Shown here: positions 1-64,000 of the stretch, piece after piece
Layout: each line of letters opens with the position of its first letter
Position numbering within the stretch: the stretch's first letter is position 1
Virus record (IMG/VR): IMGVR_UViG_3300031857_000007
DNA from: a virus
Lineage: Duplodnaviria > Caudoviricetes
Strand: one strand, 5' to 3'
Length of the DNA: 64,000 bases
Notes under the pieces: generated by a model
The model's input: only the letters and a program-made list of their open reading frames with translations
The model's database searches: none
What the model was told of the DNA's origin: nothing
Position numbers and translations under genes: made by a program

Positions 1-330
1 AATTAGTACCTACAGAATTAGTAATAGTACCAATTCCACTATAGTTTAAATTAGTGCCTCTTACATTAACTATAGTACCAATACCGGTATAATTTAGATT
101 GGTTCCCGTTAGTGTGGTAATTATTCCAGTATTTACAAATGCATTTTGCGAATATAAATTTGTATTGCTTATATTGGCAATTGTGCCGATTCCACTATAG
201 TTAAGATCTGTACCTCTTACATTAACTATTGTGCCAATACCGGTGTAACTAAGATCCGTACCTCTTACATTAACTATGGTTCCAATTCCACTATAACTTA
301 GGTTAGTTCCTCTAAGAGTAGTAACTACAC
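1..330 (-). repeat. Imperfect 48-bp (16-aa) tandem coding repeats
   Basis: Recurring plus-strand cctcttacattaacta...ccaat unit encoding G(I)GTIVNVRGT(N/D)L(N/S)Y(S/T). Confidence 0.8.
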
Positions 331-760
331 CTACAGCAAAAGTTGAGATTCCTGAGAGATTTATATTTGTAAGTTCGATTCCATTCGCATTTACATTATT
401 TACGATAAGATTTCCATTAAATATAGAATTTCCATCTACATAAAATGAAGTTGTCCCTGCTCCAGTAGAAAATCCTCTTATTTCTACCTGATATATGGGC
501 AAATTCGTTCCAAATCCAACATATGCATCGTCTTTTCCGGCAGTCATTACAATGCCGTCTAGACCAACTTGAAGCTTTTCTCTAACGGTAGATACCCCAG
601 TGGTATAAATGTCAGTAACCCCAATACCACCACTTACATGAAACAAATATTTTGCAATAGAAGTACCGATTCCCACCTTATTGGTTAAGGAATCGGCAAC
701 AATTAGATCTGTATCAACTTCTAATCCGTTTTTTACTACAAAGTTTTTATTGATTCCCAT
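1..760 (-). CDS. Tail fibre / virion structural protein, 5' part only (runs off the window edge)
   Basis: Translated by hand from ATG at 760: MGINKNFVVKNGLEVDTDLIVADSLTNKVGIGTS..., open to position 1, with GIGTIVNVRGTNLNYS-type repeats; late-promoter-like AATAAATA at 797-804. Confidence 0.75.
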   Translation of the reverse strand, partial: MGINKNFVVKNGLEVDTDLIVADSLTNKVGIGTSIAKYLFHVSGGIGVTDIYTTGVSTVREKLQVGLDGIVMTAGKDDAYVGFGTNLPIYQVEIRGFSTGAGTTSFYVDGNSIFNGNLIVNNVNANGIELTNINLSGISTFAVGVVTTLRGTNLSYSGIGTIVNVRGTDLSYTGIGTIVNVRGTDLNYSGIGTIANISNTNLYSQNAFVNTGIITTLTGTNLNYTGIGTIVNVRGTNLNYSGIGTITNSVGTN

Positions 761-799
761 TGGGTTTCACTCTCCACCCGAGTAGATTGTTTCTACTAT

Positions 800-3700
800 T
801 TATTGTTTTTTCAGTTCATTAACCTCTTCTCTTAGTTCTTTAACTGCTTCAATTAGGACTGCAATTAGATTATTATATCTAATTGTCTTAAATCCATCCT
901 CACTTTCACCAATCATCTCTGGGAATATTTTTTCAACTTCTTGTGCAATTAAACCTATAGATTTTTCTTCAGTTGATTTCCATTCAAAACTTACACCTTG
1001 AAGTTGTGCAATTTTATCTAGAGAATTCTGTAGTGGTTCAATGTTCTTTTTCAGATTAATATCTGAACTAGAGTTGAAGTCTGAAGCAGTTACTATTCCA
1101 GAAACACTTACAAATGGCGCAGTTATTGAACCTCTGAATGTCACACTATTGCTATTGTAAGGATATGAGAAAACTACTTCATTTGTAGAATTATCCTTTC
1201 TATAGAATGAAATTTCATCCGAAGTCTCGCCAGTAGCAAATCCTGGAGTTCCATCACCATTATAGTATACGCCTCCACCATATATACTGGATTGTCCTAC
1301 AAACATATATCCTGTTCCTTGAACGGAACCATGTGCCTCAAATCCAGCAATATTGTTATCACCAGCAAGAACTCTAACGTAAGAATCAGACGCTCTAGTA
1401 GATGATCCTATTGAAACATCACCATTGAAAGTGGTAATTCCACTTATAACTGTTGATAAATCTAGATTTGGTAGTGTTGTAATACCCGTGGATCTAATAT
1501 TATTTGCAATTAATCTTTGGGATAGATTGACTTCTTTAGCGAAGTTAACAGGATCTGAGAAAGTAGATACACCAGAAACAACATTAATTCCACTATTAAA
1601 TATCGAATTGTTATTGAATGTCGAAACTCCTGCGACGTTTAATGTTGCTGGTGCAACAGAACTTGAGAAGAATGTTAATGTAGTGATTCCTGTTGTATTA
1701 TCATAATAATGTGCAATAGAAATACCGGTACCAACAAAGTTAATTAGAGTTGCAAGTCCAACATAATTGTAATTTGAAGATATGCCTATCGTTAAGAAGT
1801 TGGTTAGTAATCCATTATCTGCAATATTTCCAAATGTCTCCCAACGATTGTTTTGTGTGTATATCCAACCAACACTGCCTCCACTTAAAGGATTGCCGTT
1901 GTAAACAACATCTCCTGGGTTTGAAGCTGCAGTAGGAGTTGAAATACCTACAGTATACTTTCTAGATACCTGAACATCACCTTGTAGGAGTAGCGAAGAA
2001 GCTTCAATACCCTTTGTTGAATTTGAAGTTAATTTGTTGTTGAAAACAACAGGACCATCAAACTTCGAAATAATATTTCCATCTATACCACCCTCAACCC
2101 TAATTGATCTGCTAATGGTAGCTTCTAATGGGTTGATAACATTAAATCCAACATTGATATCATTTGAAATGATATCCTCACCAACAACTGTTGCAATTGG
2201 AGTGTCAAATACTTCTTCTTGACCAGTCGATGAATTTACTTTCTTATTTCCAGAGTATGTAATACCCTTATCATTCATACCATTATAATAGTTAATACCA
2301 CCATCAATTTTTGTTGACTGTGATAAAATTTCTTCTTGAGGAGTTATTTGTCTATCTTGTCTTTCTGGAAGTGATGAAGAGTAGTTGCCAGGACCATATC
2401 CAACATATTCAAAAGTATGACCAGATGCACGAATAATAGAATTTCTTCTCAATTCAACTGGTATTGGTCTTATTCTTCTAATTACAGATCCAGCTTCGTG
2501 TGTCTGTCTTCTGGATCCAAGAACTCCTCTAAAGACAGTAACTGGATTTCCAGTAACTGTTGTCTTAATTCTAAGGATCTCGTCATTTATTTGTAAGAAA
2601 TCGCCAATTTGTAAATTGAGATTTTCTACGTTTACGATAGATATCGTTGTAGTTGTTTGTGAAGAAATTGTGGATTGTAGTGTTGTTGTAATACCAGCAT
2701 ATTCTGATATTAAACGTCCAGAAAGATTTTCGTCGTCTCTCTTAATAATTCCAGCATTTGAAGTATATCCAAGTCTATAAAGATATTTTGTGCCACTTGT
2801 ATCATAGTTTGCTGTTCCGACACCAATATTGGCAATAAATGTAGTTAGTCCAACAACACTCTTAATAACAAAGTCTCCATTGAATACTGAAGAGTTTGCT
2901 CCACTAAATCTTACTTTGTTATTGGTAAACAGACCATGATTTTGATCCGTTGTAACAGTAGCCAGTCCTGTTACTGGATTATATGCAATGGTAGTTATTC
3001 CTAAAGTTTTTCCTGTAAGAATTGCTTCAGAATAAAGTGAAGCAGTAATTCCAATACCAGTTATTGTGGAGACACCAGATATGGGACTGGAAGACTCTAC
3101 TGTAATAGTTCTTGTGGAAATTCCAGTAATTCTATATGAAGTGTTGTAATCTTTGTATGATAAGGAAGAAATTCCAGAAAGGACAAGAGTATCATTTATA
3201 TTATTTGTCGTTGCTGTTACGCTTACGATTCCAATAATATGTCCTGATGTAGTTGCTACTCCGACAACAGCAAGACTGTTTCCTATTCCATAACCACTAC
3301 CACCATTAATAATGAAAACATTAGTTAGTTTTCCAGCAGTATCAAAGGATATTCTGGCAGTAGCATTAATGCCTGTGACAGAACCAGCAAGTCCAACTAA
3401 ACGAGCATTGTAAAGAGTACCAGAAGATCCAGAACCATATGCATACCCAGAACTTACAATTCCAACTTTAGTTATTCCATTCAACCCATGATCATAAGAA
3501 GTGAAGAATGTGTGAGCAGTTCCTGCAACATTCGAAATAATATTGGTAAGACCTATTCCAATGTTATTGTCATGAGACAGTTTTTCAATCGTTTCTTTTG
3601 TAATGCTGTATTGTGAATTATTAACGATAACTTGTCCTGCTGGTTCTGATAAAGCAAAACATGTTGCAGATTGAGGATCCGATATTGGATTATCTCTATC

Positions 3701-6667
3701 TAGTTGTGGATATAGATTCTGCAGCGGTTGAGAGAATCTATAACCTGTGAATGGTGAAGAAGTTGGAGAATTTGAGGAATTTACTATGTGTAAATGATAA
3801 ATTCCATCCTGTTTTCCTGAAATATATTCTTGAACTTCTTGACTCTTGTAGATATAATATGTTCCAGAGTATCTTTTCTTCTTAAAATATGGAAGAGATA
3901 CATTTCTAGAAGAGTTATTATTCGTATAGGATCCTGGATCTTTGCTTAAGGCAATACTAAAATGCTTAGAACTACTAATTCCAGTAACAGTGAAAGTTCC
4001 ATTAAATCCAGTATTTGCAATACCAGTCGTATTATTTGAACTGGTTATATTATTAATTTCAACCTCAGATCCAACTTTAAGGTTGTGTGGAATTTCTGTT
4101 AAAATGTTTGCAGTTCCAATGTTCCAACTTGCATTAGAAATTATTCTAAAGTTCCTTAATTCGGTTGAATTTGATAGACTTGCTGAAGAAGGATTAAACT
4201 GATATGCAACTTCAGAGTCTGTAGATCCTATTGACGTATTTGATTCTTGGATTACATATCCTTCAACAGGAGGTCTTGAAACAATTGTCGAATCGGAAGG
4301 AATTACATAACGAACTCTATAAATTGTATCATCTAGAGATCTATTATCAGGTTTTCTTGTGATAAATGTTCTAGGACTTGCCTGTCCAAGAGAAGTTGTT
4401 CCTGCACTAATAATTGTTGGATAAATTGAATTTTCGGTCGAAGCAGTTGCAACGTTGATATACCATTGGCTTCCATCCCATTGAATTGGGTGTCCAATAT
4501 CTCCCGACTTTTTATCGGATACTCTACTTATTACTTGAAGTATTCCACCCTTGCTATTAATAGTAATCTCATCATCATTGATAGCATCATTTAAAGTCTG
4601 TGCAAGTTTAAGTTGCTTACCATTGCTAATATTGCTGCCACTAGTAATTGCATAATAAATTTGATTATTCGAAATTCCATCTGGAATTTGACCAGTTTCA
4701 CTTATAACTCTTACAGATTCTCCATTAATAAACGAATGAGTTTGATTTAGTGTAATTACATTGCTTGTAATACTATTAATTCCAGTTACACTTCTATCAA
4801 CAACAAATATTTTTTCTGAGGTTGTCTCAGAAGAAGTGAATTGAGTATTCGGCATGATGACTCTAGCCGAATATTGTGTACTAATTCCGCCCGAAGAGAA
4901 AAGTACATTTAAATTTTCGTTTCTCTTAGAACCAATCCTGTAACCTTCTATTACACCTTCAGGAGGTGAAGATTGATTTGTCTCGTTATAAAGATAAAGG
5001 CGATTAGTTGAAGCAATACTTACAGTTTTTGCAATGTCAATTGATAAAAATTCAACACTAGTTTCTGTTGTTTCTAATTCTCTTGGAGGAATAATATGAG
5101 TTATATATCCAACATCATCTCTTCTAAAAGCTTCTTTTTGGTATCCAGAAGCAACTAGGGCTTTGGCACCAAAGTTTGAGTTTGAGTTTGTTATTGAAAG
5201 ATCTCCACCATCTTCAGCAATAAAATGTTGAGCATATCCAATAGCAAAAACAGAAACTACCTGAATAAATGCATTATTTGTTGCTTTAATATGGAAGTTT
5301 GAATATGTTGGTTTATATCTTGCTCTAGAGTCCGTGTGAATATTTTCATTTCCACTAGCAGTTTTATCATTAAATGTTCCACTAGTAGAGTTGTATTTTA
5401 CAAAAGCATTGTTGTCTTTTTGGAGTCCAATTCCTGTGAATTGGGCAACAACCATACTCTTAAATCCATCTGCCTTTTCTCCATCTGCCAACATTCCACA
5501 CATTCCATATACAGATCTCAATGAAATGTTAAAGATATATGGTGAGGAAGATGTAACAGTATCAACTAATATACTTAAAGTTGCTCCAGAAACAGAAGGA
5601 AGAGGATCTAGTGGAGAGTTCTGTACCTTATATTTTACCTGAGTATTACTAATAACTTCACTAAGAACATATTGTCCGTCATATCCAGGAGCATTTACAC
5701 CTTCAACTCTTATTGGAGTATCAACTTGTAATCCTGCATCATTAGTTTGAAGATCTACTGTAATAGTTGTAGTAGGTGTTATACCATCACCAGATCTAAT
5801 ACTGGTTATTCCAATTTCAGCACCTTTTGATCCAACAATTCTAAATTCATCAATCTTTGTTTGGATATCAATAGGATCTCCAACAAATTCTGGAGGAAGA
5901 GCTCTTCCACTTGTCGAACCATAAACTGCTCCGACCTTTTCATAATACATGTCAAGGTCAGTTTTCTCTGAATAATAAGATAAGAATGCGTCTTCAATTT
6001 CTACCTTATTGACACCATCTGCATATTCAAAACATGAAAGTTTATGATGAGAAAAATTGGGAACAAAGACATTGCTTGTATAATCTTTATATACAACATC
6101 ATTTGGATCAGCGTCAAAAATACTGAACTGCCAAATATAACAAGAACCTGTTACCCTAAAAATACAAGATCTTTCAATATTATCATTCTCTGGATTTGGT
6201 ACATACTTTGGTCGGATCTTAGTCTTTCTTAAATCCAATCCAACAATTGAAGTTCCTCTTGGAACAATAACACCACCGTGAATACTATTAAGTTTATATA
6301 AAGTATTATCTTCAGTAGCTAGATCAAAATTAGTTTGAGAATCAAACGGAGACAAGTCATTAGTTGTTCCTCCATTTCTCAGAGTATAATCATTTATATT
6401 ATTGACAAGATATCCAGGTCTATTATCAACTAAGTGTTCACCTGGATATAATAAAATTGTTGTTTTACCAAATCTATCATTATCTCTTCCCTTTTGATAA
6501 GAAAATCTTGCTGCCTCAACTAAAGCTCTTTGGATTGTTTTAAAGGGCCTCGTGAGAGAATTACCTTGATTTTCTACACCATCTGTTGCGTCAATACTCG
6601 AAGGATCGACGTAGAGAATTGTTCCTTTTGTATTCTTAAGAAAATTATCTAAGCGACTAAGACCCAT
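800..6667 (-). CDS. Large tail-fibre/virion protein (1955 aa) with C-terminal peptidase S74-type intramolecular chaperone
   Basis: N-terminus LYVDPSSIDATD...PFKTIQRAL is typical of cyanophage virion proteins; Gly/Ser/Thr-rich beta repeats; C-terminus SDINLKKNI...GVSFEW...GLIAQEVEKIFPE...YNNLIAVLIEAVKEL plus coiled coil. Confidence 0.8.
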   Translation of the reverse strand: MGLSRLDNFLKNTKGTILYVDPSSIDATDGVENQGNSLTRPFKTIQRALVEAARFSYQKGRDNDRFGKTTILLYPGEHLVDNRPGYLVNNINDYTLRNGGTTNDLSPFDSQTNFDLATEDNTLYKLNSIHGGVIVPRGTSIVGLDLRKTKIRPKYVPNPENDNIERSCIFRVTGSCYIWQFSIFDADPNDVVYKDYTSNVFVPNFSHHKLSCFEYADGVNKVEIEDAFLSYYSEKTDLDMYYEKVGAVYGSTSGRALPPEFVGDPIDIQTKIDEFRIVGSKGAEIGITSIRSGDGITPTTTITVDLQTNDAGLQVDTPIRVEGVNAPGYDGQYVLSEVISNTQVKYKVQNSPLDPLPSVSGATLSILVDTVTSSSPYIFNISLRSVYGMCGMLADGEKADGFKSMVVAQFTGIGLQKDNNAFVKYNSTSGTFNDKTASGNENIHTDSRARYKPTYSNFHIKATNNAFIQVVSVFAIGYAQHFIAEDGGDLSITNSNSNFGAKALVASGYQKEAFRRDDVGYITHIIPPRELETTETSVEFLSIDIAKTVSIASTNRLYLYNETNQSSPPEGVIEGYRIGSKRNENLNVLFSSGGISTQYSARVIMPNTQFTSSETTSEKIFVVDRSVTGINSITSNVITLNQTHSFINGESVRVISETGQIPDGISNNQIYYAITSGSNISNGKQLKLAQTLNDAINDDEITINSKGGILQVISRVSDKKSGDIGHPIQWDGSQWYINVATASTENSIYPTIISAGTTSLGQASPRTFITRKPDNRSLDDTIYRVRYVIPSDSTIVSRPPVEGYVIQESNTSIGSTDSEVAYQFNPSSASLSNSTELRNFRIISNASWNIGTANILTEIPHNLKVGSEVEINNITSSNNTTGIANTGFNGTFTVTGISSSKHFSIALSKDPGSYTNNNSSRNVSLPYFKKKRYSGTYYIYKSQEVQEYISGKQDGIYHLHIVNSSNSPTSSPFTGYRFSQPLQNLYPQLDRDNPISDPQSATCFALSEPAGQVIVNNSQYSITKETIEKLSHDNNIGIGLTNIISNVAGTAHTFFTSYDHGLNGITKVGIVSSGYAYGSGSSGTLYNARLVGLAGSVTGINATARISFDTAGKLTNVFIINGGSGYGIGNSLAVVGVATTSGHIIGIVSVTATTNNINDTLVLSGISSLSYKDYNTSYRITGISTRTITVESSSPISGVSTITGIGITASLYSEAILTGKTLGITTIAYNPVTGLATVTTDQNHGLFTNNKVRFSGANSSVFNGDFVIKSVVGLTTFIANIGVGTANYDTSGTKYLYRLGYTSNAGIIKRDDENLSGRLISEYAGITTTLQSTISSQTTTTISIVNVENLNLQIGDFLQINDEILRIKTTVTGNPVTVFRGVLGSRRQTHEAGSVIRRIRPIPVELRRNSIIRASGHTFEYVGYGPGNYSSSLPERQDRQITPQEEILSQSTKIDGGINYYNGMNDKGITYSGNKKVNSSTGQEEVFDTPIATVVGEDIISNDINVGFNVINPLEATISRSIRVEGGIDGNIISKFDGPVVFNNKLTSNSTKGIEASSLLLQGDVQVSRKYTVGISTPTAASNPGDVVYNGNPLSGGSVGWIYTQNNRWETFGNIADNGLLTNFLTIGISSNYNYVGLATLINFVGTGISIAHYYDNTTGITTLTFFSSSVAPATLNVAGVSTFNNNSIFNSGINVVSGVSTFSDPVNFAKEVNLSQRLIANNIRSTGITTLPNLDLSTVISGITTFNGDVSIGSSTRASDSYVRVLAGDNNIAGFEAHGSVQGTGYMFVGQSSIYGGGVYYNGDGTPGFATGETSDEISFYRKDNSTNEVVFSYPYNSNSVTFRGSITAPFVSVSGIVTASDFNSSSDINLKKNIEPLQNSLDKIAQLQGVSFEWKSTEEKSIGLIAQEVEKIFPEMIGESEDGFKTIRYNNLIAVLIEAVKELREEVNELKKQ

Positions 6668-6697
6668 TTTATTGCTATGAGAAGTTCCGTTATAGAT

Positions 6698-6705
6698 TAT
6701 TTATC
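6698..6705 (-). promoter_or_regulatory. T4-type late promoter (GATAAATA)
   Basis: ATAAATA about 30 nt upstream of the 1955-aa structural gene. Confidence 0.6.
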
Positions 6706-6711
6706 ATACAA

Positions 6712-6737
6712 CGAAACCCCCCTTAAAGGGAGGTTTT
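6712..6737 (-). terminator. Probable intrinsic terminator
   Basis: AAAACCTCCC-TTTAA-GGGGGGTTTCG hairpin followed by a weak U-run. Confidence 0.55.
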
Positions 6738-6773
6738 GAAGTCACACGGAAGGGAGTTTGGTTTTGTATCGCC

Positions 6774-7394
6774 TTAACTATTATACCACATCTCTTCTTT
6801 CCAAGTCAACCTTTCTTGAAGTTTTTTGTCGAATACCATAAGATATCTGTGCTTTCTACTTCGTTCTCTCCATTCTCCTTCAGCACCTTTTACTTTTCCA
6901 CGAGAGTGTTTAGTTCCGTCTGAATAATAGAAATCTTTTTTTCGATCCGTGAGACCGTAATACTTAAAGTTGCAAGCACGATAAGTTGTACCAGAATGGA
7001 AATCTGAATCAGCATAAGAAAGGATTGCTTTAACCTCAGTATCTTTCCGAAGTTGTCTAATCGCCCGTGACACAAACCAAGAAGTGATGTTATATTCGCA
7101 TGACTGCGTACTAGGTTCGATGCAAAGTCTTGAGAGTTCGAAAAGTCCTTGTTGTTCATTTCTTTCAAGTCCAAATGCTCCTTTTGCAATCTCAGGTACA
7201 GGCAATCCAGTGAATATACAAACTCCTTTAATTCCACCAATATTTAATGGCGCGAAATAATTATTTTCAAAGAGACCATAGTTATACCCCGACTTAAATC
7301 CCTTTGAAAAATCTTTGAGGTAATGATATTGTAATAAAAGTTCCTTTGCTTGTTGTTTATTTACTTTATCAATATAGAAATCACTCTTTGCCAT
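6774..7394 (-). CDS. mom: Mom-like (GNAT-fold) DNA modification protein
   Basis: HYL, ELSRLC, SWFVSRAIRQL, ILSYAD...H.GT.Y.A.NF.Y.G motifs of Mu Mom homologues. Confidence 0.7.
   Translation of the reverse strand: MAKSDFYIDKVNKQQAKELLLQYHYLKDFSKGFKSGYNYGLFENNYFAPLNIGGIKGVCIFTGLPVPEIAKGAFGLERNEQQGLFELSRLCIEPSTQSCEYNITSWFVSRAIRQLRKDTEVKAILSYADSDFHSGTTYRACNFKYYGLTDRKKDFYYSDGTKHSRGKVKGAEGEWRERSRKHRYLMVFDKKLQERLTWKEEMWYNS
6780..6809 (-). promoter_or_regulatory. Sigma70-type early promoter
   Basis: TTGACT-N18-TATAAT with TGTG just upstream of the -10. Confidence 0.65.
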
Positions 7395-7548
7395 TCATTA
7401 GATATTCTACAGTAGTTGCAACATCATTCATAGCATCACGAAGATTTGGTTGCTGTCCAGATTCTTGTTTTATGATAGGTCTTGCGTCGTCAGTTAAAGT
7501 CCAACGCCACTGATTCATATCATTACAATACCAGAGATTAATTTTCAT
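7381..7548 (-). CDS. Small hypothetical protein (55 aa)
   Basis: Hand translation MKINLWYCNDMNQWRWTLTDD...; overlaps both neighbours as in an operon. Confidence 0.6.
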   Translation of the reverse strand: MKINLWYCNDMNQWRWTLTDDARPIIKQESGQQPNLRDAMNDVATTVEYLMNGKE

Positions 7549-7693
7549 TTTTTTGATATTCTAGTTTTACCCAATTTAGAAGAGCATTTAATTCCATTCT
7601 TTTCTCTTCGCTCATATCAATTCCTTTGCTAAAGAGATAGAAATCAAGTGCTTCGATTGTGGTTTTTCTATCTTGTTGTGAAATAAGTGACAT
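7538..7693 (-). CDS. Small hypothetical protein (51 aa)
   Basis: Hand translation MSLISQQDRKTTIEALDFYLF... Confidence 0.55.
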   Translation of the reverse strand: MSLISQQDRKTTIEALDFYLFSKGIDMSEEKRMELNALLNWVKLEYQKNEN

Positions 7694-7713
7694 TTGGAGT
7701 TTTATAGAACTCA

Positions 7714-7786
7714 AGCCCCCGACAAGACTTGAACTTGCGACAACCGCTTTACAAAAGCGGTGCTCTACCAGCTGAGCTACAAGGGC
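7714..7786 (-). tRNA. tRNA-Thr(UGU)
   Basis: GCCCTTGTAGCTCAGCTGGTAGAGC-ACCGCT-TT-TGT-AA-AGCGG...GTTCAAG...CGGGGGCT cloverleaf, 73 nt. Confidence 0.95.
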
Positions 7787-7788
7787 AA

Positions 7789-8058
7789 TTAATCGACAGG
7801 TAACATTTCAGGATTTTCTAGATCTAGTTCAAACATTAGAGGATGACATAGTTCATCAATTAAATAAAAAGATGATTTATATAAATCATCTGGTTCAAAC
7901 CTTCTTTCTTTATCTGCCAATTCTATGACTTCCAGATCGTATTGATAACTATCAGGAACATCATCAAAAGTAAATGGTATTTGATTTATGAAATACATTA
8001 GAACTATTTGTGCTCCTTTATTATACCAAACGTATCTGGCATCTATTCTGTATTTCAT
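7789..8058 (-). CDS. Hypothetical protein between tRNA genes
   Basis: ORF track, 89 aa, fills the gap between tRNA-Leu and tRNA-Thr. Confidence 0.65.
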   Translation of the reverse strand: MKYRIDARYVWYNKGAQIVLMYFINQIPFTFDDVPDSYQYDLEVIELADKERRFEPDDLYKSSFYLIDELCHPLMFELDLENPEMLPVD

Positions 8059-8107
8059 AGGAGAACCTCCTACTTTTTTATATTTAGAGATTGTTTAAAA
8101 CCTCTAA

Positions 8108-8191
8108 TAGGAACGGGGAGACTTGAACTCCCACGAGCAAATGCCCAACTGATTTTAAGTCAGGTGCGTCTACCGATTCCGCCACGCTCCC
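8108..8191 (-). tRNA. tRNA-Leu(UAA)
   Basis: GGGAGCGTGGCGGAATCGGTAGACGC-ACCTGA-CT-TAA-AA-TCAG, long variable arm, GTTCAAG T-loop, 84 nt. Confidence 0.95.
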
Positions 8192-8199
8192 ATGTATTT

Positions 8200-8274
8200 T
8201 GGTAGGACTGCTGAGACTTGAACTCAGTTCACACCGTTATAAGCAGTGGGCCTTAACCCATAGGCGACAGTCCC
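8200..8274 (-). tRNA. tRNA-Ile(UAU) with encoded CCA
   Basis: GGGACTG...CACTG-CT-TAT-AA-CGGTG...GTTCAAG...CAGTCCT-A-CCA. Confidence 0.9.
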
Positions 8275-8282
8275 ATAAAAAC

Positions 8283-8462
8283 TCAAAAGAGATTGAGTTG
8301 ATTGTCAGATTCTACCACATAAGTTGGGGGATGTAAACGGCAGTATTCATTAAACGTAATCTTCATTTCTTTGTTGGTGAGATTACAGTTCTTTGCTGCC
8401 GTTGGAACATTCCATTTTGCTGTGAACAACATTTCCATTGATTCTCGTGTTTCAGGTCTCAT
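8283..8462 (-). CDS. Small hypothetical protein (59 aa)
   Basis: Hand translation MRPETRESMEMLFTAKWNVPTAAKNCNL... Confidence 0.6.
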   Translation of the reverse strand: MRPETRESMEMLFTAKWNVPTAAKNCNLTNKEMKITFNEYCRLHPPTYVVESDNQLNLF

Positions 8463-8641
8463 ACGGGACTTGTGTAAGAAAGGGTTTCTTCGTCAAGTGT
8501 TTCTCGAACAAACTTTAGCACATTCATAAACTCTTGTACAGTCTCACAGACCACTTCTTTTTCTGACCCTTCGTTGGAAAAAAGATGAACTTTTCTAGAG
8601 ATTGGATCGATCACACATCTAGTTAGATACTCATCATTCAT
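8459..8641 (-). CDS. Hypothetical protein (60 aa; start revised to MNDEY)
   Basis: ORF track; the upstream GTG start at 8680 lies inside a promoter. Confidence 0.65.
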   Translation of the reverse strand: MNDEYLTRCVIDPISRKVHLFSNEGSEKEVVCETVQEFMNVLKFVRETLDEETLSYTSPV

Positions 8642-8668
8642 TTGGTCGAATCCTTTGATTACCAAGTA

Positions 8669-8697
8669 ATCATACCACACCAGACCCTACCCGTCAA
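8669..8697 (-). promoter_or_regulatory. Sigma70-type promoter for the small-ORF/tRNA operon
   Basis: TTGACG-N17-TATGAT with TGTG just upstream of the -10. Confidence 0.75.
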
Positions 8698-9421
8698 GAC
8701 CCCGAACGTCATAGTGATATCCAGAAATAGAATATTGAGTATTATCTCCTGGATAATTTTTTGGTGATGCACCTTCATATTCAATAATTAAAGGATCTCC
8801 GTCCATTCTTGAAGCATTTACCAAATAATAACAATCTATATTTGCTCCATTTCCAGATTTTAATATAATTTTTTGTCCCCATTCTATTTTTTCTACGATC
8901 AAATCTTGAGAATAACCAATTTGGGTTAATGAAACTGTAATTGTTTCTGGATCAATTAATCCATTCCAATAATCTGGCAAATTTATGACGTTAGAATTTG
9001 TGAGTCTTCCTCTAAAATAAACTCCTCCTTCAGGACCTTCCAAACAAATATGCCTTAGTCTATAATTTGGTTTATTTGGGTGTTTAATATCAAATCCTTT
9101 CCAAGACTGAACATTTATAGTTCCTTGAAAATTTGGTGCAGTTACTGTTCCTGAAAAATTTGTTTGTGATGCGTCAACAGTAAATGTTCCAATAGGTCCT
9201 GTGCTTCTTCCTAGAGTTACAGAACTTGTGTCATATCCATTGAGTTTTAAATATGCATAATCTGCGGTTGTGTTTAGTAGTACAACAGCAACATCATTTA
9301 AATTGAAGTCGCTACCAAAATCGTCCTTTTTCCACCAGTTTGGCTCACTGTCGTCAAAATTATAATCTCCATTGCCAGGTCCAGTTAGAACTGCATATTT
9401 TTTAAAATCAAACAAAGTCAT
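8687..9421 (-). CDS. Baseplate/tail-associated protein with FDIxHP...LEGPE C-terminal domain
   Basis: C-terminal domain shared with the adjacent ORF; located downstream of gp5. Confidence 0.55.
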   Translation of the reverse strand: MTLFDFKKYAVLTGPGNGDYNFDDSEPNWWKKDDFGSDFNLNDVAVVLLNTTADYAYLKLNGYDTSSVTLGRSTGPIGTFTVDASQTNFSGTVTAPNFQGTINVQSWKGFDIKHPNKPNYRLRHICLEGPEGGVYFRGRLTNSNVINLPDYWNGLIDPETITVSLTQIGYSQDLIVEKIEWGQKIILKSGNGANIDCYYLVNASRMDGDPLIIEYEGASPKNYPGDNTQYSISGYHYDVRGLDG

Positions 9422-10092
9422 TTTTTCAAAACCTCAACTTGTAATTTTGGAACGTCAACTCTCTCTGCATAAACATGATAAAAACAATCAATGGGAATAC
9501 CAGATTTTGATTGTAAGAATATTTTATTTTCTCCTATTCTTTTTACAATAATATCCTGATGAGCGCCAATTGGTTGCAATTGAACAGTAATTGATTGTGG
9601 GTTTATTAATTTTGTCCAATAATTTGGAAGATTAATTTCTGTTTTGTTAGTTATTCTACCTCTAACATAAACGCCAATTTCTGGACCTTCCAGACATGAA
9701 TGGACCAAATTTTGTCTTTCTGGATCTAATGGGTGATCTATTTCAAAGTTTTTAACTCCAGCTTTTAATACAGAAGTTAATATTACATGAGATTTTATAT
9801 ACTTAACTGATAGTAAATAATCAATCTTCAAATATCCTTTAATTCTAGCAAAAGTTTTTACAAATAAAGAATAAAATGGCAAAGGCTTCATATCAATATT
9901 TGTTGTTTCTGTACAAGTTACTGTACCAAACTCTGTTGGAATCGGTTTTGATACTGATGATGGATCACCAACAAATTCAGGTCCTTGAATAAAGGCAGAT
10001 CCTCTTACAACTCTCCTTCCTCTGCCTAAAATTTCTGGTCTTCCTAGACCACAAAAAAGTTGTCTTCCTATTGCTAAATCTGGAACTTTCAT
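9418..10092 (-). CDS. Baseplate/tail-associated protein with FEIxHP...LEGPE C-terminal domain
   Basis: C-terminus paralogous to 8687..9421. Confidence 0.55.
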   Translation of the reverse strand: MKVPDLAIGRQLFCGLGRPEILGRGRRVVRGSAFIQGPEFVGDPSSVSKPIPTEFGTVTCTETTNIDMKPLPFYSLFVKTFARIKGYLKIDYLLSVKYIKSHVILTSVLKAGVKNFEIDHPLDPERQNLVHSCLEGPEIGVYVRGRITNKTEINLPNYWTKLINPQSITVQLQPIGAHQDIIVKRIGENKIFLQSKSGIPIDCFYHVYAERVDVPKLQVEVLKK

Positions 10093-10098
10093 AATTTT

Positions 10099-10665
10099 TT
10101 ACTGATTTTCGTCTTCGTTTTCTGATTTGAGTAGAGACCTGACATTCACAGTCGCACCATCTGCACAATCAATGAATCCAGAATATATATCCAAATAATT
10201 TTGAGATATAATTTTTGTACTTCCTGAAGAAAAGAATCTAGATGCAGTGCTAGATTTAATCTTAACATTGTTACCTGTTATATTTACTGCTTCATTTCCG
10301 TGGATATTTACAACACCATTTTTATTATCACCACCAGTTGCAATTATATCAATATTTTCTGCATTAATTCTTATCCTACCTCTCGGAGCATTTAACCAAA
10401 GATCTCCATTTAAAGCTTCGACAACAACCGCAAATTGATTTTTCTTAGTGTCTCTGCCTGCCTGAACAGTAAAAGTTCCTGGACATACATTTGTTGTCCA
10501 ACCTTTTCTTTTACTGTCGGAATCAAATTGCATGTAATGTTCGCTATCATATCCACTTCTAACCATAAAGGAAGATAGAACATTATCTTCGTGTATATGA
10601 CCAAACTTTATTTCGCCATCCTTATTTCCGTATCTGATTGTATGATAATTTTCTTTTTTTGCCAT
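10099..10665 (-). CDS. Putative spike beta-helix protein (gp5 C-terminal-like)
   Basis: Directly after gp5; alternating I/V-x beta pattern (NIDIIA, VNIHGNEAVNITGNNVKIKS). Confidence 0.45.
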   Translation of the reverse strand: MAKKENYHTIRYGNKDGEIKFGHIHEDNVLSSFMVRSGYDSEHYMQFDSDSKRKGWTTNVCPGTFTVQAGRDTKKNQFAVVVEALNGDLWLNAPRGRIRINAENIDIIATGGDNKNGVVNIHGNEAVNITGNNVKIKSSTASRFFSSGSTKIISQNYLDIYSGFIDCADGATVNVRSLLKSENEDENQ

Positions 10666-12968
10666 TATACTCTACCTACACAATCGACTACGCTTAAAAT
10701 TGAATTTGGAGAAACTTGATCTACTTCGTCTTGCAATTCATCTCCAATTCTTCTAATACAAAGAACAGGTAATAATTCTGCATTATAACCTGTTTCAGTT
10801 TCAATTGCAAATATTGGTCTTTCTTTGTAACCAATACCACTATTTTTAACTAATACTTTTTCTATAGATCCAGATGAATCAAGGACGAGTTCTAAATCTG
10901 CTCCATTATTTGGTGTAACTGTTATTTTGTCATTCTTTGAATAGTTAATTCCACTATTTTGAACAACAACTTCACACAGATATAGAACTACTGGGTAAAC
11001 TCCTTCGGAACTTGTTGGATAATTGTCTAGATTTCTTGGAGAAATTGGAGAATTTTGTGTTGAAATGGTTACCGTCGATTTGTTATTTGCCACTATTTTT
11101 TCACCAGGAGGTATTGAAATGGTTCCAATTTCTTGATTATCTTCGTCCAAGATAATACCACTCGCACCAATAGAATCTCTTGGAACATATATTTCATCTC
11201 CAGGATTCAACTCAACAGTTTCTCCGAGATCATATGGAGTATCATATGTTCCATCAGATCTAAAAACAATCGCTTGATCTGGTCTTGCCCATTCTCTATC
11301 ATCACCACCAAGACTTCCATCAGGTGCGGGAAGATAATCTGTTCCAGGATCAGTTATTACAACATCACTAACGGTTCCGTCATCGTTTATTCTAACATAT
11401 CCAGTTGCACCATCACCCTTTCCACAATCGTCTTTAAAGGATATAAAAGGAGGGTTAGTGTAACCTTGTCCAGGAGTTATAATATCTACACCTATTATAT
11501 CGCCAATAGCACTAACTATCACATTTCCAGATGCTCCGGATCCACCTCCACCATAAAACTCTACTTTTGGTGGACCACAAAATACGGGACCAACATTGCA
11601 AGTATCTTGAAAGATATCAGAGAAATCCATATTAAAATTAAAGTTATCTAAGTTTGCTGCATTTTTGACGGATAATCCAATACTTTTTGCTTTATTGAAA
11701 ATAGAATTTATATCTACAGTTATATTTCCGCCATTATTACCAGCTCCGTCCCATATACTCCACTGATCAATTTCTGGACATGAAGATTTTTCATCACAAG
11801 AAATAAAAGATAATATTTGTCTTAATGTTCCAAAAATCTCTTCGCCCAAACTTATTGCAGTCCCTAATATTGCATTAATAGGACCCAATGCAGAGTCAAC
11901 AAGACCACTTATCAATCCAAAAATTTTTCCTAGAATAGAAGCTATAATATTTTCAACTGCACATAAAGGAACATTTATGAATCTATCAATAAGTTTTTCC
12001 AAAAGAGATATTAGCATATTAATAAGATTGCTAATAATCTTATTAAAAATACATGAAATAGAATTGACTGCCTTTTTAGTAGCCTTTAAAAGGTCATCTC
12101 TTTCATTTGGAAATAGATAATCATGAAATTCTTTTAACCTATCAACAGTTTGTTCTAAGACAAATTCTCTAATGCCATTGATAATATTTTTGAAAAATTT
12201 AGATACGTCCTCAGCAGCTTCTCTAAGTATTCTTTGAATATCTCCTTGTAAGTTTGAAACTGAAGATTGCCAAGATTTAAGTTTTGAATTGACATCTTGA
12301 ATTTTTTGTATTGCTTTTTGCAATGCTAATTGAATTCCCTTAGCATCATTTCCACCACAAGCAGATACCTTCGCTGCAGAACTTTTCTTTTTCCCAGCTT
12401 TTTTCTGTTGCTGATCTGCAATATTTGTTCTATTTGAAGAAGATGCTGTTCCTCCTTCTATTGGTTTAGAATTGTTTGTTGCCTTTCCACCACTTCCCTC
12501 TGCAGGTATTCCATATACGGGAACAGTTTCTCCCGATAGTCCACTAAAAGGTTCGAATCCACTCTGACCTTGTTTATATTTTAGTGGAGTTTGATCGTTA
12601 TTTGCCAAACAACCAATGATAATTGGTTCATTTGCGTCTCTTCCGTCCTTGAAGAATCCTATTACAATCGTACCCTTTCTAATATTTGGGGACTGATATG
12701 AAAGTGCATGACCACTACCTCCAGTGACAGGAAGCATCACTTCACACATTTCTAAATCATTATCAGAAAGACTGCTTTTTGTCTCAGCATGTCTTCCAAC
12801 AATTCTTACTTTATATCTGCTTCCCCATCCAGGAAGTTGTCCAGACTCTTTCCACTTCGATCTTAATTCATTTGTCTTCCAGACTTTATCATCAACAACT
12901 TCCCCAATCCACCAATAAAAACCATTACCACCAATTACTTCAGGGTTAAAAACTGCACTATCTGTCAT
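10665..12968 (-). CDS. gp5: Baseplate hub/central spike gp5-like protein (no lysozyme domain seen)
   Basis: N-terminal OB-fold motifs FYWWIGEVVD, GSRYKVRIVGRH, GTIVIGFFKDG...PIIIG. Confidence 0.8.
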   Translation of the reverse strand: MTDSAVFNPEVIGGNGFYWWIGEVVDDKVWKTNELRSKWKESGQLPGWGSRYKVRIVGRHAETKSSLSDNDLEMCEVMLPVTGGSGHALSYQSPNIRKGTIVIGFFKDGRDANEPIIIGCLANNDQTPLKYKQGQSGFEPFSGLSGETVPVYGIPAEGSGGKATNNSKPIEGGTASSSNRTNIADQQQKKAGKKKSSAAKVSACGGNDAKGIQLALQKAIQKIQDVNSKLKSWQSSVSNLQGDIQRILREAAEDVSKFFKNIINGIREFVLEQTVDRLKEFHDYLFPNERDDLLKATKKAVNSISCIFNKIISNLINMLISLLEKLIDRFINVPLCAVENIIASILGKIFGLISGLVDSALGPINAILGTAISLGEEIFGTLRQILSFISCDEKSSCPEIDQWSIWDGAGNNGGNITVDINSIFNKAKSIGLSVKNAANLDNFNFNMDFSDIFQDTCNVGPVFCGPPKVEFYGGGGSGASGNVIVSAIGDIIGVDIITPGQGYTNPPFISFKDDCGKGDGATGYVRINDDGTVSDVVITDPGTDYLPAPDGSLGGDDREWARPDQAIVFRSDGTYDTPYDLGETVELNPGDEIYVPRDSIGASGIILDEDNQEIGTISIPPGEKIVANNKSTVTISTQNSPISPRNLDNYPTSSEGVYPVVLYLCEVVVQNSGINYSKNDKITVTPNNGADLELVLDSSGSIEKVLVKNSGIGYKERPIFAIETETGYNAELLPVLCIRRIGDELQDEVDQVSPNSILSVVDCVGRV

Positions 12969-13180
12969 TAGTCGTAAACTCTACATTCTGATGCGTCAGG
13001 ATGGGTATCGCAATATAATTCAAGTGGAGTTGGATCATGATCCTCTCCTGGGTGATTTTCTCTATATTTTTCTAAAGACTCAACTTCATCTTCTAAATGT
13101 CTTTTTCTTTGAGCACTAACTGTAGTGCTATCAATTTCTTTTCTATTATTGTCAATGTGTTGGTTGATAGTTCTTTCCAT
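12968..13180 (-). CDS. cp12: CP12 Calvin-cycle inhibitor (phage type)
   Basis: C-terminal DPTPLELYCDTHPDASECRVYD Cys pair. Confidence 0.85.
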   Translation of the reverse strand: MERTINQHIDNNRKEIDSTTVSAQRKRHLEDEVESLEKYRENHPGEDHDPTPLELYCDTHPDASECRVYD

Positions 13181-13186
13181 GGTTTT

Positions 13187-14524
13187 CTATGCTATTTTCC
13201 TATTTGGATTAGGCTTTCTGCCATAAGAATCCCTTACTAGATTTAATTTAGTATAGGACTTTTGAGGTTCGATTAAAGTTATAACATCTGATATCATATA
13301 TATACCACTATCTTTAGTACTTACTTTCTGATTTTTTTCAGAAGACATTTCAATAAAATCACAAAAAATTAAATCGCCTGCCCTAAGACTCATATCTGTT
13401 GCTATAGTTATGGACATTTTAATTGTGAACAATTGATTATATCTACTTGCGGATTGTGCAACAATAGATTTTACGTCATAGTCAAATTCTTTTGATTTCT
13501 TAATTGGTTTTAATATACCAACAGGTTGTATTTTACTTATTATTCTTGTTGGTTTATCTGATATTTCTTTTGGAAAACATGGCAATTTATACCCCGCATA
13601 ATTCAATCCGTCAGATTCTGATTCTGATGGGATTACTTCATTTTCGTCGTAATTATTTCTATAAAGATCATATGTTCTAACTTGAGTTCCATATGCACCA
13701 ATCATTAATTTTTCTTGAACGTCAATATTGATATGAAATGATTTACTTACAATTTTTCCATCATACGTCGGCGGTGGCAATCCTTCAACAACTCCGTCAT
13801 GAATATAAGATTTATAAGATCTTTTTTCATGATCCAAAAGAGTGTCAATAGATTTAAACTGAAATCCATTATAATTTTCAAAAAAGAAATATCCAGCAGT
13901 TTTTCCAGAAGCTCCTTTAATATCTGGAACAGATCTTTTTGCTAACCAAGTACATTTATATAAAGGTTTTTCCGTGTGACCATTAAAACTATATGAGTTA
14001 ATCGTCGGATCTACATGTATATTTTTTTCAGTCTTTAAAGTCTTCTTCAAAATAGAAGTAACAGAATCTGATATTTTTCCATCATATCGTTGCACAACTC
14101 TTGTTTCTTGTAATTCATTTATTAAAAATTCTCTTGTTACCAAGTCTATAACAAAAACCATATTCTGGTTGCTTTCTATTCTATTTCTTATTTTTCCAAT
14201 ATAAAGAGACTTTTCATTGGAAAATGAAATTTTATTTCCATATCCATCCACAAACTCTAATTCAACTTTTTCTCCACCACAAAGATCTAAACCTTCAATT
14301 AAACCAACTCGGTCTTTTGTATTTCCCTTAGATAATGCATATCCAGTATCTGCAATTGTTGCAGTTGCCTTTATACAGTTTTCAAGAACACTTTCGTGGT
14401 AAATTAAACTTACGAATCCATTACCACCAATAACATTGACAACATTATTATTGCAATTAGATGTTATCTCAAATCTAGTTACATTTACTAAAAGTGATGC
14501 TTTATTTCCTAAAATTACTGACAT
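13187..14524 (-). CDS. Baseplate hub protein (gp27-like)
   Basis: Position in the tail module; YHESV...D, GYFFFENYNGFQFKSID, LRAGD, SGIYMI motifs of hub proteins. Confidence 0.6.
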   Translation of the reverse strand: MSVILGNKASLLVNVTRFEITSNCNNNVVNVIGGNGFVSLIYHESVLENCIKATATIADTGYALSKGNTKDRVGLIEGLDLCGGEKVELEFVDGYGNKISFSNEKSLYIGKIRNRIESNQNMVFVIDLVTREFLINELQETRVVQRYDGKISDSVTSILKKTLKTEKNIHVDPTINSYSFNGHTEKPLYKCTWLAKRSVPDIKGASGKTAGYFFFENYNGFQFKSIDTLLDHEKRSYKSYIHDGVVEGLPPPTYDGKIVSKSFHINIDVQEKLMIGAYGTQVRTYDLYRNNYDENEVIPSESESDGLNYAGYKLPCFPKEISDKPTRIISKIQPVGILKPIKKSKEFDYDVKSIVAQSASRYNQLFTIKMSITIATDMSLRAGDLIFCDFIEMSSEKNQKVSTKDSGIYMISDVITLIEPQKSYTKLNLVRDSYGRKPNPNRKIA

Positions 14525-14525
14525 C

Positions 14526-17500
14526 TTATACTAAGGATTCTGCAATATTATTACTATCTATAGAAGAACTAGAAAATCCGCCCAAATACCCACCACCAGA
14601 AGTAGATTCTCTAATAACTTCTTTTTGTTTTATAATAATATAATTACTTGCGATTTCATAATCAGTTTGAGACTTTAATGGTCCCACTGATCTTAGATTC
14701 TGCTGTGGCATTAATGCAGATACATCATAATCACTTTTTGGTCTATATCCACCACCAGGAAGTTTCATCTTGTTTGGATCAACAGTAGAAGCAATTCCAA
14801 AGGCTTGTTTATGATTTGATCTAATTGCAGCATATGTGCGTGAAGTTATTTCTTCAGTTTTTCCACCTTTTCTTTGCCAGTATTTTCCATTCGCATAAAA
14901 ATATTCAGTATCACCAACCCTACCAAACCCAGAAACTCTTCCTGTTGGTTGTTCTGCAAGATTTGGATTTTGTCTTGGTGGCGGATCTATTTTTGTTGGT
15001 GCAGATCCCAACTTTTCAACTCTAACATCAATAATACCACTTCCACCCAATCGGTCCATGGCAGCTTTACTTAAATCAATAATCCTTCTTGGATGAGGTC
15101 TTAATGGATAAATCGGTTCTCCATTAGAATGCATTGCAAAAGGTCCAGTATCATTTACTCTTACTCTTACTCTTTTTCCGTTTAAAAGATTTGTAACTTC
15201 AACGTAAAATGGTTTAGTTCCAACCCCCCATCCAGGTTGATACATAGCAGCTGTCAATCTATTTGTATCGAACCTTTCACCAGAAGCAGTTCTTCTGCCT
15301 TGAAATCCAGGACCATACCAACTTGCTTGCCCTGTTATAGAATTTCCAGATCTTCTCATTGAAGAAACTTTTGCTAAAGATTCCCCCAAATTTTGTCTCT
15401 GCAGTCTTGCCATTTCTTCTGGATTGGCGGGACCTTTTTTCAAGTGACCTAATAGATAAGTTTTTCCTGCAGAATCTTGGATTAGAAGAACATTTCCATA
15501 TCCTGCATTATATCCAGGCACATATTTTACAAATTTTAAACCTCCTGTGAGTTGAATTGGTGTTCCCTCGGGTATTCCATAATCAAGTCCTTTATGCTCT
15601 TTACCCCATCTCCATCCCATTCCAGATGTAAATGACCAAGAATCTAAAGGTTTTCCTCCAACCATAACATTTTTTAAAACATTTGCAGGTATACTTCCAC
15701 CTGCACCACTATAACCATCACCAGTCTCAATGTGAATGTGAGGTCCAGTCGAACTTCCAGTAGATCCAACAAATCCAATGACTTGAGTTCCTGGCAAAAA
15801 TCCTTGATAATCACCGTCTCCAGGGATTGGACCTCTTAAACTATCCGTTGCAGGATCCCTTAAAGAAAGTTCTTTTGTAATGTTTATAAAAATTTCATTT
15901 AATCTAGTTTGTATTAGATTTGAAAAAGACTTGTTTAAAATATCAGTAAGTTGATTACCAACATCTTGTCCAGCTTGAGGAATGACTCCACCATTTGCCA
16001 TTCCATATATTTGTCTTTGTAACTCGGAAATAGATAATTGAACTTTATTGTCTATGATACTCTGTATGGTTGCTCCGAAAAAGTTGCTGATAGATCCATA
16101 AACAGATCTGCTTGGTTTTTGTCCCATAGCAATATCAACAGAGGCTCCCATAACAGGACCAAATAAAGGAATTCTCTTCAATATTTCAGAAGTTTTCTTC
16201 AGAGACCTTAGAGCACTTTTTTGTCCCGGTACTTCTTTTGAGAATAGTTTTTCAATTTTTCCCTTACCACCAACGTCCTTACCTGGAAGTGTCTTTTGTG
16301 GCGGAACTTTAGTGACCTTTGCTTTTCTAGTTCGTTTTATAGTTCTGCCAACAGAACCACCAACTACTTTTCCAGATCTAGTAACTGGTCCACCCTTAGC
16401 ATATTTTGTTGGTTTTTGTCTTTGGGATATTGTGTCATATAGTGCTCCACCAACGATATCTCCCAAAATACCACCAAGAATAGTTCCGGCAAAAGGAATA
16501 GGAATAAAAGTTCCTAATGCGGATCCAATTGTAGCACCAACTGCTTTTGCTGCTGCTCTTCCTGGTTTTTCTCCAGACCATAAAGCAAATAGAAAATCGA
16601 CTAGTCCACCAATAATTGGAATTCTACCAAAAACTTTTCCTGCTAATTTACCAGCAAACTTTTTAGATCCAGACTTTGCAATTTGTCCTGCGGTTTCTCC
16701 AGAAATTCCTCTTCTTAATTGTGCCCCAGCAGCACGTCTAGCAGCCTTGTCTGCTGCCCGTTGAGCTATTTTTTGTTGACTGGTTATTCCTTTTCCTTCT
16801 ATAGTTCCGGGTTTTACACCTTCAGGAAGTGATTGAGGTTTATATCCATATCTTCCTGCAGATTGAGCCCCAGCAACAGTTCCTTGTGGTTTTATTTTTC
16901 TTTCATTGCTCCCTGTTTTTATGCCAGAGGCTGCCATCGCAGCAATTATTGTTGCATTTAATGCTAGATTTAAATTTTTAGAAAATTCATCAAATTTTTT
17001 CCCAGCGTCCTTTCCACCAATATTTTCGACAATAGATTCAAATTTTTTCTTGGTATCATACCCAAAATCAATAAAATTGACAATACCATTAAGTATATTA
17101 CCAGAAAAGTCTTCTACAAAATTAAATATTGGAGATAGATTTCTAGCAATATTAAGCAACTGTGGTATTTTTCCACTTAATTTATCAAAAATAAATCCAA
17201 AAAAAGTATATAAGAAAAATCTCTTAATGGCACCAAAAATATCAAACCCTACTTTTGGTATAACATTCTTTGAAGATAATCCTTTAGGTGAAGAAGATTC
17301 TAATTTTTTTTCTCTAGATACAAATCTTTTTTTCTCAGTTGCTCTTCTTTTTCTTTCTACTTCTTTTTTATTGTAAACTGTTGTATTTTCTAAAATTTTA
17401 GAAATAATTTGAAGCTTTTTCTTTATATCTAAAAATTGATCAGAAACAGAAACATTATCTTTTTCAGTCTTTAAATCTTCCGGATTGATTTTGGCATTAT

Positions 17501-17609
17501 CCCTTTTCTTGACATTTGATATTGGTACCAATATTTTTTTGGCAGCAATACTTAAATTATTTGTTCTTTTTGAGGGTGGTAATAATTTTTTTGAATCTAT
17601 TACTGCCAT
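14526..17609 (-). CDS. Tape-measure/gp29-like virion protein with M23 peptidase and RlpA-type lytic transglycosylase domains
   Basis: GSTGSSTGPHIH, HKGLD and GHL (M23); GQASWYGPGFQGRRTASGE...TAA...RVNDTGP...IIDLS (RlpA DPBB); hydrophobic Gly/Ala-rich segment. Confidence 0.75.
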   Translation of the reverse strand: MAVIDSKKLLPPSKRTNNLSIAAKKILVPISNVKKRDNAKINPEDLKTEKDNVSVSDQFLDIKKKLQIISKILENTTVYNKKEVERKRRATEKKRFVSREKKLESSSPKGLSSKNVIPKVGFDIFGAIKRFFLYTFFGFIFDKLSGKIPQLLNIARNLSPIFNFVEDFSGNILNGIVNFIDFGYDTKKKFESIVENIGGKDAGKKFDEFSKNLNLALNATIIAAMAASGIKTGSNERKIKPQGTVAGAQSAGRYGYKPQSLPEGVKPGTIEGKGITSQQKIAQRAADKAARRAAGAQLRRGISGETAGQIAKSGSKKFAGKLAGKVFGRIPIIGGLVDFLFALWSGEKPGRAAAKAVGATIGSALGTFIPIPFAGTILGGILGDIVGGALYDTISQRQKPTKYAKGGPVTRSGKVVGGSVGRTIKRTRKAKVTKVPPQKTLPGKDVGGKGKIEKLFSKEVPGQKSALRSLKKTSEILKRIPLFGPVMGASVDIAMGQKPSRSVYGSISNFFGATIQSIIDNKVQLSISELQRQIYGMANGGVIPQAGQDVGNQLTDILNKSFSNLIQTRLNEIFINITKELSLRDPATDSLRGPIPGDGDYQGFLPGTQVIGFVGSTGSSTGPHIHIETGDGYSGAGGSIPANVLKNVMVGGKPLDSWSFTSGMGWRWGKEHKGLDYGIPEGTPIQLTGGLKFVKYVPGYNAGYGNVLLIQDSAGKTYLLGHLKKGPANPEEMARLQRQNLGESLAKVSSMRRSGNSITGQASWYGPGFQGRRTASGERFDTNRLTAAMYQPGWGVGTKPFYVEVTNLLNGKRVRVRVNDTGPFAMHSNGEPIYPLRPHPRRIIDLSKAAMDRLGGSGIIDVRVEKLGSAPTKIDPPPRQNPNLAEQPTGRVSGFGRVGDTEYFYANGKYWQRKGGKTEEITSRTYAAIRSNHKQAFGIASTVDPNKMKLPGGGYRPKSDYDVSALMPQQNLRSVGPLKSQTDYEIASNYIIIKQKEVIRESTSGGGYLGGFSSSSIDSNNIAESLV

Positions 17610-17610
17610 T

Positions 17611-19668
17611 TTATGCTATTCCATAAATTGACTTGTTAATCTTTTGATTAATGCTGTATTGATCAGGAATGTTGGGAACATTTGTAGAACCTCTTGTCTG
17701 AGCAATTGGACCAATGTTCCTAACAATATCTGGCAACTGAATAACACTAACATTTGCTCCACCTCTAACTGGAGGTCCAGGAAGAGTAAGTTTTGATTGT
17801 GGTCCAATATTAATTGGTTGTCCGCGAAGATTTGCATATCCATCGGGTTCATAACCCATTTGTCTCATTACTTCTTCTTGACGTTTTGCTGCACCTCTTA
17901 TTGTTTGTACATTAGAACCAAAATTCCTAAAAGCATCTCTAATTATAGTTGACGAAGATGATGCTCTTTGTTTGGGAAAACTAACTTGTGTAGAATCATA
18001 TGGACTCCATTCACGTATTACGCTAGGAGCATTTGGATTTTGATTATATCTCTGAACAGATTTTGGAGAAAATCTATGTCCCTCTTTCTGATTAACGACA
18101 CTTCTGTTCAGCGGTATTCCAAGAAACTTATTCTGTATGCCCATTTCAGAATACCTTGGAGATATAACGCTTCCAGTTCCAGGAAGAAATCGCCCAAGTT
18201 GATTTAGTATACCAGACCCCAATGGTTGTTGACTTCTATTATTTCTACTAAGTCCCTGTATTGATGCAAGAGTTTGATTTACCGACCCCATACCTATTCT
18301 AGGAGTTACTGAAGATCCAATAACTCCTCCATTTTTATGAGTTTCTATTCCAGATCCAAGAAACGTTGGTTTATTTGCATTTGGTCCACCAAAAATTCTA
18401 TTCCAAGATAATAGACGATCTCTACCGATTGCGTTAACAGCATCGGTATTCATTACAACTTCACCTTTCTTTAGAATACCTGTGCCCCCTCCTTCTATTG
18501 GAAGTGCTTGAGTATCTTGCCCAGCACCAGAAACTTTAGTGCCAGTTTGATCAGTTACCAATCCACTAAAACCAGATACTGTGCCGCCACTAGAATACAT
18601 TGCGCCAGGAACTGGTGCGACAATTGCTTGATTGGATTGTCCCAATTTTAATTCTTGACCAGCAAAAAAGTTGCCAAATTTTTTGTACCAAGGTAAGTTT
18701 GGATTTTTTTCTTCGATTTGGATATTTTTTCTTTGTTCTTCTAGAAAAGGTTTTATTCTTTCTCTTTCTTTAGATCTTGCAATTGTTCCCGCAACAGAAG
18801 TGGTTACAACTAAACTTGTTAAAGGATTTGCTTTTATTAGAGATAATATCTTTGGAGTGAATTTAGCAAGAGTCGCTATTGTAGATCTAACAAACTTTCC
18901 AAATGGAGTTGCAAATAATACAAACGCTGCTAATATACTGGGCCACCAATCTTTCAAAAATTGTTTTAATGTTGCTATTTTTTTCTTATTTTTTGGATCT
19001 GCAAACCATTTTGTGAGTTTTACAAATGCTCTACCCAATAATGTAAAAAATATAAATTTAAAAATACTATCTAAAATGTTTTGGACCGGTGCTAGCATTT
19101 TAGTTGCTAGAGAAACCATTTTCTGTATTGGTTTTTCTAGTTCACTTTCTCTATTTCTTCTACTAGTATTTTCTTCTTTCTTTCTTTCACTTTCTGCACT
19201 AGTTTTGGCATATTGATTTTGTACCAATAATCTATGCAATATATTATCTAAAGTAGAAGCAATACCTTCCAAAGATTTTTTAACACCTTTACCCAAAGAA
19301 GGTTCTTTAACTTCAGGAATTACTGCTTTTCCTGCAAGAAAAAATTTCTCTTTAGATACCCTAATTGGTCCAGTTACACCTATATTTTCTGCCGTTATCT
19401 TCTTTTTTTTAATTTTAAATTTGCCAATTTTATTTTTTACTCTTTTAAATTCATCCTGAAGGAGCATAGCTCTATCAGTAGATTTTTCTTGTCCTTTATT
19501 TACTTTCTGTAGTTCTGTAAAAAGAATCTGCTTATATTCGCCATAAGTAAAATCGTAAAGTTCTTCTATCCCAAGTATCTCAAGAATCCTTTCGTCAATG
19601 TCCTCAGTGACAAAATCAGATTCTCTCGTTCCCTCGTACAGTGCAAGTTTTCCTGCTTCAACTGCCAT
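17611..19668 (-). CDS. Tape-measure/gp29-like virion protein
   Basis: Charged coiled-coil N-terminus, hydrophobic middle and GGxV motifs resembling the adjacent 1027-aa protein. Confidence 0.5.
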   Translation of the reverse strand: MAVEAGKLALYEGTRESDFVTEDIDERILEILGIEELYDFTYGEYKQILFTELQKVNKGQEKSTDRAMLLQDEFKRVKNKIGKFKIKKKKITAENIGVTGPIRVSKEKFFLAGKAVIPEVKEPSLGKGVKKSLEGIASTLDNILHRLLVQNQYAKTSAESERKKEENTSRRNRESELEKPIQKMVSLATKMLAPVQNILDSIFKFIFFTLLGRAFVKLTKWFADPKNKKKIATLKQFLKDWWPSILAAFVLFATPFGKFVRSTIATLAKFTPKILSLIKANPLTSLVVTTSVAGTIARSKERERIKPFLEEQRKNIQIEEKNPNLPWYKKFGNFFAGQELKLGQSNQAIVAPVPGAMYSSGGTVSGFSGLVTDQTGTKVSGAGQDTQALPIEGGGTGILKKGEVVMNTDAVNAIGRDRLLSWNRIFGGPNANKPTFLGSGIETHKNGGVIGSSVTPRIGMGSVNQTLASIQGLSRNNRSQQPLGSGILNQLGRFLPGTGSVISPRYSEMGIQNKFLGIPLNRSVVNQKEGHRFSPKSVQRYNQNPNAPSVIREWSPYDSTQVSFPKQRASSSSTIIRDAFRNFGSNVQTIRGAAKRQEEVMRQMGYEPDGYANLRGQPINIGPQSKLTLPGPPVRGGANVSVIQLPDIVRNIGPIAQTRGSTNVPNIPDQYSINQKINKSIYGIA

Positions 19669-19825
19669 TTTGTTGTTGCTTGAGTTTTTCTTCTTCTAAA
19701 TGATTTTTCAATAATGCAACGTAAACATCCCTTTCCCAAGGAATCATATTTTCAATCTCAGTTAATGAGTATTTATGATACTGCATTAAGGCAAAATTTA
19801 ATTGAAAATAATTTTCAAGGTCCAT
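19658..19825 (-). CDS. gp51: Baseplate hub assembly protein gp51
   Basis: Hand translation MDLENYFQLNFALMQYHKYSLTEIENMIPWERDVYVALL...; follows gp26. Confidence 0.8.
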   Translation of the reverse strand: MDLENYFQLNFALMQYHKYSLTEIENMIPWERDVYVALLKNHLEEEKLKQQQNGS

Positions 19826-19836
19826 ATGGACCATTC

Positions 19837-20556
19837 CTATGCGAAAAAACTTGATAATCCCTCAAGAACTACCGTACTTTCAACTTCAGTATTTGGATTT
19901 GTAACCTTAATTTCATGAGATAACTTTGGCATACTTTCAAAAAACTTTTCAATCTGCTTAAATTGAGAAGAATTCATCTGATCTAGAAACTCAACAAGTT
20001 CTTTTTTGGTTACATCAGAAGAACTCCACACTTCCTCTTCTGTGTAGATTTTATCAATACAGGAAGAAACCAAGTCAAAAGATTGATCCATATTATTGTC
20101 ACCCGAAAAATCAAAGTTACTCTTGATAAATTGATCTAGTGATGGATATTTCATTTCCATAATGATATTTTCATCAACTTGAATTTTTGGATTGTGTTCT
20201 TCACTTCTCTGAACTTTAATATCGTCAATATTAATCTTTACCGGAACAGTTGTTTCGCCGTCGTCAGGACATATAATATTAACCTCTATTTCTTCTCCTA
20301 CAGATTTTCCTCTAATATTCAAAAACAAATATTCTATATCAAATGTGGGCAAAAATTCAACTTTGATATTCTTTGTTTGAATGCAATTTTTAATTACAGT
20401 TTTAATTGCTGTAGTGATTTGTTTTGTATCCTCACTTTCCAGGGCAATTACAAGAAGTTTTTCTTCTCTTACCAGAAATGGTCGGTAATTAATTTTTTGT
20501 CCAGTAGAAGGCAATTCCAACTCATATGTTGGTGTAGAAATTTTTGGTAAAGGCAT
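19837..20556 (-). CDS. gp26: Baseplate hub subunit gp26
   Basis: MPLPKISTPTYELELPS...YRPFLVREEK, FDIEYLFLNIRGKSVGE. Confidence 0.9.
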   Translation of the reverse strand: MPLPKISTPTYELELPSTGQKINYRPFLVREEKLLVIALESEDTKQITTAIKTVIKNCIQTKNIKVEFLPTFDIEYLFLNIRGKSVGEEIEVNIICPDDGETTVPVKINIDDIKVQRSEEHNPKIQVDENIIMEMKYPSLDQFIKSNFDFSGDNNMDQSFDLVSSCIDKIYTEEEVWSSSDVTKKELVEFLDQMNSSQFKQIEKFFESMPKLSHEIKVTNPNTEVESTVVLEGLSSFFA

Positions 20557-20593
20557 AATGTCTTATAAAGATTCAGTTGAATTATTTATTGCT

Positions 20594-21418
20594 TCAAGAT
20601 AAACCTTGATTTAAATCAGTTTGTCCTGGAGTGAGGGGACTCGTAAAACTTGCTCCGCTTGATCTCAATAGTTTATCAATATTAATTTCTGAAGGTTGTG
20701 TTTGAGTTTCCTCAGTTCCTGGAGTAGATGGTTCCGAAGATGATGTTGTTAACACATAATCTTGCTTATTCACAACGTATCTTAAGTAAGTAAAAGATAC
20801 TGTGCATTTTAAAAGATTTGATCCATCATAAGAAACCGGCATTGAGTTAATTGATATTGGATAAGCTTTTATAAATCTATATGTTAAACATTTGCCAGAC
20901 ATATCTCTTTCAAATTTGTTAATATACAAACTAGAGGCTCTATATCCACTTCCAGGACCTCCACTTTTTAGTTTGGTATGAGGTTCTCCTGTACCATCTG
21001 GATACCTTACTCTATAGTAATATTGAGATTCTGGCAACTTTCCAGAAAATTCTTCTCCTGCAATATAAGATATCCAACCCTCAAAAAATGAAATTATATT
21101 GTAATCATGGTCAACGTAAAAAGTAAAATCAGCTCTGTCATCATATATTCTTCTATATGCATGTCTTTCTGTTACTCCACTGAAATCATTATTAATTTCA
21201 TGAGTTGCTAAGCTGCTACCTGGAAGAGATGCTTCAGAGCAAGAAAGTGAAATAAAACTAGAATCATACTCATATCTCCCAGATTTTTTTAACCAATTAG
21301 TTACATCATTTGGAGGATTGAACCAACACTCATAGTGAGATGTTAATGCTGGTCTAAGCAAGGTGGATTTTATTGAACTTATTCCCTTGATACTAGGGAA
21401 TGGGGATCCGAATGCCAT
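20594..21418 (-). CDS. gp54: Baseplate tail-tube initiator (gp54/gp19-like)
   Basis: CSEASLPG, AYRRIYD.ADFTFYVD, AYPISI..M.VSY...L....V.F.Y tail-tube-fold motifs. Confidence 0.65.
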   Translation of the reverse strand: MAFGSPFPSIKGISSIKSTLLRPALTSHYECWFNPPNDVTNWLKKSGRYEYDSSFISLSCSEASLPGSSLATHEINNDFSGVTERHAYRRIYDDRADFTFYVDHDYNIISFFEGWISYIAGEEFSGKLPESQYYYRVRYPDGTGEPHTKLKSGGPGSGYRASSLYINKFERDMSGKCLTYRFIKAYPISINSMPVSYDGSNLLKCTVSFTYLRYVVNKQDYVLTTSSSEPSTPGTEETQTQPSEINIDKLLRSSGASFTSPLTPGQTDLNQGLS

Positions 21419-21419
21419 C

Positions 21420-21427
21420 TATAAATA
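21420..21427 (+). promoter_or_regulatory. T4-type late promoter TATAAATA
   Basis: Exact T4 late consensus 32 nt upstream of gp4. Confidence 0.75.
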
Positions 21428-21458
21428 ATTTTACCGTATATATTATGTATCAAAATAA

Positions 21459-21902
21459 ATGGCAGAAAGTATTAAAAGTAGGTATAAACCTTCGCATCCA
21501 CAAAAATATAAAGGTGACCCAAATAATATTATCTGCCGTAGCAGTTGGGAGAGAAAATTTTGTCATTGGTGCGACTTAAACGAAAATATAATCGAATGGG
21601 GAAGTGAAGAATTTTGGATACCTTACATTTCTCCAGTAGACAATCGTGTTCATAGATATTTTCCTGACTTTATAATAAAAGTTAAAGAAAAGACGGGAAA
21701 AACAAAAACTTATATTGTCGAAGTAAAACCAAAAAAACAAACTCTTCCACCAAAGCAAAAAACGCGAGTTACAAAGTCATTCATACATGAATGCAAAACA
21801 TATGCAGTAAATCAAGCTAAGTGGAAAGCCGCAAAAGAGTTTTGTGACGATAGAATGATAGAATTTAAAGTCATCACAGAAGAAGAATTAGGTATCAAGT
21901 AA
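21459..21902 (+). CDS. gp4: Head completion nuclease gp4
   Basis: YKPSHPQKYKGD...RSSWERKFCHWCD...WGSEE...HRYFPDF...VEVKP. Confidence 0.9.
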   Translation: MAESIKSRYKPSHPQKYKGDPNNIICRSSWERKFCHWCDLNENIIEWGSEEFWIPYISPVDNRVHRYFPDFIIKVKEKTGKTKTYIVEVKPKKQTLPPKQKTRVTKSFIHECKTYAVNQAKWKAAKEFCDDRMIEFKVITEEELGIK

Positions 21903-22288
21903 TGGAAAAAGGATTTGGACAAGAAATAGAAAAAAAATCTAGAAGAATTTCCATACTAAAATCAAACATAGAAAAAAATAATTATAAACAACCTGATGAT
22001 ATTATGCTAGCTATTATGGAAGTTTTTAAAATAGAAAAAGTTGTTCCTCAAGTTGGCAAATATTATACATTCGTATATTCTACAAAAACAAAAAATATTA
22101 GATACGATGAATTTCCACTTGTAGCAGTGACTTCTGTAGAACCTTGGGGATTCGAGGGGATCAATTTTCACTGGGGAGAAATGAGAAGATATACTTGGAA
22201 AGAAGTCAGCGGAAAACTTTTGTACGTAGAAAGAAATGAAATTGATTATTTGAGATCTCTTGGATATGCTAAGTTTAGAGCTAAATAA
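21902..22288 (+). CDS. gp2: DNA end-protector gp2-like protein
   Basis: GKYYTFVY, YDEFPLV, GF.GINFHW motifs; adjacent to gp4. Confidence 0.6.
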   Translation: MEKGFGQEIEKKSRRISILKSNIEKNNYKQPDDIMLAIMEVFKIEKVVPQVGKYYTFVYSTKTKNIRYDEFPLVAVTSVEPWGFEGINFHWGEMRRYTWKEVSGKLLYVERNEIDYLRSLGYAKFRAK

Positions 22289-22368
22289 ATAAAAACTCAC
22301 CTATAAATGTCTCTTACTTTACAAAAAATTGAGATACTGGCTCACCTTGTAAACGGGAGAGATTTCTG

Positions 22369-23859
22369 ATGGCTGATAAGATAAAATATATCTACGGCAA
22401 TCAATTTGCACAAAAATTGCCTGGAAGTAATCAAAATTATTACTTTAGAACAATTACTGGATATAAAGTAGATAGTAATGGAAAACCTATAGAAGGAACA
22501 GCAAGAACTGATTTATATTATGCACCTAAACCTGCAGCAAGAACTTCTGACGGAAAAACATGGACTCCAGGAACTGCCGACTCTATAGATAATTTTAATC
22601 CAGGTGGATGGGTTAGGGCTGGATCTACTGCAGATAATGGAAGAACTTATGGGTTTAGAAATTACTCACAAGAAGATGCAGATCTTGGAAAAATTCCTCC
22701 AGGAAAAAATGTAGGAGATCCTGTTTTAGGAGCAACCGCACAACAATCATTATCCACAAGTGGTGGTAAGTTTTATGATGCAGTTCAAAATAATCTCATC
22801 AATCTTGCGGCAAATACTCAACCAGGACTTGCTCAGGTAATATCTGCAAAGCAAGCAAATACTATACAATCTAATAATAGAAGTAAATCTGATCAAGGGG
22901 CAGATGTAGATTCAGAAGAACCTACACCAACGGATGAATCAGATATATCAGAAGATCTAACTTCAGGAATACAGGCATTAGCACAAACAGGAATACCAAA
23001 TCTTGAAGGATCTCCAGAAAGAAAAGAATATCCAGTTTTGCATTATCCAATTGACAGAAGCCCAACGCAAGATTATATTCAATTTAATATGCTCGAATAT
23101 GGAACCAGATCACCATTAGAAAATAAGTTAGGTTGGGGCAATAGAACCTTAACAGAAATTCCTAAAGGATATGTAACGTTACCTATACAACCTACATTAT
23201 CAGATCAAAATAGTGTTGATTGGAATGGACTTGGATTGAATGCATATCAATATGGATTAGCTTCAGGAGCTTTTTCTGCTATGGAAGGAAGTGATCCTGT
23301 GAATCAATTTATATCTCAAATCGAGGGAACATTGGGAGAAGGTGGTGTTGGCGATGCGCTCAAAACCGCCATAAAATTAGAACTAGCACAACAAGCAGTA
23401 AGTGCTCAAGGATTATTATCTAGAGTTTCTGGCGCTATCGTAAATCCCAACCTTGAACTGCTATTTCAAGGCCCACAACTAAGACCTTTTAATTTTACGT
23501 TCAGATTAAGTCCAAGAAGCAAAAGAGAATCTGAAATTGTTCTTGGTATAATAAGATTTTTTAAAGAAGGAATGGCACCAAAGAAAGGAGCAGGAAATTT
23601 GTTCCTTAAAGCTCCCAACGTATTTAAAATAGTATATAAGCATAAAGGTGATAACGAACATCCAGGATTAAATAAAATCAAGACATGTGCATTACAAGCA
23701 TGTACCGTAGATTATACCCCAGACGGTTCATATATGACTTTTGATGATGGTGTTATGACCTCATATCAATTAAATTTACAATTTAGTGAACTTGAGCCTG
23801 TATATTCTAGCGACTATTTCGATGAAAATGGAAAATCAATTTCAGGAGTAGGATATTAA
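22369..23859 (+). CDS. gp48: Baseplate tail-tube cap gp48
   Basis: NPNLELLFQGPQLRPFNFTFRLSPRS..ES; CALQACTVDYTPDG; L.LQFSELEP. Confidence 0.85.
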   Translation: MADKIKYIYGNQFAQKLPGSNQNYYFRTITGYKVDSNGKPIEGTARTDLYYAPKPAARTSDGKTWTPGTADSIDNFNPGGWVRAGSTADNGRTYGFRNYSQEDADLGKIPPGKNVGDPVLGATAQQSLSTSGGKFYDAVQNNLINLAANTQPGLAQVISAKQANTIQSNNRSKSDQGADVDSEEPTPTDESDISEDLTSGIQALAQTGIPNLEGSPERKEYPVLHYPIDRSPTQDYIQFNMLEYGTRSPLENKLGWGNRTLTEIPKGYVTLPIQPTLSDQNSVDWNGLGLNAYQYGLASGAFSAMEGSDPVNQFISQIEGTLGEGGVGDALKTAIKLELAQQAVSAQGLLSRVSGAIVNPNLELLFQGPQLRPFNFTFRLSPRSKRESEIVLGIIRFFKEGMAPKKGAGNLFLKAPNVFKIVYKHKGDNEHPGLNKIKTCALQACTVDYTPDGSYMTFDDGVMTSYQLNLQFSELEPVYSSDYFDENGKSISGVGY

Positions 23860-23860
23860 A

Positions 23861-24529
23861 ATGGCAACACCATACTTTAGCAAAGTACCAAATTTCAATT
23901 ATGTCAGTAGATTGCCAGAATCTACAAATAATGACTTTATACAGGTAAAGAATCTTTTTAAAAGAGGAAAACTTCGTGACGATATTGTTGAAAATTTAAA
24001 TTTTTTCACAAAATATAAAATTATAGGTGACGAGAGACCTGATAATGTCGCATTTAAATTTTATGATGACGAAACTTTGGATTGGGTTGTATTACTGTCA
24101 AATAACATATTAAATGTGTACTCAGAATGGCCTCTGCCACAAATTACGTTTGACAAGTATTTGATTGAAAAATATGGAACTTACGATAAAATATATGACA
24201 CTCATCATTATGAAACTACTGAAGTATACAACAGTTTAGGCGTTTTAATCTTGCCTGCTGGTCTTCAAGTTGATCAAAACTATAGCATAACATTCTATGA
24301 CTATGGATTAGGTCAAGAAGTTACAAAAACAAATATTACAGTAGAAATAACAAATTATCAATATGAAGAAGATAAAGAAAATAAAAAAAGAAATATTTAC
24401 ATACTAAAACCAGTTTATCTAAACGTAATACTAAATGACATAGAAGAAATAATGTCATATAAACAGGGTTCTATCCAATATGTAGATAGAACCCTGAAAA
24501 AAGGAGATAATATTAAACTTTACGAATAA
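23861..24529 (+). CDS. gp53: Baseplate wedge gp53
   Basis: YFSKVPN, KNLFKR, ERPDNVA..FY....LDWVVLLSNNI....EWP. Confidence 0.85.
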   Translation: MATPYFSKVPNFNYVSRLPESTNNDFIQVKNLFKRGKLRDDIVENLNFFTKYKIIGDERPDNVAFKFYDDETLDWVVLLSNNILNVYSEWPLPQITFDKYLIEKYGTYDKIYDTHHYETTEVYNSLGVLILPAGLQVDQNYSITFYDYGLGQEVTKTNITVEITNYQYEEDKENKKRNIYILKPVYLNVILNDIEEIMSYKQGSIQYVDRTLKKGDNIKLYE

Positions 24530-25507
24530 TCAACTTTCTGCCAGTCTCTGGAAATAACTCAGAGCATCGTCTTCATCTTCTTCGTCTGCACTACTAGTAG
24601 AGGAACCCAAAGAGGCAAGTTGACGACTCAAATCTTCTGGAACGTTTTTGCTACGATTGTAAGATTCTTCAAGTTCTTTCTCTACATTTTTGGAAGAATT
24701 GTAAGATTCAACATAAGATTCATACTCTTCTTCCTGAGCAACGACAGATTGGGATTGGGTTGGAGGTGTTTTCTTACCCAAAACCATGTTTAGACGACGC
24801 TCAAGTTCTTCATAGGTTTTGAACTGATCTGGAGCTGTTACTGCAGTCAGAGAGTAGCACTTTTTCCAAATTGCTTCAAGAGCATCGTCGTCGTCCAGAA
24901 GAGATTCAACAGAACCAAATTCAGACTTATCATAATTCCAATATCCATCCTTCTTAACAATTTTGAGTTTGAAATTGGCACCTTGCCAGAAGTCAAAAGG
25001 ATTGATAGGAGTTTCATCTTCAAACTCGGGTTGCATTGCCTCCATAATTTTATCAAAGATCTTCTTGCCGTACTTAAACAGGAAGACTTTACCTTCGTTT
25101 TGAGGATTTGCAGGATCTTTTACAACGTAGATATTGCTGTAATAAGACAGTTTACGCTTTTGCTTACGAACAGTTTCTTTATTTGCTTCTGATCCCGTGT
25201 TCCACAGTTCACGGTTATACTCTCCAAGAGGATCTTTTTGTCCAATAGTGGTGAGAGAATTCTCAATATACCAACCACCAGGACCTTGGAAAGCATGTGA
25301 ATACAGTTTTGCCCAGGGAAGTTCTTCTCCTTCTGGTGCAGGGAGGAAACGAATTACTGCAAAACCGTTACCTGTTTTATCCATTTCTGGTTTCCAGAGA
25401 CGCTCATCAGCGCCACCAGAAGTTGTACTCATTTTCTCAACTTCTTTTACCAGTTTAGAAGTAAGAGAACCCAGTTTGGATTGTTTTTTGAGATCTGAAA
25501 AAGACAT
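24530..25507 (-). CDS. gp32: Single-stranded DNA-binding protein gp32
   Basis: DERLWKP.MDKTGNGFAVIRFLP, HAFQGPGGWYIENSL, acidic C-terminal tail. Confidence 0.95.
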   Translation of the reverse strand: MSFSDLKKQSKLGSLTSKLVKEVEKMSTTSGGADERLWKPEMDKTGNGFAVIRFLPAPEGEELPWAKLYSHAFQGPGGWYIENSLTTIGQKDPLGEYNRELWNTGSEANKETVRKQKRKLSYYSNIYVVKDPANPQNEGKVFLFKYGKKIFDKIMEAMQPEFEDETPINPFDFWQGANFKLKIVKKDGYWNYDKSEFGSVESLLDDDDALEAIWKKCYSLTAVTAPDQFKTYEELERRLNMVLGKKTPPTQSQSVVAQEEEYESYVESYNSSKNVEKELEESYNRSKNVPEDLSRQLASLGSSTSSADEEDEDDALSYFQRLAES

Positions 25508-25551
25508 TTTTATACCTCGGATTAATTGGATTTGGCTTTTGGTACTTCATT

Positions 25552-25580
25552 ATTCTACAGGTCCGCGTCTGCCTTGTCAA
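25552..25580 (-). promoter_or_regulatory. Sigma70-type promoter for gp32
   Basis: TTGACA-N17-TAGAAT with TG extension. Confidence 0.8.
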
Positions 25581-25899
25581 TCTGTTTTCGCATGGTCTCA
25601 ATGAGTCTCGACATGTTAGAAAATAATATTTTTATATCAACATTTGAAGGCAGTCCCATTAATTTAGCAGACTCTATTATTCTATTTTTCATTTGTATTG
25701 CTTCTGGGTCATCAGAAAGACACAATCTAGTATAAAGAATTTGCTGTTTATCTAAAAGTCTTCGTAGAAGATTGACATGAGTTATTTTTTCTTTTTTTCC
25801 CATCGTAGGGAATTTAAAAACACTCTGATAAATTTGCTCTTGCAGATTTGATATTTCTGCAATCTCTGAGCGAACTACCTCAGATTCAAAAAAACTCAT
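25555..25899 (-). CDS. Conserved hypothetical protein (DUF1825-like)
   Basis: FFESEVVR...Y.RL.LSDDPEA..MK pattern; located between gp59 and gp32. Confidence 0.6.
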   Translation of the reverse strand: MSFFESEVVRSEIAEISNLQEQIYQSVFKFPTMGKKEKITHVNLLRRLLDKQQILYTRLCLSDDPEAIQMKNRIIESAKLMGLPSNVDIKILFSNMSRLIETMRKQIDKADADL

Positions 25900-26492
25900 G
25901 CTTCCTCCAAAATAATCTGCTTACAAATCTTTTTGTAATGAAATACATCTATATGTATGAAGGAAGAATATTTTTTTAATTTTAAGCTAACAGTTTCCCA
26001 GACAGGATCTTTAAGTTTTTTGTCAAAATTATTCAAATATCCAAAAATTCGATCATAAATGATCATTGTTTCTGGTGAAATTTTTCCCGTTAAAAACTTC
26101 TTAAGTATAATCGGATGTCCTTTTGAGCAATCAAAAACATCATCCACCTTATTTTCTCCAAATAAATTCTCAGTCTCTTGCTTGAAAAAGTAAGTTAGAG
26201 ACTGATTTCTTTTTTGCCACCTTTTATAAGTATCTTCACCTTCTCTAATAATATTGCCAATCCATAAATTGGTAGGATCATCAGAAGATACGAAATTTGA
26301 AACAAAAAAATCAACAACTTCCTCTTCAGTTTTGCTCCTAGAAAGTTTTTCAAACCAAAAGCGATCTTTTCTTTTATAAAAAGACTGCAAACTTGCTCTT
26401 GTCTTCCCAGCATACTTATGGTAATCGTAAGTATCTTTAGTGAAGTGATTTTTTAGAGCAAGATAAGTTTTATAAGCATCAAATGGCATCAT
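25896..26492 (-). CDS. gp59: Helicase loader gp59
   Basis: YKTYLALKNHFT...YDYHKY.GK......F.KRKD. Confidence 0.85.
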   Translation of the reverse strand: MMPFDAYKTYLALKNHFTKDTYDYHKYAGKTRASLQSFYKRKDRFWFEKLSRSKTEEEVVDFFVSNFVSSDDPTNLWIGNIIREGEDTYKRWQKRNQSLTYFFKQETENLFGENKVDDVFDCSKGHPIILKKFLTGKISPETMIIYDRIFGYLNNFDKKLKDPVWETVSLKLKKYSSFIHIDVFHYKKICKQIILEEA

Positions 26493-26548
26493 TAAAAAAA
26501 TCTAATATGGGAATTTTTTGCCGGAAATTTTTTTCGGGAAAAATGCAA

Positions 26549-26806
26549 TCAAATTGGCAATTTTGCACGGGAACTTTTCTTTAAAAAGTTTAATTCCATT
26601 GCTTCATACTTTATCTTTTCTTTCAATGGTTTTGAAAGAAGTTTAGGAACAGATTCAATGTCGATATTATTTTCCGAGCAAAAATAAACTATCGCATCAA
26701 TGTAATTCATTTCTTCATTTGTTTGAACTAAGAATTCAATTTCTTTAGCAAACCTTGAAGGACAAAAAAACTTATTTTCTAATGCCTTTTCTAATTCATT
26801 TCCCAT
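26549..26806 (-). CDS. gp33: Late transcription co-activator gp33
   Basis: F...IE..V......YIDAIV.FC.EN.ID.E.V.KL.SK.LKEKI..EA..LN.L. Confidence 0.85.
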   Translation of the reverse strand: MGNELEKALENKFFCPSRFAKEIEFLVQTNEEMNYIDAIVYFCSENNIDIESVPKLLSKPLKEKIKYEAMELNFLKKSSRAKLPI

Positions 26807-27476
26807 TTGACCCAAGATTGTTTGATACAAATTCTTTAATATAACGAACTAATAACTTAATATAATCACTTTTGTTTCTTTTGTCAAATACTTTAACTTC
26901 GCCACCAGGAGTGACCATTAGCGTGATTAATTTTACTGGAGGAATATTCGTTAGTTCATAATATGCTGCTGCATAAAACATCTCTTGGACGAAATAATTT
27001 TCAATCCACTCTTCTGGTTTAATTTTTTCGGATGTCTTGAAGTCAATGACTGCAAGTTCTCCTTCATACTCTGCAATACAGTCTACTCTTCCAGCAAGTC
27101 CCAGATATTCAGAGTAGAGTGTTCTTTCAATTGCATGAATATTATTTATCTTATCAAGGTAAGGTTTTGCGTGATGGAACATAAACTTTGTCAGGGGTTG
27201 ATAATTTGCCCAATCAAGTTCTTTGTTCTCAAGATAGTCTTGACAGACTTGGTGAAAATCAGTTCCTCTTGCCGTTGCCTTTCTTGTAATTGCGTTTGCC
27301 TTTTCTACACCAACTCTTTGTCTCCATTCAGTAAAGATCTGTCGATTATAAAAAGAAGTCACAGATGTAATGGATGGCACCCAACTCCCATTTGGCAAAT
27401 TGTAGAGACGGATGCCATTTTGTTCTTTCTTTTCTAATTCAAGATCACCTAAGTAATTATGATGAATAAATGTCAT
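26796..27476 (-). CDS. PD-(D/E)XK exonuclease
   Basis: PSITSV, RGT.FH, IERTLYS...LAGRVDCIAE...AVIDFKTS. Confidence 0.85.
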   Translation of the reverse strand: MTFIHHNYLGDLELEKKEQNGIRLYNLPNGSWVPSITSVTSFYNRQIFTEWRQRVGVEKANAITRKATARGTDFHQVCQDYLENKELDWANYQPLTKFMFHHAKPYLDKINNIHAIERTLYSEYLGLAGRVDCIAEYEGELAVIDFKTSEKIKPEEWIENYFVQEMFYAAAYYELTNIPPVKLITLMVTPGGEVKVFDKRNKSDYIKLLVRYIKEFVSNNLGSNGK

Positions 27477-28225
27477 AGACCAACTTCCAGTTTAGAAATA
27501 ATATATTCTTTAACAAATCCAGATCTTACAATATCTTCAACTTGGAATTCAATAATATCAACCGAGGGCATTACACGAAGAATTTTCATAAAATCAATAA
27601 TACCATTCTTTTCATTTGTTTTAACTAAGTCTGATTGGGTAGCATCACCACAGAACATAATCTTAGAATTTTCACCGACACGAGTAATGATACTATCAAG
27701 TTCATGGAAGTTTAGGTTCTGAAATTCATCAACAATAATAATTGCATTATCCAGAGTTGTACCACGAATAAAAGAAGTGCTCCAGAAACTAATAGTACCT
27801 TGGGTTTTTAAGTTCCCATAAAGCATTTCAAAATCTGCATCCGTTGGCAACTGGAACATGTACTTAACCATGTTCTTATATGGAATTTGATAGAGAGAAG
27901 ATTTATCTTCATGGTCTCCAGGAAGAAATCCAATTTCTCTAGTTGCTACAAGAGATCTTACAATATAGATTTTTTCATATGGACTTCTCTCGTCCAAAAC
28001 ATCTTGAATGGCATTGTAAAGTGTTATGAATGTTTTTCCAGTTCCTGCACATCCGTATGCAACAATATTTTTATTGGATTCATACGATTCATACAATCTT
28101 TTTTGATTCTCCGTTAAAGGATCAATGTCTTTCATTAAGTCGATATTGATTGGCTTTTTGCGTTTCATTTGCTTAGCAGTCATTCCAACGCCAATCGGTT
28201 GATCCTCTTTTCTTCTTCTTGCCAT
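27473..28225 (-). CDS. phoH: PhoH-family ATPase
   Basis: GCAGTGKT Walker A, IGFLPG, RGTTLDN..IIVDEFQN, GD..QSDL. Confidence 0.95.
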   Translation of the reverse strand: MARRRKEDQPIGVGMTAKQMKRKKPINIDLMKDIDPLTENQKRLYESYESNKNIVAYGCAGTGKTFITLYNAIQDVLDERSPYEKIYIVRSLVATREIGFLPGDHEDKSSLYQIPYKNMVKYMFQLPTDADFEMLYGNLKTQGTISFWSTSFIRGTTLDNAIIIVDEFQNLNFHELDSIITRVGENSKIMFCGDATQSDLVKTNEKNGIIDFMKILRVMPSVDIIEFQVEDIVRSGFVKEYIISKLEVGL

Positions 28226-28233
28226 ATAAAAAA

Positions 28234-28482
28234 TTAAATTGATTTTACTTTCGAACCAGGTACTTTTGAAGCTTTGTGGAGAACATCATTCCAACCAGGA
28301 TGAGACTTTTTAAGTCTATCATAAACTTCACCAACCTCTCCAGAACTGGGACATGTTGAAGGATCACTCCAATCCCTATCCCATTCTGGATTGTCATTTT
28401 TCCACTGGTCCCAATCATGAACACTCATTGTAACTTCTTTTTGTTCGCCAGTTACTTTATTGACTACAGGATAAGTTGCCAT
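28234..28482 (-). CDS. Conserved hypothetical protein
   Basis: ORF track, 82 aa; AATAAATA late-promoter-like site at 28505-28512. Confidence 0.7.
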   Translation of the reverse strand: MATYPVVNKVTGEQKEVTMSVHDWDQWKNDNPEWDRDWSDPSTCPSSGEVGEVYDRLKKSHPGWNDVLHKASKVPGSKVKSI

Positions 28483-28507
28483 AAATTACATAAAGATATA
28501 GGGATAT

Positions 28508-29197
28508 TTATTCAATAGTAATGGAAGGGGCGTCGGAACATTCAGAACAACCTTCACGAGTCCAACCAAGTGCTTCAGATACAGCAGGGAACTGACAGGT
28601 AAAAATACAACGAATCAATTCTGCAATCTCCATGTGTTCCTTCTGTGTACCGTGTGCAGACCGTAGATCAATGTAATGGATCCATGACCTTACAGAACCG
28701 GTCATATAGAGGCGTGTAGGCGTTGCTAGGGGCAGTACAAACCTTGCACACTCCTTTGCCACACCCTTCTCCAGAAGGCGATTGTAGACCCTCTGAGACT
28801 GCTCAAACAAAACGCGAATGTCTTCTAGTAAAGTAAGTTTCAAATAGTCTGGAAGATCATCAATTGAGTTTTGCCGATTCTTATTATCTTGCCTACGAAG
28901 TTCTGGGAGTGGAATACTACCACCAAGAAGATTTGCATCTGCATAACGCTGCGAAAATTCCTGATATGTAAAGCTCCTATGTCGGAGTATCTGTGCCGCA
29001 ATGCCTCTTGTCGTATTAATCTCAACAGTCATTGTTGCTTGTTCAAAAATACTCCAATGCTGATGTTGAATGCAGTATTTTAATAGTCCAGAAAATTTTT
29101 CATTATCTTGATTTGCGGGATTACTGACCCTAGCACAATATGCCATGTGCTTTTCTGCATCGGGAGTAACGCTAATGAGTTTAACTTCTGGTTTCAT
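28508..29197 (-). CDS. thyX: Flavin-dependent thymidylate synthase ThyX
   Basis: HWSIFEQ, QILRHRSFTYQEFSQRY, KECARFVLP, RSWIHYIDLR...TQKEH; start taken at MKPEV. Confidence 0.95.
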   Translation of the reverse strand: MKPEVKLISVTPDAEKHMAYCARVSNPANQDNEKFSGLLKYCIQHQHWSIFEQATMTVEINTTRGIAAQILRHRSFTYQEFSQRYADANLLGGSIPLPELRRQDNKNRQNSIDDLPDYLKLTLLEDIRVLFEQSQRVYNRLLEKGVAKECARFVLPLATPTRLYMTGSVRSWIHYIDLRSAHGTQKEHMEIAELIRCIFTCQFPAVSEALGWTREGCSECSDAPSITIE

Positions 29198-29207
29198 AAA
29201 CTCAAAT

Positions 29208-29375
29208 TCAGTCTGGATATCCATCATCGTCATAAAATACCTCGTCGTAATCTTCTATGTAAGGGGCAATTCTTTCGTACTTATATGAATCAACATCAGA
29301 GTAAACTTCTGATTTGAGACATTCTACTAAGGACTCAAGATTTTTTACTATAAGTTTGAGTTTTTCTTTATCCAT
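29208..29375 (-). CDS. Small acidic hypothetical protein (55 aa)
   Basis: Hand translation MDKEKLKLIVKNLESLVECLKSEVYSD... Confidence 0.6.
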   Translation of the reverse strand: MDKEKLKLIVKNLESLVECLKSEVYSDVDSYKYERIAPYIEDYDEVFYDDDGYPD

Positions 29376-29396
29376 TTTTTAAACTCTGACAAAATA

Positions 29397-29425
29397 ATTA
29401 TAGGTAAAAAAAAGAGGGGAGTCAA
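29397..29425 (-). promoter_or_regulatory. Sigma70-type promoter overlapping the upstream terminator
   Basis: TTGACT-N17-TATAAT. Confidence 0.75.
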
Positions 29426-29434
29426 GTCCCCTCT
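29406..29434 (-). terminator. Intrinsic terminator after the DUF4278 unit
   Basis: GAGGGGA-CTTGAC-TCCCCTC followed by T8. Confidence 0.8.
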
Positions 29435-29438
29435 CACA

Positions 29439-29540
29439 TTAAGCAATCTGTGGTTGCTTTGCCATATTAATCTGAGCAGCATGGAGAAGTTTTTCCCTCT
29501 TTGCTTTTTTCTTGAGATAACGAACGAAGTAAGTATTCAT
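29439..29540 (-). CDS. Small basic peptide (33 aa)
   Basis: MNTYFVRYLKKKAKREKLLHAAQINMAKQPQIA; ATGA overlap with DUF4278 and a GGAGG SD. Confidence 0.55.
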   Translation of the reverse strand: MNTYFVRYLKKKAKREKLLHAAQINMAKQPQIA

Positions 29541-29701
29541 TTTACACCTCCCTTGGATTTTTCCATATGGAGTTTGTTTCCATTTTCATCAACATAAAAC
29601 AAAACGCCACGATAGATTTCTACGTGCGCTGGTGGTCTTACATTTTGATTTGGGCGATCTGTAGTGTCATATTCAACACCACGATAAACGACTTTAGACA
29701 T
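29537..29701 (-). CDS. DUF4278-family small protein (54 aa)
   Basis: MSKVVYRGVEY...IYRGV duplicated YRGV motif; AAGGAG SD; riboswitch upstream. Confidence 0.8.
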   Translation of the reverse strand: MSKVVYRGVEYDTTDRPNQNVRPPAHVEIYRGVLFYVDENGNKLHMEKSKGGVK

Positions 29702-29729
29702 TAGGGTTCTCCTTAATTGAAGTTAAAGA

Positions 29730-29829
29730 GCGTTCCTTCAGTCGGCGTTTGCGTCGGTTTCCCGATGAACGTTCCGTTCCGCGTCGGCTTACTTCCGTCC
29801 TATAGTACTTTAGTCATAGGATGAACGTT
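29730..29829 (-). ncRNA. Tandem glutamine riboswitch (glnA/Downstream-peptide family)
   Basis: Two units AACGTTCA-[hairpin]-CG(G/C)AA...GCCGAC...GAACG with P1 CGTTC/GAACG; unit 1 has CGGAAGTAAG, unit 2 has a TCGG-GAAA-CCGA tetraloop and ends GAAGGAACGC. Confidence 0.8.
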
Positions 29830-29837
29830 AGAGGATT

Positions 29838-29867
29838 ATTATACCTCTAGTTACAGTATATATGCAA
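29838..29867 (-). promoter_or_regulatory. Sigma70-type promoter for the riboswitch/DUF4278 unit
   Basis: TTGCAT-N18-TATAAT about 8 nt upstream of the first aptamer. Confidence 0.7.
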
Positions 29868-29874
29868 GCACTTT

Positions 29875-29890
29875 TGTAACTTTTGTTACA
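29875..29890. promoter_or_regulatory. NtcA-binding site
   Basis: TGTA-ACTTTTGT-TACA, an exact GTA-N8-TAC palindrome. Confidence 0.65.
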
Positions 29891-29892
29891 AT

Positions 29893-30219
29893 TTATCTTT
29901 CAATATAACTCAAGGTATGATTGGTAGCATAAAGTTGTTGAATTATTATATCACATCCAATTTTTGGATTACAATCTCCACAAGTATAAACATCTACTGC
30001 TGCCGTTCCTTCTTCTGGCCAAGTATGAATACTAATATGACTTTCGGATAACAAACACAAAACGGTCACTCCTTGAGGTTCAAACTTTTTTGAGATTGTC
30101 TGTACCACAGTAGCACCACTTGCAGATGCTGCGTTTTCTAACAAGTCAATAAGACAACGCTCGTCGTCCAAAAGAACAAACGAGCATCCATACAAGTTAA
30201 GTAGATAATGCTTACCCAT
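29893..30219 (-). CDS. speD: S-adenosylmethionine decarboxylase proenzyme (class 1B)
   Basis: FEPQGVT...LSESHISIHTWPE....VDVYTCG pyruvoyl self-cleavage motif. Confidence 0.9.
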   Translation of the reverse strand: MGKHYLLNLYGCSFVLLDDERCLIDLLENAASASGATVVQTISKKFEPQGVTVLCLLSESHISIHTWPEEGTAAVDVYTCGDCNPKIGCDIIIQQLYATNHTLSYIER

Positions 30220-30424
30220 CAGTTTCGTTCAAGTCTCCAAGTAAATCTCTAACAATTTTTTCGTTTCCGTCTATAGTTTTAATAGTATATAAAGAAGATT
30301 TCATATATTTTTTAATCTTTTTATATTTTTTCAATAAATTTTTTACTTCGTCAGTATTTATTGTAACATTTAAATTGTTATCTTTGAATCCAGAATTCAT
30401 ACATTTTCTCCTACCGATTTCCAA
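30212..30424 (-). CDS. Hypothetical protein
   Basis: ORF track; probable start at MNSGF. Confidence 0.5.
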   Translation of the reverse strand: MEIGRRKCMNSGFKDNNLNVTINTDEVKNLLKKYKKIKKYMKSSLYTIKTIDGNEKIVRDLLGDLNETDG

Positions 30425-31881
30425 TGATCAATGTGAAAACTCTCTATCCATTTTATGTGGTCTATGGTGAGATATTCTTCATCTTCCAAAGCAAAAGGTT
30501 CTATTTCTAATTTAGTTTTCCAATTTATGTCTTTTGCTGCCATAGTAAAGGTAAACATATTAATATCTTCTTCTTTATTTGGATATTTTTCATCCAAACA
30601 ATCAATATTTTCCATTATTTCATCATAATAATCATATTGAACATTTTTTTGGTCTATCCAAAAATCAGTGTCTTCTCTATAACAAGTTTTATATTGACAG
30701 AGTATAAATGATGTCCACCATTTCATAGAATCAACATACTCAGCATTAAGAGATTCAACTTCTCTCAAATAGTTTTCATTTTCTCCAAATACAGTACAGT
30801 CATAATATTTTGATAGTAACTGGGGGAGTTTTACTGAAAAATCATATGTAAAAGCTAACCCAGGAGCGTCTAGTGGTTCTAAAAATCCACCAGACAATCC
30901 TATGCTACATGTATTAAATTTAAAAGGTTTTTTATTATATCTTGGATTAAAATCAACTGTTCTTGGAGCAGCTCCATCTTCATACAAATCATCAATTAAT
31001 TCATCAATAGCATTAGAAATGCTTGTATGATTTGAACTAAACACATATCCAGTTCCAACTCTAGACCAAACTGGAGTTATCCATCTCCATCCATAATCCA
31101 TAGTCTTTGATATTGTATATGGATGAAGTTTATTTTTTTTATCTTCATAAGTTTCATATTCTATCGGACAAAATACTGCTTTATTTGTAAGAAGAATGTT
31201 CGATAGATCTTGATACTTTTCATCGAAGACTTTAGTATTTACATCAGATGTACCACTCGAATTTATAAAGTAATCTGCCTTTACATGATTGCCATTAGAG
31301 AGAATAACAGATTCTATTAATCCTTTTTCATTTCTAACACAGTCAACAACAGTATCTTTTATTAATTTTATTTTTGTATTCTTTAAAGCAAGATTTTTTA
31401 AATATTTAATATACTTTGATGCGTCAAAATGCCAAGAATGTGTTTCTTCTGGACTAAGAAGAACCTTATTATTTCTAATCAAATCAAAGAAATTTTTATT
31501 AATTAAATCATGATATGGTTTATTTTTTGACTTGTTACCAAAAGTTCTCATGTATTGATATACACTTTTGATCTTTAGATTGTCCAATTGTTTTGGTTTT
31601 TCATAAGCCTTAAATGAATGGATAAAATCATTTTCAGACCAATCCTTGTAATATACTCCATATTTAACTGTAGCGTCAGAAGTTTTTATAAACTCCCTCA
31701 TATCATGATCTTCTATATTTTTATGACACCTAATAACAGAAAGTGTTGTAGATTCTCCAACTCCTATAGGAGGTATGTTAGGAGAACCTATAAGTGTTAT
31801 TTCTCTAATAAAAGGAACTGATTTCAGAACATTGCAAGATATCCATCCAGCAGCTCCTGTTCCAACAATACACACATGCAT
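30397..31881 (-). CDS. Tryptophan-halogenase-family flavin-dependent halogenase
   Basis: GTGAAG, GVGEST, ATVK (catalytic Lys position), WHFDA, WRWITP, GFLEPL. Confidence 0.85.
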   Translation of the reverse strand: MHVCIVGTGAAGWISCNVLKSVPFIREITLIGSPNIPPIGVGESTTLSVIRCHKNIEDHDMREFIKTSDATVKYGVYYKDWSENDFIHSFKAYEKPKQLDNLKIKSVYQYMRTFGNKSKNKPYHDLINKNFFDLIRNNKVLLSPEETHSWHFDASKYIKYLKNLALKNTKIKLIKDTVVDCVRNEKGLIESVILSNGNHVKADYFINSSGTSDVNTKVFDEKYQDLSNILLTNKAVFCPIEYETYEDKKNKLHPYTISKTMDYGWRWITPVWSRVGTGYVFSSNHTSISNAIDELIDDLYEDGAAPRTVDFNPRYNKKPFKFNTCSIGLSGGFLEPLDAPGLAFTYDFSVKLPQLLSKYYDCTVFGENENYLREVESLNAEYVDSMKWWTSFILCQYKTCYREDTDFWIDQKNVQYDYYDEIMENIDCLDEKYPNKEEDINMFTFTMAAKDINWKTKLEIEPFALEDEEYLTIDHIKWIESFHIDHWKSVGENV

Positions 31882-31883
31882 TT

Positions 31884-32102
31884 TTAGTCAGCTCTAAATC
31901 CAAATTTTTCAAATATAATTTTGAAAGGACAAACTCCAGTAATTGCTGCCAAAGACAAAACAATAGGTGGAATGTAAAGTACCCAACTAATAACTCCCCA
32001 ACCTGTTAAGGTATTTCCTATTGCAACTACACATGCAATAGAAAGAAATGTCATACGAGTGGCAGAGACATTTGATTTAATTTTACGAATAATTTTTTTC
32101 AT
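31884..32102 (-). CDS. Small membrane protein, YgaP/DUF2892-like
   Basis: Two hydrophobic segments followed by AITGVCPF. Confidence 0.5.
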   Translation of the reverse strand: MKKIIRKIKSNVSATRMTFLSIACVVAIGNTLTGWGVISWVLYIPPIVLSLAAITGVCPFKIIFEKFGFRAD

Positions 32103-32431
32103 TTTCTTTTTTTTCTGTCTTCTTTTGCCTTATACCCCCACAATTTAGGATTTACTCTGCCGTACCCAAAATCTATCTTTTGTATTGATCCTGGCCCATA
32201 TTTATCATAATACATATCAAAAATACGAACTCTCGATCCCCGGACAAGATCAAGTTGTTCCGAACCTTCTACGGTATACCAAATCAAATAAGCGTCATTT
32301 GGGAAAGAAATATCTTTTGCCTGCTCTAAAGTAGTTTTCTCTAATAATATTTGGCAATTATATGATGAGGGAATATTTGTATTCTGTTTATTTTCCCACT
32401 CTGTCATTTTTCTCTCCGCAACTTTACTCAC
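32099..32431 (-). CDS. Conserved hypothetical protein
   Basis: ORF track, operon overlap. Confidence 0.65.
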   Translation of the reverse strand: MSKVAERKMTEWENKQNTNIPSSYNCQILLEKTTLEQAKDISFPNDAYLIWYTVEGSEQLDLVRGSRVRIFDMYYDKYGPGSIQKIDFGYGRVNPKLWGYKAKEDRKKRK

Positions 32432-33015
32432 GAACGACCTCCCCAGGTAATATCAGGGTAAGCCTCTTTAACATTTTCAAAAGATATCTTGTATTTATCT
32501 ACTAATCTCTTATCTTTAACCAGGCAAAGAACTTCTGCTTCTTTAGAATGAAGAGATTGAAGCAGATTTATAAACATCATTTCTCTGCGGATAGTCGTTA
32601 AACTATCATTTCCACCTTTTATATAATGATAGAGATTTTGATATTCTCTGCGAAGAGAAGTTCTTCCGCGAGCATTTAAGTCTTGTCCTGTTGCAGATTC
32701 TCCACCTTTTGATTCCATAAAAAGATTTTCAGAAAGAGTTCCTGAATAAACATTTTGATCATTTACATCGCCATATGGAACATCTCCTTCAGGAAGGAGT
32801 GAGATAACACTTTCATCAAAGTTCCATATAAAAATTGCTTTCAAAGAATCATGTTCATATGTTTTAAGAACTTCTACTTTTTTTGCATTACTTTTTTGCT
32901 TAGAAGCAAGTTCTAGTATTTCAAATACAAAAGGATTTGTTGGAAGAGTTTCAATCTGTTTTTCAGTTGCCGTCTTCCTCTTCGTCGTCGTAGTCATAAT
33001 AGTTTTCATTTTCAA
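32428..33015 (-). CDS. Conserved T4-like hypothetical protein
   Basis: LPEGDVPY, RREMMFINLL..LH..EAEVL.LVKD. Confidence 0.65.
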   Translation of the reverse strand: MKMKTIMTTTTKRKTATEKQIETLPTNPFVFEILELASKQKSNAKKVEVLKTYEHDSLKAIFIWNFDESVISLLPEGDVPYGDVNDQNVYSGTLSENLFMESKGGESATGQDLNARGRTSLRREYQNLYHYIKGGNDSLTTIRREMMFINLLQSLHSKEAEVLCLVKDKRLVDKYKISFENVKEAYPDITWGGRS

Positions 33016-33196
33016 ATCTTACTGATACTATTTCATCAGGAATTACCTGACCATTTTCATCAAAAAACTCTGGGTGTAAATACGGAGGTTTTGATTCTTC
33101 CAAGTGTCTATAGGTTAACCAACCTATTATACTTCCAACCATAAAAAAGAGCAACGTGAACATTACAGTGAATGTTATGACATATGCTGTTTCCAT
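32963..33196 (-). CDS. Small membrane protein
   Basis: N-terminal TM helix followed by HPEFFDENG and an acidic tail. Confidence 0.65.
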   Translation of the reverse strand: METAYVITFTVMFTLLFFMVGSIIGWLTYRHLEESKPPYLHPEFFDENGQVIPDEIVSVRFENENYYDYDDEEEDGN

Positions 33197-33214
33197 TTGT
33201 CTTCTCCAGAGAGT

Positions 33215-33454
33215 TTATTTTCTTCTAATATCAAAGTTAAATTCTATAAAGAAATGAAACTCTCTACGGAAAAGAGAGATCATTTTACCAAACTTCACTT
33301 GAAAAGTTTTTGGTCTTTCTGATCTTCTCCTCCTATTCCTAAGTAATAACTCAACACCCCGATTAATTTGGAGTTCTGATTTATTTAGTTTGCTTCTTTC
33401 GTCTTCCTGGTCTCTTGTCATGACTATATCTCCAGGCATCCTCAAGAATACCAT
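33215..33454 (-). CDS. Hypothetical protein
   Basis: ORF track. Confidence 0.55.
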   Translation of the reverse strand: MVFLRMPGDIVMTRDQEDERSKLNKSELQINRGVELLLRNRRRRSERPKTFQVKFGKMISLFRREFHFFIEFNFDIRRK

Positions 33455-33740
33455 ATAGATAATTTCTTATTTTTCTTGCTTGTGGTTTTGGAATATGTCC
33501 ATATCCCTCACGAAGTTGTTTATGAATTTCATCTGATCCCCCCTCAAGATAATCATCCAAATCCATTACTAAATTGTTAATTTCATTTGCAGTAGAACTT
33601 TCAATGAACTGCTCTACCTCTGCTTTTTTAGTTCCACGAACTTTTAAGTAATCATAAAAACCCAAAACAAATTGACCATTAAAAGCATAATCAATTGCTT
33701 TTTCTACATCGTTACAAACTTCGTGAAGATTATTATCCAT
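33381..33740 (-). CDS. Conserved hypothetical protein
   Basis: ORF track; start revised to MDNNL, which abuts the glutaredoxin stop. Confidence 0.65.
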   Translation of the reverse strand: MDNNLHEVCNDVEKAIDYAFNGQFVLGFYDYLKVRGTKKAEVEQFIESSTANEINNLVMDLDDYLEGGSDEIHKQLREGYGHIPKPQARKIRNYLYGILEDAWRYSHDKRPGRRKKQTK

Positions 33741-33976
33741 TAAACTAGATTTTGCTCCTTTAGATATTGAACAGTATCTGTGCAACCACCAATATGTTGG
33801 TCATTTACAATCACTTGAGGAAATGTAGACCCCTCTCCAAATTCTGCATAGAATTCTTCTCGTGTAAAATCAGTATTCAGTTTATAAACTACATGCTGTA
33901 GTTGTGCCAATTCTAACACTTGCTGAACTTTTGTGCAATATGGGCAACCGTCTTTTGAATAAATTGTAAATTTCAT
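33740..33976 (-). CDS. nrdC: Glutaredoxin
   Basis: CPYC active site, TFPQV, IGGCTD. Confidence 0.9.
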   Translation of the reverse strand: MKFTIYSKDGCPYCTKVQQVLELAQLQHVVYKLNTDFTREEFYAEFGEGSTFPQVIVNDQHIGGCTDTVQYLKEQNLV

Positions 33977-33979
33977 GTC

Positions 33980-34468
33980 TTAAAAATAGTTAAAGTTAAT
34001 ATTTGATCGATAATCTTTGGTAGTACATGTTGTACTTTTATGTGGAACATGTGGTTCAAAGAACAACATTCTATTTTCAATAGAATCAATCTCTACTTCA
34101 TCATTTATAATAGTTTTTCCGTCATTTGTATTTAAATACAAAATGCAACCAATATGAGGAACATTAAAATCAATATGAGAATTGTGAATTTTCAATTGAT
34201 CAGTTTTTGGATATAAATTTGCTTTGATTCTTATAAGTTTTTTGAATTGTAATTTGTCAATTATAGGATTTAAAATATTGATTTTTTCACTATTGATCTC
34301 AAAATCATTCAGAAATATATGAGTAAAGTATATACCATCATTTGATTTTTGTCCCGAAACAGAGTTATTTAAAAACCAGGGAAAATATGGGAAATCCAAT
34401 ATTTCATTTTTTATTTTCAAAAAAACATTAGCATCCAAAAAATTATCTACAATTTCGTAATTTGTCAT
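33980..34468 (-). CDS. 2OG-Fe(II) oxygenase superfamily protein
   Basis: H.D (HID), ILYLNTNDG.T, H.S (HKST), R.NIN. Confidence 0.8.
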   Translation of the reverse strand: MTNYEIVDNFLDANVFLKIKNEILDFPYFPWFLNNSVSGQKSNDGIYFTHIFLNDFEINSEKINILNPIIDKLQFKKLIRIKANLYPKTDQLKIHNSHIDFNVPHIGCILYLNTNDGKTIINDEVEIDSIENRMLFFEPHVPHKSTTCTTKDYRSNINFNYF

Positions 34469-34743
34469 TATGGAACAAATATAATGTCATCATTTTTTTG
34501 TAGAAGTTTTTCTGACTTTGAAGAAGATAACGATTCTTTATATGCTGGAAGACCCAATTGACCTGGCAACTGCTTATCAGTTGTTGATACAATATCAATT
34601 ATCTGGTCCAAAATAATCTTTTGCTTTCGATAAAATCTATTATGCAGGTTAAACTCAACCATCATTATTGCGTCCTTTTCATCTCCACAATTGGCAATTA
34701 TACGTCCTGTTGATTTTTCTATCACTACCCAATAATCATACAT
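34468..34743 (-). CDS. Hypothetical protein
   Basis: ORF track; start revised to MYDYWVV. Confidence 0.6.
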   Translation of the reverse strand: MYDYWVVIEKSTGRIIANCGDEKDAIMMVEFNLHNRFYRKQKIILDQIIDIVSTTDKQLPGQLGLPAYKESLSSSKSEKLLQKNDDIIFVP

Positions 34744-34855
34744 TTTTTTTCTTATCACTTTTTGTATTATACATTCGTTTTGGTGGCATGTAAAGTTGGG
34801 GCCAAGTGTCTCTAACAATCTCTGCAAGTTTATATGGAGTTGTAGATGATATCAT
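34736..34855 (-). CDS. Small hypothetical protein (39 aa)
   Basis: MISSTTPYKLAEIVRDTWPQLYMPPKRMYNTKSDKKKNV; overlaps both neighbours. Confidence 0.55.
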   Translation of the reverse strand: MISSTTPYKLAEIVRDTWPQLYMPPKRMYNTKSDKKKNV

Positions 34856-34926
34856 AGATCTTGTGTGACGGACATTATAAACATAAAAACTCCGAAGAGT
34901 ATGAAACTTATAAGAATGAAGAACAT
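34852..34926 (-). CDS. Single-TM micropeptide (24 aa)
   Basis: MFFILISFILFGVFMFIMSVTQDL; ATGA-coupled to the next ORF. Confidence 0.4.
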   Translation of the reverse strand: MFFILISFILFGVFMFIMSVTQDL

Positions 34927-34952
34927 AAAAAAAGGAGTTCAGAGAACTCCCT
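34926..34952 (-). terminator. psbD terminator
   Basis: GGAGTTC-TCT-GAACTCC followed by T7. Confidence 0.75.
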
Positions 34953-34962
34953 TATTTATTTT

Positions 34963-36024
34963 TTAGAGAGCATTACCCCTCGGAAGAACTTCCTCTGGGA
35001 ACACAAAGTTTTCATGTGGTTGGTCCACTGGAGCCATCCAAGCACGTAAACCTTCATTCAGAAGAATGTTCTTCGTGTAGAAGGTTTCAAACTCTGGATC
35101 TTCTGCTGCTCTAATTTCCTGACTTACAAAATCATAAGCACGAAGATTAAGGGCAAGACCAATGATACCAATGCTGGAAGTCCAAAGACCCATGACAGGA
35201 ACAAATAGCATGAAGAAATGCAACCAACGCTTGTTACTAAAAGCAATACCAAATATCTGCGACCAGAAACGGTTTGCAGTAACCATTGAATACGTTTCTT
35301 CTTCCTGTGTAGGTTCAAATGCTTTGAAAGTGTTTGCTTGATCACTATCTTCAAATAGAGTGTTTTCAACTGTTGCTCCGTGAATAGCACAGAGCAGTGC
35401 TCCTCCTAGTATACCAGCAACTCCCATCATGTGGAAGGGGTTGAGGGTCCAGTTGTGGAAACCCTGAAGGAATAGAAGAAACCTGAAGATGGCAGCAACA
35501 CCAAATGAAGGTGCAAAGAACCAACTGGATTGTCCCAGTGGATACATCAGGAATACAGAAACGAATACTGCAATGGGACCAGAGAATGCGATTGCATTAT
35601 AAGGACGGATGCCTACCAGTCGGGCAATCTCAAACTGGCGAAGCATAAATCCAATCAGAGCGAAAGATCCGTGGAGCGCCACAAAAGGCCAGAGTCCCCC
35701 AAGTTGACACCACCTGACGAAATCTCCCTGAGCTTCTGGACCCCAGAGAAGTAGAAGGGAATGTCCGAGAGCATCAGCAGGAGTAGAAACAGCAGCGGTA
35801 AGGAAATTACAACCCTCAAGGTAACTTGAAGCAATACCGTGCGTATACCAACTGGTGACGAACGAAGTTCCCGTAAGCCACCCACCCAAAGCAAGATAAG
35901 CGCACGGGAATAGTAGAAGACCAGACCAACCGACAAAAACAAACCTATCACGCTTAAGCCAGTCATCGAGAACATCGAACCACCCCCTTTGTGTAATTGG
36001 TTGCTGTAAAGTAGATGAAACCAT
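34963..36024 (-). CDS. psbD: Photosystem II D2 protein
   Basis: [21 protein letters not shown]...EVLPRGNAL, full length, no intron. Confidence 0.98.
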
Positions 36025-36038
36025 TTATATCCTCCGAA

Positions 36039-36062
36039 ATAAAAAGGGGTCCGAAGACCCCA
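36039..36062 (-). terminator. psbA terminator
   Basis: GGGGTC-TTCG-GACCCC followed by T5. Confidence 0.8.
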
Positions 36063-36083
36063 GTTTTAAGTTTTTATATTATA

Positions 36084-37163
36084 TCAACCAATTGCAGGTG
36101 CGGTGAGAGCAACAGGAGTGTTCTCAACAGCAGCAAGATCAAGAGGGAAGTTGTGAGCGTTGCGCTCGTGCATTACTTCCATGCCCAGACCAGCGCGGTT
36201 CAGAACGTCAGCCCAAGTGTTGAGCACACGACCCTGACTATCAACGATAGACTGGTTGAAGTTGAAACCGTTGAGGTTGAATGCCATGGTGCTAACACCA
36301 AGAGCAGTGAACCAGATACCAACTACAGGCCATGCAGCAAGGAAGAAGTGAAGTGAACGAGAGTTGTTGAATGAGGCATATTGGAAGATTAGACGACCAA
36401 AGTAACCGTGTGCAGCAACAATGTTGTAGGTCTCTTCTTCTTGACCGAACTTGTAACCATAGTTCTGTGACTCGTTCTCAGTGGTTTCACGAACCAGTGA
36501 GGAAGTAACCAGAGAACCGTGCATAGCACTGAACAGTGAACCACCAAACACACCAGCAACACCAAGCATGTGGAAGGGGTGCATCAGGATGTTGTGCTCT
36601 GCTTGGAACACAAGCATGTAGTTGAAGGTTCCGCTAATACCCAGAGGCATCGCATCAGAGAAAGAACCTTGACCGAAAGGATAGACCAAGAACACTGCAG
36701 AAGCAGCAGCAACAGGTGCGCTGTAAGCAACGCAGATCCAAGGACGCATACCCAGACGATAGGAGAGTTCCCACTCACGACCCATATAGGCATAGATACC
36801 AATCAGGAAGTGGAATACAACAAGTTGGAAAGGACCACCGTTGTAGAGCCACTCATCTAGGGAAGCAGCTTCCCAAATGGGGTAAAAGTGCAGTCCAATT
36901 GCGTTGGACGAAGGAATAACAGCACCCGAGATGATGTTGTTTCCGTACATGAGTGAACCAGCAACGGGTTCACGGATACCATCGATGTCTACAGGAGGTG
37001 CAGCAATGAAGGCAACAATGAAACAGATAGTAGCAGCAAGCAGGCAAGGAATCATCAGAGTTCCAAACCAACCAACATAAAGACGATTATCGGTTGAAGT
37101 AACCCAGTTGCAGAATTGTTCCCAAGTATTTGATTGTCGTTGACGTGAAATTGTAGCAGTCAT
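36084..37163 (-). CDS. psbA: Photosystem II D1 protein
   Basis: Full-length D1, [13 protein letters not shown] plus C-terminal extension, no intron. Confidence 0.98.
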
Positions 37164-37178
37164 TTTTTCTTAAAAAGA

Positions 37179-37282
37179 GTAGTAAGACCATCAGGGAAAT
37201 GGTGGAGTTACTATTCCCCAGTCACCCTCAGACTGGGTATGAGAGACGTAATTTATACACCCCATAGGTCTCGGTTAATGGG
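37179..37282 (-). ncRNA. PhotoRC-II-like structured psbA 5' leader
   Basis: GAGAC/GTCTC pairing; hairpin CCCAGTC-TGAGGGT-GACTGGG and hairpin ACCAT-TTCCCTG-ATGGT whose loops are complementary (AGGG/CCCT). Confidence 0.7.
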
Positions 37283-37330
37283 TGTTTAACAATGTTAAGA
37301 TTTATTAGAAATCCGTAACATTTGTTTACC

Positions 37331-37364
37331 TATTTATCATACTACGGTTTCCCGTGCCCGTCAA
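37331..37364 (-). promoter_or_regulatory. Overlapping early (sigma70) and late promoters for psbA
   Basis: TTGACG-N17-TATGAT running directly into GATAAATA. Confidence 0.75.
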
Positions 37365-37420
37365 GCCCCCCGAATGGGGACATCATGCTAAATAACAATA
37401 GTGTTTATCACATAAGAAAA

Positions 37421-37882
37421 ATGAAAAGACTTATTCTAGCCTTTTCGTTATTCTTCGCAATCCCAGTTAATGCTGCTGAAATCACATCAAGAATCACTGA
37501 CTCCGTACAATTGAAAGTTGATGGTGCTGCAGTTCAATCAACACGAATCGGTGCTTCATATTCAGCGTCAGGAACTAATATCCAATCCACATCCTTTGGT
37601 GGTGTAAATGGTGCCGGAACCTACGATATCAATACTCCAGGTCAAGCATTTACTTTCTCAGAAAGTTTCAATGCTGCCGATACTCCTGTAACAAATCAAA
37701 CAGTAACAAACGGTGTTATTGGATCTCCAAATCTTTATGGAGACAGTGTAACTCAAGTTGGTGGAGAAAAAGGAACTCTCGCAGGAACCTTATCTCCAAC
37801 TGGTGTTCCTACTGTAACTGCTGGTGGTGCAGGAACAAGTGCTACTGCTCAACGTAGTATTGAATTGAGCGTATTTAAATGA
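37421..37882 (+). CDS. Secreted hypothetical protein
   Basis: Signal peptide MKRLILAFSLFFAIPVNA; Gly/Thr-rich beta sequence; CTAAATA late-like site upstream. Confidence 0.7.
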   Translation: MKRLILAFSLFFAIPVNAAEITSRITDSVQLKVDGAAVQSTRIGASYSASGTNIQSTSFGGVNGAGTYDINTPGQAFTFSESFNAADTPVTNQTVTNGVIGSPNLYGDSVTQVGGEKGTLAGTLSPTGVPTVTAGGAGTSATAQRSIELSVFK

Positions 37883-38238
37883 GACATATCCTAGCAGGTT
37901 TATTCCTGCTAGGGTTCTGTTCTCCTACCCTAGCAGAAAGTGTTGTGCCTAATTTTACTAGGGGTACAATCAATGCGACTACAGAATCTACTACAAAAAT
38001 TGTAGAAGCAATTCGCCAAGTTGAATATACAACTGGAGAATCTTATACTGTATCTGGAACGAACATCAACATTCCCAGCAATCCTCAAAAGGGTGCTAAT
38101 TATTCGATTATGACGCAAGGTGCTCCATTCCAGTTCAGTGAAACCTATCTCGGCCCTGGAGTGGCTAAAGAAACATGGATAGATCGCACCACAGAAACTC
38201 AATCAAAAACTACATCAATGTCTGTCTTTACTCAATAA
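37879..38238 (+). CDS. Secreted hypothetical protein
   Basis: Signal peptide MRHILAGLFLLGFCSPTLA. Confidence 0.7.
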   Translation: MRHILAGLFLLGFCSPTLAESVVPNFTRGTINATTESTTKIVEAIRQVEYTTGESYTVSGTNINIPSNPQKGANYSIMTQGAPFQFSETYLGPGVAKETWIDRTTETQSKTTSMSVFTQ

Positions 38239-38798
38239 TATTAAGTGGAGCAGCATTTGCACAACAAGCACCAAGCAATACAAATATTGCAGGACCATCA
38301 GCATCTGCTACTGGTAATGTAACAAACCAGGCAGTTCAGGTACTTCAAGGTCCTTATGCAATGAACACTTATGGTAATGGTGTTAGTTGCCAAGGAGCAA
38401 CATTTTCATTTGCCCCCTTTGTAATTGGTAATGGAAATGGAAGTCAAGACCCAGAACAGTTCAGTTCATATTCTGGTAATGCTGGAGTATCAATGGGTTT
38501 CAATATTCCTTTGGATGGTTCATTGCAAGAATTATGCAAAGCAAGAGTGAGAGTTGAAATTTCAAGACAACAGGCAGAAGCAGACAAAGCACGACTTGAT
38601 TTTGAACTTGTAAGATTATTAAAGTGCGGTGAAGCAAAGAAATCAGGTATTGATTTCTTCCCTGCAAGTCCTTACTATAAAGTTTGTGCAGACATTAACG
38701 TAGTAGTTCCACAACAAACTCCTACCTATAACGATGATTTAGTTGATATGTACAAACAAATGTCTCAGAAAATCGATGGAACCAATCAATACAATTAA
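38175..38798 (+). CDS. Secreted hypothetical protein with Cys pairs
   Basis: Signal-like ...IILSGAAFA-QQ; four Cys in the mature part; start uncertain. Confidence 0.65.
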   Translation: MDRSHHRNSIKNYINVCLYSIILSGAAFAQQAPSNTNIAGPSASATGNVTNQAVQVLQGPYAMNTYGNGVSCQGATFSFAPFVIGNGNGSQDPEQFSSYSGNAGVSMGFNIPLDGSLQELCKARVRVEISRQQAEADKARLDFELVRLLKCGEAKKSGIDFFPASPYYKVCADINVVVPQQTPTYNDDLVDMYKQMSQKIDGTNQYN

Positions 38799-39666
38799 TA
38801 CAAATCTAGTAAGGATAATCGGAAATAATCCGATTAATGTTCCAAACTCAAACATTAATCGGATTTCTGGTCCATCGGTAATTCCGACTGTAGATAAACC
38901 GATTCTCCAACAAATAAATGCTCCTGTTGTTCGTGGTCTTGAAGTTCCTGTTATAGATGCACCAAATACAACTATACAATATCCAATTGTAAAAGTTCCA
39001 ACCCAAGCAGAATTTGATGCTTCTATAAGACCTCAACAAAAACCACAGGAACAACAACCTCCAGAAAAATCAAGAGGATTACCTGATCCTACCCCTGCCC
39101 CCCAACTTCCTCCATCTGCTCAAACCCCTGCTATTCAAACCCCCGTTATTGAATCCCCCAAACGGATTGCGGAAGTTCCTGCAGATTTACCCAAACCTAC
39201 CTTTACTGTCGGTGGAATCAGTATTAATTTACCTGACCCTTCTCTTGTTGCTACGGCTGGTGCTGTCGCAGTAGTTACCACTGCAGCAACAATGGCTTCT
39301 ACAGCAGTCTTAAATGTTCTTAAGAATGCAGCAGAACCTATGCTAAGAGAAGCAGCAAAAAATAAATTTAAAATTAAAATCAAACAGACTAAACCTGTTC
39401 TCCATTATGTTCTATCCGATGGAGGACACGTTGATATATTTGAGTACTCTGCTGAAGGTACACGTTTAGTTGCACAAACAGATAACGTAGAACAGTATAT
39501 CAGAGATCAAGTAGATACGAATGCTCTCTATGAAATAGAAAACAAAGTTATTATTGATGATGTGATGAAAGATAAATTTACAAAAGAAGGGCAAGAGAGA
39601 TTTAAAGGTCTCTATGCCCCACCTAAAAAGATTGCTAAGAAATTATCTGCCCGCCTTTCTTTTTGA
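38743..39666 (+). CDS. Pro-rich membrane-anchored hypothetical protein
   Basis: Pro/Gln-rich N-terminal half, hydrophobic LVATAGAVAVVTTAATMA segment; probable start MEPIN. Confidence 0.65.
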   Translation: MICTNKCLRKSMEPINTINTNLVRIIGNNPINVPNSNINRISGPSVIPTVDKPILQQINAPVVRGLEVPVIDAPNTTIQYPIVKVPTQAEFDASIRPQQKPQEQQPPEKSRGLPDPTPAPQLPPSAQTPAIQTPVIESPKRIAEVPADLPKPTFTVGGISINLPDPSLVATAGAVAVVTTAATMASTAVLNVLKNAAEPMLREAAKNKFKIKIKQTKPVLHYVLSDGGHVDIFEYSAEGTRLVAQTDNVEQYIRDQVDTNALYEIENKVIIDDVMKDKFTKEGQERFKGLYAPPKKIAKKLSARLSF

Positions 39667-40080
39667 TTCCAGTAAAGCGAAATCTTTCTTCTTTGTACCA
39701 CCGTCATATTCCCAAGCATATCCTTCATCAATCATCATCTGATTAACAGACTTTTTCTTATTGACTGCTGATACTTCATTATCACCAATAAAAAGATGTC
39801 CCAGAATTCTACCATACTTTTCGGTAGAATCTGGGAGTTCTGTTTTTACAATAATATCAGTTTGTCCTTCTAACTTTTTCTTGAGCCATTCTTTAACTTC
39901 AAGACCAAGTGTTTTTTCTTTCACATCAGTTGTTCTGCTCTCTGGGGTATCGACACCAGCAAGACGAATTCGCTTAGTAAGAGAGATATCAAAACCAAGA
40001 TCAATAGCAGCGTCAATAGTATCACCATCTACAACCTTTAGAACTTGCTTAATTCTGTAAATATAAGGATCCTTATCCAT
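39643..40080 (-). CDS. Thermonuclease (staphylococcal nuclease-like)
   Basis: KVVDGDTI, RIRLAGVDTPE, KYGRILG, NQMMIDEGYA. Confidence 0.85.
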   Translation of the reverse strand: MDKDPYIYRIKQVLKVVDGDTIDAAIDLGFDISLTKRIRLAGVDTPESRTTDVKEKTLGLEVKEWLKKKLEGQTDIIVKTELPDSTEKYGRILGHLFIGDNEVSAVNKKKSVNQMMIDEGYAWEYDGGTKKKDFALLESKRKAGR

Positions 40081-40292
40081 TAGAATGGTAATTTGAACTT
40101 CTCAGTATTTATTTTAGGAATAGGTAGTTTCTCAAATGCTTTGTTGACTTGATTTTCTACAACCTTTCCAACAAACTCCTCAGGGTTGTTAATGATTGCT
40201 TCTGCTTTTTTATAGGTAACATAAGCACCATAACAAAGTGCTCCACTAATTGCCAGACTCGTCGCTGATAGAATGATCGCAATGTTCTTCAT
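40080..40292 (-). CDS. Small membrane protein
   Basis: N-terminal hydrophobic helix. Confidence 0.65.
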   Translation of the reverse strand: MKNIAIILSATSLAISGALCYGAYVTYKKAEAIINNPEEFVGKVVENQVNKAFEKLPIPKINTEKFKLPF

Positions 40293-40398
40293 CTTTCATT
40301 TCCTCGTTTGCTAATTTTAATATGTAGTAAATGATATATGCAGTAAATGAAAGACCACAAGTTAATATTATAACAACACCCCAAGGAAACTCACTCAT
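40246..40398 (-). CDS. Small membrane protein (50 aa)
   Basis: Hand translation MSEFPWGVVIILTCGLSFTAYIIYYILKLA... Confidence 0.5.
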   Translation of the reverse strand: MSEFPWGVVIILTCGLSFTAYIIYYILKLANEEMKDEEHCDHSISDESGN

Positions 40399-41675
40399 CT
40401 CTGTTCAATCCAGTTCAATACTGCAAGTGCTGTTTTATTTACGTTTGGAGATGCACAAGCAAGGGTAATCGTATCACTAATTGTTCCGATACCAGATCTT
40501 CCAATCTGTAAATCTGCAAGTCTATCAATCTCTATCAAATTAGAACCACCAGAAACCACGAATCCAGAAAGAATATCTCTACCACCAGAAAGTGCAGTTG
40601 CAGAAGTATCATACTGAACAAATGAATCTACATCTGCGTGATTTGTCCAGTTTGGATTAGTCAATGTTGCATTTTGCAAAAGTTTCCAATACACATTAGT
40701 ATTATCATTAGTTACCGCTTGTAGAGATCTTACAAGCATTACTGAATTGAGAGCAGATGATTTGAGACGCAAACTTACAATAGGATAAAATGTATTTGCA
40801 AGTGTCATTGTAGTGCCAGTAATACCATTAGACTGACTCAAAAGAGTTCCAAGTTTATCTGCACCACCTTCTTGAATCAGAGAATTAGAACCTTGATAAA
40901 GGTAATGTGTTCCTGCAACACCAGTTACATTCTCAATCTCGCAACGAATTGGAAGAAAAGGACTAGAACACCAAACTTTATCGAGATTATTTGAGTTATC
41001 AAAGGTATGACTCTTGATAGTTTCTCCCTTCATCAACCAATTAAAATCTACTGTTCCTGCACCATACCACTCATAATTAATAGAAATCATCTGTTGTTTT
41101 GTTGGATCTGCGGTTACACCAGTCCAACCATTACCATCAAACTTTTCACCATTCCAGTCATCTCTACCAACTCTTATTTCTGTAGTAATTCCCGATGTGC
41201 TAGTACGAATTACATAAGAATATGTACCCCCATTATCCTCAAAGTAAGCGCCATTATTATCGTCAAATAATCCAAATCTTCTACGAATACCTACTTGAGG
41301 TTGTTCCAATCTGATTGCAAATGCCAATGTTGCTGGTCTGCCAGGAATGTATCTCATCACATTCTTGGTTTGTCTAGTAACTTTGCTGCCAGCGGTAGAA
41401 CCAACTTGCATGATTATGTTACTGGAATATTGATTCCAAGTTGCGGTTCCAACTCCAACTATTCTCTCATCCCAAACATCAGTCTCTTTACCATACTGGA
41501 AAGTATTGAAGAAAACTGTTTGGAAAGGTGCAGTTTTTAATCTGTTATTGTTGGAAAACTGAGGTCGCCAATCTGTCTGGTTTCCCCAGTGATCTGCAAT
41601 ATTAAAAGTTTCAAAAAGACTTCTCTCCTGATTTAAGAAGTCTTGTGTAGTCTTATTCCACTGAGCCATTGTCAA
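40395..41675 (-). CDS. Hypothetical beta-rich protein, possibly virion-associated
   Basis: ORF track, 426 aa. Confidence 0.65.
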   Translation of the reverse strand: MTMAQWNKTTQDFLNQERSLFETFNIADHWGNQTDWRPQFSNNNRLKTAPFQTVFFNTFQYGKETDVWDERIVGVGTATWNQYSSNIIMQVGSTAGSKVTRQTKNVMRYIPGRPATLAFAIRLEQPQVGIRRRFGLFDDNNGAYFEDNGGTYSYVIRTSTSGITTEIRVGRDDWNGEKFDGNGWTGVTADPTKQQMISINYEWYGAGTVDFNWLMKGETIKSHTFDNSNNLDKVWCSSPFLPIRCEIENVTGVAGTHYLYQGSNSLIQEGGADKLGTLLSQSNGITGTTMTLANTFYPIVSLRLKSSALNSVMLVRSLQAVTNDNTNVYWKLLQNATLTNPNWTNHADVDSFVQYDTSATALSGGRDILSGFVVSGGSNLIEIDRLADLQIGRSGIGTISDTITLACASPNVNKTALAVLNWIEQR

Positions 41676-41992
41676 TCAATCCATTCTAATTTTGAAGGGT
41701 GGTATCTTTGAGAATTTTTAATATTAAAATTCTTTTCTTCCACAGGATAAATGTTATGAACTATCGCCCCTGGATATTCTCTTTGAATTTGTTCACCAAG
41801 TTCTTGCTTTGTCGGAATTCCAGATTTTGTTACCATTTCTAATCTATAAAGATTTCCATTCCACATTACATCGGCAACATATTCCTCACCCACTTGTTGT
41901 GCTTGTGGTTCTGAGCTATTGATATAAAGATTGCCGTTGAAATCTCCAGCAATCGTTACACTTTCTGACAAAAATTGTTTGAAAGATTTCAT
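41672..41992 (-). CDS. Hypothetical protein with MKSFKQFLSE N-terminus
   Basis: N-terminal KxFxxFLxE motif typical of T4-like prohead-protease-processed internal proteins. Confidence 0.6.
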   Translation of the reverse strand: MKSFKQFLSESVTIAGDFNGNLYINSSEPQAQQVGEEYVADVMWNGNLYRLEMVTKSGIPTKQELGEQIQREYPGAIVHNIYPVEEKNFNIKNSQRYHPSKLEWID

Positions 41993-42018
41993 TATTTCTT
42001 ATATTGCTTATATTGTAT

Positions 42019-42765
42019 TTAGTACTTACCTTCAGTGCAATACTCTACTTTTTTATTTGGATAGTATGGATACTTTCCTTCTTGTGGTTTCATAAATCCA
42101 CATCCAATCAACCAATCCATAGTCAAAGGAGTTGGGCGAATTTGATCCCACAATGGACCTTGAGTACACATCTCCAACTTTTCAGCAGTTACATTTGATT
42201 GTTCTTCTGCCCAATTTGCATCTGCCTCCCAAGGAACTGCACGACTTTGCATCATAGATTCGTAAGTAAGTCTAGTTGATTTCAATACCCAAGCAGGAAT
42301 TTCTGAGTCTTGATGTACCTGAGCCATAAAAGAAGTCTTCAATCCACCACCCATACAATCTTGAACCGTATGCCATCCCTCATGACGAAGTGTTCCTAAA
42401 AATTCTCTTGGATCTTTAAGAAGAGTTTCATTAATAAAGAAACGATTATAATTTGGTTTGTATAATCCCACTGTTCTTGGAGTAAAATATCTTTCTGGTG
42501 CGACATAAACAGGGACTTCAAGTTTATTGAGAGCAGTTACAATTCTTACAATTTCCTCTCTAAATGGATCGAAGTCCTGATTTTTTAAAAATTCAGATTC
42601 TGCTGTTAATTTTTCAATACCTTCTGTACATTCCAAAAGTATCATACAACCCATTGCCTCTAAACTGTAAGGTCTTACTGTAGGTTGAGTGTTTAAAAGT
42701 TTATCTGCGTAAGCAGGAAGAGTTAAAGTTAAAGTTATTCCGATTGCTGCAATGAATTTTTTCAT
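42019..42765 (-). CDS. Secreted putative zinc metallopeptidase
   Basis: Signal peptide MKKFIAAIGITLTLTLPAYA; LRHEGWH is an HExxH motif. Confidence 0.55.
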   Translation of the reverse strand: MKKFIAAIGITLTLTLPAYADKLLNTQPTVRPYSLEAMGCMILLECTEGIEKLTAESEFLKNQDFDPFREEIVRIVTALNKLEVPVYVAPERYFTPRTVGLYKPNYNRFFINETLLKDPREFLGTLRHEGWHTVQDCMGGGLKTSFMAQVHQDSEIPAWVLKSTRLTYESMMQSRAVPWEADANWAEEQSNVTAEKLEMCTQGPLWDQIRPTPLTMDWLIGCGFMKPQEGKYPYYPNKKVEYCTEGKY

Positions 42766-42962
42766 TCATTCCACCATCCTTCTTCTTTGTGTATCCAGAC
42801 TTTCAAATCTTTTACATACTTTCTCAAGATCTGGGCCTGTTCTTCATGCCAAAAATCACCCGTCTCCATATAGAGGCGGGTGTGATTGTCTATTGCTTGG
42901 AGTATTTTGTGGATTGGAGCATTCCAACACTCCCTCTTTGGAGTGTTCCATTCTCTTGGCAT
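42762..42962 (-). CDS. Hypothetical protein
   Basis: ORF track. Confidence 0.55.
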   Translation of the reverse strand: MPREWNTPKRECWNAPIHKILQAIDNHTRLYMETGDFWHEEQAQILRKYVKDLKVWIHKEEGWWNE

Positions 42963-43069
42963 GGGTATGTGAATGTGTATATTTGATTATCACCTAAAAA
43001 ATCTGTTTTGCATAAATCAGGTCCAACTATCACATGCCCAACAATACTCAAAGTCACAAACTCAATCAT
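42890..43069 (-). CDS. Small hypothetical protein (59 aa)
   Basis: Hand translation MIEFVTLSIVGHVIVGPDLCKTDFL...; ATGA-coupled. Confidence 0.4.
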   Translation of the reverse strand: MIEFVTLSIVGHVIVGPDLCKTDFLGDNQIYTFTYPCQENGTLQRGSVGMLQSTKYSKQ

Positions 43070-43167
43070 TTTTTCTTTCCACCATTCTTTGCTTTTTTAG
43101 CAGTAGCATTTCCACTATTCTGCTTAGCATTAGCAGACTTGCTTTTTTTATTCTTTGGTTTACCCAT
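43066..43167 (-). CDS. Lys-rich micropeptide (33 aa)
   Basis: MGKPKNKKSKSANAKQNSGNATAKKAKNGGKKK; coupled to both neighbours. Confidence 0.45.
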   Translation of the reverse strand: MGKPKNKKSKSANAKQNSGNATAKKAKNGGKKK

Positions 43168-43556
43168 CACAGATCTCCTCTTGAGTATGGTTTTTCTTCA
43201 TCAACTTTTGCTTCAAGTGCTTCAACTCTTTCCTCAAGAGAAGTCTCTGAATCTTCAGTTATCGTTTCATGAACCACGGATTCTACAATCGCCTCAGCGA
43301 CTGGAGTTGGAGGTGTTTCTACGAACTCCTCCCTTTTAGGTTGGGTCTTTTTTTCATCATCATCATCACCACCCTTCTTCATTGTGTTAATACCGAAAGT
43401 AGCAGCAGATGCGGTGAAAACAGTAGCAATAAAAGTGGGGTCCATCTTAGATAGAGCCCCAGCATAACTAGCAGTAAGAAGAGCGGCAGACCAACCCAAA
43501 ATCGCAATACGAATAACAGTACTCATACACTTTTCTCTTTTGTTTGGTGTATCCAT
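43167..43556 (-). CDS. Two-TM membrane protein with acidic coiled-coil tail
   Basis: Two hydrophobic helices followed by LEERVEALE. Confidence 0.65.
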   Translation of the reverse strand: MDTPNKREKCMSTVIRIAILGWSAALLTASYAGALSKMDPTFIATVFTASAATFGINTMKKGGDDDDEKKTQPKREEFVETPPTPVAEAIVESVVHETITEDSETSLEERVEALEAKVDEEKPYSRGDL

Positions 43557-43591
43557 CAGTCCTTTTGATGATGTCTTTTATATTTAGGATT

Positions 43592-45739
43592 TTAGAACTT
43601 AAATTTAAGTTTCGCAGACACCACTGTATTAGAAACACCATCATTGATTTGATGTATTCCTTCAACGATTACCATTTCCTTATAATCAACAGAAGCATTT
43701 GCCTCAATCATTCCGCTGGTTTCATAAGAACCACCGACAGTTATGCCGAATAAATCCTTTTTCTTACCACCAAAACGATGTGAAATATTTAGACCAACCT
43801 CACCAGAATGTGAAGTTTTGTTTATAGCATCAACAGTTCTTCTGGACTGAATAGAACCAGTTTCAGTAAAACCATCTCTTTGATAATTACTAATAGTATA
43901 TCCAACAAATGGAGTTATGTTCTTATTGAGATGCCAGAATAATCTGTTATTAACAAACCACTCTTTTCCTTGTGTTGAACTTTCGTTTCCAAAGATACCC
44001 TGAACATTTCTGGATACATTATATTTGTTCTGTGAGAAACCAACATTTGTTAAGAGTGATGTTGTATTTCCACGGAACATATTGAAGAAACCATAATGGT
44101 TCTTAAGAAGTTTAGAAGTGCTATCAACACCACCCAAATCAATATTCACATTATTATACTGTCCACCAATAGTCCAAGTTGGTTTAATATCAATTTCTAA
44201 TCCACCACCAATAATCAGGGACTTACCATAGTATCCATAATCACCAGAAGACCAAGCATAATAGTTGTTGCTGAATACTCTTACTCTGTCTGTAGTTGGC
44301 TCAGTTGGTTCATAGATAAAAAGATTTTGTAATCCACCACCAATCTTATCTAAAACATCGTATTGATCTGTGCGTCCAGAAAGAACATCATGAGTATTCT
44401 TGGTATCAACAGAAAGAAGTAAAGAATAAACTACAGTGTTATCACTATAAGTATCTTGTCTCAATAAAGGAGTTTCAGTTGTAGTCTCAAAGTTTCTTCT
44501 AATCTTTTGAACTCCATCCTTTTCAGATGCTTTATGTGTTATTTCAGTTTTAGAAACAACAGGAAGTCCAGGTGCAGGAACAGTTACAGAGTTTAATAAT
44601 GTTGGTGGTTCTGGAGTTGGTTCAGGTGTAGGTTCAGGTGTAGGTTCAGGAGTTGATTCAGGAGTGGGTTCTGGTGTAGGAGTTGGTTCTGGAGTAGGTT
44701 CTGGTGCTGGTGTTGGATCTGGAGTAGGTTCTGGTTCTGGTGTAGGTTCAGGAGTTGGTTCTGGTGTAGGATCAGGAGTTGGTTCTGGTGTAGGATCAGG
44801 AGTTGGAGTTGGATCAGGTGTAGGTTCTGGTGTAGGTGCTACTTCATCAACAGAAGGAGCATCTGGATTGTTTGGGGCAACAGGGGTAAATGTTTGTCCG
44901 TTCTGTGTTGTAGTTCCAGGTTGACTATCAACCAAAAGAACTGGTGATAATGCAGTATCTCCAAGATTGAATACTGCAAATCCTAAGAGATAATCACCAT
45001 TAGCACCTACTTGATATGTGGAATACTGCCATCCAGTAGAACCATAAGTTCCAGTTGAATAGTCACCAGTTCCAGGATTGGTAAATCCAAGCAAAGCATA
45101 GTTTTGAAGTTGATTATTAACTGTTACTGTTGGAGATGAACCTGTTCCCTGATAAACAAGTGATGTAATAGAACCATCATTGAAAGGAACATAATCAGTT
45201 CCAATGTAGTTCCAAGACATTGTATAAACTTTACCAGTTTCCAAGGTAACTGACTTTGTAATCCAAGCAGCATCAGTAGGAGTTGGATTTCCTAGTCCAG
45301 ATGCTTGCTGTTGTTGAATAAGAAGGTCTTTGATTGCTTGATTTTCTTCTGGTGTTAAACCAAGTGCTTCTGTTGCTTGGTTAAATGTTGCTTGACCATT
45401 TGGTTGTAATGCAGCACCAGCAGTTCCATAAGGACCAAACTCCCAAGTAGATGGGGTTACTGCTGGCTGATAATAAGGATTGGGAGATCCATCTTGTAGA
45501 GTTGGACTTCCTACTGCTGGGTGAGAAGGTGCATTGAAGATCACTGGATTATCGACAACACTAACACCTGTTCCTTGTCCTGTGATTGTGCTATCTAATG
45601 TTCCTGTTTGAGTTCCAGTATTCCATCCTGAAGTATTCCCAGTCTCAAAATCTGTACCAGAAATTGTATCTGCAAATGCAGTTGGTGCTCCCATTAAAAG
45701 AGCAGACGCTACAGCAAGCGCCTTTTTAGCGTAAGACAT
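43592..45739 (-). CDS. Autotransporter-like surface protein: signal peptide, beta-rich passenger, Pro/Thr stalk, C-terminal beta-barrel
   Basis: [23 protein letters not shown]; (PTPE/PTPD)n; amphipathic C-terminal strands ending in KLKFKF. Confidence 0.65.
44604..44838 (-). repeat. 12-bp-based tandem coding repeat (PTPE/PTPD), about 19 units
   Basis: ggtgtaggttca / ggagttggttct repeats visible in the DNA. Confidence 0.9.
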
Positions 45740-45743
45740 AAAA

Positions 45744-45825
45744 AGTCCTCTATGGCTCAGTGTGTACTAAACGAAACAAACTAAAGTTGTTTAAAAGTAA
45801 AGTATTCACCAAGTCACAGAGGACT
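45744..45825 (-). promoter_or_regulatory. Long 5'-UTR stem-loop sequestering the SD of the autotransporter-like gene
   Basis: AGTCCTCTGTG-A-CTTGGTG pairs with CACTGAG-C-CATAGAGGACT; AGAGGA lies a few nt upstream of the ATG. Confidence 0.6.
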
Positions 45826-45881
45826 CGGAGTATGTAGATTCAGACCATTTAAGATCAAGAATCAGTTATGATTGTTACTAT

Positions 45882-46577
45882 TTATCCTTTTTTCCAGGCT
45901 TCGCCTTCTGCCTTTCTTCTACGAGCAAGTCCTGCTTCAACATTAGAACCGGGATTGCGGTAGAGATAAAGAGCATCGGGAACTAAGTCCCACTCCTTAT
46001 TCTTCAAGCGTTTAGTAATAGTATTAAAGTTATCACCACCGTAAAAACCGGCACCAAGATTATAAGCAAAGCTGAGCAAAGCTCCCCTCTTTCCATCTGA
46101 CATTTCTCCCCAATGTGGAATTTTACGAAGTGCAGGGAGGAACTGATTTTTACATTGTGTAATTAAAAGTTCATCTGCTTCCGCTTGAGTGATAGAATCA
46201 CCCATTTGGAATGGTTGTCCATTCTTATCTCTAGTAGATCCCCAACCAATTGTAATTGGAAGTCCACCAGTAAGAGGATCAGGATATGCCGATAAATGAC
46301 ATCCTTCAAATTCCTTGATTAATTTAATTCCCATCATTGGAACATCATCACCACCTACTGTAGCAGGTGAAGAAGATGCTGCAGGAGCAGAAGCAGAATT
46401 TATTGTAGATGCTCCTACAGCACTAGACTTTTTTCCGCGATAAATTTCAGCCCAGTCTACATTATCCTCAAGAAACTTATTTGGCAGATGATCCTCTAGC
46501 CATTGAACTGCTTTAACATGATTGGGATTCTTTTCATCATAAAATTTAAAAAAGTTATGTAAATCAATTCTTGCCAT
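45882..46577 (-). CDS. GH24 (phage lysozyme) endolysin with N-terminal accessory domain
   Basis: LIKEFEG..L.AYPDP......TIGWG, ALLSFAYNLG, GLARRRKAE. Confidence 0.9.
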   Translation of the reverse strand: MARIDLHNFFKFYDEKNPNHVKAVQWLEDHLPNKFLEDNVDWAEIYRGKKSSAVGASTINSASAPAASSSPATVGGDDVPMMGIKLIKEFEGCHLSAYPDPLTGGLPITIGWGSTRDKNGQPFQMGDSITQAEADELLITQCKNQFLPALRKIPHWGEMSDGKRGALLSFAYNLGAGFYGGDNFNTITKRLKNKEWDLVPDALYLYRNPGSNVEAGLARRRKAEGEAWKKG

Positions 46578-46704
46578 TGTTACCTCCGAAATACTTTAGA
46601 TAAAGTTGATTTGCTTCTACATGCTTACCATGATTGGTAAGATCTTTAATTCTCTGTAAGATCTTTCTCTTAAAATTAATCGAAAATTCTTCCCCACCCA
46701 TCAT
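46564..46704 (-). CDS. Small hypothetical protein
   Basis: ORF track (46564..46764); probable start MMGGEEF. Confidence 0.4.
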   Translation of the reverse strand: MMGGEEFSINFKRKILQRIKDLTNHGKHVEANQLYLKYFGGNNGKN

Positions 46705-47347
46705 TGCCTCCTGGACACCAACGGTGCTTAAGAACTGCCTTGGTGTAAATGGTCTTCTTACCATTTGTCACGGGACCAGTATAGTTATCATTGAGTGAAC
46801 CATATGGATCATTGATATAGTATCCTTTACCGTCTGGCGTTTTTCCGATTACAACACACATGTGCCCACCAGTAGGTGCAGATAAAGAACCCCTGTGCAG
46901 GATACCAATAACAACAGGTTTCCCAGCATCAAGACTCTTATCAATGTCAGCAAAAGAAAGATTGTAACTAAAGTGTGACTTAACTCCATAAGCTGCCAGA
47001 ACCTTTGTCTGTACCGCATGGTCAGTCGTATCACCAATCTCAAATACTTTCTTAACGTATTCGTCATCACCTTTAATGCTTCCTGGTTTGAGGAAAGCAA
47101 GACACATAGCACATGACGAAGAGTTACAAGTCCTATGTGCATCTCTGTAGTTGTCTACTTGATTGAAGTATGGAACTGCGAGAACTTCTGGAGTGGGTGG
47201 TTTAGTTCTAAAAATTGAAACCCACTCAGTCTCTGAGTCATCCATAAACTCAGCAGGAAGGTTATCCTCTAACCACTGTACTGCTGCTACATGATTTGCA
47301 TTACCATCATCATAATACTTAAAAAAGTTATGAAGATCTAAGGTCAT
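46676..47347 (-). CDS. C39-like cysteine peptidase with the same N-terminal domain as the lysozyme
   Basis: VPYFNQ, TCNSSSCAM (Cys), GGHMCV (His), INDPYG (Asp). Confidence 0.75.
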   Translation of the reverse strand: MTLDLHNFFKYYDDGNANHVAAVQWLEDNLPAEFMDDSETEWVSIFRTKPPTPEVLAVPYFNQVDNYRDAHRTCNSSSCAMCLAFLKPGSIKGDDEYVKKVFEIGDTTDHAVQTKVLAAYGVKSHFSYNLSFADIDKSLDAGKPVVIGILHRGSLSAPTGGHMCVVIGKTPDGKGYYINDPYGSLNDNYTGPVTNGKKTIYTKAVLKHRWCPGGNDGWGRIFD

Positions 47348-47371
47348 TGGATATTACTCTAAACACTCAGA

Positions 47372-47379
47372 TATTTATA
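47372..47379 (-). promoter_or_regulatory. T4-type late promoter TATAAATA for the lysis genes
   Basis: Exact consensus 25 nt upstream of ATG 47347. Confidence 0.75.
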
Positions 47380-47404
47380 AAAAAAGCGCCTTTTTGGGCG
47401 CTTT
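47380..47404 (-). terminator. Intrinsic terminator after peroxiredoxin
   Basis: AAGCGCCC-AAAA-AGGCGCTT followed by T-run. Confidence 0.7.
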
Positions 47405-47412
47405 GTTTATTT

Positions 47413-47940
47413 TCAAGCAGTAACAGTTTCTCGAACTGTAGATTTCACATATTCAAAAACATTTTCTGGAGTAGTCTCTTCGTAAGGATCTGTGTCTGCA
47501 TTGTCACGTTGCCCCACTTCAACGAATAGTTTTTCGATGATTCCGTTATCCACGACTGCAGCATAACGCCAAGAGCGATCACCGAAACCAAGGTTAGACT
47601 TATTGACAAGCATACCCATAGAACGTGTGAAATATGCATTACCGTCTGGAATGAGTTTGACTTTTTCAATGTTCTGGTCTTGTGCCCAGGCATTCATCAC
47701 AAACCCATCATTAACAGAGAGGCAGTAAATATCGTCGATGCCAAGACCAATAAAGTCGTCGTATTTCTCTTCGAATCCAGGAAGCTGATAGGCACTGCAA
47801 GTAGGAGTGAAAGCACCAGGCAGACTAAAAATGACCACTCGCTTTCCATTGAAAAGTTCAGAAGATGTACGACTTACAAACTCACCATTCTCACGAAACT
47901 GAAATTGAACCTCAGGAATGGTATAACCTTCTCTACGCAT
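47413..47940 (-). CDS. Peroxiredoxin (Prx5/PGdx type)
   Basis: FSLPGAFTPTCS, SVNDGFVMNAW, RSWRYA. Confidence 0.9.
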   Translation of the reverse strand: MRREGYTIPEVQFQFRENGEFVSRTSSELFNGKRVVIFSLPGAFTPTCSAYQLPGFEEKYDDFIGLGIDDIYCLSVNDGFVMNAWAQDQNIEKVKLIPDGNAYFTRSMGMLVNKSNLGFGDRSWRYAAVVDNGIIEKLFVEVGQRDNADTDPYEETTPENVFEYVKSTVRETVTA

Positions 47941-47951
47941 AGTAACCTCCA

Positions 47952-48067
47952 TCAAAATACACCAGGAATAATTTGACCTGTAGTAAGATAAGATCCAGCA
48001 GCGGCGACAAATCCAATCATTGCTGCCCAACCGTTAATACGTTCTGCTTTTTCGGTAAAAAGATTTT

Positions 48068-48071
<4 letters not shown>
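47952..48071 (-). CDS. hli: High-light-inducible protein (39 aa)
   Basis: Hand translation ...AERINGWAAMIGFVAAAGSYLTTGQIIPGVF. Confidence 0.9.
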
Positions 48072-48573
<502 letters not shown>

Positions 48574-48660
48574 TTAGTAAGTTTCTGAGAGTTGATTAAC
48601 TGAGTGCGCCAACAAAACTAAGAAGGCGACACTAGTAATTGTAAAGATAGTTGAAGTCAT
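48574..48660 (-). CDS. Single-TM micropeptide (28 aa)
   Basis: MTSTIFTITSVAFLVLLAHSVNQLSETY; fills the hli-petF gap. Confidence 0.45.
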   Translation of the reverse strand: MTSTIFTITSVAFLVLLAHSVNQLSETY

Positions 48661-48673
48661 TGTCAATCAATTG

Positions 48674-48883
48674 TCAGAAGATGCCGAAGAAGAAGTTGCC
48701 AGTGATAGTGTAAGAAATAATCCCAGCAACAAAACCGACCATTGCCCAGCGTCCATTCATTTTCTCCGCTTTTTCTGCATAGGGTTCAATACCATAACGC
48801 TCAAGATCTTCTTTAGTCATATACATCGAAGGTTCTTTGGCAAACATATTCATTTGCCCGAACTCGTTTTTTGTTACAGTCAT
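48674..48883 (-). CDS. hli: High-light-inducible protein
   Basis: AEKMNGRWAMVGF...TGNFFFGIF; start MTVTKNE. Confidence 0.9.
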   Translation of the reverse strand: MTVTKNEFGQMNMFAKEPSMYMTKEDLERYGIEPYAEKAEKMNGRWAMVGFVAGIISYTITGNFFFGIF

Positions 48884-48909
48884 TATCTTTTGTAAAGATT
48901 TACAACACA

Positions 48910-48938
48910 ATTATATAGGAAATCTAAAGAAAAAACAA
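48910..48938 (-). promoter_or_regulatory. Sigma70-type promoter for the hli/petF/prx operon
   Basis: TTGTTT-N17-TATAAT. Confidence 0.6.
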
Positions 48939-48958
48939 GGGGGGAAACCCACCCTTGT
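48931..48958 (-). terminator. Terminator after the porin gene
   Basis: ACAAGGGTGGG-TTTC-CCCCCTTGT followed by T-run. Confidence 0.7.
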
Positions 48959-48998
48959 TAGAAAATGCTGACTTTAATGAGTATAAATGCTTACAAAA

Positions 48999-50522
48999 TC
49001 AGAATTTAAAGGTTGTCTGAACAAGTGCTCCAAAAGCATCTAGTCCACCACCAGCAGGATTACTTAGATAGAATACTGAAGGAGTGACTGCGATATTATC
49101 GGTAACTTGCACTTTATAGTAACCTTCAAGTGCATAGTTACCATCATTACCGTCTACACTGTTTTGTTCTGTGACAAAAGTAGGTTGACCGACTGCAAAT
49201 CCAAGAGCATTGCCCTTAGCAATTACATCTTTCCAAACCAGTCCAGTGTACCAAGACTGAGAAGCAGTATCACCACCCTCAGTATAGGAAGAGTTATTAT
49301 ATCCCCAACCAGCAGAGATGGAAGGAACCCAACCAGAGGTAGAAGGTTGCCAATAACCAGACAGAGCAAATGAGTTGGTATTGCCACCAGTTTCAGAGTT
49401 AGGAAGTGAAGATACTAATTCATTAGTTCCTTGAATTGAAACACCATTGGTTGCATAAGTATAAGCACCAGTCAGGTTCCAGTTCTTACCAGTGTAACCA
49501 AGTTGAACAGTGGTAGTAGCAGCAGAATTGCCATTAAACACGCCACCTTCAGCACTATCACCAACATCACCATCAGCAGCAACGTAGTTAGCACCTAAAG
49601 ACCAACTACCACTCTTATACCAGGCACCAAGACCAGCACCAAGGTTCTTGCTGTAAGTTCCAGGAGCACCAGCAAACTGGAAGATGTTCAGGATCTTATC
49701 TGCATTGTAGACAGAAGGCCACACCGCCAGCATATCATCCTGACGAACACGAGGACCAGCAACAACAGTTACATTCTTACCTACAGGGAATTGATAGTAC
49801 AGACGTTGAATAGCAACTACGTCACCTCCATCAGTGCCACCAAGATTTTCTTGGAAAGCAGCATCAAGTTTTGTGAGTTTGGTTGGATAAGCACCGTTAA
49901 ATGCACTGTCATCAAAATTACCAGCACGAAGTTGAGTGCGAAGCAAATCTTTGCCAGTGAAAGAAGTATCAAAGTTCAGACGAACATCATAGTTAAATGT
50001 AACCGCTTCACGAAGAGGGGCGTCGTTATACTTATTTACTTTATCACCACCATAATTTACACCACCAAGAACCCAACGAGAATCACCACGAAGTTTGGTA
50101 GTTGTAGAGAACTGAGTTGCTTCAAGTTGTCCAACTTGTGCTTCCAGTTTAGAAACAGAACCTTGGATTACAGTCAGTTCATTACGGAACTCATCAGCAA
50201 GACGCTTGAGTTCATCAGTATTTTCAGTTACACGATCCAGGCAAGCATTGAGAAGTGCTGCTGCTTCAAAGCGAGTCATTGCCTTACCGCCACCATAGGT
50301 GCCGTTAGGATAACCAGCAACGCAACCATAACGCTCTACAAGGTTGCTGAGTGCCTGATATGCCCAATCGGTGGGTTGAACATCAGACAGTTGTGAGACA
50401 CTCGTAACCTGTTCAGAGGAATATTGGTTGACTGCTGCCATATTAAGATCTGCAGCATTCGCAGCAACAGGAGCAACCATTCCCAGAGCAACAGGTGCAA
50501 GCATCAGTTGTTTGAGTTTCAT
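48999..50522 (-). CDS. Cyanobacterial outer-membrane porin (SomA/OprB-type with SLH domain)
   Basis: Signal peptide; VTSVSQLSDVQPTDWAYQAL..LVERYGC..GYP (SLH), FSTTTKL.G, C-terminal TTFKF. Confidence 0.9.
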   Translation of the reverse strand: MKLKQLMLAPVALGMVAPVAANAADLNMAAVNQYSSEQVTSVSQLSDVQPTDWAYQALSNLVERYGCVAGYPNGTYGGGKAMTRFEAAALLNACLDRVTENTDELKRLADEFRNELTVIQGSVSKLEAQVGQLEATQFSTTTKLRGDSRWVLGGVNYGGDKVNKYNDAPLREAVTFNYDVRLNFDTSFTGKDLLRTQLRAGNFDDSAFNGAYPTKLTKLDAAFQENLGGTDGGDVVAIQRLYYQFPVGKNVTVVAGPRVRQDDMLAVWPSVYNADKILNIFQFAGAPGTYSKNLGAGLGAWYKSGSWSLGANYVAADGDVGDSAEGGVFNGNSAATTTVQLGYTGKNWNLTGAYTYATNGVSIQGTNELVSSLPNSETGGNTNSFALSGYWQPSTSGWVPSISAGWGYNNSSYTEGGDTASQSWYTGLVWKDVIAKGNALGFAVGQPTFVTEQNSVDGNDGNYALEGYYKVQVTDNIAVTPSVFYLSNPAGGGLDAFGALVQTTFKF

Positions 50523-50586
50523 AAAAATGTTTATGTACTATAGGACAAATGTTAAGAATTACAACTGAATTCTTAAGTACTTATTT

Positions 50587-50615
50587 AGTATACAGACTTT
50601 CTTTACCTTTGTCAA
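50587..50615 (-). promoter_or_regulatory. Sigma70-type promoter for the porin, overlapping a late-like TAAATA
   Basis: TTGACA-N17-TATACT with TG extension; a TTAAGAATT-N7-AATTCTTAA inverted repeat lies downstream (50552-50576). Confidence 0.75.
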
Positions 50616-50619
50616 GGTC

Positions 50620-51408
50620 TCATTGAGCAGAAGAATTTTGGGTTATTCTGCCGAGATATGGATCATAATCCATATACTCTTTTATATCGATATCAGATCC
50701 ACGCTGACTCCAAAATTGATTTAATGCTTCATAATTTCCTCTATGAATTGCATCTATATGCTCAGGATGAATTGAAGAACCCAATTCAATTCTATACAAT
50801 AAAAGAGGTATTGAGTAAGTATTTCCGGTATTATAAATCAAATCATCTGCAACAGGTCGTGGTTTACAACCATTATCGAGTTTATACTTTTCTCCTCTAA
50901 CATGAAATTTTAAAAGTTTTTCTGCATGATGGCGAGTAATAAGATAACACGCAGTAGAAAAATCGTTGACAAATCTTTTATGAAGTTTTACATGAATATC
51001 ACCTGTGCAAATAATAGCGATCTGAACCACATCCCAATCGTAGGGAATATGAGCATAAAAATCATCCCAAGTAAAATTCCAGTATCGAACAAGATCTAAA
51101 TTACAATCATCCTCCATGATAATAGCATATGGAGAATCTGAGTTTTCGTACCAATGCCTGATAGCTTTCAAATGAGACGTTACACAACCAATTTCCCCAG
51201 ATGTCATATTGTCGGGATATTTTCCTGATATAATATCACTCAGATCATCATCCCTTCCGTCATAAGCAGAAACTCTATTATAATTGGTAACATTCCAATA
51301 TTCAAATTGAGATTTCATATACTGATCTCTTTCTGGTTGTCCGTCCAGATTAATATAGTATATTGGTCCAATATTTTTTAATTTGAATATAGATTTATTT
51401 TTGTCCAT
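50620..51408 (-). CDS. Glycosyltransferase family 25-like
   Basis: YYINLD...ER, GEIGC..SH..A, IMEDD. Confidence 0.8.
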   Translation of the reverse strand: MDKNKSIFKLKNIGPIYYINLDGQPERDQYMKSQFEYWNVTNYNRVSAYDGRDDDLSDIISGKYPDNMTSGEIGCVTSHLKAIRHWYENSDSPYAIIMEDDCNLDLVRYWNFTWDDFYAHIPYDWDVVQIAIICTGDIHVKLHKRFVNDFSTACYLITRHHAEKLLKFHVRGEKYKLDNGCKPRPVADDLIYNTGNTYSIPLLLYRIELGSSIHPEHIDAIHRGNYEALNQFWSQRGSDIDIKEYMDYDPYLGRITQNSSAQ

Positions 51409-52240
51409 TGTTATACTTTTTTAAATAATCCTGTTTTGAATAATACTCGATTAGTTGGTCTTTGTCCATTGTGCTAATTTTTTCCCATTCTAAATTATTA
51501 GAATTCATATGAGGGTTGTTAAACCAAGAATTAATTCCTCTAGCATGTTCTAAATGATATACTAAATTTTTGATTCTACAAATATTATAACCTAACGTAG
51601 AAAATCTGTAAAATCTCTCTTTATCTTCTGGGGCATATGCCACAAAGTTTTCGTTTTCCATTCCGCCATCAATATAGACCTGCCGATCAAAAAACTGAAC
51701 CCATCCAAAATCAGAGGTATGCTCCGATGAATGACTATCAAGAATTTTATAATCAGAAGTTTCTAGAAAAGCAGAAACAATTTCATCAGTTGCTTTAACC
51801 TGTCTTTGATACATTCCTTGACCATAAGGGTATACAATATCACACTCTTCATTCAATATTTTGTTATATGCACTTAGATATGAATCCAATGGAAGTAGAA
51901 CATCGCAATCATAATTTACTACGATTTTAGTTTTAGATTGTGATATCATTTCATTCAAAATTTTCTGTCTATGGAATTCAGATCCTTTTGAATGCTCAAA
52001 AATATGAAGAATATTAATATCAGATTCTACTACATCTTTTAATATTGGTAGAGCAACGTCTTGAAACTTCGAGGTAGTATCGACTTCTTTTATAATGATA
52101 TTAGTATCAAAATTTTCCAATAGAAAAGCTGTCGTTGTTATAACATTTCTAAGTCTATCTTCAGATTCAATTTGAATTGGTATTATAAATGTTGCTTTAG
52201 AAAGATCATTTTTCATCTGGATATCTTCTTGTTTGTACAA
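51395..52240 (-). CDS. Glycosyltransferase (GT-A, GT7-like C-terminus)
   Basis: YDCD (DxD), GGMENENF.AY..ED, YHLEH. Confidence 0.7.
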   Translation of the reverse strand: MYKQEDIQMKNDLSKATFIIPIQIESEDRLRNVITTTAFLLENFDTNIIIKEVDTTSKFQDVALPILKDVVESDINILHIFEHSKGSEFHRQKILNEMISQSKTKIVVNYDCDVLLPLDSYLSAYNKILNEECDIVYPYGQGMYQRQVKATDEIVSAFLETSDYKILDSHSSEHTSDFGWVQFFDRQVYIDGGMENENFVAYAPEDKERFYRFSTLGYNICRIKNLVYHLEHARGINSWFNNPHMNSNNLEWEKISTMDKDQLIEYYSKQDYLKKYNNGQK

Positions 52241-52982
52241 ATTCCTTATATTTTTCTTGAATATAATTATATTCTCTGGTATTAATTAACCAATTTCCTT
52301 CTGGGTGTTCAATAACAGCATCATATTGTGAAGTAGTGTGACTGCTTATTCTATTGTCATGATCTCTATTAGCAACTAGTACATCTTCTATAATGTGTGG
52401 GAGACCATTTTCCCATCTCATTCTATGATAAAAATCAGTGTCCAATAGCAGTTTTAAATTTTCATCAAAATCTACTTTAACTTCATTTAGAAAAGAAACG
52501 ACTGAAGGACTACTTAAAAGATTTCGACCCTCTAACATATAGTCAGTCCATTGTGGAACTTTATGGTCATAAAAAGTTTTTCCATCTTTTGTACCACAAA
52601 ATCCACTGAATGCCCATTTACAATTAGTTTTTTCATATTCTTTTTGAATTATATCAAGAGCGTCTTCTCTAACAAAAATATCATCTGAAAACATTATTTT
52701 AATAATGTCTCCAGAACAATTTTCTAGAGCAATATTTATATTTTCGCAAGGAACAGATCCTTGATACTTTATATACGTAAATTCGAAGTCTTCAGAATAG
52801 TCTTTACAAACATCCAATATACTATCATTTTTACTTTGATCAGAAATTACAATATCAAAATCTCTAAAAGTTTGAATTTTTAAAGACTCAAAAAGTTCCC
52901 TCAACCAAACAGTACCAACTTCCCCCCGATCATGGGTAGGAATCGCAATAGAAAATTTACAAGACATTATATTCTTTCCCAA
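52206..52982 (-). CDS. Glycosyltransferase family 2
   Basis: SIAIPT, IVISDQS, NINIAL....GD.I....SDD. Confidence 0.8.
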   Translation of the reverse strand: MGKNIMSCKFSIAIPTHDRGEVGTVWLRELFESLKIQTFRDFDIVISDQSKNDSILDVCKDYSEDFEFTYIKYQGSVPCENINIALENCSGDIIKIMFSDDIFVREDALDIIQKEYEKTNCKWAFSGFCGTKDGKTFYDHKVPQWTDYMLEGRNLLSSPSVVSFLNEVKVDFDENLKLLLDTDFYHRMRWENGLPHIIEDVLVANRDHDNRISSHTTSQYDAVIEHPEGNWLINTREYNYIQEKYKEFVQTRRYPDEK

Positions 52983-53740
52983 GATTCTGGAACAAGATCA
53001 CTATCATCAAGATTTGCACTAGGTCCAAACCAAACTTTAGGTGCAATAATCTTCTTACTATCAGAGAGCCATGCTCCCCACCAACTAAAAGAACTATTTG
53101 CAATAATGTGATAATTGCACATAGTCATTAAACACATGTCAACAAGATTATTATTAGATTCTGAAATGAGGAATCTATCTGGTTGAAAGAGTTCTTGTTT
53201 TTTGCACCATTCTGGATCATCGGAAAAAATGAGAACTGGAATATCCTTTGGCATTTTATTTAATGCTTCTTCATAATATTCTAGAGGGCACAATGGATGA
53301 TAATTTTGCTTCTCCACATAATCTGTTCTGCGGATATGAAGAGATAAAGCTTCATCAAAAGTAAACACTTCCTTACAAGGATTCCAAATATCATTTACAA
53401 AAATGAAATCTTTCCGAATTTGATTTTCAATATGCTTGAAATATTTTTCAGTTTGGAAAAAACCATATAGATTTACATTATCAGAACAATTCTCAAATAA
53501 ATCTTCATCAAATGTAAAAGATTTTTCCTCAGTATAAACTGCACCAAGCATTTCAACATGCTTTAAAGATGAAAGTTCAAAAGCTTCAAATAATTGATGA
53601 TCGATATTTTCATTTTTAAATTCGCTTGGGGGAATACAATAATCATAATTATGCTTTGAAGCAATTCCTTTCAATGCCGCATATTGAAACATTTGATTTC
53701 CAAGTCTTCCATTACGACCTAAGTGATTATATCCAATCAT
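52967..53740 (-). CDS. GT11 alpha-1,2-fucosyltransferase-like
   Basis: GRLGNQMFQYA, GFFQTEKYF, HIRRTDY, IFSDD, IIANSSFSWWGAWL. Confidence 0.85.
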   Translation of the reverse strand: MIGYNHLGRNGRLGNQMFQYAALKGIASKHNYDYCIPPSEFKNENIDHQLFEAFELSSLKHVEMLGAVYTEEKSFTFDEDLFENCSDNVNLYGFFQTEKYFKHIENQIRKDFIFVNDIWNPCKEVFTFDEALSLHIRRTDYVEKQNYHPLCPLEYYEEALNKMPKDIPVLIFSDDPEWCKKQELFQPDRFLISESNNNLVDMCLMTMCNYHIIANSSFSWWGAWLSDSKKIIAPKVWFGPSANLDDSDLVPESWERI

Positions 53741-53747
53741 GTTTACC

Positions 53748-54440
53748 TCAAATAATATCTTGAACAAAAAAATGAAATCCAAAAGTCTCTATGCCGTCAT
53801 GATATGGAGATATATGTCTTTCTTTAGAGAATTTTGCTGCAACTTCTATAGGAGCAAACTTGCATCCTTGTTCTTCGTATATATGTCTGTTATGAACACA
53901 TATATTTCCGTCTTCTGAAGTTGACCCATACCCAAAATGCTTATAAAAATTTCCTTTATTCACATCCCAAGGTACTTGAACTTTGGTAGGAACATCTAAA
54001 AGTTTTTTACTTCTAAAACTAAACCCACCATTACCAACTGAAATATGTTCGCCAAATGGAGTCACAAATGACGCCTCTTCCCATCTCCATGGTGCTCCAA
54101 TGTAGTCGTAGTTAAACCAGGTGTTGTCCCAGTTCCACGGTCTAATAACATACCCATCCGGTTGAACAAGTAGACAATAATCAGTGTCAATATGTTTAGT
54201 GAGATTATAGATGCAATAATAATTATAATCATGGATTGATTCTATCTTATAGCATTTAGAAAACTCAATTCCTTCAGGAAGATTACCAGGATACTCGTGG
54301 GTAATTAATTTTACTTTTCCAAAGGATATACCCTCCATACTTTTTTGCAGAGCATAGAGAGCACCTGGAATATTGTTAGAAGAAATGCAAAAAAGAGTTA
54401 CATTTGGAAGACTAATCTTATTCATATTTAACCAAAACAC
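53748..54440 (-). CDS. DUF5672-like putative glycosyltransferase
   Basis: LLVQPDG, YDYIGAPW, VGNGGFSFRS, EDGNIC, FGFH. Confidence 0.7.
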   Translation of the reverse strand: MFWLNMNKISLPNVTLFCISSNNIPGALYALQKSMEGISFGKVKLITHEYPGNLPEGIEFSKCYKIESIHDYNYYCIYNLTKHIDTDYCLLVQPDGYVIRPWNWDNTWFNYDYIGAPWRWEEASFVTPFGEHISVGNGGFSFRSKKLLDVPTKVQVPWDVNKGNFYKHFGYGSTSEDGNICVHNRHIYEEQGCKFAPIEVAAKFSKERHISPYHDGIETFGFHFFVQDII

Positions 54441-55413
54441 CAGAAGTTTCAGGATTAATTACATGACTATATTTACGGTATTCTTGCCAACAGTCTTCAC
54501 CCAATTTAACTTTACCATCTCTATCCATATAAGTCCACTCAGGAACAATTGAATCTACAGGTCTCCACCAACCATCAGAGGTATTCCAATCAAACCAATA
54601 CATTGGAACAATAATATTTTTAAGTTCTGTAGACAACCAAACAGGCCAAAATGAAAACGTAGAGGAAGACATAATTACATTTTTTGCTGTGTGCAAAATA
54701 GTATAGTCAATTGATAGTGGTCCTCCTTTCATTTGATACCAACCGATTTTATAATCTGGTCCTCCTGGTTCATTAGAAACTGCAGCACCAACAACTTCAA
54801 TTCCGGGAATGTGTTTTCTTGCTAGTTCTAGATCGTCAGTAACGATCACAAATTTCATATCTCTTCTCCTATCCCTCATTCTTTCGATTGCCATTTGGTA
54901 GTAATGGGGAGGCAGAAAGGAAAATCCAGTGGAATAATCTCCACCACGAAAATGAATTACACAAATATCATCTGCAGAGTAGTCAGTAATAACTTTATCT
55001 TCATCAACTTTGCACCACACTCTAATATCATCACGACGATCTTCGATGTATAACATATTTTGAAATGTTCCATCGATTTTAGTATTATCAGGAAGGAAGA
55101 AAAGTCCATGGTCAATTGGGTTCATATCATGTTGATGACGACCTTCCTTATAATGTCCTTCTTGTCGTTCGCGATACCAAAATTCAATTCCTTCTGGGAG
55201 AGTATCAGGAGGTCCTCCATCTGGACCAGATCCACCAATAACTTCTTTACCCCAAAAATATTTCATCCATCCATTTCCTTTCCAAAGTTCTTTGCCTTTA
55301 ATCCCATATTCATATCCCAATTTTTCTGCAATGATACGGGTTACAACAGATGCCCAAATCTGATTACCAAGACCAGACCCAAGATACATTTCATTTACTA
55401 ACATATTCTCCAC
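54418..55413 (-). CDS. GT11-like glycosyltransferase
   Basis: GLGNQ, HFRGGDY, IVTDD, SSSTFSFW..WL. Confidence 0.75.
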   Translation of the reverse strand: MENMLVNEMYLGSGLGNQIWASVVTRIIAEKLGYEYGIKGKELWKGNGWMKYFWGKEVIGGSGPDGGPPDTLPEGIEFWYRERQEGHYKEGRHQHDMNPIDHGLFFLPDNTKIDGTFQNMLYIEDRRDDIRVWCKVDEDKVITDYSADDICVIHFRGGDYSTGFSFLPPHYYQMAIERMRDRRRDMKFVIVTDDLELARKHIPGIEVVGAAVSNEPGGPDYKIGWYQMKGGPLSIDYTILHTAKNVIMSSSTFSFWPVWLSTELKNIIVPMYWFDWNTSDGWWRPVDSIVPEWTYMDRDGKVKLGEDCWQEYRKYSHVINPETSGVLVKYE

Positions 55414-56341
55414 TTAAAGCTTTATTTACAATATTATCAAAAAAAGTTGGAAGTGTCAATTGAGATAAATCCATGGTCTGTGCTTTAATAAACAAATCTT
55501 CATTGTCTTCTAAAAGTTGCTTCGTCACTTCTTTATAATCATCCACAAACAACACTGGATATCCATTGAATAATTTATTCAGATAAGGATGATTTTTCAT
55601 TATTGGGACTCTTCTCATATAAAGAACTTCCCAATTCCTATGACAATCGATAGCATTTCCGATAGGACAAATCATAAACTTAGACTGACTAAGATTATAT
55701 AAAAATACAGAATAAGGAACTCTTTCTTCATGCACTTCTGCCCATGATTCATTTTTAAAAATACCTTTAATGCCTACCCTTTCAATATTTGTAGATTCGC
55801 TATGACTAACATATAAAAGTCCAGGCGGATTTTTTGGCAAAAGTCTCATAGAACTCTTTATATCAAGTATTCTACTATCGTTCTGACTCATTGCTCTCTG
55901 CAAACCATAAGGAGCTGGAATTACCTTTCCTCCGTTAGCAATAGCATTTACCGCACTAATGCAAAGAACATTATCTGGTATTGATTCAAAAATATGCTCA
56001 TCAATAGGAGTATCTTCAAGATTAGTAAAAATGATAAATCTCATATCAGGAAAATTAGAACATAATCTTAACAGATCACTCTTTTCCATAAGACCTTCAA
56101 CATAAGGTCTATCAGAATCTTTAACCTCTACAATATGCCTTTTATATAAACGAATATTATCAATGAACAGAGTCATATAATCTCTGCTCTTTTTAATTTC
56201 AAAAACCTTCTCTACAAATTCTAAATTTAATAAATTTGCATCTTTCATAAAAGATGTAAAAATATTCCCCCATTGACCAGATTGATCTCCGAAGGAATAA
56301 TCACATAATTTTGAAAGCTCTATACCCTCAATCAATTCCAT
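55391..56341 (-). CDS. Putative glycosyltransferase (exostosin-like C-terminus)
   Basis: SKFMICP.GN..DCHRNWE.LY...VPI. Confidence 0.55.
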   Translation of the reverse strand: MELIEGIELSKLCDYSFGDQSGQWGNIFTSFMKDANLLNLEFVEKVFEIKKSRDYMTLFIDNIRLYKRHIVEVKDSDRPYVEGLMEKSDLLRLCSNFPDMRFIIFTNLEDTPIDEHIFESIPDNVLCISAVNAIANGGKVIPAPYGLQRAMSQNDSRILDIKSSMRLLPKNPPGLLYVSHSESTNIERVGIKGIFKNESWAEVHEERVPYSVFLYNLSQSKFMICPIGNAIDCHRNWEVLYMRRVPIMKNHPYLNKLFNGYPVLFVDDYKEVTKQLLEDNEDLFIKAQTMDLSQLTLPTFFDNIVNKALSGEYVSK

Positions 56342-57189
56342 GGTTTAATAAAATTAGAATATTTTTCTTGATTATTAATGATATATTCTGGGTATGAACT
56401 ATCAATAGGCACGGTTGTTATTTGAATTGGTCTACCAAAAGGATCAATACCTTCTTCTATTTTCTTCTCAGCAGTAGAAGTAATTTCTTCTGTATTGTTT
56501 TCGGTATGTTCATATGCAGAAAGTTTTGCTCTAAAATTATCAGCATCACCAAAGAAACTCCAATGCCATCCGCCGTCTTCAATTTTATAAGAATCTTTGT
56601 GATTGTTTCTAAGCATATCAACAGAAGATTCTGACAGTTTTTCAAAACTACAAATTCTAGATCCCATCCAATTTTCTTGATAAAGATAGTTCAATTTGTA
56701 ATAGAATGCTCTTTGAAGGCACACATAATGATTATTTTTATCAAACCAATCTAAGTTTTCAAAAATTAAAGGATTTGGAACTTCATCAACATCACTCGTA
56801 ATTATAATATCTTCGTTGTTTATTCCACCCTTTATTGCACCATAAATGCTGGAATCTCTATTAAATATTGCTCTTTGAAATCTAATAGGATATTGATAAT
56901 ATGGATTTCCTCCATTATCATTTTCTTTCATTGGAGTATGATATTTCCGCTTTTCCATATAGTCGGAATAATCATTTGGAATTTCTTCGGTAATATTATG
57001 AATAATCTTGTGATTAAACTTAGAAAATCTTTCCTTGTTCTCAAGATAAAAAAGTGGTTTAGAATTTCCACTAACTGTCCAAGGAGACTCTGTGATTACA
57101 AAATAATCCACAAAATCATTAAGTACATTTAACCTAATTTCCAGAAGATCTAATTCGTTAAAGAAAATTACGGAATCAAAAATTTTCAT
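56332..57189 (-). CDS. GT17 beta-1,4-N-acetylglucosaminyltransferase-like
   Basis: FFNELDLLEIRL..L...VD.FV..ES, SDVDEVP, GGWHWS. Confidence 0.8.
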   Translation of the reverse strand: MKIFDSVIFFNELDLLEIRLNVLNDFVDYFVITESPWTVSGNSKPLFYLENKERFSKFNHKIIHNITEEIPNDYSDYMEKRKYHTPMKENDNGGNPYYQYPIRFQRAIFNRDSSIYGAIKGGINNEDIIITSDVDEVPNPLIFENLDWFDKNNHYVCLQRAFYYKLNYLYQENWMGSRICSFEKLSESSVDMLRNNHKDSYKIEDGGWHWSFFGDADNFRAKLSAYEHTENNTEEITSTAEKKIEEGIDPFGRPIQITTVPIDSSYPEYIINNQEKYSNFIKPWN

Positions 57190-57974
57190 TTAATCTTATA
57201 CTCCAAAATGAATTTACGTTGTTCTTCATTGTTTTTCCATTCTTTAAGATTAATATAGTCATTTAACTCCATCATATAAACAGATATATCAGTTTCATAT
57301 AACATTTCCGGATTTAAGTGCTCATCAAGATATAAATTTGTACAGTAAAATTTTTTAATATTATTTGAACACAGAGCAGCTGCAACTGCAAAAGTTCCTA
57401 CACCAGAGGAAGCTAAATTTTTTGCTCTCAAAAGAGTAGAAAAATCATCAGAAACATTAGAAGATTGAATTGTAACTTTATTATTTTTTCTCAATTCATC
57501 TATGATTGGATTATAGTTGTCAGGTTCAGTAACAACTATAACTTTTTCATATTCTTCAATAAGATTTAAATAGTATACCAGAGGATTTGGAACATAGTCA
57601 TGAGGTGGATTATGTTCATGTGCAAAAATATCACCACTACGGATATGAATAACTAAAGTATCTTCATCAAAAGGATCCTTTATCGAGAATTTAAATTTAT
57701 TAATTACATACTCCTTTGCAACCCTTCTCATATTTTTATAGAGATAATTTATATCAATCTCAAAATCTTTATTTTCAGTATTATAATGGAAAAACCTAGA
57801 GGGCCTAACCATTGTTTGATTTCTCTGATTGAAAATAATTTGATCAATTAGTTCGTGAGGAGGAGTAAAAAATCCAGAATCATTAATTTCTGAAAAAATT
57901 ATTCCATTACAAATCTGTTGGATATTATTTCCAAGTCTCCCGTACCAATTACTGATAGTGTAAAGTATACTCAT
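57186..57974 (-). CDS. GT11-like hypothetical glycosyltransferase
   Basis: GRLGNNIQQ, IHIRSGD, S.GTF. Confidence 0.55.
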   Translation of the reverse strand: MSILYTISNWYGRLGNNIQQICNGIIFSEINDSGFFTPPHELIDQIIFNQRNQTMVRPSRFFHYNTENKDFEIDINYLYKNMRRVAKEYVINKFKFSIKDPFDEDTLVIHIRSGDIFAHEHNPPHDYVPNPLVYYLNLIEEYEKVIVVTEPDNYNPIIDELRKNNKVTIQSSNVSDDFSTLLRAKNLASSGVGTFAVAAALCSNNIKKFYCTNLYLDEHLNPEMLYETDISVYMMELNDYINLKEWKNNEEQRKFILEYKIK

Positions 57975-58609
57975 ATAAGGTCCTTATTAATATAGAATGC
58001 ATCTCCCCAAGTTCCACCTATCCAATCAGTTTCAACTCTGGTCATATTATATGATTTTAGAAATTCATCAATATCTTCTATCATAGCATTATTTTCGTAA
58101 ACTTCAGTATTATTAACTTCAGTATACACATAATCAATTTTATTAAGAGTTGTAGTAGCTCCTTTTAAAACTTCGAGTTCATACCCTTGGGTATCCATAT
58201 TAATAAAATTGTAAGAATGATCCTCTGGAATTATAGAATCCATTGTAACCATTTCTACAGTTTCAGTAGAATCAAAAGTAATATCTGGATATTGAACCAG
58301 AACATGTTTTGGTTTTAAAATAGAACTACACAATCCGTCAATATTACAATGCATTTCTACGGTTTTGTTTTCAGTCCCTAATGCTACATTATGCAATTCT
58401 AAATTTTCAAAATTCATTGATTTTGCAACTTTAGACAATTTTGCAAATGGTTCTTTTTGAGGTTCAAAGACAATAAGATTATTAATATTGTTGTCTTTAT
58501 AAGACTGCATTTCTTGTCCAATGTGTCCACCAACATGGATAACACCAGAAATATTGATGTCGTATTTTCTAATTATAGACCCAAGACTAATAATCATTTT
58601 AATTTCCAA
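57971..58609 (-). CDS. FkbM-family methyltransferase
   Basis: HVGGHIGQE, FEP, INMDTQGYELEVLKG. Confidence 0.85.
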   Translation of the reverse strand: MEIKMIISLGSIIRKYDINISGVIHVGGHIGQEMQSYKDNNINNLIVFEPQKEPFAKLSKVAKSMNFENLELHNVALGTENKTVEMHCNIDGLCSSILKPKHVLVQYPDITFDSTETVEMVTMDSIIPEDHSYNFINMDTQGYELEVLKGATTTLNKIDYVYTEVNNTEVYENNAMIEDIDEFLKSYNMTRVETDWIGGTWGDAFYINKDLI

Positions 58610-59303
58610 ATATACAATCAGTGCTTTCTTTAGACAACCTACCAGGTTGTTTGAATAGTTTTACAATTTCACTATCAACTGCTTTTGGATCAATATACCA
58701 ATCTTCATAAGGATTGTTCAAATTTGCAACATTTCTAACTACCAATTCATATCCATATGAGGTAAGAAGTTGCATTGCTTCTTCTTGTGGTTCTGGACCG
58801 TCTTTATAAAGATCGGTTTCATAAGTAATAACAGAAAATCTGTATTCATCAAGTGGAATAGCCTTTAAAGCATTCAATGTTTGCCAAGCAGGTTCTATAT
58901 CTACCTGAAGATAATCAATTTGCTTTGGAAGATTTCTTTCTTCAAAAATCTTTTTAAAGTCAACCTCTAGAGCATTTGCACATACACATTTGTTTTTTCT
59001 AATCGAATTATATCCATTAACTTTTTCTGGATCAATTTCGAAAGAAACGCCTGTCCAATCAAATTTAGATTCTAGCAGATAGGTGTTGCTAATAATTACA
59101 GCATGATCTCCACCTATCTCAACATAGGTTCCATTTTTCTTTCCATTAAGAATGCTAAGAGCAAACATATCCTGAAAAGCTTGAGAATAGTTATTCTCAA
59201 TTGTTTCTACACCATCAAACTTATATCTTAGATTATCAAGATCTTTTTTAAAATACCGATTACATTCGGGAAAAATAAATTCGTCAATCATACTTGCTTC
59301 CAA
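58599..59303 (-). CDS. FkbM-like methyltransferase
   Basis: YSQAFQD, GTYVEIGG, SNTYLLE....WTG..FE, IDYLQVDIE. Confidence 0.75.
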   Translation of the reverse strand: MEASMIDEFIFPECNRYFKKDLDNLRYKFDGVETIENNYSQAFQDMFALSILNGKKNGTYVEIGGDHAVIISNTYLLESKFDWTGVSFEIDPEKVNGYNSIRKNKCVCANALEVDFKKIFEERNLPKQIDYLQVDIEPAWQTLNALKAIPLDEYRFSVITYETDLYKDGPEPQEEAMQLLTSYGYELVVRNVANLNNPYEDWYIDPKAVDSEIVKLFKQPGRLSKESTDCIFGN

Positions 59304-60283
59304 TATTCGTAAATGTCTTTTGTAACTTCATACTCCATTGTCTTAACTTTTCTGTTTGGTTGTTTCATTGCCCAAACAAACATACTTTCAATTAGTTCAT
59401 CGAGATTTGTTTCATCTCTAAATTCTAACATAGTTTTTGCTTTTGTGTGATCACAATAAGCATGTTTTACTTCATGTCTGGGTTCTCCATGTTCAATAGG
59501 AACTTCATACCCATACTTTTTACCAATTCTTTGAACGGTTTCCGCAACTTCATTTAAAGTAAAATACTTATCTGCGCCAATATTAAAAGTTTCTCCATCA
59601 AAATCAGTAAGAAGTTTATCAAAAGGTTGCATGTAATATTTGATATCTGAGAAAGCACGAGTCTGTTCTCCATCACCATAAACAAGAATAGGTTGACCAT
59701 TCAAAGTTTTGCGGATAAAAATGCCGATCACATTACGATAGCGGTCCCAAATGTTTTGATATATTCCAAGAACATTGTGTGGTCTTACGATATTATATCT
59801 CAAACCAAACTGTTCATGTGCCAATTTCAAATCACATTCAACAGCATACTTAGCGATACCATATGGGTCAATTGGTTGTGGTTTTTTATCTTCAGTAAAT
59901 GGTGGATCTTGTTCCCCATATACAGCCATACTAGAAGTGAAGATTATTTTTGTATCATGTTTAATACATTCATTAATCAGGTTTGCAGAACAAATAAGAT
60001 TATTCCGATAATTAAAATTTCTAATAAAAGGAGAAAGTCCTTCAGCAGCGTATGCAGCAAAATGAAGAAGAATATCTGGTCTGTGTTCTTCAAACAGTTC
60101 TACAACTTTTTTTCTTTTTTCCAGATCAAGTTTTACAAAAGTAAAATTTTCTGCTTTTGGTAGAAATGCTCGATAACCACCAGAAAGATTATCTATACCA
60201 ATAACATCATGACCATTTAAAATCAAATGTCGCGTATAATTAGATCCAAGAAGACCTGCACAACCGGTTACAAATATTTTCAT
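59288..60283 (-). CDS. NAD-dependent nucleotide-sugar epimerase/dehydratase
   Basis: TGCAGLLG, SSMAVYG, PYGIAK (YxxxK), RPHNV.G. Confidence 0.85.
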   Translation of the reverse strand: MKIFVTGCAGLLGSNYTRHLILNGHDVIGIDNLSGGYRAFLPKAENFTFVKLDLEKRKKVVELFEEHRPDILLHFAAYAAEGLSPFIRNFNYRNNLICSANLINECIKHDTKIIFTSSMAVYGEQDPPFTEDKKPQPIDPYGIAKYAVECDLKLAHEQFGLRYNIVRPHNVLGIYQNIWDRYRNVIGIFIRKTLNGQPILVYGDGEQTRAFSDIKYYMQPFDKLLTDFDGETFNIGADKYFTLNEVAETVQRIGKKYGYEVPIEHGEPRHEVKHAYCDHTKAKTMLEFRDETNLDELIESMFVWAMKQPNRKVKTMEYEVTKDIYEYWKQV

Positions 60284-61149
60284 ACAGTTTCCTCAAATAC
60301 CTCCCATTCTGGACAATACAAATCTTTAGTATCTTTGTCTGCATAAGACGGACCAAACCATTTTTTTGGCGCGATTACTTTTTTATTAGGATTATTAATT
60401 AGCCAAGCTCCCCACCAAGAAAGTGAACTATTAGCAATAATAGCATGAGAACACAAAGACATCAAGCACAAATCAGTATACGGAGTATACGATCCATCTT
60501 CATATTTTTCTTGTGGTTGTGATATAAAAAATCTATCACCTTTAAATAATTTTTGACTTTCGACCCATTCGGGAGAATCCGAAAAGACAATAACTGGTTG
60601 ATTATCATTAAACTTATCAAGTGCTTGAGAATAATATTCCATTGTCTGTAAAGGATGTTGATCCTGGCAATTAACATATGCCCATTTAAACCCTCTAGGA
60701 TCAACAAGATTAGGATCACCTCGTCTTATATGAATAAAGATTGGATTTTGATTTTTAAATTCTGATATAAATTCCAAACAGGGATCAAGATGATAATCAA
60801 GAAATGTAAATTCTTTTCTAATATCTTCGGACACTTCTTTGAAGTATTTTTCAGATTGAAAAAAACCATAGAGACTTACATTATCTGGGCAGTTCTCGTA
60901 AAGTTCTTGATCATAATGAAAATACCTTTCTTTAAGATGCAAAAAATCTTCTCTTATATCTTGTCTATCTTCAGTAACAGATTCTAATTTGAAACATTCA
61001 TGAAGACTGTAGTTTTCTATGCCAGTAACTGAGAATGGTGGAATACACCAATCATAATTATTTTTTGCTGCTATTCCACGCAGAGCAGCATACTCAAACA
61101 TTTGGTTGCCAAGTCTGCCCAGATTTCCCAGGTGATTAAAAGCTAACAT
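60280..61149 (-). CDS. GT11 alpha-1,2-fucosyltransferase-like
   Basis: GRLGNQMFEYA, GFFQSEKYF, HIRRGD, IIANSSLSWWGAWL. Confidence 0.85.
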   Translation of the reverse strand: MLAFNHLGNLGRLGNQMFEYAALRGIAAKNNYDWCIPPFSVTGIENYSLHECFKLESVTEDRQDIREDFLHLKERYFHYDQELYENCPDNVSLYGFFQSEKYFKEVSEDIRKEFTFLDYHLDPCLEFISEFKNQNPIFIHIRRGDPNLVDPRGFKWAYVNCQDQHPLQTMEYYSQALDKFNDNQPVIVFSDSPEWVESQKLFKGDRFFISQPQEKYEDGSYTPYTDLCLMSLCSHAIIANSSLSWWGAWLINNPNKKVIAPKKWFGPSYADKDTKDLYCPEWEVFEETV

Positions 61150-61997
61150 TAAATCATCTCCTTTATTATATTAGAAATACCCTCTTCAATAGATGTTTTG
61201 GATACCCAGTACTTATTGATATAAGTATTTGGTTTATTTTTCTTATCCATTTGAACAGAATCTTTCTCCTGCGAAGGGACAATTTTCACTTCTTTTCCCA
61301 TCGATTTAAATTGATCGACAATAACATTTGCAATATCAATAATTTTAATTGGTTGGAAACTTGTAATATGAAGTTCATCCTCACTAGTAAATTCGGAGTA
61401 GTTATTCATTATTGATTCCAATGCTTCACAACAGTCTTCTGCGTATAGAAACTCTCGCTCTTCTTGTCCATCAGTAAGCATGTCAATGACACCAGTTTCA
61501 AAACCTTTGCGGATGAAGTCAGTAATGACATGGGATTTTTCGTGATCTTTTTCAATTCCATAAACATTCCAAAACTTAACAATCAATCCATTCAATGACT
61601 TAGTATAGAGTTCACCAACATTTTTAAGCACACCATATGGAGAATAACTCATGTTACTCATCTGTGATGAAGCAAAGATAAATCTCTTATTATGCTTTTG
61701 AAGATATCCAAAAGCATTTGCCATCAAACGAGTATTGTTATCAATAAACTGGAAAGTATGTTGATACTTCTTGAGATAACGAGAACCACCAACATCAAAT
61801 GCAAGGAAGAATACAAAGTCAGAATCTTGTATCGCCATTTCCAATGACGAATTTGGAATTCTAGTCATATCTTGTTCTGGTCCATTCACAACATCGAATT
61901 CATGGACAGTATGACCTTTTCCACGAAGATATTCGGTCAGGTATGCTCCAACTTGACCACTTGAACCTAATACTGCAATATTCATGCTACTATTCAC
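61149..61997 (-). CDS. NAD-dependent epimerase/dehydratase
   Basis: GSSGQVG, PYGVLK (YxxxK), WNVYG. Confidence 0.8.
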   Translation of the reverse strand: MNSSMNIAVLGSSGQVGAYLTEYLRGKGHTVHEFDVVNGPEQDMTRIPNSSLEMAIQDSDFVFFLAFDVGGSRYLKKYQHTFQFIDNNTRLMANAFGYLQKHNKRFIFASSQMSNMSYSPYGVLKNVGELYTKSLNGLIVKFWNVYGIEKDHEKSHVITDFIRKGFETGVIDMLTDGQEEREFLYAEDCCEALESIMNNYSEFTSEDELHITSFQPIKIIDIANVIVDQFKSMGKEVKIVPSQEKDSVQMDKKNKPNTYINKYWVSKTSIEEGISNIIKEMI

Positions 61998-63085
61998 TTA
62001 TTTGTAGATTCGATCTGATCATTAATCCAAGAATACGTCTTACGAATTCCTTCCTCTAAGGTTTGAGAATAATCCCAACCAAGTTTTTCGCGGATAAGAT
62101 CATTATTGGAATTACGACCACGAACACCAAGAGGACCATCAATATGATTCTTCTCTACAGTTTTACCAGAAACTTTAGCAGCAATATCTACAAGTTGATT
62201 GATAGTTACCATTTCCTCAGAACCAATATTCACTGGACCTTGGAAGTCAGAATCCATCATTCGGCGGGTTGCTTCAATACATTCATCAATGTAGAGGAAT
62301 GAACGAGTCTGTTTTCCATCACCCCAAACATCAATTGTACCACCTTCCTTTGGAAGATATGCTACTTTACGACAGATTGCTGCAGGTGCTTTCTCTCTTC
62401 CACCTTCCCAGGTTCCTTCAGGTCCGAAGATATTATGATACCTAGCAACCCGAACAGGGATCCCATAATTACGAGAATAAGCGAGAAACAACCGCTCTGA
62501 GAACAACTTCTCCCAACCATACTCAGAATCTGGGTTAGCTGGGTATGCTGATTCTTCACGGCAGTCAGGATTGTCTGGATCAAGTTGATTATGCTCTGGA
62601 TACATACAGGCAGATCCAGAATAGAAAATTTTGGTTTGATATTCTAAAACAGGTCGAACACATGCAGTTCCATTATCAACACCATCAAATGTTTCATTCA
62701 GTTGGCGCTGTGCCTCAAGAACATTAAGGTTAATTTGTGACGAGTTATGCATGATATCTGCATCATTTTCGCCAGTAAAGACGAATCCTGCACCACCCAT
62801 ATCAGCAGCAAACTGATAGATTTCGTGGAACGGAAGAATGCAGCGATAAGGAACACTGGCGTAAAAATTACCTTGCTCACCTTTGAATTCAAGAACACGG
62901 CGAACAAAACTCATGTCACGCAAGTCACCTTGAATAAATTCATCTGCTTCTGAAATAGAAAACTCAGGATATTTGAGATCTACACCACGAACCCAATATC
63001 CCTCTGCTTTCAAACGCTTTACCATGTGGCTTCCAATGAATCCACCAGCACCAAGTACAAGTGCCGTTTTTTTATAATCGCTCAT
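61994..63085 (-). CDS. GDP-mannose 3',5'-epimerase-like SDR
   Basis: GAGGFIG, FAADMGG.GF, SACMYPE..Q, AYPA.PDSEYGWEK, REKAPAA.CRK, GVRGRNS. Confidence 0.8.
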   Translation of the reverse strand: MSDYKKTALVLGAGGFIGSHMVKRLKAEGYWVRGVDLKYPEFSISEADEFIQGDLRDMSFVRRVLEFKGEQGNFYASVPYRCILPFHEIYQFAADMGGAGFVFTGENDADIMHNSSQINLNVLEAQRQLNETFDGVDNGTACVRPVLEYQTKIFYSGSACMYPEHNQLDPDNPDCREESAYPANPDSEYGWEKLFSERLFLAYSRNYGIPVRVARYHNIFGPEGTWEGGREKAPAAICRKVAYLPKEGGTIDVWGDGKQTRSFLYIDECIEATRRMMDSDFQGPVNIGSEEMVTINQLVDIAAKVSGKTVEKNHIDGPLGVRGRNSNNDLIREKLGWDYSQTLEEGIRKTYSWINDQIESTNK

Positions 63086-63110
63086 AGATTACATTAAACT
63101 CTTTTTATAT

Positions 63111-63139
63111 ATTATACTAAAAAAGGTGGGTTTATGCAA
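63111..63139 (-). promoter_or_regulatory. Sigma70-type promoter for the sugar island, with its -35 inside the terminator
   Basis: TTGCAT-N17-TATAAT. Confidence 0.7.
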
Positions 63140-63146
63140 CCCACCT
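63119..63146 (-). terminator. Intrinsic terminator at the 3' end of the structured RNA
   Basis: AGGTGGGTT-GCATA-AACCCACCT followed by T5. Confidence 0.8.
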
Positions 63147-63555
63147 CTGTGACTCAGGCTCGCCACCAATTCTTTGACTGGAAATTGGAAACCAGGCGGG
63201 AGAGAGTCCCATCCGCACCACTTGCCTTTTGAAGGAATGGCAAGAAACCTAATAGGGTCATATTGACTCCACCACTTAGTTTTAGGAAACTAAGAAAAGT
63301 TGGGTTAACTTTGATATCTCGGTAATACCAAAGAATGCACATAAGAAAAGTACATCCCAAAGTTTAAGTTTAATAGCAAAAGGTACTGTGAGTAATCCTC
63401 CAACAACTTTTATCATTAAACCATATTTAAATTCTCCCCATAGCATAGTTTGATAACCAATTATGAGGAGAATGTTTCCAATCCACCGAAGTAAATCAGA
63501 TTTAGACATAAGGGGTTTTGCTCCCGACCAGTGCTGTTAAAGTCCATCCGTGACT
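63147..63555 (-). ncRNA. manA/wcaG-like multi-domain structured RNA, interrupted by an ORF
   Basis: Repeated pseudoknot-UGGYG-hairpin units (63147-63294) plus a 5' element ACGGATGGAC...CTGGTCGGG..CCCC (63511-63552); family name recalled from memory, not searched. Confidence 0.6.
63282..63509 (-). CDS. Small 2-3-TM membrane protein inside the structured RNA
   Basis: ORF track, 75 aa, hydrophobic; stop codon lies in the loop of the first RNA hairpin. Confidence 0.65.
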   Translation of the reverse strand: MSKSDLLRWIGNILLIIGYQTMLWGEFKYGLMIKVVGGLLTVPFAIKLKLWDVLFLCAFFGITEISKLTQLFLVS

Positions 63556-63557
63556 AT

Positions 63558-63812
63558 TTACTCATCATCGTCCCTCACGTAACAAGGAACAGTATCAGGA
63601 TCCAACCATTTAGTATATTCAAAATCTTCCATAGCCGTCATTAACTGCATTTCATTATCACATAGATACATATCTCGATAACGACCAGTATAAGAGTCTA
63701 CTTTTTGAATACGACAATCGGGTTTACCATTAATTTCTAAAGTACCCACTTGGATGTAACGATATGGAAATCGTTCCATAAGAACAGTTGGTTTCCTAAC
63801 TACTTTCATCAT
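63558..63812 (-). CDS. Conserved hypothetical protein
   Basis: ORF track, 84 aa. Confidence 0.65.
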   Translation of the reverse strand: MMKVVRKPTVLMERFPYRYIQVGTLEINGKPDCRIQKVDSYTGRYRDMYLCDNEMQLMTAMEDFEYTKWLDPDTVPCYVRDDDE

Positions 63813-64000
63813 GCCACTTCAACAGATTCGAGATCAGCAAGAACATATTCCATTAGCATTTCATAATCATCCAGAGGATCACCAGAAAACACTACACCTT
63901 CATTTTCATAAAAACGGCGAACTTTTTTGAAGAGTTTTGGATTCTTTACATCAAGGTAAAAATCACCATTTGCTGCACCACGAAGAGTTTGAAGGTCTTT
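63809..64000 (-). CDS. Hypothetical protein, 3' part only
   Basis: Open frame from the edge: KDLQTLRGAANGDFYLDVKNPKLFKKVRRFYENEGV...EVA*. Confidence 0.65.
   Translation of the reverse strand, partial: KDLQTLRGAANGDFYLDVKNPKLFKKVRRFYENEGVVFSGDPLDDYEMLMEYVLADLESVEVA

What the first reader, a model, noticed from the sequence alone, without database searches (positions are those of the whole stretch)
29439..29890. Phage-encoded nitrogen-sensing module: NtcA box, promoter, tandem glutamine riboswitch, DUF4278 and a basic peptide
Seen: an exact GTA-N8-TAC palindrome (29875-29890), a second near-site (GTA-N8-TAT, about 29841-29854) overlapping the promoter spacer and -10, two tandem glnA-type aptamers, a strong SD, a 54-aa DUF4278 ORF coupled to a 33-aa basic ORF, and a terminator. 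Established: in cyanobacteria the glutamine-synthetase inactivating factor gene gifB is repressed by NtcA and activated through a glutamine riboswitch, and DUF4278 genes occur behind glutamine riboswitches. Inference: the phage reproduces this double-input logic (2-oxoglutarate via NtcA, glutamine via RNA) to tune host glutamine synthetase or nitrogen flow. The tandem aptamers could give a cooperative response.
Basis: partly seen in the sequence, partly recalled or inferred. Interest (0 to 1): 0.75.

Follow-up and report, generated by a model that had tools for sequence, protein, structure and literature searches.

The report
Cyanophage interlocked glutamine-riboswitch peptide cassette
A freshwater cyanobacterial virus carries a small stand-alone gene unit (a nitrogen-regulator-type DNA box, a promoter, a glutamine-sensing RNA built from two interlocked sensor cores, two tiny protein genes and a stop signal) that is shared by over a hundred related viruses, but what the two peptides do, and whether they touch glutamine synthetase, is still unknown.

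Summary
The cassette recurs in more than 120 cyanomyovirus contigs and in isolates such as S-PM2, P-SSM4, P-TIM68, Bellamy and S-CREM1. This scan had already met it on at least 14 other phage genomes. Three points change the reading. (1) The two "tandem aptamers" are not independent. Each alone scores below Rfam's cut-off (33.5 and 30.9 bits; cut-off 35), while a chimera of unit 1's 5' half and unit 2's 3' half scores 45.3. The long-range "linchpin" base of each unit pairs with the 3' end of the other unit: 96/96 and 94/96 distinct doublets, against 64% for side-by-side. (2) The GTA-N8-TAC box is not significant in the window alone but is strongly conserved in position (84/119 loci against 1.4% background). 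It lies upstream of the -35, unlike host gifB, where the box covers the -10. The sign of NtcA control is open. (3) ORF1 is a DUF4278-only protein lacking IF17's glutamine-synthetase-binding tail. ORF2 is a real gene homologous to host "Downstream-peptide" proteins behind Glutamine-II riboswitches, and shows no similarity to that tail. The regulatory logic is well supported; glutamine-synthetase inhibition is conjecture.

The parts
29875..29890 (.). NtcA-type palindrome TGTA-N8-TACA (core GTA 29889-29887, TAC 29878-29876), directly after the speD stop codon
   Evidence: Sequence. Positionally conserved: 84/119 loci against 1.4% background, half-sites invariant while N8 varies. It lies 8 nt upstream of the TTGNNT hexamer in 63/72 loci.
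29856..29867 (-). -35-like TTGCAT (29867-29862) followed by the conserved ATATA element
   Evidence: TTGACT, TTGCAT or TTGCCT is found in 67 of 77 loci with a distal box. TTGNNT-A(T/A)ATA is conserved in the alignments.
29841..29854 (-). Near-site GTA-N8-TAT overlapping the spacer and -10; probably chance
   Evidence: Present. The same spacing (27 nt) occurs in only 3/119 loci. It lacks the conserved final C of the NtcA consensus.
29829..29849 (-). Inverted repeat TAGAGG (29849-29844) / CCTCTA (29834-29829) whose loop holds the -10-like TATAAT (29843-29838)
   Evidence: Arms of 5 bp or more in 84% of 111 loci against 30% of shuffles; 48 distinct arm sequences; ends 0-4 nt before CGTTCA.
29774..29827 (-). 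Riboswitch unit 1: CGUUCA 29827-29822, P2a hairpin 29821-29798, junction ACG + linchpin G29795, AGUA E-loop half, GCCGAC, GGAACG 29780-29775, G29774
   Evidence: 33.5 bits alone, with the GAAG segment deleted. P2a pairs 1-4 are about 100% paired across 59 distinct hairpins, with compensatory changes.
29730..29771 (-). Riboswitch unit 2: CGUUCA 29771-29766, P2b 29765-29754, junction ACG + C29751, GCCGAC, UGAAG, GGAACG 29736-29731, linchpin C29730
   Evidence: 30.9 bits alone, with the GUA-P3 segment replaced. Chimera with unit 1 scores 45.3 bits. Cross-unit linchpins: G29795:C29730 and C29751:G29774.
29709..29730 (-). Expression platform: anti-SD CUCUUUAA (29730-29723) pairs with UUAAGGAG (29716-29709); its first base is linchpin C29730
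   Evidence: MFE fold. The helix is present in all window-type leaders. Same logic as proposed for Synechocystis gifB (PMC6212724) and seen in host gifB loci.
29537..29701 (-). ORF1, 54 aa, DUF4278-type with two YRG motifs
   Evidence: Pfam 21.2 bits. 25/25 relatives hit PF14105. Invariant Y6 R7 G8 Y11 R31 G32. AlphaFold2 gives a small beta sheet, pLDDT 73.
29439..29540 (-). ORF2, 33 aa basic peptide, ATGA overlap with ORF1; member of the host Downstream-peptide family
   Evidence: pN/pS 0.20-0.37 in frame against 0.9-2.7 in the other frames. 62 representative relatives. Natural fusions with YRG motifs. Host homologues lie behind RF01704.
29404..29435 (-). Intrinsic terminator: 9-bp stem (5 G-C pairs) and a T-run
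   Evidence: Equivalent hairpin plus T-run in S-PM2 and S-SRM01.

Best explanation
This is a self-contained, conserved cyanomyovirus mini-operon. A host-type promoter carries an NtcA-type box 8 nt upstream of its -35-like hexamer. It drives a leader in which two glutamine-aptamer cores are interlocked. Unit 1's CGUUC, P2 and junction strand close on unit 2's GAACG (outer site, essentially a canonical type-1 aptamer). Unit 1's GAACG and unit 2's CGUUC, P2 and junction strand form an inner, circularly permuted site. The base that completes the outer site (C29730) is also the first base of an 8-bp helix that buries the Shine-Dalgarno sequence. Glutamine binding is therefore expected to pull that base into the aptamer, loosen the helix and turn translation ON. 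ORF1 (DUF4278, two YRG beta-hairpins) and ORF2 (a 33-aa basic helix of the host Downstream-peptide family) are then made together through the ATGA overlap, and a terminator ends the unit. Shown here: the anatomy, its conservation, the interlocked pairing pattern, the reality of both genes, and their kinship with host proteins controlled by glutamine riboswitches. Inferred: glutamine binding, the ON direction, NtcA as the protein that binds the box and the sign of its effect, and any role of the peptides in host nitrogen metabolism.
For: Rfam: chimeric hit 45.3 bits; single units 33.5 and 30.9 bits with complementary deletions. Linchpin rule taken from the crystal structures (PMC6698751). Unit-1 junction base against the base after unit 2's GGAACG: 59 C:G and 37 G:C, no exception in 96 distinct doublets, Fisher 2e-27. 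The reciprocal pair: 92 C:G, 2 G:C, 2 C-A. Side-by-side pairing is possible in only 64%, and in neither pair of the window. The state switches at least 7 times on the ORF1 tree, at least 3 forced by supported branches. Unit 2 almost never occurs without unit 1 (99/119 exact; the rest are variants, truncations or chance hits). P2 covariation. The SD-sequestering helix starts at the linchpin C, as in the gifB model. Box conservation. ORF2 is coding. ORF1-ORF2 fusions occur in both orders. Host ORF2 homologues lie behind Glutamine-II riboswitches, 7 of 8 above the gathering score. All ORF1 relatives hit DUF4278.
Against: There is no experimental datum for this phage or its relatives: no ligand binding, no mapped transcription start, no NtcA binding. 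The P1 strands are invariant, so helix partners cannot be read from covariation; only the linchpins discriminate. The linchpin switches could partly reflect recombination of whole leaders rather than independent compensatory mutations. The inner site lacks an E-loop and would close on a 3-nt loop, so it may not bind ligand. The window's -35 is weak (3/6). The covarying inverted repeat around the -10 hints that transcription may start further upstream. The window's own ORF1 is below Pfam's cut-off.
Confidence: 0.72

Rival explanations
1. One reading: two independent tandem type-1 aptamers giving a cooperative or digital response, an NtcA-repressed promoter as in gifB, and two peptides that inactivate host glutamine synthetase.
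For: Tandem glutamine riboswitches are a recognised class (157 doublets; PMC9481103; PMC2864571). gifB is NtcA-repressed and riboswitch-activated (PMC6212724). The window has a GTA-N8-TAT site 27 nt from the aptamer, the spacing seen in host gifB (24-32 nt). 13/119 loci have a strict box 19 nt from the aptamer.
Against: Cross-unit linchpin covariation fits 96/96 and 94/96 doublets; side-by-side fits 64%, and neither pair in the window. Each unit alone is sub-threshold, with complementary defects. There is one expression platform only. The conserved box is upstream of the -35. The near-site is not conserved (3/119). DUF4278 is dispensable for IF17 activity (PMC6316151). ORF2 against the IF7-like tail gives hhalign probability below 1%.
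Confidence: 0.12
2. Only the outer site is a working glutamine aptamer. The inner CGUUC/GAACG pairing with P2b is a structured insertion in P3, a scaffold or a place for embedded genes, so the device has one ligand site and ordinary, non-cooperative dose-response.
For: Infernal aligns the whole region as one canonical aptamer with a 46-nt insert. The inner site has no AGUA/GAA E-loop and would close on a loop of about 3 nt. Relatives tolerate 170-220 nt inserts in P2a, P2b and the linker.
Against: The inner CGUUCA, GGAACG and junction ACG are as invariant as the outer ones. The inner linchpin can pair in 94/96 doublets, including two double-compensatory G:C cases. The glutamine pocket needs only the helix, the junction strand and the linchpin, without an E-loop, as in Glutamine-II (PMC6698751).
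Confidence: 0.25
3. The palindrome after speD is not an NtcA site but something else, such as an RNA hairpin at the 3' end of the speD message or the site of another dimeric protein.
For: In the window it is a perfect 7+7 palindrome that could fold. Its centre, about 50 nt upstream of the predicted start, fits neither the classical -41.5 activator position nor a repressor position. It is not enriched in the window.
Against: In relatives only GTA and TAC are invariant while the inner bases vary without keeping complementarity (for example GTATCACAAGTTAC), the signature of a protein site rather than a hairpin. The consensus matches the cyanobacterial NtcA motif. The box follows many different upstream genes, not only speD. 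NtcA sites are common in cyanomyovirus genomes (PMC3037559).
Confidence: 0.1

Closest known systems
gifB (IF17) promoter and leader of Synechocystis sp. PCC 6803 and other cyanobacteria (Klahn et al. 2018, PMC6212724)
   Same: GTA-N8-TAC box plus sigma-70-like promoter; type-1 glutamine aptamer; an anti-SD helix that begins at the linchpin C after GGAACG; downstream gene starting with DUF4278.
   Different: Host: a single canonical aptamer, the box over the -10 (24-32 nt from CGTTCA), and a 100-157 aa protein, most of them (about 22 of 30) ending in an IF7-like GS-binding tail. Phage: an interlocked double aptamer, the box upstream of the -35 (58-60 nt), a 54-aa DUF4278-only protein plus a separate 33-aa peptide.
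Glutamine-II (Downstream-peptide) riboswitch loci of marine picocyanobacteria, e.g. Prochlorococcus PMM1846/yfr6 (RF01704; PMC2864571; PMC6316151)
   Same: Small proteins under glutamine-riboswitch control. ORF2 is homologous to the peptides encoded there, and some host genes fuse that module to YRG motifs. An NtcA motif is reported at PMM1846.
   Different: The host uses a single pseudoknot-type aptamer. The phage leader scores only 13-14 bits against RF01704 and keeps type-1 features (AGUA...GAA, GGAACGC).
Tandem glutamine-I riboswitches as catalogued by Sherlock et al. 2022 (PMC9481103) and Weinberg et al. 2010 (PMC2864571)
   Same: Two aptamer-like cores head to tail in one leader. Probably the same objects, since many catalogued doublets come from marine metagenomes.
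   Different: They are described as pseudo-cooperative arrays of separate riboswitches. Here the data indicate one expression platform and reciprocal long-range pairs between the units. I found no description of that, but could not read Ames and Breaker 2011.
glnA RNA annotated in cyanophage genomes (Rfam RF01739; S-CREM1, PMC9964418)
   Same: The same element: S-CREM1 annotates a 99-nt glnA hit of 44.0 bits, the same chimeric alignment.
   Different: Those reports list the RNA only. They do not describe the box, the doublet architecture, the coupled peptide gene or the host kinship of ORF2.

Membership tests
Glutamine-I riboswitch (glnA RNA, RF01739) | Covariance-model score at or above the gathering threshold (35 bits) | tested here: met
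   45.3 bits for 29829-29727, but only as a chimera of unit 1's 5' half and unit 2's 3' half. Single units score 33.5 and 30.9 bits, below threshold.
Glutamine-I riboswitch (glnA RNA, RF01739) | P1 helix CGUUC/GAACG and a variable P2 hairpin supported by covariation | tested here: met
   Both strands are present twice and invariant. P2a and P2b show compensatory changes across 59 and 30 distinct hairpins.
Glutamine-I riboswitch (glnA RNA, RF01739) | E-loop (AGUA opposite GAA) flanking P3 | tested here: inconclusive
   AGUA occurs only in unit 1 and the matching GAAG only in unit 2, so a full E-loop is available only across units. 18 relatives have UAAAG instead of UGAAG.
Glutamine-I riboswitch (glnA RNA, RF01739) | Long-range linchpin pair between the junction base after ACG and the base after GGAACG (G23:C60) | tested here: met
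   Met across units only: 96/96 and 94/96 against 64% within units. Window: G29795:C29730 and C29751:G29774.
Glutamine-I riboswitch (glnA RNA, RF01739) | Selective binding of L-glutamine | not testable with these tools
   Needs in-line probing or ITC.
Tandem (pseudo-cooperative) riboswitch array | Each unit is a complete aptamer able to fold on its own, usually with its own expression platform | tested here: not met
   Complementary defects, cross-unit linchpins, and a single SD-sequestering helix after unit 2.
NtcA-binding site | GTA-N8-TAC palindrome conserved in position | tested here: met
   84/119 loci, half-sites invariant, N8 variable.
NtcA-binding site | Position typical of activation (centre about -41.5, replacing the -35) or of repression (over the -10 or start site, as in gifA/gifB) | tested here: not met
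   With the predicted promoter the centre is about -50, 8 nt upstream of the -35-like hexamer. Host gifB boxes lie over the -10. The transcription start is not mapped, so the geometry is provisional.
NtcA-binding site | 2-oxoglutarate-dependent binding of NtcA | not testable with these tools
   Needs EMSA or footprinting.
DUF4278 (PF14105) | Pfam score above the gathering threshold; two YRG-x-x-Y motifs | tested here: inconclusive
   The window protein scores 21.2 bits against a 25.3 cut-off. All 25 relatives match at E of 0.01 or better, best 4.2e-7. The YRG motifs are invariant. I accept membership at family level.
GS-inactivating factor IF17 / IF7 | IF7-like C-terminal module (KAR.LMM...KNRQQ.ML.R...E.GL) that binds glutamine synthetase | tested here: not met
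   ORF1 ends shortly after the second YRG motif. The ORF2 family against the IF7-like tails of 19 host IF17 proteins gives hhalign probability 0.15%, and 0.33% against the second tail set. No PDB relative was found.
Downstream-peptide proteins of picocyanobacteria | Short protein with the MN.L..I(R/K)....(R/K)LH.AQL module encoded directly behind a Glutamine-II riboswitch | tested here: met
   The ORF2 profile hits 14/401 cyanobacterial genomes. All 8 loci examined have an RF01704 match immediately upstream, 7 above the gathering score. In the phage the module lies behind a type-1-like doublet instead.

The most novel reading that the evidence does not exclude
The phage leader is a previously undescribed riboswitch architecture: two glutamine pockets built from reciprocally exchanged strands of two aptamer cores, so that neither can fold without the other. 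This would give an obligately cooperative, switch-like reading of host glutamine. It controls a pair of peptides, one DUF4278 and one Downstream-peptide type, that act together on a host nitrogen-metabolism target during infection.
Probability: 0.35. Interest if true: 0.8.

Novelty: new variant of a known kind. Interest (0 to 1): 0.62.

Why it matters
Glutamine riboswitches, their tandem occurrence, their presence in cyanophages and NtcA sites in cyanophage genomes are all published. Three things appear to be new. First, the phage doublet is one interlocked device, which bears on how tandem riboswitches are classified and on how cooperativity can arise in RNA. Second, phages pair a DUF4278 protein with a member of the host Downstream-peptide family. 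This links two sets of orphan small proteins whose role in picocyanobacteria is an open question (PMC6316151). Third, the phage promoter geometry differs from host gifB, so the phage may read the 2-oxoglutarate signal with a different sign. Cultured phage-host pairs that carry the cassette (S-PM2 with WH7803, P-SSM4 with NATL2A, S-CREM1 with CB0101) make all of this directly testable.

Tried and rejected
1. Split-IF17 idea (ORF1 as the DUF4278 half, ORF2 as the IF7-like GS-binding half): rejected. hhalign of the ORF2 family against host IF17 tails gives probability below 1%.
2. PDB sequence searches with ORF2, its profile and the ORF1 profile: nothing meaningful. Foldseek of the ORF1 model: no match at E of 0.001 or better.
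3. NCBIfam scan of the ORF2 family: nothing.
4. 'Longer' relatives of ORF1 turned out to be read-through gene calls across embedded ORF, aptamer and DUF4278, not IF17.
5. Class II NtcA activation geometry (box centre at -41.5): no -10-like hexamer at the required 22-nt spacing (reading).
6. Covariation in the P1 strands to decide helix partners: the strands are invariant.
7. RNA evidence for the transcription start: no RNA holder listed; read laying not used. No open paper with cyanomyovirus start sites found.
9. Phage unit-1 signature in 401 cyanobacterial genomes: only 2-mismatch hits, which are a MiaB-like coding motif and a coding 42-nt repeat. Not found in those searched.
11. Ames and Breaker 2011 could not be read, so I cannot exclude that it describes the doublet architecture.

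Full report
**What the window is.** The window is a T4-like cyanomyovirus. It carries PhotoRC-II and wcaG RNAs and three tRNAs. speD lies at 29893-30219 and thyX at 28508-29233 on the minus strand. Its nearest isolates are Kyanoviridae. The only runs listed for the stretch come from a lake-water metagenome study. No whole genome is held for the window.

**Observation.**
- TGTA-N8-TACA at 29890-29875, directly after the speD stop.
- TTGCAT (29867-29862), an 18-nt spacer and TATAAT (29843-29838).
- The near-site GTA-N8-TAT at 29854-29841.
- Two units that start with CGTTCA: 29827-29774 and 29771-29730.
- AAGGAG, then ORF1 (54 aa, 29701-29537).
- ORF2 (33 aa, 29540-29439), overlapping ORF1 by ATGA.
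- A 9-bp terminator stem (29435-29412) with a T-run.

Rfam reports a single Glutamine (RF01739) hit of 45.3 bits over 29829-29727, aligned as one aptamer with a 46-nt insert.

**Conservation.** The same order (box, promoter, two units, SD, DUF4278 gene, often a tiny coupled ORF, terminator) is found in S-PM2, S-SRM01, Bellamy, S-CREM1, DSL-LC02/03, P-TIM68 and S-SCSM1. It also occurs in more than 120 IMG/VR contigs and in further isolates such as ACG-2014f and P-SSM4. Earlier notes of this scan record it on at least 14 other genomes. It follows various upstream genes, so it is a mobile, self-contained unit.

**The DNA box.** Inside the window GTA-N8-TAC is no more frequent than chance: 11 found against 9.3 expected, and 3 against 1.45 for the 16-mer. 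The case rests on comparison. In 119 non-identical loci a strict box starts 36-66 nt (mode 58-60) upstream of unit 1 in 84, and a GT-N10-AC form in 97. The background expectation is 1.4%. GTA and TAC are invariant while the inner eight bases vary without staying complementary, which points to a protein site rather than a hairpin.

The box lies 8 nt upstream of a TTGACT, TTGCAT or TTGCCT hexamer in 63 of 72 loci. I calibrated this against hosts. In 30 strong DUF4278 (gifB-type) loci drawn from 301 cyanobacterial genomes, 24 carry a single CGTTCA aptamer core. In the 18 of those with a strict box upstream of it, the box lies 24-32 nt from CGTTCA, downstream of a TTGACA -35 and so over the -10. 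That is the published repressor arrangement (PMC6212724).

The phage therefore does not copy that geometry. With the predicted promoter its box is centred near -50, which is neither the classical -41.5 activator position nor a repressor position. The window's near-site does sit at a host-like 27 nt, but that arrangement occurs in only 3 of 119 loci. A strict second box 19 nt from the aptamer occurs in 13.

A further complication is that the -10-like hexamer lies in the loop of an inverted repeat whose arms covary. Arms of 5 bp or more occur in 84% of loci against 30% of shuffles, with 48 distinct arm sequences. If this is an RNA hairpin, transcription starts further upstream and the box would sit near -33. 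No start-site data were found. The sign of NtcA control is open.

**The RNA.** Scanned alone, unit 1 scores 33.5 bits with the GAAG segment missing, and unit 2 scores 30.9 bits with the GUA-P3 segment replaced. Relatives behave the same way, at 28.9-34.5 bits. The defects are complementary, which is why the chimeric alignment scores 45.3. The P2 hairpins of both units are well supported by compensatory changes. The P1 strands never vary, so they cannot show which strand pairs with which.

The crystal structures supply a test (PMC6698751). The glutamine pocket is the CGUUC:GAACG helix with the junction strand in its groove. It is capped by a long-range pair between the base after the junction ACG and the base after GGAACG (G23:C60 in type 1, C19:G41 in type 2). 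In 96 non-identical phage doublets:
- The unit-1 junction base pairs with the base after unit 2's GGAACG in all 96 (59 C:G, 37 G:C; Fisher 2e-27).
- The unit-2 junction base pairs with the base after unit 1's GGAACG in 94, including two double-compensatory G:C cases.
- Within-unit pairing is possible in only 64%, and in neither pair of the window, which has G/G and C/C.

On an ORF1 tree the state changes at least 7 times, and at least 3 changes are forced by supported branches. Recombination of whole leaders could account for some of these changes. Unit 2 is practically never found without unit 1.

I therefore read the leader as one interlocked device. The outer site has canonical connectivity. 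The inner site is circularly permuted and is closed by the 2-5 nt linker. Whether the inner site binds ligand cannot be told from sequence.

**Expression platform.** In the window C29730, the outer linchpin base, is the first base of CUCUUUAA (29730-29723). This pairs with UUAAGGAG (29716-29709) and buries the SD. That helix is present in all leaders of the window's type. Marine relatives instead pair the aptamer's GAAGGAA with a U-rich tract next to the SD. Host gifB leaders have the same design (GGAACG-CGCCUC with GGAGGCG). This is the mechanism Klahn et al. postulate for the ON switch.

**The proteins.** ORF1 is below Pfam's cut-off on its own (21.2 against 25.3 bits). However, all 25 aligned relatives hit DUF4278, and two YRG motifs are invariant. 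The model is a small beta sheet (pLDDT 73) with no fold match.

ORF2 is a real gene. In its own frame pN/pS is 0.20-0.37, against 0.9-2.7 in the other frames. It is coupled to ORF1 in 27 of 86 distinct ORF1/ORF2 combinations; 12 others carry a hydrophobic peptide instead. The family has 62 representatives among 1.84 billion proteins.

The ORF2 module and the YRG motif occur fused in both orders:
- S-CREM1 ORF1 and L105.
- P0103, which has two copies of module plus YRG.
- A host gene, L253.

A six-frame search of 401 cyanobacterial genomes finds the module in 14 small genomes. All eight loci examined lie directly behind a Glutamine-II (Downstream-peptide) riboswitch, seven of them above the gathering score. 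ORF2 is thus the phage counterpart of the peptides that gave that riboswitch its name.

**Glutamine synthetase (GS).** DUF4278 is the N-terminal part of IF17 and is dispensable for GS inactivation. The DUF4278-only proteins of picocyanobacteria lack the C-terminal residues needed to bind GS, and their role is unsettled (PMC6212724; PMC6316151). I tested whether ORF2 supplies that missing tail. Profile comparison with the IF7-like tails of 19 host IF17 proteins gives a probability of 0.15%. There is therefore no homology-based support for GS inhibition. It remains possible, but it is conjecture.

**What is known and what is not.** Already published:
- Glutamine riboswitches in T4-like cyanophages (PMC9964418, PMC9602691).
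- Tandem glutamine riboswitches (PMC2864571, PMC9481103).
- NtcA sites in cyanomyoviruses (PMC3037559).
- The gifB two-input logic (PMC6212724).

In the papers I could read, I did not find:
- The interlocked architecture.
- The fixed distal position of the box in this cassette.
- The kinship of ORF2 with the Downstream-peptide family.

The phage unit-1 signature was not found in 401 cyanobacterial genomes; the 2-mismatch hits were coding coincidences.

**Verdict.** This is a new variant of a known kind, of moderate-to-good interest. That interest is mainly for RNA biology (the interlocked double aptamer) and for the open question of what glutamine-controlled micro-proteins do.

Noticed in passing
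L009-L128 (e.g. L034, L035, L042, L078 for unit 1; L001 1066-1233, L014, L005, L007 for unit 2); window 29798-29821: In many relatives the P2 hairpin of unit 1 and/or unit 2 encloses a complete 50-70 codon ORF. Its ATG sits in the 5' strand of P2 (CGTTCATCC-T-ATG). Its end runs up to or through the conserved 3' half of the aptamer, while the basal P2 pairs are kept. The window's own P2a (starting TCCTATGACTAAAG, ending ATAGGA) looks like a deletion remnant of the 'MTKALLLLAWVPLL...' embedded gene: the first 20 nt and the last 9 nt match those loci.
   Followed up: partly
window 29208-29375 (-) and 29397-29425: A 55-aa acidic ORF (C-terminus ...DDDGYPD) follows the cassette. It has its own near-consensus promoter (TTGACT, 17 nt, TATAAT; 11/12) that overlaps the cassette's terminator loop. 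Homologues with the same C-terminal motif follow the cassette in S-PM2, S-SRM01 and several contigs (L074, L118).
   Followed up: no
L063 and L300 (linker between the two units): The 2-5 nt linker between unit 1's GGAACGG and unit 2's CGTTCA is replaced by a longer insertion: about 45 nt in L300 and a much longer, coding-looking stretch in L063. All three loop-like positions of the interlocked fold (P2a, linker, P2b) therefore tolerate insertions.
   Followed up: no
13 of 119 loci, e.g. L013, L016, L039, L046, L051, L052, L059: A second strict GTA-N8-TAC (GTATGCTAACATAC and variants) lies 19 nt from the aptamer. It coincides with the inverted repeat around the -10, so some lineages have a distal and a proximal NtcA-type box.
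   Followed up: partly
host loci L278, L286, L288, L290-L295: A second class of cyanobacterial DUF4278 proteins (125-142 aa) ends in a different conserved helix (...HL.NIRRNLE.RL.VA...G...LV.LL) instead of the IF7-like tail. These mostly lack a riboswitch upstream.
   Followed up: no
literature, PMC7885011: In Synechococcus WH7803 infected by a podovirus, a host DUF4278 gene and the adjacent hypothetical gene are co-induced early (2.63 and 2.55 in the paper's expression table). This echoes the two-gene layout of the phage cassette.
   Followed up: no
window 37203-37297, 63152-63252, 7714-8274: PhotoRC-II RNA (86 bits), wcaG RNA (98 bits) and three tRNA genes, all on the minus strand. These are standard cyanomyovirus non-coding RNAs.
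   Followed up: no

Follow-up and report, generated by a model that had tools for sequence, protein, structure and literature searches.

The minus strand of a 64,000-nt stretch of viral DNA (hereafter, the window) carries an array of units that combine a pseudoknot or a hairpin with a UGGY word and a conserved tail, and the 3' part of this array is the wcaG RNA (Rfam RF01761). The UGGY words and their tails are candidate sites at which specific host RNAs would dock by their mature 3' ends, a reading that comes from sequence comparison and to which we give a probability of about 0.4. The putative partners are tRNA-Leu(CAG/GAG), tRNA-Pro(CGG), tRNA-Ala(GGC), less well tRNA-Arg(CCG), and, for one tail variant, tmRNA; the docked target would be the N73-CCA end together with the 3' strand of the acceptor stem. 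A preliminary description of this DNA had suggested that the array reads tRNA 3' ends, and that idea appears partly supported. Since 2010, the wcaG RNA has counted as a riboswitch candidate with no reported ligand, and the present analysis moves attention from its pseudoknots to the invariant UGGY words and tails.

The wcaG array in the window

The window is T4-like Synechococcus phage DNA; its closest DNA relatives are T4-like Synechococcus and Prochlorococcus myoviruses. The Rfam scan of the whole window produced a full-length match to RF01761 (model positions 1-98 of 98) that scored 97.8 bits versus a gathering threshold of 42, which settled the earlier guess of a manA- or wcaG-type RNA in favor of wcaG. 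The three hairpins that define this family are all present, as is the pseudoknot that joins the P3 loop to the linker of P2 and P3, and all are backed by covariation. A permissive scan of positions 63050-63640 added a second, weak wcaG-like match (20.7 bits) over unit 1 and detected no T-box or other Rfam family in that segment even at E <= 5.

Members of this family were described as probable cis-regulators and possible riboswitches of marine cyanophages, located upstream of exopolysaccharide and high-light genes (Weinberg 2010; PMC2864571). The literature searched reports no ligand or partner of wcaG. In the window, the gene downstream of the array is of the wcaG type, the namesake of the motif, so that the array has the classic wcaG context. 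The coordinates of all elements are listed in Table 1.

Table 1. Elements of the array and its flanks, in 5' to 3' order of the RNA
Element	Position	Strand	Description	Evidence
Unit 0	63512..63555	-	type II pseudoknot, UGGUC, and hairpin GGG-AGCAAAA-CCC	sequence; recurs in other phages
Unit 0, tail part	63512-63530	-	UGGUCGGGAGC and hairpin	
ORF, 75 aa	63282..63509	-	predicted membrane protein, between units 0 and 1	phrog_2318, function unknown
Unit 1	63255..63294	-	hairpin CUUAG-UUUCCUAAAA-CUAAG, then UGGU and tail	sequence; weak wcaG match
Unit 1, first hairpin	63275-63294	-	hairpin only	
Unit 1, tail part	63255-63274	-	UGGUGGAGUCA and hairpin	
wcaG match	63152-63252	-	RF01761, full length	Rfam scan
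Unit 2	63195..63250	-	type I pseudoknot, UGGU, tail, and P2	wcaG match, covariation
Unit 2, pseudoknot	63221-63250	-	AGG-UUU-CUUGCC-AUU-CCU-UCAAAA-GGCAAG	
Unit 2, UGGU and tail	63208-63220	-	UGGUGCGGAUGGG, directly after the pseudoknot	
Unit 2, UGGYG word	63216-63220	-	UGGUG	
Unit 2, P2	63195-63216	-	hairpin	
Unit 3 (terminal)	63155..63195	-	type I pseudoknot and single-stranded tail	wcaG match, covariation
Unit 3, pseudoknot	63166-63195	-	CUGG-UUU-CCAAUU-U-CCAG-UCAAAG-AAUUGG	
Unit 3, UGGY and tail	63155-63165	-	UGGCGAGCCUG	
Unit 3, UGGYG word	63161-63165	-	UGGCG	
Intrinsic terminator	63119..63148	-	closes the array; 11-bp stem, loop GCAUA, U run	
TATAAT box	63111..63116	-	ahead of the epimerase gene, directly 3' of the terminator U run	
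NAD-dependent sugar epimerase/dehydratase	61994..63085	-	363 aa; ATG at 63085	PF01370, E = 1.6e-35

The pseudoknots, UGGY words, and hairpins that the preliminary description had assigned to four sites on the minus strand were all recovered there. Its isolated UGGUC-hairpin is present as well but is not a hairpin alone: it forms the tail part of the complete unit 0, which starts with a pseudoknot (stem AGUC/GACU, loop ACGGAUG, and an A-rich linker). The GGGAG sequence ahead of the AUG codon of the 75-aa ORF sits within the hairpin of this unit. In other phages that have unit 0, the next unit follows directly, with no ORF in between, and the ORF is variable among related arrays, some of which have it while others do not. 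Relatives of the small ORF and the array are also found in riverine and freshwater metatranscriptomes; being contigs only, these say nothing reliable on the level, ends, or strand of the RNA.

The third unit, described earlier as degenerate, indeed exists. It has no upstream pseudoknot strand and begins with a hairpin only, because it overlaps the end of the ORF, whose stop codon falls inside the hairpin loop. Its tail, GGAGUCA, makes up the 5' strand of a hairpin (GGAGUCA-AUA-UGACCC), just as the tail of unit 2, GCGGAUGGG, does in P2. The UGGYG words of units 2 and 3 are both invariant in 75 homologues. The terminator does not overlap the wcaG motif, and the TATAAT box behind it was missed by a sigma-70 scan because it lacks a good -35 element.

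Modular anatomy and genomic setting of the arrays

Two pattern scans of viral contigs yielded ~190 loci, corresponding to ~175 non-redundant arrays. Each array is a chain of 2 to 5 modules, of which the Rfam wcaG motif comprises only the last two. The module consists of an H-type pseudoknot, a 4-nt UGGY linker that abuts stem 2 of the pseudoknot, and a conserved tail, which in the internal modules serves as the 5' strand of the small hairpin P2. The pseudoknots come in three sequence types that are unrelated and interchangeable, each ending directly at UGGY: type I (NGG-UUUC-stem-CCN-A-rich-stem), type II (AGUC-NNGGNNN-GACU-A-rich-CC), and a third type with first stems resembling GCCC/GGGC. 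Compensatory changes are present in stem 1 of the 135 distinct type II units, while their second stem is tentative and would, in about half of the units, consist of a G-C pair plus a G·A pair.

When 75 two-module cores were aligned, 98.6% of the cells assigned to pairs proved to be paired, compared to 86.7% in shuffled sequences and 37-60% when the partners are slid, and 14 of the 24 pairs show compensatory changes. The wcaG helices are 97.5-100% paired, with such changes in 6/7, 5/7, and 2/3 of their pairs; the 5' pseudoknot stem alternates between GAG/CUC (30 sequences), AGG/CCU (28), and UGG/CCA (9). The structured elements of this stretch are not due to chance. The UGGY words, the tails, and the outer pairs of P2 show no covariation at all across the same 75 sequences. 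This absence points to a sequence-specific rather than a structural constraint. The bases after UGGY, which the preliminary description had related to tRNA ends, are mostly paired internally, as the 5' strand of P2, which speaks against that relation or limits it. Since the stems covary while UGGY and the tail stay frozen, the conservation lies outside the pseudoknots. The U-A-U triples once proposed to stabilize the pseudoknots received no support, as the stem 2 pairs that face loop 1 vary freely.

Among the 171 arrays with enough flanking sequence, 125 are followed by a terminator-like hairpin, and 76 of these 125 have a TAnAAT box no more than 30 nt from the U run. A phage tRNA gene is located on the same strand within 350 nt upstream in 33 arrays of the 171 and downstream in 7. 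The flanking genes differ among the loci examined. Judging from the terminators and the adjacency to tRNA genes, the array resembles a transcript end or a section of a tRNA operon, and not a leader through whose overlapping expression platform the epimerase gene would be controlled.

These observations bear on the original proposal for wcaG, namely, that the pseudoknots are aptamers of a small-molecule riboswitch that controls the epimerase or high-light genes in cis. A compact H-type pseudoknot with an A-rich third loop is a common aptamer architecture, seen in the preQ1-I and SAM-II riboswitches, and aptamers arranged in tandem are known. The position upstream of the epimerase gene, found here too, agrees with the assignment made by Weinberg 2010 (PMC2864571). 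However, the conserved nucleotides are outside the pseudoknots, and the three pseudoknot types replace each other, which leaves no conserved ligand pocket. Further, the RNA and the gene are separated by a non-overlapping terminator and a TATAAT box. On inspection, the arrays had no alternative structure with the terminator in common; S2b/UGG could pair with its 3' strand, but this pairing is not kept among them. The number of units varies from 2 to 5, 19% of the arrays follow tRNA genes rather than precede a regulated ORF, and there is the silence of the searched literature on a ligand. Control of the downstream gene by a small molecule is therefore an unlikely function of these RNAs.

Tail complementarity to host tRNA and tmRNA ends

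The tails were compared with the RNAs of the marine Synechococcus strain MIT S9451, comprising 41 distinct tRNAs and a two-piece tmRNA. For each tail class, pairing was counted from A76 of the mature 3' end; in those ARAGORN tRNAs that were extended by one T-A pair, the discriminator position was corrected. The relevant host 3' ends are CAUCCGC-A-CCA in both tRNA-Leu(CAG) and tRNA-Leu(GAG), CAUCCCG-A-CCA in tRNA-Pro(CGG), UGGCUCC-A-CCA in tRNA-Ala(GGC), and CAGCUCC-A-CCA in tmRNA. A caveat to any such match is that a G-rich helix strand resembles the 5' end of tRNAs in general.

The best match is that of T3, the tail of unit 2 (UGGU-GCGGAUGGG), which forms 13 perfect Watson-Crick pairs with tRNA-Leu(CAG), the longest contiguous complementarity observed, and 12 pairs with tRNA-Leu(GAG). 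The T1a tail (UGGU-CGGGAUG; UGGUCGGGAUG) forms 11 pairs with tRNA-Pro(CGG), whereas T1b, the commonest Pro-type tail and the one found in unit 0 of the window (UGGUCGGGA), is complementary to the 3' end of that tRNA over 9 nt only. The common T2 tail of unit 1 (UGGU-GGAGUCA) forms 12 pairs with tRNA-Ala(GGC), including one U·G pair at a place where a C would make the match perfect, and its rarer variant T2' (UGGU-GGAGCUG; UGGUGGAGCUG) forms 11 pairs with tmRNA. Every array ends with one of the terminal tails T4 or T5. With tRNA-Arg(CCG), T4 (unit 3) makes 8 contiguous pairs and 10 of 11 overall, and T5 (UGGC-GUGCAUG, the alternative terminal tail, seen in 16 arrays) makes 10 of 11.

The prediction made by the earlier view, that the units are tuned to different tRNA ends, held for four tail classes in data to which the preliminary description had no access, with exact or near-exact complements of the Leu, Pro, tmRNA, and Ala ends. 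It does not extend to UGGCGAGCCUG and UGGCGUGCAUG, which are the terminal tails, or to the variant UGGUCGGUGAUG, for which 41-61 host-family genomes contain no perfect partner (CAGGCUC-G for T4, 0/41; CAUGCAC-G for T5, 0/61; NUCACCG-A for T1c, 0/46). The proposed partner ends themselves are widespread in the host family, with CAUCCGC-A found in 142 of 151 genomes, CAUCCCG-A and UGGCUCC-A in 32 of 41 each, and CAUGCUC-G in 37 of 41.

Shuffling 7 to 11 tail bases gives too few permutations for small p values, so Markov and composition nulls were used instead. Under the composition-matched null, p is 0.004 per exact 11-mer and 0.0004 for T3; a stricter null trained on tRNA 5' ends gives p = 0.0016-0.0084 for the exact matches. 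Fisher's method applied to the five commonest tail classes yields p = 0.001-0.006, depending on the statistic. The matches of T4 and T5 to tRNA-Arg(CCG) are not significant on their own (p = 0.07-0.12). Overall, the significance of the tail-tRNA matches is on the order of 1e-3, which is moderate, not overwhelming. When single modules were co-folded with the 41 host tRNAs, the proposed partner came out on top with T3 and T2, in second place with T4, and in third with T1a, a ranking that is only suggestive, as the model ignores pseudoknots, tRNA tertiary structure, and modifications.

The Y of the UGGY word is U in the tails matched to RNAs with A73 (Leu, Pro, Ala, and tmRNA) and C in those matched to G73 (Arg), although the score used to choose the partners included that position. 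This relationship, together with the differences between the tails, is relevant to the possibility that the repeated UGGYG and GGA(U/G) words form a platform for a multimeric protein of the host or the phage and that the likeness to tRNA is incidental. Invariant single-stranded words between helices, repeated 2 to 5 times, are typical of protein sponges, and frozen tails would fit protein contacts as well as pairing. The duplication of the UGGYG word had already led to the suggestion of a dimeric protein (Weinberg 2010, Additional file 1; PMC2864571). Yet a protein platform leaves unexplained why the tails differ between the units, with each class matching another host RNA end over 11-13 nt, and why Y would track the discriminator base. 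In addition, the examined loci, which differ in their flanking genes, offer no candidate protein associated with the arrays. All in all, protein binding seems quite improbable as the main role of these words.

The terminal CCA is encoded in just 1 of the 41 host tRNA genes. Hence, the full complement of a tail exists only against the mature RNA, and captured host DNA cannot be the source of that complement. Among the 360 distinct tRNAs encoded by phages on the same contigs, none is an exact complement of any tail. These data also speak to a purely structural role, in which the arrays would protect the upstream transcript from exonucleases or provide processing signals in tRNA operons, with the tails as relics of tRNA-derived minihelices and their matches historical or due to chance. 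Such a role would be in line with the position of the arrays, which close transcription units ahead of terminators and adjoin tRNA genes, with the P2 of unit 2 having the same first four base pairs as the acceptor stem of tRNA-Leu, and with the moderate statistics of complementarity. However, a relic would be expected to drift, and the tails are invariant in ~175 arrays right beside covarying stems. Besides, the complement covers the CCA, which 40 of the 41 host tRNA genes do not encode, and the phage tRNAs match no tail. We find it rather improbable that the arrays are structural elements of this kind.

The matched tRNAs read codons that are used 5-9 times more often by the host than by the phage: the respective frequencies are 38% versus 8% for CUG, 21% versus 4% for CCG, 44% versus 5% for GCC, and 15% versus 3% for CGG. 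This preference suggests host translation as the target of a sponge or sensor. As a counterpoint, tRNA-Leu(GAG) and tRNA-Ala(GGC) also read CUU and GCU, codons that are heavily used by the phage.

Possible mechanism and comparison with known systems

The docking model starts from features that are directly observed: the structure of the modules, their conservation pattern, the complementarity of the tails, its host specificity, and the genomic context. The following steps, from binding through charging discrimination to strand exchange, are those that we infer. The free NCCA end of an uncharged tRNA would pair with UGGY, forming a 4-bp toehold stacked between stem 2 of the pseudoknot and P2. 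If A76 carried an aminoacyl group, this group would collide with the end of the helix, on the principle of the T-box discriminator. The initial base pairs of the acceptor stem recur in P2, so that the pairing could spread by strand exchange. The array would be made as the 3' end of a self-terminated transcript or within phage tRNA operons and would therefore work in trans: it would be a multivalent sensor or sponge of those host tRNAs whose codons the host prefers, and not a leader riboswitch. The energetics set a limit: except for NCCA, the target lies inside a stable 7-bp acceptor stem, and the tail has a partner of its own in P2, so invasion would be approximately neutral apart from the 4-bp toehold. 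We know of no natural precedent in bacteria for acceptor-stem invasion of this kind.

A more specific, and doubtful, version of this model is that the wcaG array is a phage RNA that captures uncharged host tRNAs, withdrawing those that read the CUG, CUC, CCG, GCC, and CGG codons and, in some phages, tmRNA as well. The capture would proceed from a UGGY:NCCA toehold on the pseudoknot to strand exchange between the acceptor stem and the hairpin that repeats its sequence. The host would then stall in translation and in ribosome rescue. Reading of the phage genes, which avoid such codons and use phage tRNAs, would continue. If this is correct, the arrays would represent a novel type of host shut-off as well as a novel way for an RNA to recognize tRNA.

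The docking model, if true, would make wcaG the first phage RNA known to read the acceptor ends of host tRNAs and would connect the codon bias of cyanophages with phage tRNA genes and with host shut-off in some of the most abundant virus-host pairs of the ocean. Its candidate partners are now named: tRNA-Leu(CAG/GAG), tRNA-Pro(CGG), tRNA-Ala(GGC), tRNA-Arg(CCG), and tmRNA of marine picocyanobacteria. As these RNAs can be purchased or transcribed, the model can be tested directly by gel shift and cross-linking.

Several known systems share individual features with the array. The species 1 and 2 RNAs of phage T4 (rnaC and rnaD) were considered as a coliphage counterpart and rejected; they are tRNA-like and end in CCA but have no pseudoknot-UGGY module. 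Similarly to the preQ1-I and SAM-II aptamers, the array has pseudoknots that are compact (30 nt), with a loop 1 that is short and rich in U and a loop 3 that is rich in A. Unlike these aptamers, its pseudoknots have no conserved core, their stems and even their type are swapped, and the conservation is found 3' of the pseudoknot.

In T-box riboswitches, a UGGN bulge pairs with the NCCA end of tRNA. The array likewise has a 4-nt UGGN flanked by helices, and in the proposed geometry A76 would lie against a helix end, so that charged tRNA could be excluded. Its N agrees with the discriminator base of the best-fitting tRNA, but that tRNA was selected by a score to which this position contributes. 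In contrast to T-boxes, the array has no Stem I, specifier loop, or platform for the tRNA elbow, and its modules, at ~45 nt, are too short to span a tRNA. Its UGGY connects a pseudoknot stem to P2, no competition between terminator and antiterminator was seen, and the complementarity runs 4-9 nt into the acceptor stem. Further, the array is encoded by phages and offers several sites for different tRNAs on one RNA. Cyanobacteria are not known to use T-boxes.

Retroviruses and LTR retrotransposons have primer-binding sites of ~18 nt that start with UGG and are complementary to the 3' end of a host tRNA. Here, too, a parasite encodes UGG followed by the complement of the discriminator and the 3' acceptor strand, including the non-templated CCA. 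The sites in the array differ in being shorter (8-13 nt) and present in several copies per RNA, in lying directly behind a pseudoknot and being in part tied up in a hairpin, and in involving no reverse transcriptase; no retroelement context was seen in the flanks of the array.

The array is a member of the published wcaG family (RF01761), with which it shares the three hairpins, the 3' pseudoknot, the two UGGYG words, the T4-like cyanophage source, and the downstream epimerase gene. The model of that family describes the last two modules, and its alignment (Weinberg 2010; PMC2864571) annotates a single pseudoknot, in the 3' hairpin. The RNA described here is an array of 2 to 5 modules with three pseudoknot types and its own terminator; one of its modules overlaps the end of a small ORF, and its relatives often reside in tRNA operons. 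Absent from the published model are the 5' pseudoknot, a third and a fourth unit, and the organization as an array. Even if docking of host tRNA ends is refuted, this anatomy, from the number of modules and the three types of pseudoknot to the dedicated terminator and the linkage to tRNA operons, corrects the current model of the wcaG family.

Terminator of the array and a putative epimerase promoter

The loop and flank of the terminator that closes the array read GUUGCAUAAAC, both in the window and in related loci of viral contigs, such as L047, L052, and L074. This sequence is kept in many arrays, and the terminator stem covaries. A TTGCAT element is found 17 nt upstream of the TATAAT box at the terminator, which suggests that the terminator itself may harbour a promoter for the downstream sugar epimerase gene.

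In two viral contigs (loci L299 and L307), the terminal module has the tail UGGCGUGCA, directly followed by a second word, UGGCGAACCU, so that these arrays carry two tandem UGGC words before the terminator. The search for a tRNA partner of this second word gave no good match (8/11).

Predicted membrane-protein ORF between the modules

The ORF located between the modules is present in some phages and missing from others, and its 75-aa product has no Pfam family. Its stop codon falls within the loop of unit 1, and a GGGAG motif inside the unit 0 hairpin is its likely ribosome-binding site.

Other features of the window and the phage T4 RNAs

The psbA gene lies directly downstream of the PhotoRC-II RNA, and the second stem of the glutamine riboswitch aptamer carries a 46-nt insertion. 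All three phage tRNAs read A-ending codons; the G+C content of the window is 35%, versus 58.5% in the host locus read.

Features of the window and of the phage T4 locus
Feature	Coordinates	Strand	Remarks
Three tRNA genes, Thr(UGU), Leu(UAA), Ile(UAU)	7714-8274	-	
Glutamine riboswitch aptamer (RF01739)	29727-29829	-	45.3 bits
psbA gene	36084-37163	-	product 92-94% identical to picocyanobacterial D1
PhotoRC-II RNA	37203-37297	-	86.2 bits
TATAAT box	63111-63116	-	directly 3' of terminator U run
Array-closing terminator	63119-63148	-	
Predicted membrane protein, 75 aa (phrog_2318)	63282-63509	-	
T4 species 1 and 2 RNAs (L364)	NC_000866 70908-71171		adjoin T4 tRNA cluster

The pseudoknot-UGGY module is absent from both species 1 and 2 RNAs of phage T4; their 3' parts are tRNA-like, and species 2 RNA (rnaD) ends in CCA.

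What the first reader, a model, noticed from the sequence alone, without database searches (positions are those of the whole stretch)
63275..63555. A membrane-protein ORF inserted inside the structured RNA
Seen: after a late-promoter-like TAAATA (about 63554-63559) comes the RNA 5' element ending GGG-AGCAAAA-CCCC. Two nucleotides later the ATG of a 75-aa hydrophobic ORF follows, with no SD. Its last codons (TTA GTT TCC TAA) form the first RNA hairpin, whose expected upstream pseudoknot partner (an AGG/GAG-type strand) is missing. Inference: the ORF sits inside one RNA transcript, so translation terminating in unit 1 could unfold or switch the RNA, as in leader-peptide attenuation. Alternatively the RNA is a dual-function mRNA/ncRNA, or a gene was inserted and partly broke unit 1.
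Basis: partly seen in the sequence, partly recalled or inferred. Interest (0 to 1): 0.7.

Follow-up and report, generated by a model that had tools for sequence, protein, structure and literature searches.

The report
Membrane-protein gene nested in wcaG RNA array
A real 75-codon membrane-protein gene sits between two units of a cyanophage RNA that turns out to be a chain of four small folded modules, of which the catalogued "wcaG RNA" is only the last two; the gene looks like cargo lodged in a joint of the chain, not a regulatory leader peptide.

Summary
All features are on the minus strand. Rfam's wcaG RNA (63252-63152, 97.8 bits) is only the 3' half of a longer array: a 5' module M0 (63555-63512), module M1 (63298-63255), then M2 and M3.

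The 75-aa ORF (63509-63282) lies exactly between M0 and M1. Its start is 2 nt after the M0 hairpin, and its stop codon is in the loop of the M1 hairpin.

- **Co-occurrence:** of 121 viral-contig matches to a 14-mer of M0, 84 are followed by wcaG modules.
- **Presence or absence:** about 42 distinct arrays carry the ORF and about 33 lack it. Three ORF-less arrays (L083, L068, L100) align collinearly with the window apart from a clean ~230-nt indel.
- **Real gene:** dN/dS is 0.17, it belongs to phrog_2318, and it is predicted to have three TM helices. Distant paralogues lie in ordinary gene contexts.
- **Pseudoknot:** the M1 pseudoknot, present in ORF-less arrays, is lost here.
- **Array end:** the array ends in an intrinsic terminator that holds the promoter for the sugar genes.

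The best reading is a cargo gene in a joint of an array of autonomous RNA modules, on one early transcript. A leader-peptide attenuator is unlikely. The function of the array is still unknown.

This scan had already noted the same architecture in at least five other genomes. I found no paper describing it.

The parts
63558..63812 (-). Upstream small gene (84 aa, phrog_481). Its stop codon TAA (63560-63558) is the first half of the 'TAAATA'.
   Evidence: phrog_481, E 5e-44
63512..63555 (-). It holds hairpin A0 AGUC/GACU with loop ACGGAUG, linker UUAACAGCAC, tail UGGUC, and hairpin B0 GGG-AGCAAAA-CCCC.
   Evidence: The A0 stem occurs as AGUC/GACU, AGAC/GUCU and CGUC/GACG and is always paired. 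Own model R1 hits 63556-63466 at 45.8 bits.
63282..63509 (-). 75-aa ORF with three predicted TM helices, phrog_2318. The ATG comes 2 nt after B0 and the stop codon TAA is at 63284-63282.
   Evidence: dN/dS 0.17; pLDDT 86.6; 410 or more clusters
63255..63298 (-). Module M1 (type II). It reads UUUUC, hairpin A1 CUUAG-UUUCCUAAAA-CUAAG (63294-63275), tail UGGUGGAG (63274-63267), and hairpin B1 GUCA-AUA-UGAC followed by CC. The pseudoknot 5' strand is replaced by coding sequence.
   Evidence: weak Rfam wcaG hit 63339-63260; R1 hit 63330-63256
63152..63252 (-). Modules M2 and M3, which together are the Rfam wcaG RNA (RF01761), full length.
   Evidence: 97.8 bits against gathering score 42. Pseudoknot complementarity holds in 35/38 M2 modules and 42/44 M3 modules.
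63111..63148 (-). Intrinsic terminator (63148-63122) fused to a sigma-70-type promoter. The -35 TTGCAT sits in the terminator loop (63139-63134), followed by 17 nt and the -10 TATAAT (63116-63111). This is a PeSL-like composite.
   Evidence: (terminator after 55/63 arrays, -10 box after 49); PMC4122927
61994..63085 (-). First gene of the sugar cluster, an NAD-dependent nucleotide-sugar epimerase/dehydratase (363 aa).
   Evidence: (PF01370, E 1.6e-35)

Best explanation
The locus is one short early transcription unit. It runs: two small genes, RNA module M0, the 75-aa membrane-protein gene, RNA modules M1, M2 and M3, then an intrinsic terminator.

The modules are autonomous small folds. Each has a 5' hairpin (type I) or an H-type pseudoknot (type II), then a single-stranded UGGYS tail, then a small GG...CC hairpin. 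The joints between modules tolerate inserted genes.

The 75-aa gene is such a cargo gene. It is translated in its own right from the AUG 2 nt after the M0 hairpin, and it ends inside the M1 hairpin. Coding constraints have erased the 5' strand of the M1 pseudoknot, while the M1 stem, tail and second hairpin are kept.

A ribosome finishing the ORF must melt the M1 stem and would cover its UGGUGGAG tail. This makes M1 transiently unavailable on translated copies. I read that as a side effect of compaction, not as a switch.

Shown by sequence and comparison:
- the module anatomy;
- the split of the array by the gene;
- purifying selection on the gene;
- loss of the pseudoknot;
- the terminator-promoter composite.

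Inferred:
- a single transcript;
- early timing;
- ribosome masking of M1;
- that the modules are docking sites for a still unknown partner.
For: - **Array anatomy.** All nine isolate loci examined have a type-I or type-II module upstream of the Rfam hit.
- **Co-occurrence.** 84 of 121 M0 14-mer matches are followed by modules.
- **Clean indel.** ORF-less arrays L083, L068 and L100 are collinear with the window apart from a ~230-nt indel that equals the ORF. No copy of the ORF lies elsewhere on 32 ORF-less contigs.
- **Split motif.** Model R1, built from ORF-less arrays, hits both flanks of the ORF.
- **Real gene.** dN/dS is 0.17, it matches phrog_2318, the fold is confidently 3-helix, there are 410 or more clusters, and paralogues sit in ordinary contexts.
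- **Other cargo.** Different ORFs sit in other joints, namely 63-69-aa ORFs between M1 and M2, and module number and order vary.
- **Constrained overlap.** The stop codon lies 1-9 nt before the UGGUGGA tail in 40 of 41 distinct loci. The A1 stem covaries through synonymous Leu codons.
- **Pseudoknot.** Complementarity holds in 11/11 canonical ORF-less M1 modules but only 3/18 ORF-bearing ones. In the window's subfamily the pseudoknot-position loop base before the TAA stop varies freely as a Ser wobble.
- **Transcript bounds.** No promoter-like site lies between the ORF and M1. In the 84%-identical relative L103, TTGACT-17-TATAAT precedes the two small genes and a terminator follows M3. A terminator follows 55 of 63 arrays.
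Against: - There are no transcript data, so co-transcription and the RNA ends are inferred.
- The promoter of the unit lies outside the window and is seen only in relatives.
- The overlap of the stop codon with M1 is kept in every ORF-bearing locus, in three different registers, and even with a type-I module (the 'SPGMT*' variants). That is more constant than mere compaction requires and leaves room for functional coupling.
- A subset of ORF-bearing loci appears to have rebuilt a 3-bp pseudoknot (ACU/AGU) by changing the last amino acid. This suggests M1 still matters in the ORF context.
- The function of the modules is unknown, so 'autonomous docking modules' is a description of behaviour, not a demonstrated mechanism.
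Confidence: 0.7

Rival explanations
1. Translation-coupled switch. Ribosomes terminating in the M1 hairpin remodel the downstream RNA, so translation of the ORF controls the array or the genes behind it, as in leader-peptide attenuation.
For: The stop codon lies inside or at the first hairpin of the next module in all ORF-bearing loci, 1-9 nt before the UGGUGGA tail in 40 of 41. A terminating ribosome would necessarily unwind A1 and cover the tail, which is an inference from ribosome footprint size.
Against: - The ORF is 75 codons long, conserved and under purifying selection, with paralogues that are ordinary genes.
- It has no run of regulatory codons.
- A1 is not followed by a U-run, and no alternative pairing with the terminator is conserved. 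The terminator stems differ between loci and lie beyond M2 and M3.
- Arrays work without the ORF in about 33 of 75 distinct loci.
Confidence: 0.12
2. Two separate RNAs. TAAATA is a late promoter that makes an M0-ORF mRNA, and M1-M3 is a distinct RNA made by processing or its own start, so the ORF is beside a structured RNA and not inside one.
For: TAAATA lies directly before M0 in 19 of 42 ORF-bearing arrays and in none of 33 ORF-less arrays. The modules are autonomous, so processing between them is conceivable.
Against: - TAAATA contains the upstream gene's stop codon.
- It is absent from the other 23 ORF-bearing arrays, where the upstream gene runs into M0.
- The ORF overlaps M1, so no promoter can separate them.
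- No sigma-70-like site lies inside the ORF on this strand.
- The correlation may only mark one subclade.
Confidence: 0.1
3. The repeats are DNA-level recombination or regulatory cassettes (like PeSLs) and not a functional RNA. The ORF is simply a gene shuffled between repeats.
For: The region is hyperplastic. ORFs come and go at module joints, and the array ends in a PeSL-like terminator-promoter (PMC4122927, PMC2839356).
Against: - The stems keep pairing through compensatory changes and use G-U pairs on the sense strand only.
- Pseudoknot strands covary in M2 and M3: 35/38 and 42/44 fully complementary, against shuffle maxima of 28 and 34.
- The Rfam covariance model scores 97.8 bits.
Confidence: 0.05

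Closest known systems
wcaG RNA motif (Rfam RF01761; Weinberg et al. 2010, PMC2864571)
   Same: M2 and M3 of this locus are a full-length, high-scoring member (97.8 bits). It is found in a T4-like cyanophage ahead of nucleotide-sugar genes, as described for the motif.
   Different: The catalogued 98-nt motif is only the last two of four modules. A type-I head module and a further type-II module lie upstream, a protein gene sits between them, and a terminator with an embedded promoter separates the array from the 'regulated' genes. The Rfam model marks no pseudoknots. None of this appears in the papers I could search.
Leader-peptide transcription attenuation (trp, his, pheA leaders)
   Same: The end of an ORF overlaps an RNA hairpin, so ribosome position can decide whether the hairpin forms.
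   Different: Here the ORF encodes a conserved 75-aa membrane protein. It has no regulatory codon run, no competing terminator/antiterminator pair, and the hairpin is not a terminator.
Dual-function RNAs that both encode a small protein and carry a structured regulatory RNA part (SgrS/SgrT, RNAIII/hld, SR1/SR1P; from my own knowledge)
   Same: One transcript combines a small ORF with conserved non-coding RNA structure.
   Different: Those RNAs act by base-pairing with known targets. No target or partner is known here, and the RNA part is a tandem module array that also exists without the ORF.
PeSL composite terminator/promoter cassettes of T4-like phages (Arbiol et al. 2010, PMC2839356; Comeau et al. 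2014, PMC4122927)
   Same: A stem-loop terminator is fused to an early sigma-70-type promoter, in a hyperplastic region where small ORFs are gained and lost.
   Different: The PeSL-like element closes the array. The ORF's insertion joints are between RNA modules, not between PeSLs.
Small H-type pseudoknot aptamers such as preQ1-I, and the UGGN tRNA-end-binding bulge of T-box leaders (from my own knowledge)
   Same: Type-II modules have the strand order S1-L1-S2-L2-S1'-A-rich L3-S2'. Every module presents a single-stranded UGGY between two helices, and UGGY is complementary to an RCCA 3' end.
   Different: No Rfam hit to either family came up even at E up to 10. No specifier element is present. 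Complementarity of M0 to tRNA-Pro stops at 7 nt and does not covary with the phages' own tRNA-Pro. This is resemblance only.

Membership tests
wcaG RNA (RF01761) | Covariance-model score at or above the curated gathering score (42 bits), over the full model | tested here: met
   97.8 bits, model positions 1-98 of 98, at 63252-63152 on the minus strand
wcaG RNA (RF01761) | Located in a T4-like cyanophage or marine sequence upstream of exopolysaccharide or high-light genes (PMC2864571) | tested here: met
   A nucleotide-sugar epimerase gene follows. Neighbours and relatives are Kyanoviridae.
wcaG RNA (RF01761) | The 5' element and the unit-1 hairpin are covered by the family model | tested here: not met
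   The Rfam model stops at 63252. M1 gets only 20.7 bits (E 0.15) and M0 gets nothing. The extension is supported by comparison and by own model R1, not by the curated family.
Leader-peptide attenuator | Short, poorly conserved leader ORF with regulatory codons | tested here: not met
   75 codons, 24 invariant residues in 20 sequences, dN/dS 0.17
Leader-peptide attenuator | Mutually exclusive terminator/antiterminator hairpins overlapping the ORF end | tested here: not met
   A1 has no U-run. The only terminator is at 63148-63122, beyond M2 and M3, and its stem sequence is not conserved between loci.
phrog_2318 (phage protein family of unknown function) | Profile-HMM match over the full length | tested here: met
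   E 3.9e-20, residues 4-70 on profile positions 4-70 of 71
DUF6552 (PF20189) | Pfam HMM match above the gathering score | tested here: not met
   No Pfam hit for the ORF or for 20 homologues at E up to 10. The only link is a language-model neighbour cluster.
PeSL composite terminator/promoter | Stem-loop terminator fused to a sigma-70-type early promoter in a hyperplastic region | tested here: met
   An 11-bp stem plus T-run, with TTGCAT in the loop, then 17 nt and TATAAT. The same design follows 49 of 63 arrays. Promoter activity was not tested.
T-box-like tRNA 3'-end sensor | A UGGN whose N and flanks match a specific tRNA acceptor end, plus a specifier that reads the anticodon | tested here: inconclusive
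   The M0 tail UGGUCGG complements the CCGACCA end of tRNA-Pro over 7 nt. There is no covariation with the tRNA-Pro genes on 63 contigs, and 6 of them mismatch. No specifier was identified, and there is no Rfam T-box hit.

The most novel reading that the evidence does not exclude
The modules are docking sites for RCCA 3' ends of tRNAs, with the UGGY tails used as in T-box leaders or RNase P. M0 would bind tRNA-Pro. Because the M0 tail shares its GGG with the hairpin that abuts the AUG, occupancy of M0 would gate translation of the nested membrane-protein gene, and ribosomes ending in M1 would in turn free or block the next site. The array would then be a phage-encoded, translation-linked tRNA-state sensor or tRNA sponge.
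Probability: 0.07. Interest if true: 0.9.

Novelty: new variant of a known kind. Interest (0 to 1): 0.55.

Why it matters
wcaG has been an orphan riboswitch candidate since 2010. It has been read as a 98-nt leader of sugar and high-light genes.

Three results change which experiments make sense:
- The motif is the tail of a variable chain of autonomous modules.
- Protein genes can sit in the joints of that chain.
- A terminator with its own promoter separates it from the supposed target genes.

The search should now be for a partner that binds repeated UGGY-presenting modules, not for one ligand of one aptamer.

The finding also corrects annotation. The nested gene is unannotated in S-SRM01 and in the ACG-2014f genomes, while spurious CDSs are drawn across the RNA. 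Finally, it gives a natural case of a gene and an RNA fold sharing nucleotides, with visible trade-offs: the pseudoknot is lost, and in some lineages it appears to be rebuilt by changing the last amino acid.

Tried and rejected
- **Function of the 75-aa protein.** Pfam, NCBIfam, Foldseek against PDB, and VIA-align against 48,161 chains gave only generic three-helix bundles such as NuoK or MrpF (Z about 9, within the noise for helical bundles). BFVD gave cyanophage homologues and weak PnuC-like rows (E 0.3-1). I draw no functional conclusion.
- **SemiSWEET or PnuC half-unit idea.** Not supported by any significant match.
- **Rfam at a permissive threshold.** At E up to 10 over 63080-63620 there was no preQ1, T-box or other family on the modules.
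- **tRNA-Pro complementarity of the M0 tail.** It reaches only 7 nt, with no covariation.
- **Whole-genome search.** No genome is held for this window, so the unit's promoter could only be read in relatives.
- **Single-sequence folding of M0.** This was not informative (z +1.4). Its support is comparative only.
- **Riboswitch-style pairing.** I looked for alternative pairing between M3 and the terminator. The terminator stems differ between loci, so I rejected it.
- **First pseudoknot parser.** It failed and was replaced.
- **Literature.** Nothing on wcaG beyond the 2010 description and genome-annotation mentions, and no cyanophage transcript-end data for this locus.

Full report
**What is there**

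All features are on the minus strand. Read 5' to 3', the locus runs as follows:
- a small gene (63812-63558, phrog_481);
- a 75-aa ORF (63509-63282);
- a hairpin followed by GUGGUGGAG and a second small hairpin (63298-63255);
- a full-length Rfam wcaG RNA (63252-63152, 97.8 bits against a gathering score of 42);
- an intrinsic terminator (63148-63122);
- TATAAT (63116-63111);
- a nucleotide-sugar epimerase gene (63085-61994).

The window is a T4-like cyanomyovirus. Its nearest isolate is S-SRM01, at about 71% nucleotide identity.

- TAAATA is at 63560-63555, and its TAA is the stop codon of the upstream gene.
- The 5' element ends in GGG-AGCAAAA-CCCC, and the ATG follows after two bases.
- The last codons UUA GUU UCC UAA lie in the 5' arm and loop of CUUAG-UUUCCUAAAA-CUAAG.

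**The catalogued wcaG RNA is only part of the RNA**

In nine isolate loci, the sequence just upstream of the Rfam hit always holds a further unit. That unit reads (N3)UUUC-stem-UUC(N3)AAAA-stem-GUGGUGGAGUCA..UGACCC.

The Rfam part itself consists of two such units, with tails GUGGUGCGGA and GUGGCG. I call these type-II modules M1, M2 and M3.

Each has the strand order of an H-type pseudoknot. The three bases before UUUC pair with the three bases that start at the C of the loop's UUC.
- Full complementarity is seen in 35 of 38 distinct M2 modules. Shuffling gave a mean of 21 and a maximum of 28.
- It is seen in 42 of 44 M3 modules. Shuffling gave a mean of 26.7 and a maximum of 34.
- It is seen in all 11 canonical ORF-less M1 modules, with pairs such as AGAG/CUCU, CAG/CUG, AAG/CUU and GCG/CGU.

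**The 5' element is the head module of the same array**

In S-SZBM1 and RN05-S, which lack the ORF, the element CACGGAUGGnCUaUAACAGCACUGGUCGG sits directly in front of M1.

I scanned viral contigs for its 14-mer ACAGCACTGGTCGG, which gave 121 matches in the loci held. Of these, 84 are followed by wcaG modules; the rest are truncated or chance matches.

The element (M0, type I) has four parts:
- a 4-bp hairpin seen as AGUC/GACU, AGAC/GUCU and CGUC/GACG, always paired;
- a UWUAAC linker;
- a UGGUC tail;
- a GGG..CCC hairpin of variable length.

Some arrays carry a second type-I copy ending in CUGGUGGAG. M0 is therefore a module of the same general design: a structured 5' part, a UGGY tail, then a small GG..CC hairpin.

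**The ORF sits exactly in the M0|M1 joint**

Among distinct arrays, about 42 carry the ORF and about 33 do not.

Pairwise alignment of the window with the ORF-less arrays L083, L068 and L100 is collinear through the upstream gene, M0, M1-M3 and the terminator. The only large difference is a ~230-nt indel that equals the ORF. For example:
- L100 reads ...GGGAGCAAACCCCUUA|AGUUUC-CUAG...
- The window reads ...GGGAGCAAAACCCCUUAUG[ORF]CAACUUUUC-UUAG...

None of 32 ORF-less contigs has a copy of the ORF elsewhere on the 1-14 kb held.

A covariance model built only from nine ORF-less M0+M1 sequences hits the window twice. Its 5' half hits at 63556-63466 (45.8 bits, E 3e-11), and its 3' half hits at 63330-63256 (16.2 bits).

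**The ORF is a real protein gene**

- It matches phrog_2318 (E 4e-20).
- 41 distinct homologues from the arrays give a median pairwise dN/dS of 0.17. Variation is concentrated at third codon positions.
- 24 residues are invariant in a 20-sequence alignment.
- AlphaFold gives a confident three-helix membrane-type bundle (pLDDT 86.6).
- More than 410 clusters at 90% identity exist in metagenomes, all unnamed.
- No Pfam, NCBIfam or solved-structure match is specific.
- BFVD finds only cyanophage homologues plus weak PnuC-like rows.
- A language-model neighbour cluster is labelled DUF6552, but the Pfam scans gave no match to any family.

More distant family members (35-45% identity) are ordinary genes without RNA modules. 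They lie between speD and the clamp-loader gene in SynMITS9220M01 and S-SKS1, in a run of small genes in S-CREM1, and before a GT11 gene in phage B3. In ACG-2014f the homologue is followed by a single M3-like module.

**How gene and RNA share sequence**

In every ORF-bearing locus the ORF ends inside the next module. The stop codon lies 1-9 nt before the UGGUGGA tail in 40 of 41 distinct loci. Three registers occur:
- TAA in the A1 loop, as in the window;
- TAG or TAA in the 3' arm;
- in the 'SPGMT*' variants, TAA in the linker of a type-I module.

The 5' arm of A1 is coding sequence (Phe-Leu-Val). Synonymous Leu codons UUA, UUG and CUA are each compensated in the non-coding 3' arm. Across 29 loci the stem is 100% paired, 3 of 5 pairs show double changes, and no shuffle out of 500 reached the observed value.

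The pseudoknot 5' strand is replaced by the invariant coding CAACU. In the window's subfamily the loop base before TAA takes all four values as a Ser wobble position.

Only 3 of 18 distinct ORF-bearing M1 modules are complementary. These are the ones whose loop reads AGU opposite the coding ACU, at the price of a Lys or Gln as the last residue. This looks like a secondary repair and is a lead, not a result.

L068 and L083 lack the ORF but keep the ORF-type M1 (UUUUC, no pseudoknot), so they look like deletions of the gene.

**Other genes use other joints**

Unrelated 63-69-aa ORFs, some with an (AC)n leader, lie between M1 and M2, or between M0 and M2, in several arrays. Module number and order vary, with architectures such as 0-2-3, 0-1-3, 0-1-2-3, 0-I'-2-3 and 0-2-1-3.

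This is the behaviour of independent modules with permissive linkers. It is not the behaviour of one compact fold.

**Transcription context**

A terminator follows M3 in 55 of 63 distinct arrays. A further 4 run straight into a tRNA gene.

In 49 arrays a -10 box, TATAAT in 42 of them, lies within 14 nt of the T-run, and TTGCAT or TTGACA sits 17 nt upstream in the terminator loop. In the window this reads TTGCAT (63139-63134), 17 nt, TATAAT (63116-63111).

This is the composite terminator/promoter design described as PeSL in T4-like phages (PMC4122927, PMC2839356). It means the sugar genes have their own promoter downstream of the array, which argues against wcaG being simply their 5' leader.

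The window ends 190 nt into the next gene upstream. In the collinear, 84%-identical contig L103, a TTGACT-17-TATAAT promoter just after a tRNA-Met gene precedes the two small genes.

No promoter-like site lies between M0 and M3 on this strand in the window. One early transcript of about 0.9 kb is the simplest reading, but it is inferred.

*'Inside one RNA' and 'a gene was inserted and partly broke unit 1'.* Both are supported.

*Leader-peptide-like attenuation.* This is unlikely, for three reasons:
- the ORF is a long, conserved membrane protein;
- there is no competing terminator structure at its end;
- the array exists with and without it.

Ribosomes ending the ORF must still open A1 and would cover the M1 tail. 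A modest coupling cannot be excluded, and the strict conservation of the overlap keeps it alive; I give it 12%.

*TAAATA as a late promoter.* It contains the upstream stop codon, and 23 of 42 ORF-bearing arrays lack it. It does, however, occur only in ORF-bearing arrays (19 against 0), which may reflect one subclade.

**What the array does remains unknown**

Weinberg et al. proposed a riboswitch for exopolysaccharide and high-light genes (PMC2864571). I found nothing newer.

Earlier notes of this scan suggested that the UGGY tails pair with tRNA 3' ends. I tested this only partly:
- The M0 tail UGGUCGG does complement CCGACCA, the end of tRNA-Pro. tRNA-Pro is the only elongator tRNA with G72 (from my own knowledge).
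- A tRNA-Pro gene lies on 63 of the array contigs.
- The match stops at 7 nt, does not covary with those genes, and 6 of them mismatch.

I keep it as the most novel reading, at about 7%.

**Novelty**

This scan had already reported the same 'wcaG array with a nested gene' in at least five other genomes, and a first-stage note covers this same stretch. This window is therefore another instance and not a first sighting.

Against the published record it is a new variant of a known kind: a known orphan RNA motif, shown to be the tail of a modular array that can host protein genes.

Noticed in passing
L001 (S-SRM01) 1288-1512 and 1542-1748; L004 (ACG-2014f) 1501-1719; L008 (S-CAM22) 1459-1626: Annotation errors in public records. 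The 75-aa gene homologue is unannotated in S-SRM01 and in dozens of ACG-2014f genomes. Meanwhile 'hypothetical protein' CDSs are drawn across the wcaG RNA itself (S-SRM01 gp295, S-CAM22 gp044). The window's own mechanical 68-aa ORF at 63360-63154 is the same artefact.
   Followed up: partly
window 63111-63148 (-), and after M3 in 49 of 63 related arrays: The terminator and promoter are fused. The -35 box (TTGCAT or TTGACA) sits in the terminator loop and TATAAT follows the T-run. The sugar-gene cluster therefore has its own promoter downstream of the wcaG RNA.
   Followed up: yes
L026, L033, L041, L054, L101, L017 (M1 of ORF-bearing arrays): In a subset of ORF-bearing arrays the M1 loop reads AGU opposite the coding ACU. 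This restores a 3-bp pseudoknot, and the last amino acid changes from Ser to Lys or Gln. It is a possible case of a protein end evolving to serve an RNA fold.
   Followed up: partly
L012, L058, L108, L084, L061, L069, L112: Other small ORFs (63-69 aa) occupy other joints of the array (M1|M2 or M0|M2). One class has an (AC)n-rich leader and another is a coiled-coil-like protein.
   Followed up: partly
window 63555-63560 and related loci: TAAATA directly before M0 occurs in 19 of 42 ORF-bearing arrays and in none of 33 ORF-less arrays. It could mark one subclade, or a late promoter acquired together with the gene.
   Followed up: partly
63 of the array-bearing contigs (for example L103 3893-3967): A tRNA-Pro gene lies near the array on most contigs, sometimes immediately after it (S-IOM18, S-RIM8, S-RIM50). 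Four arrays run into a tRNA gene in place of a terminator.
   Followed up: partly
window 37203-37297 (-), 29727-29829 (-), 7714-8274 (-): Other RNA genes in the window: PhotoRC-II RNA (86 bits), a glutamine riboswitch aptamer (45 bits) and three tRNA genes.
   Followed up: no
L001 (S-SRM01) about 1270-1290; L053: In one subfamily the ORF starts at an AUG inside the M0 second hairpin (GGUGAUGAAA...), about five codons further upstream (about 15 nt). The gene then overlaps the RNA modules at both ends.
   Followed up: no
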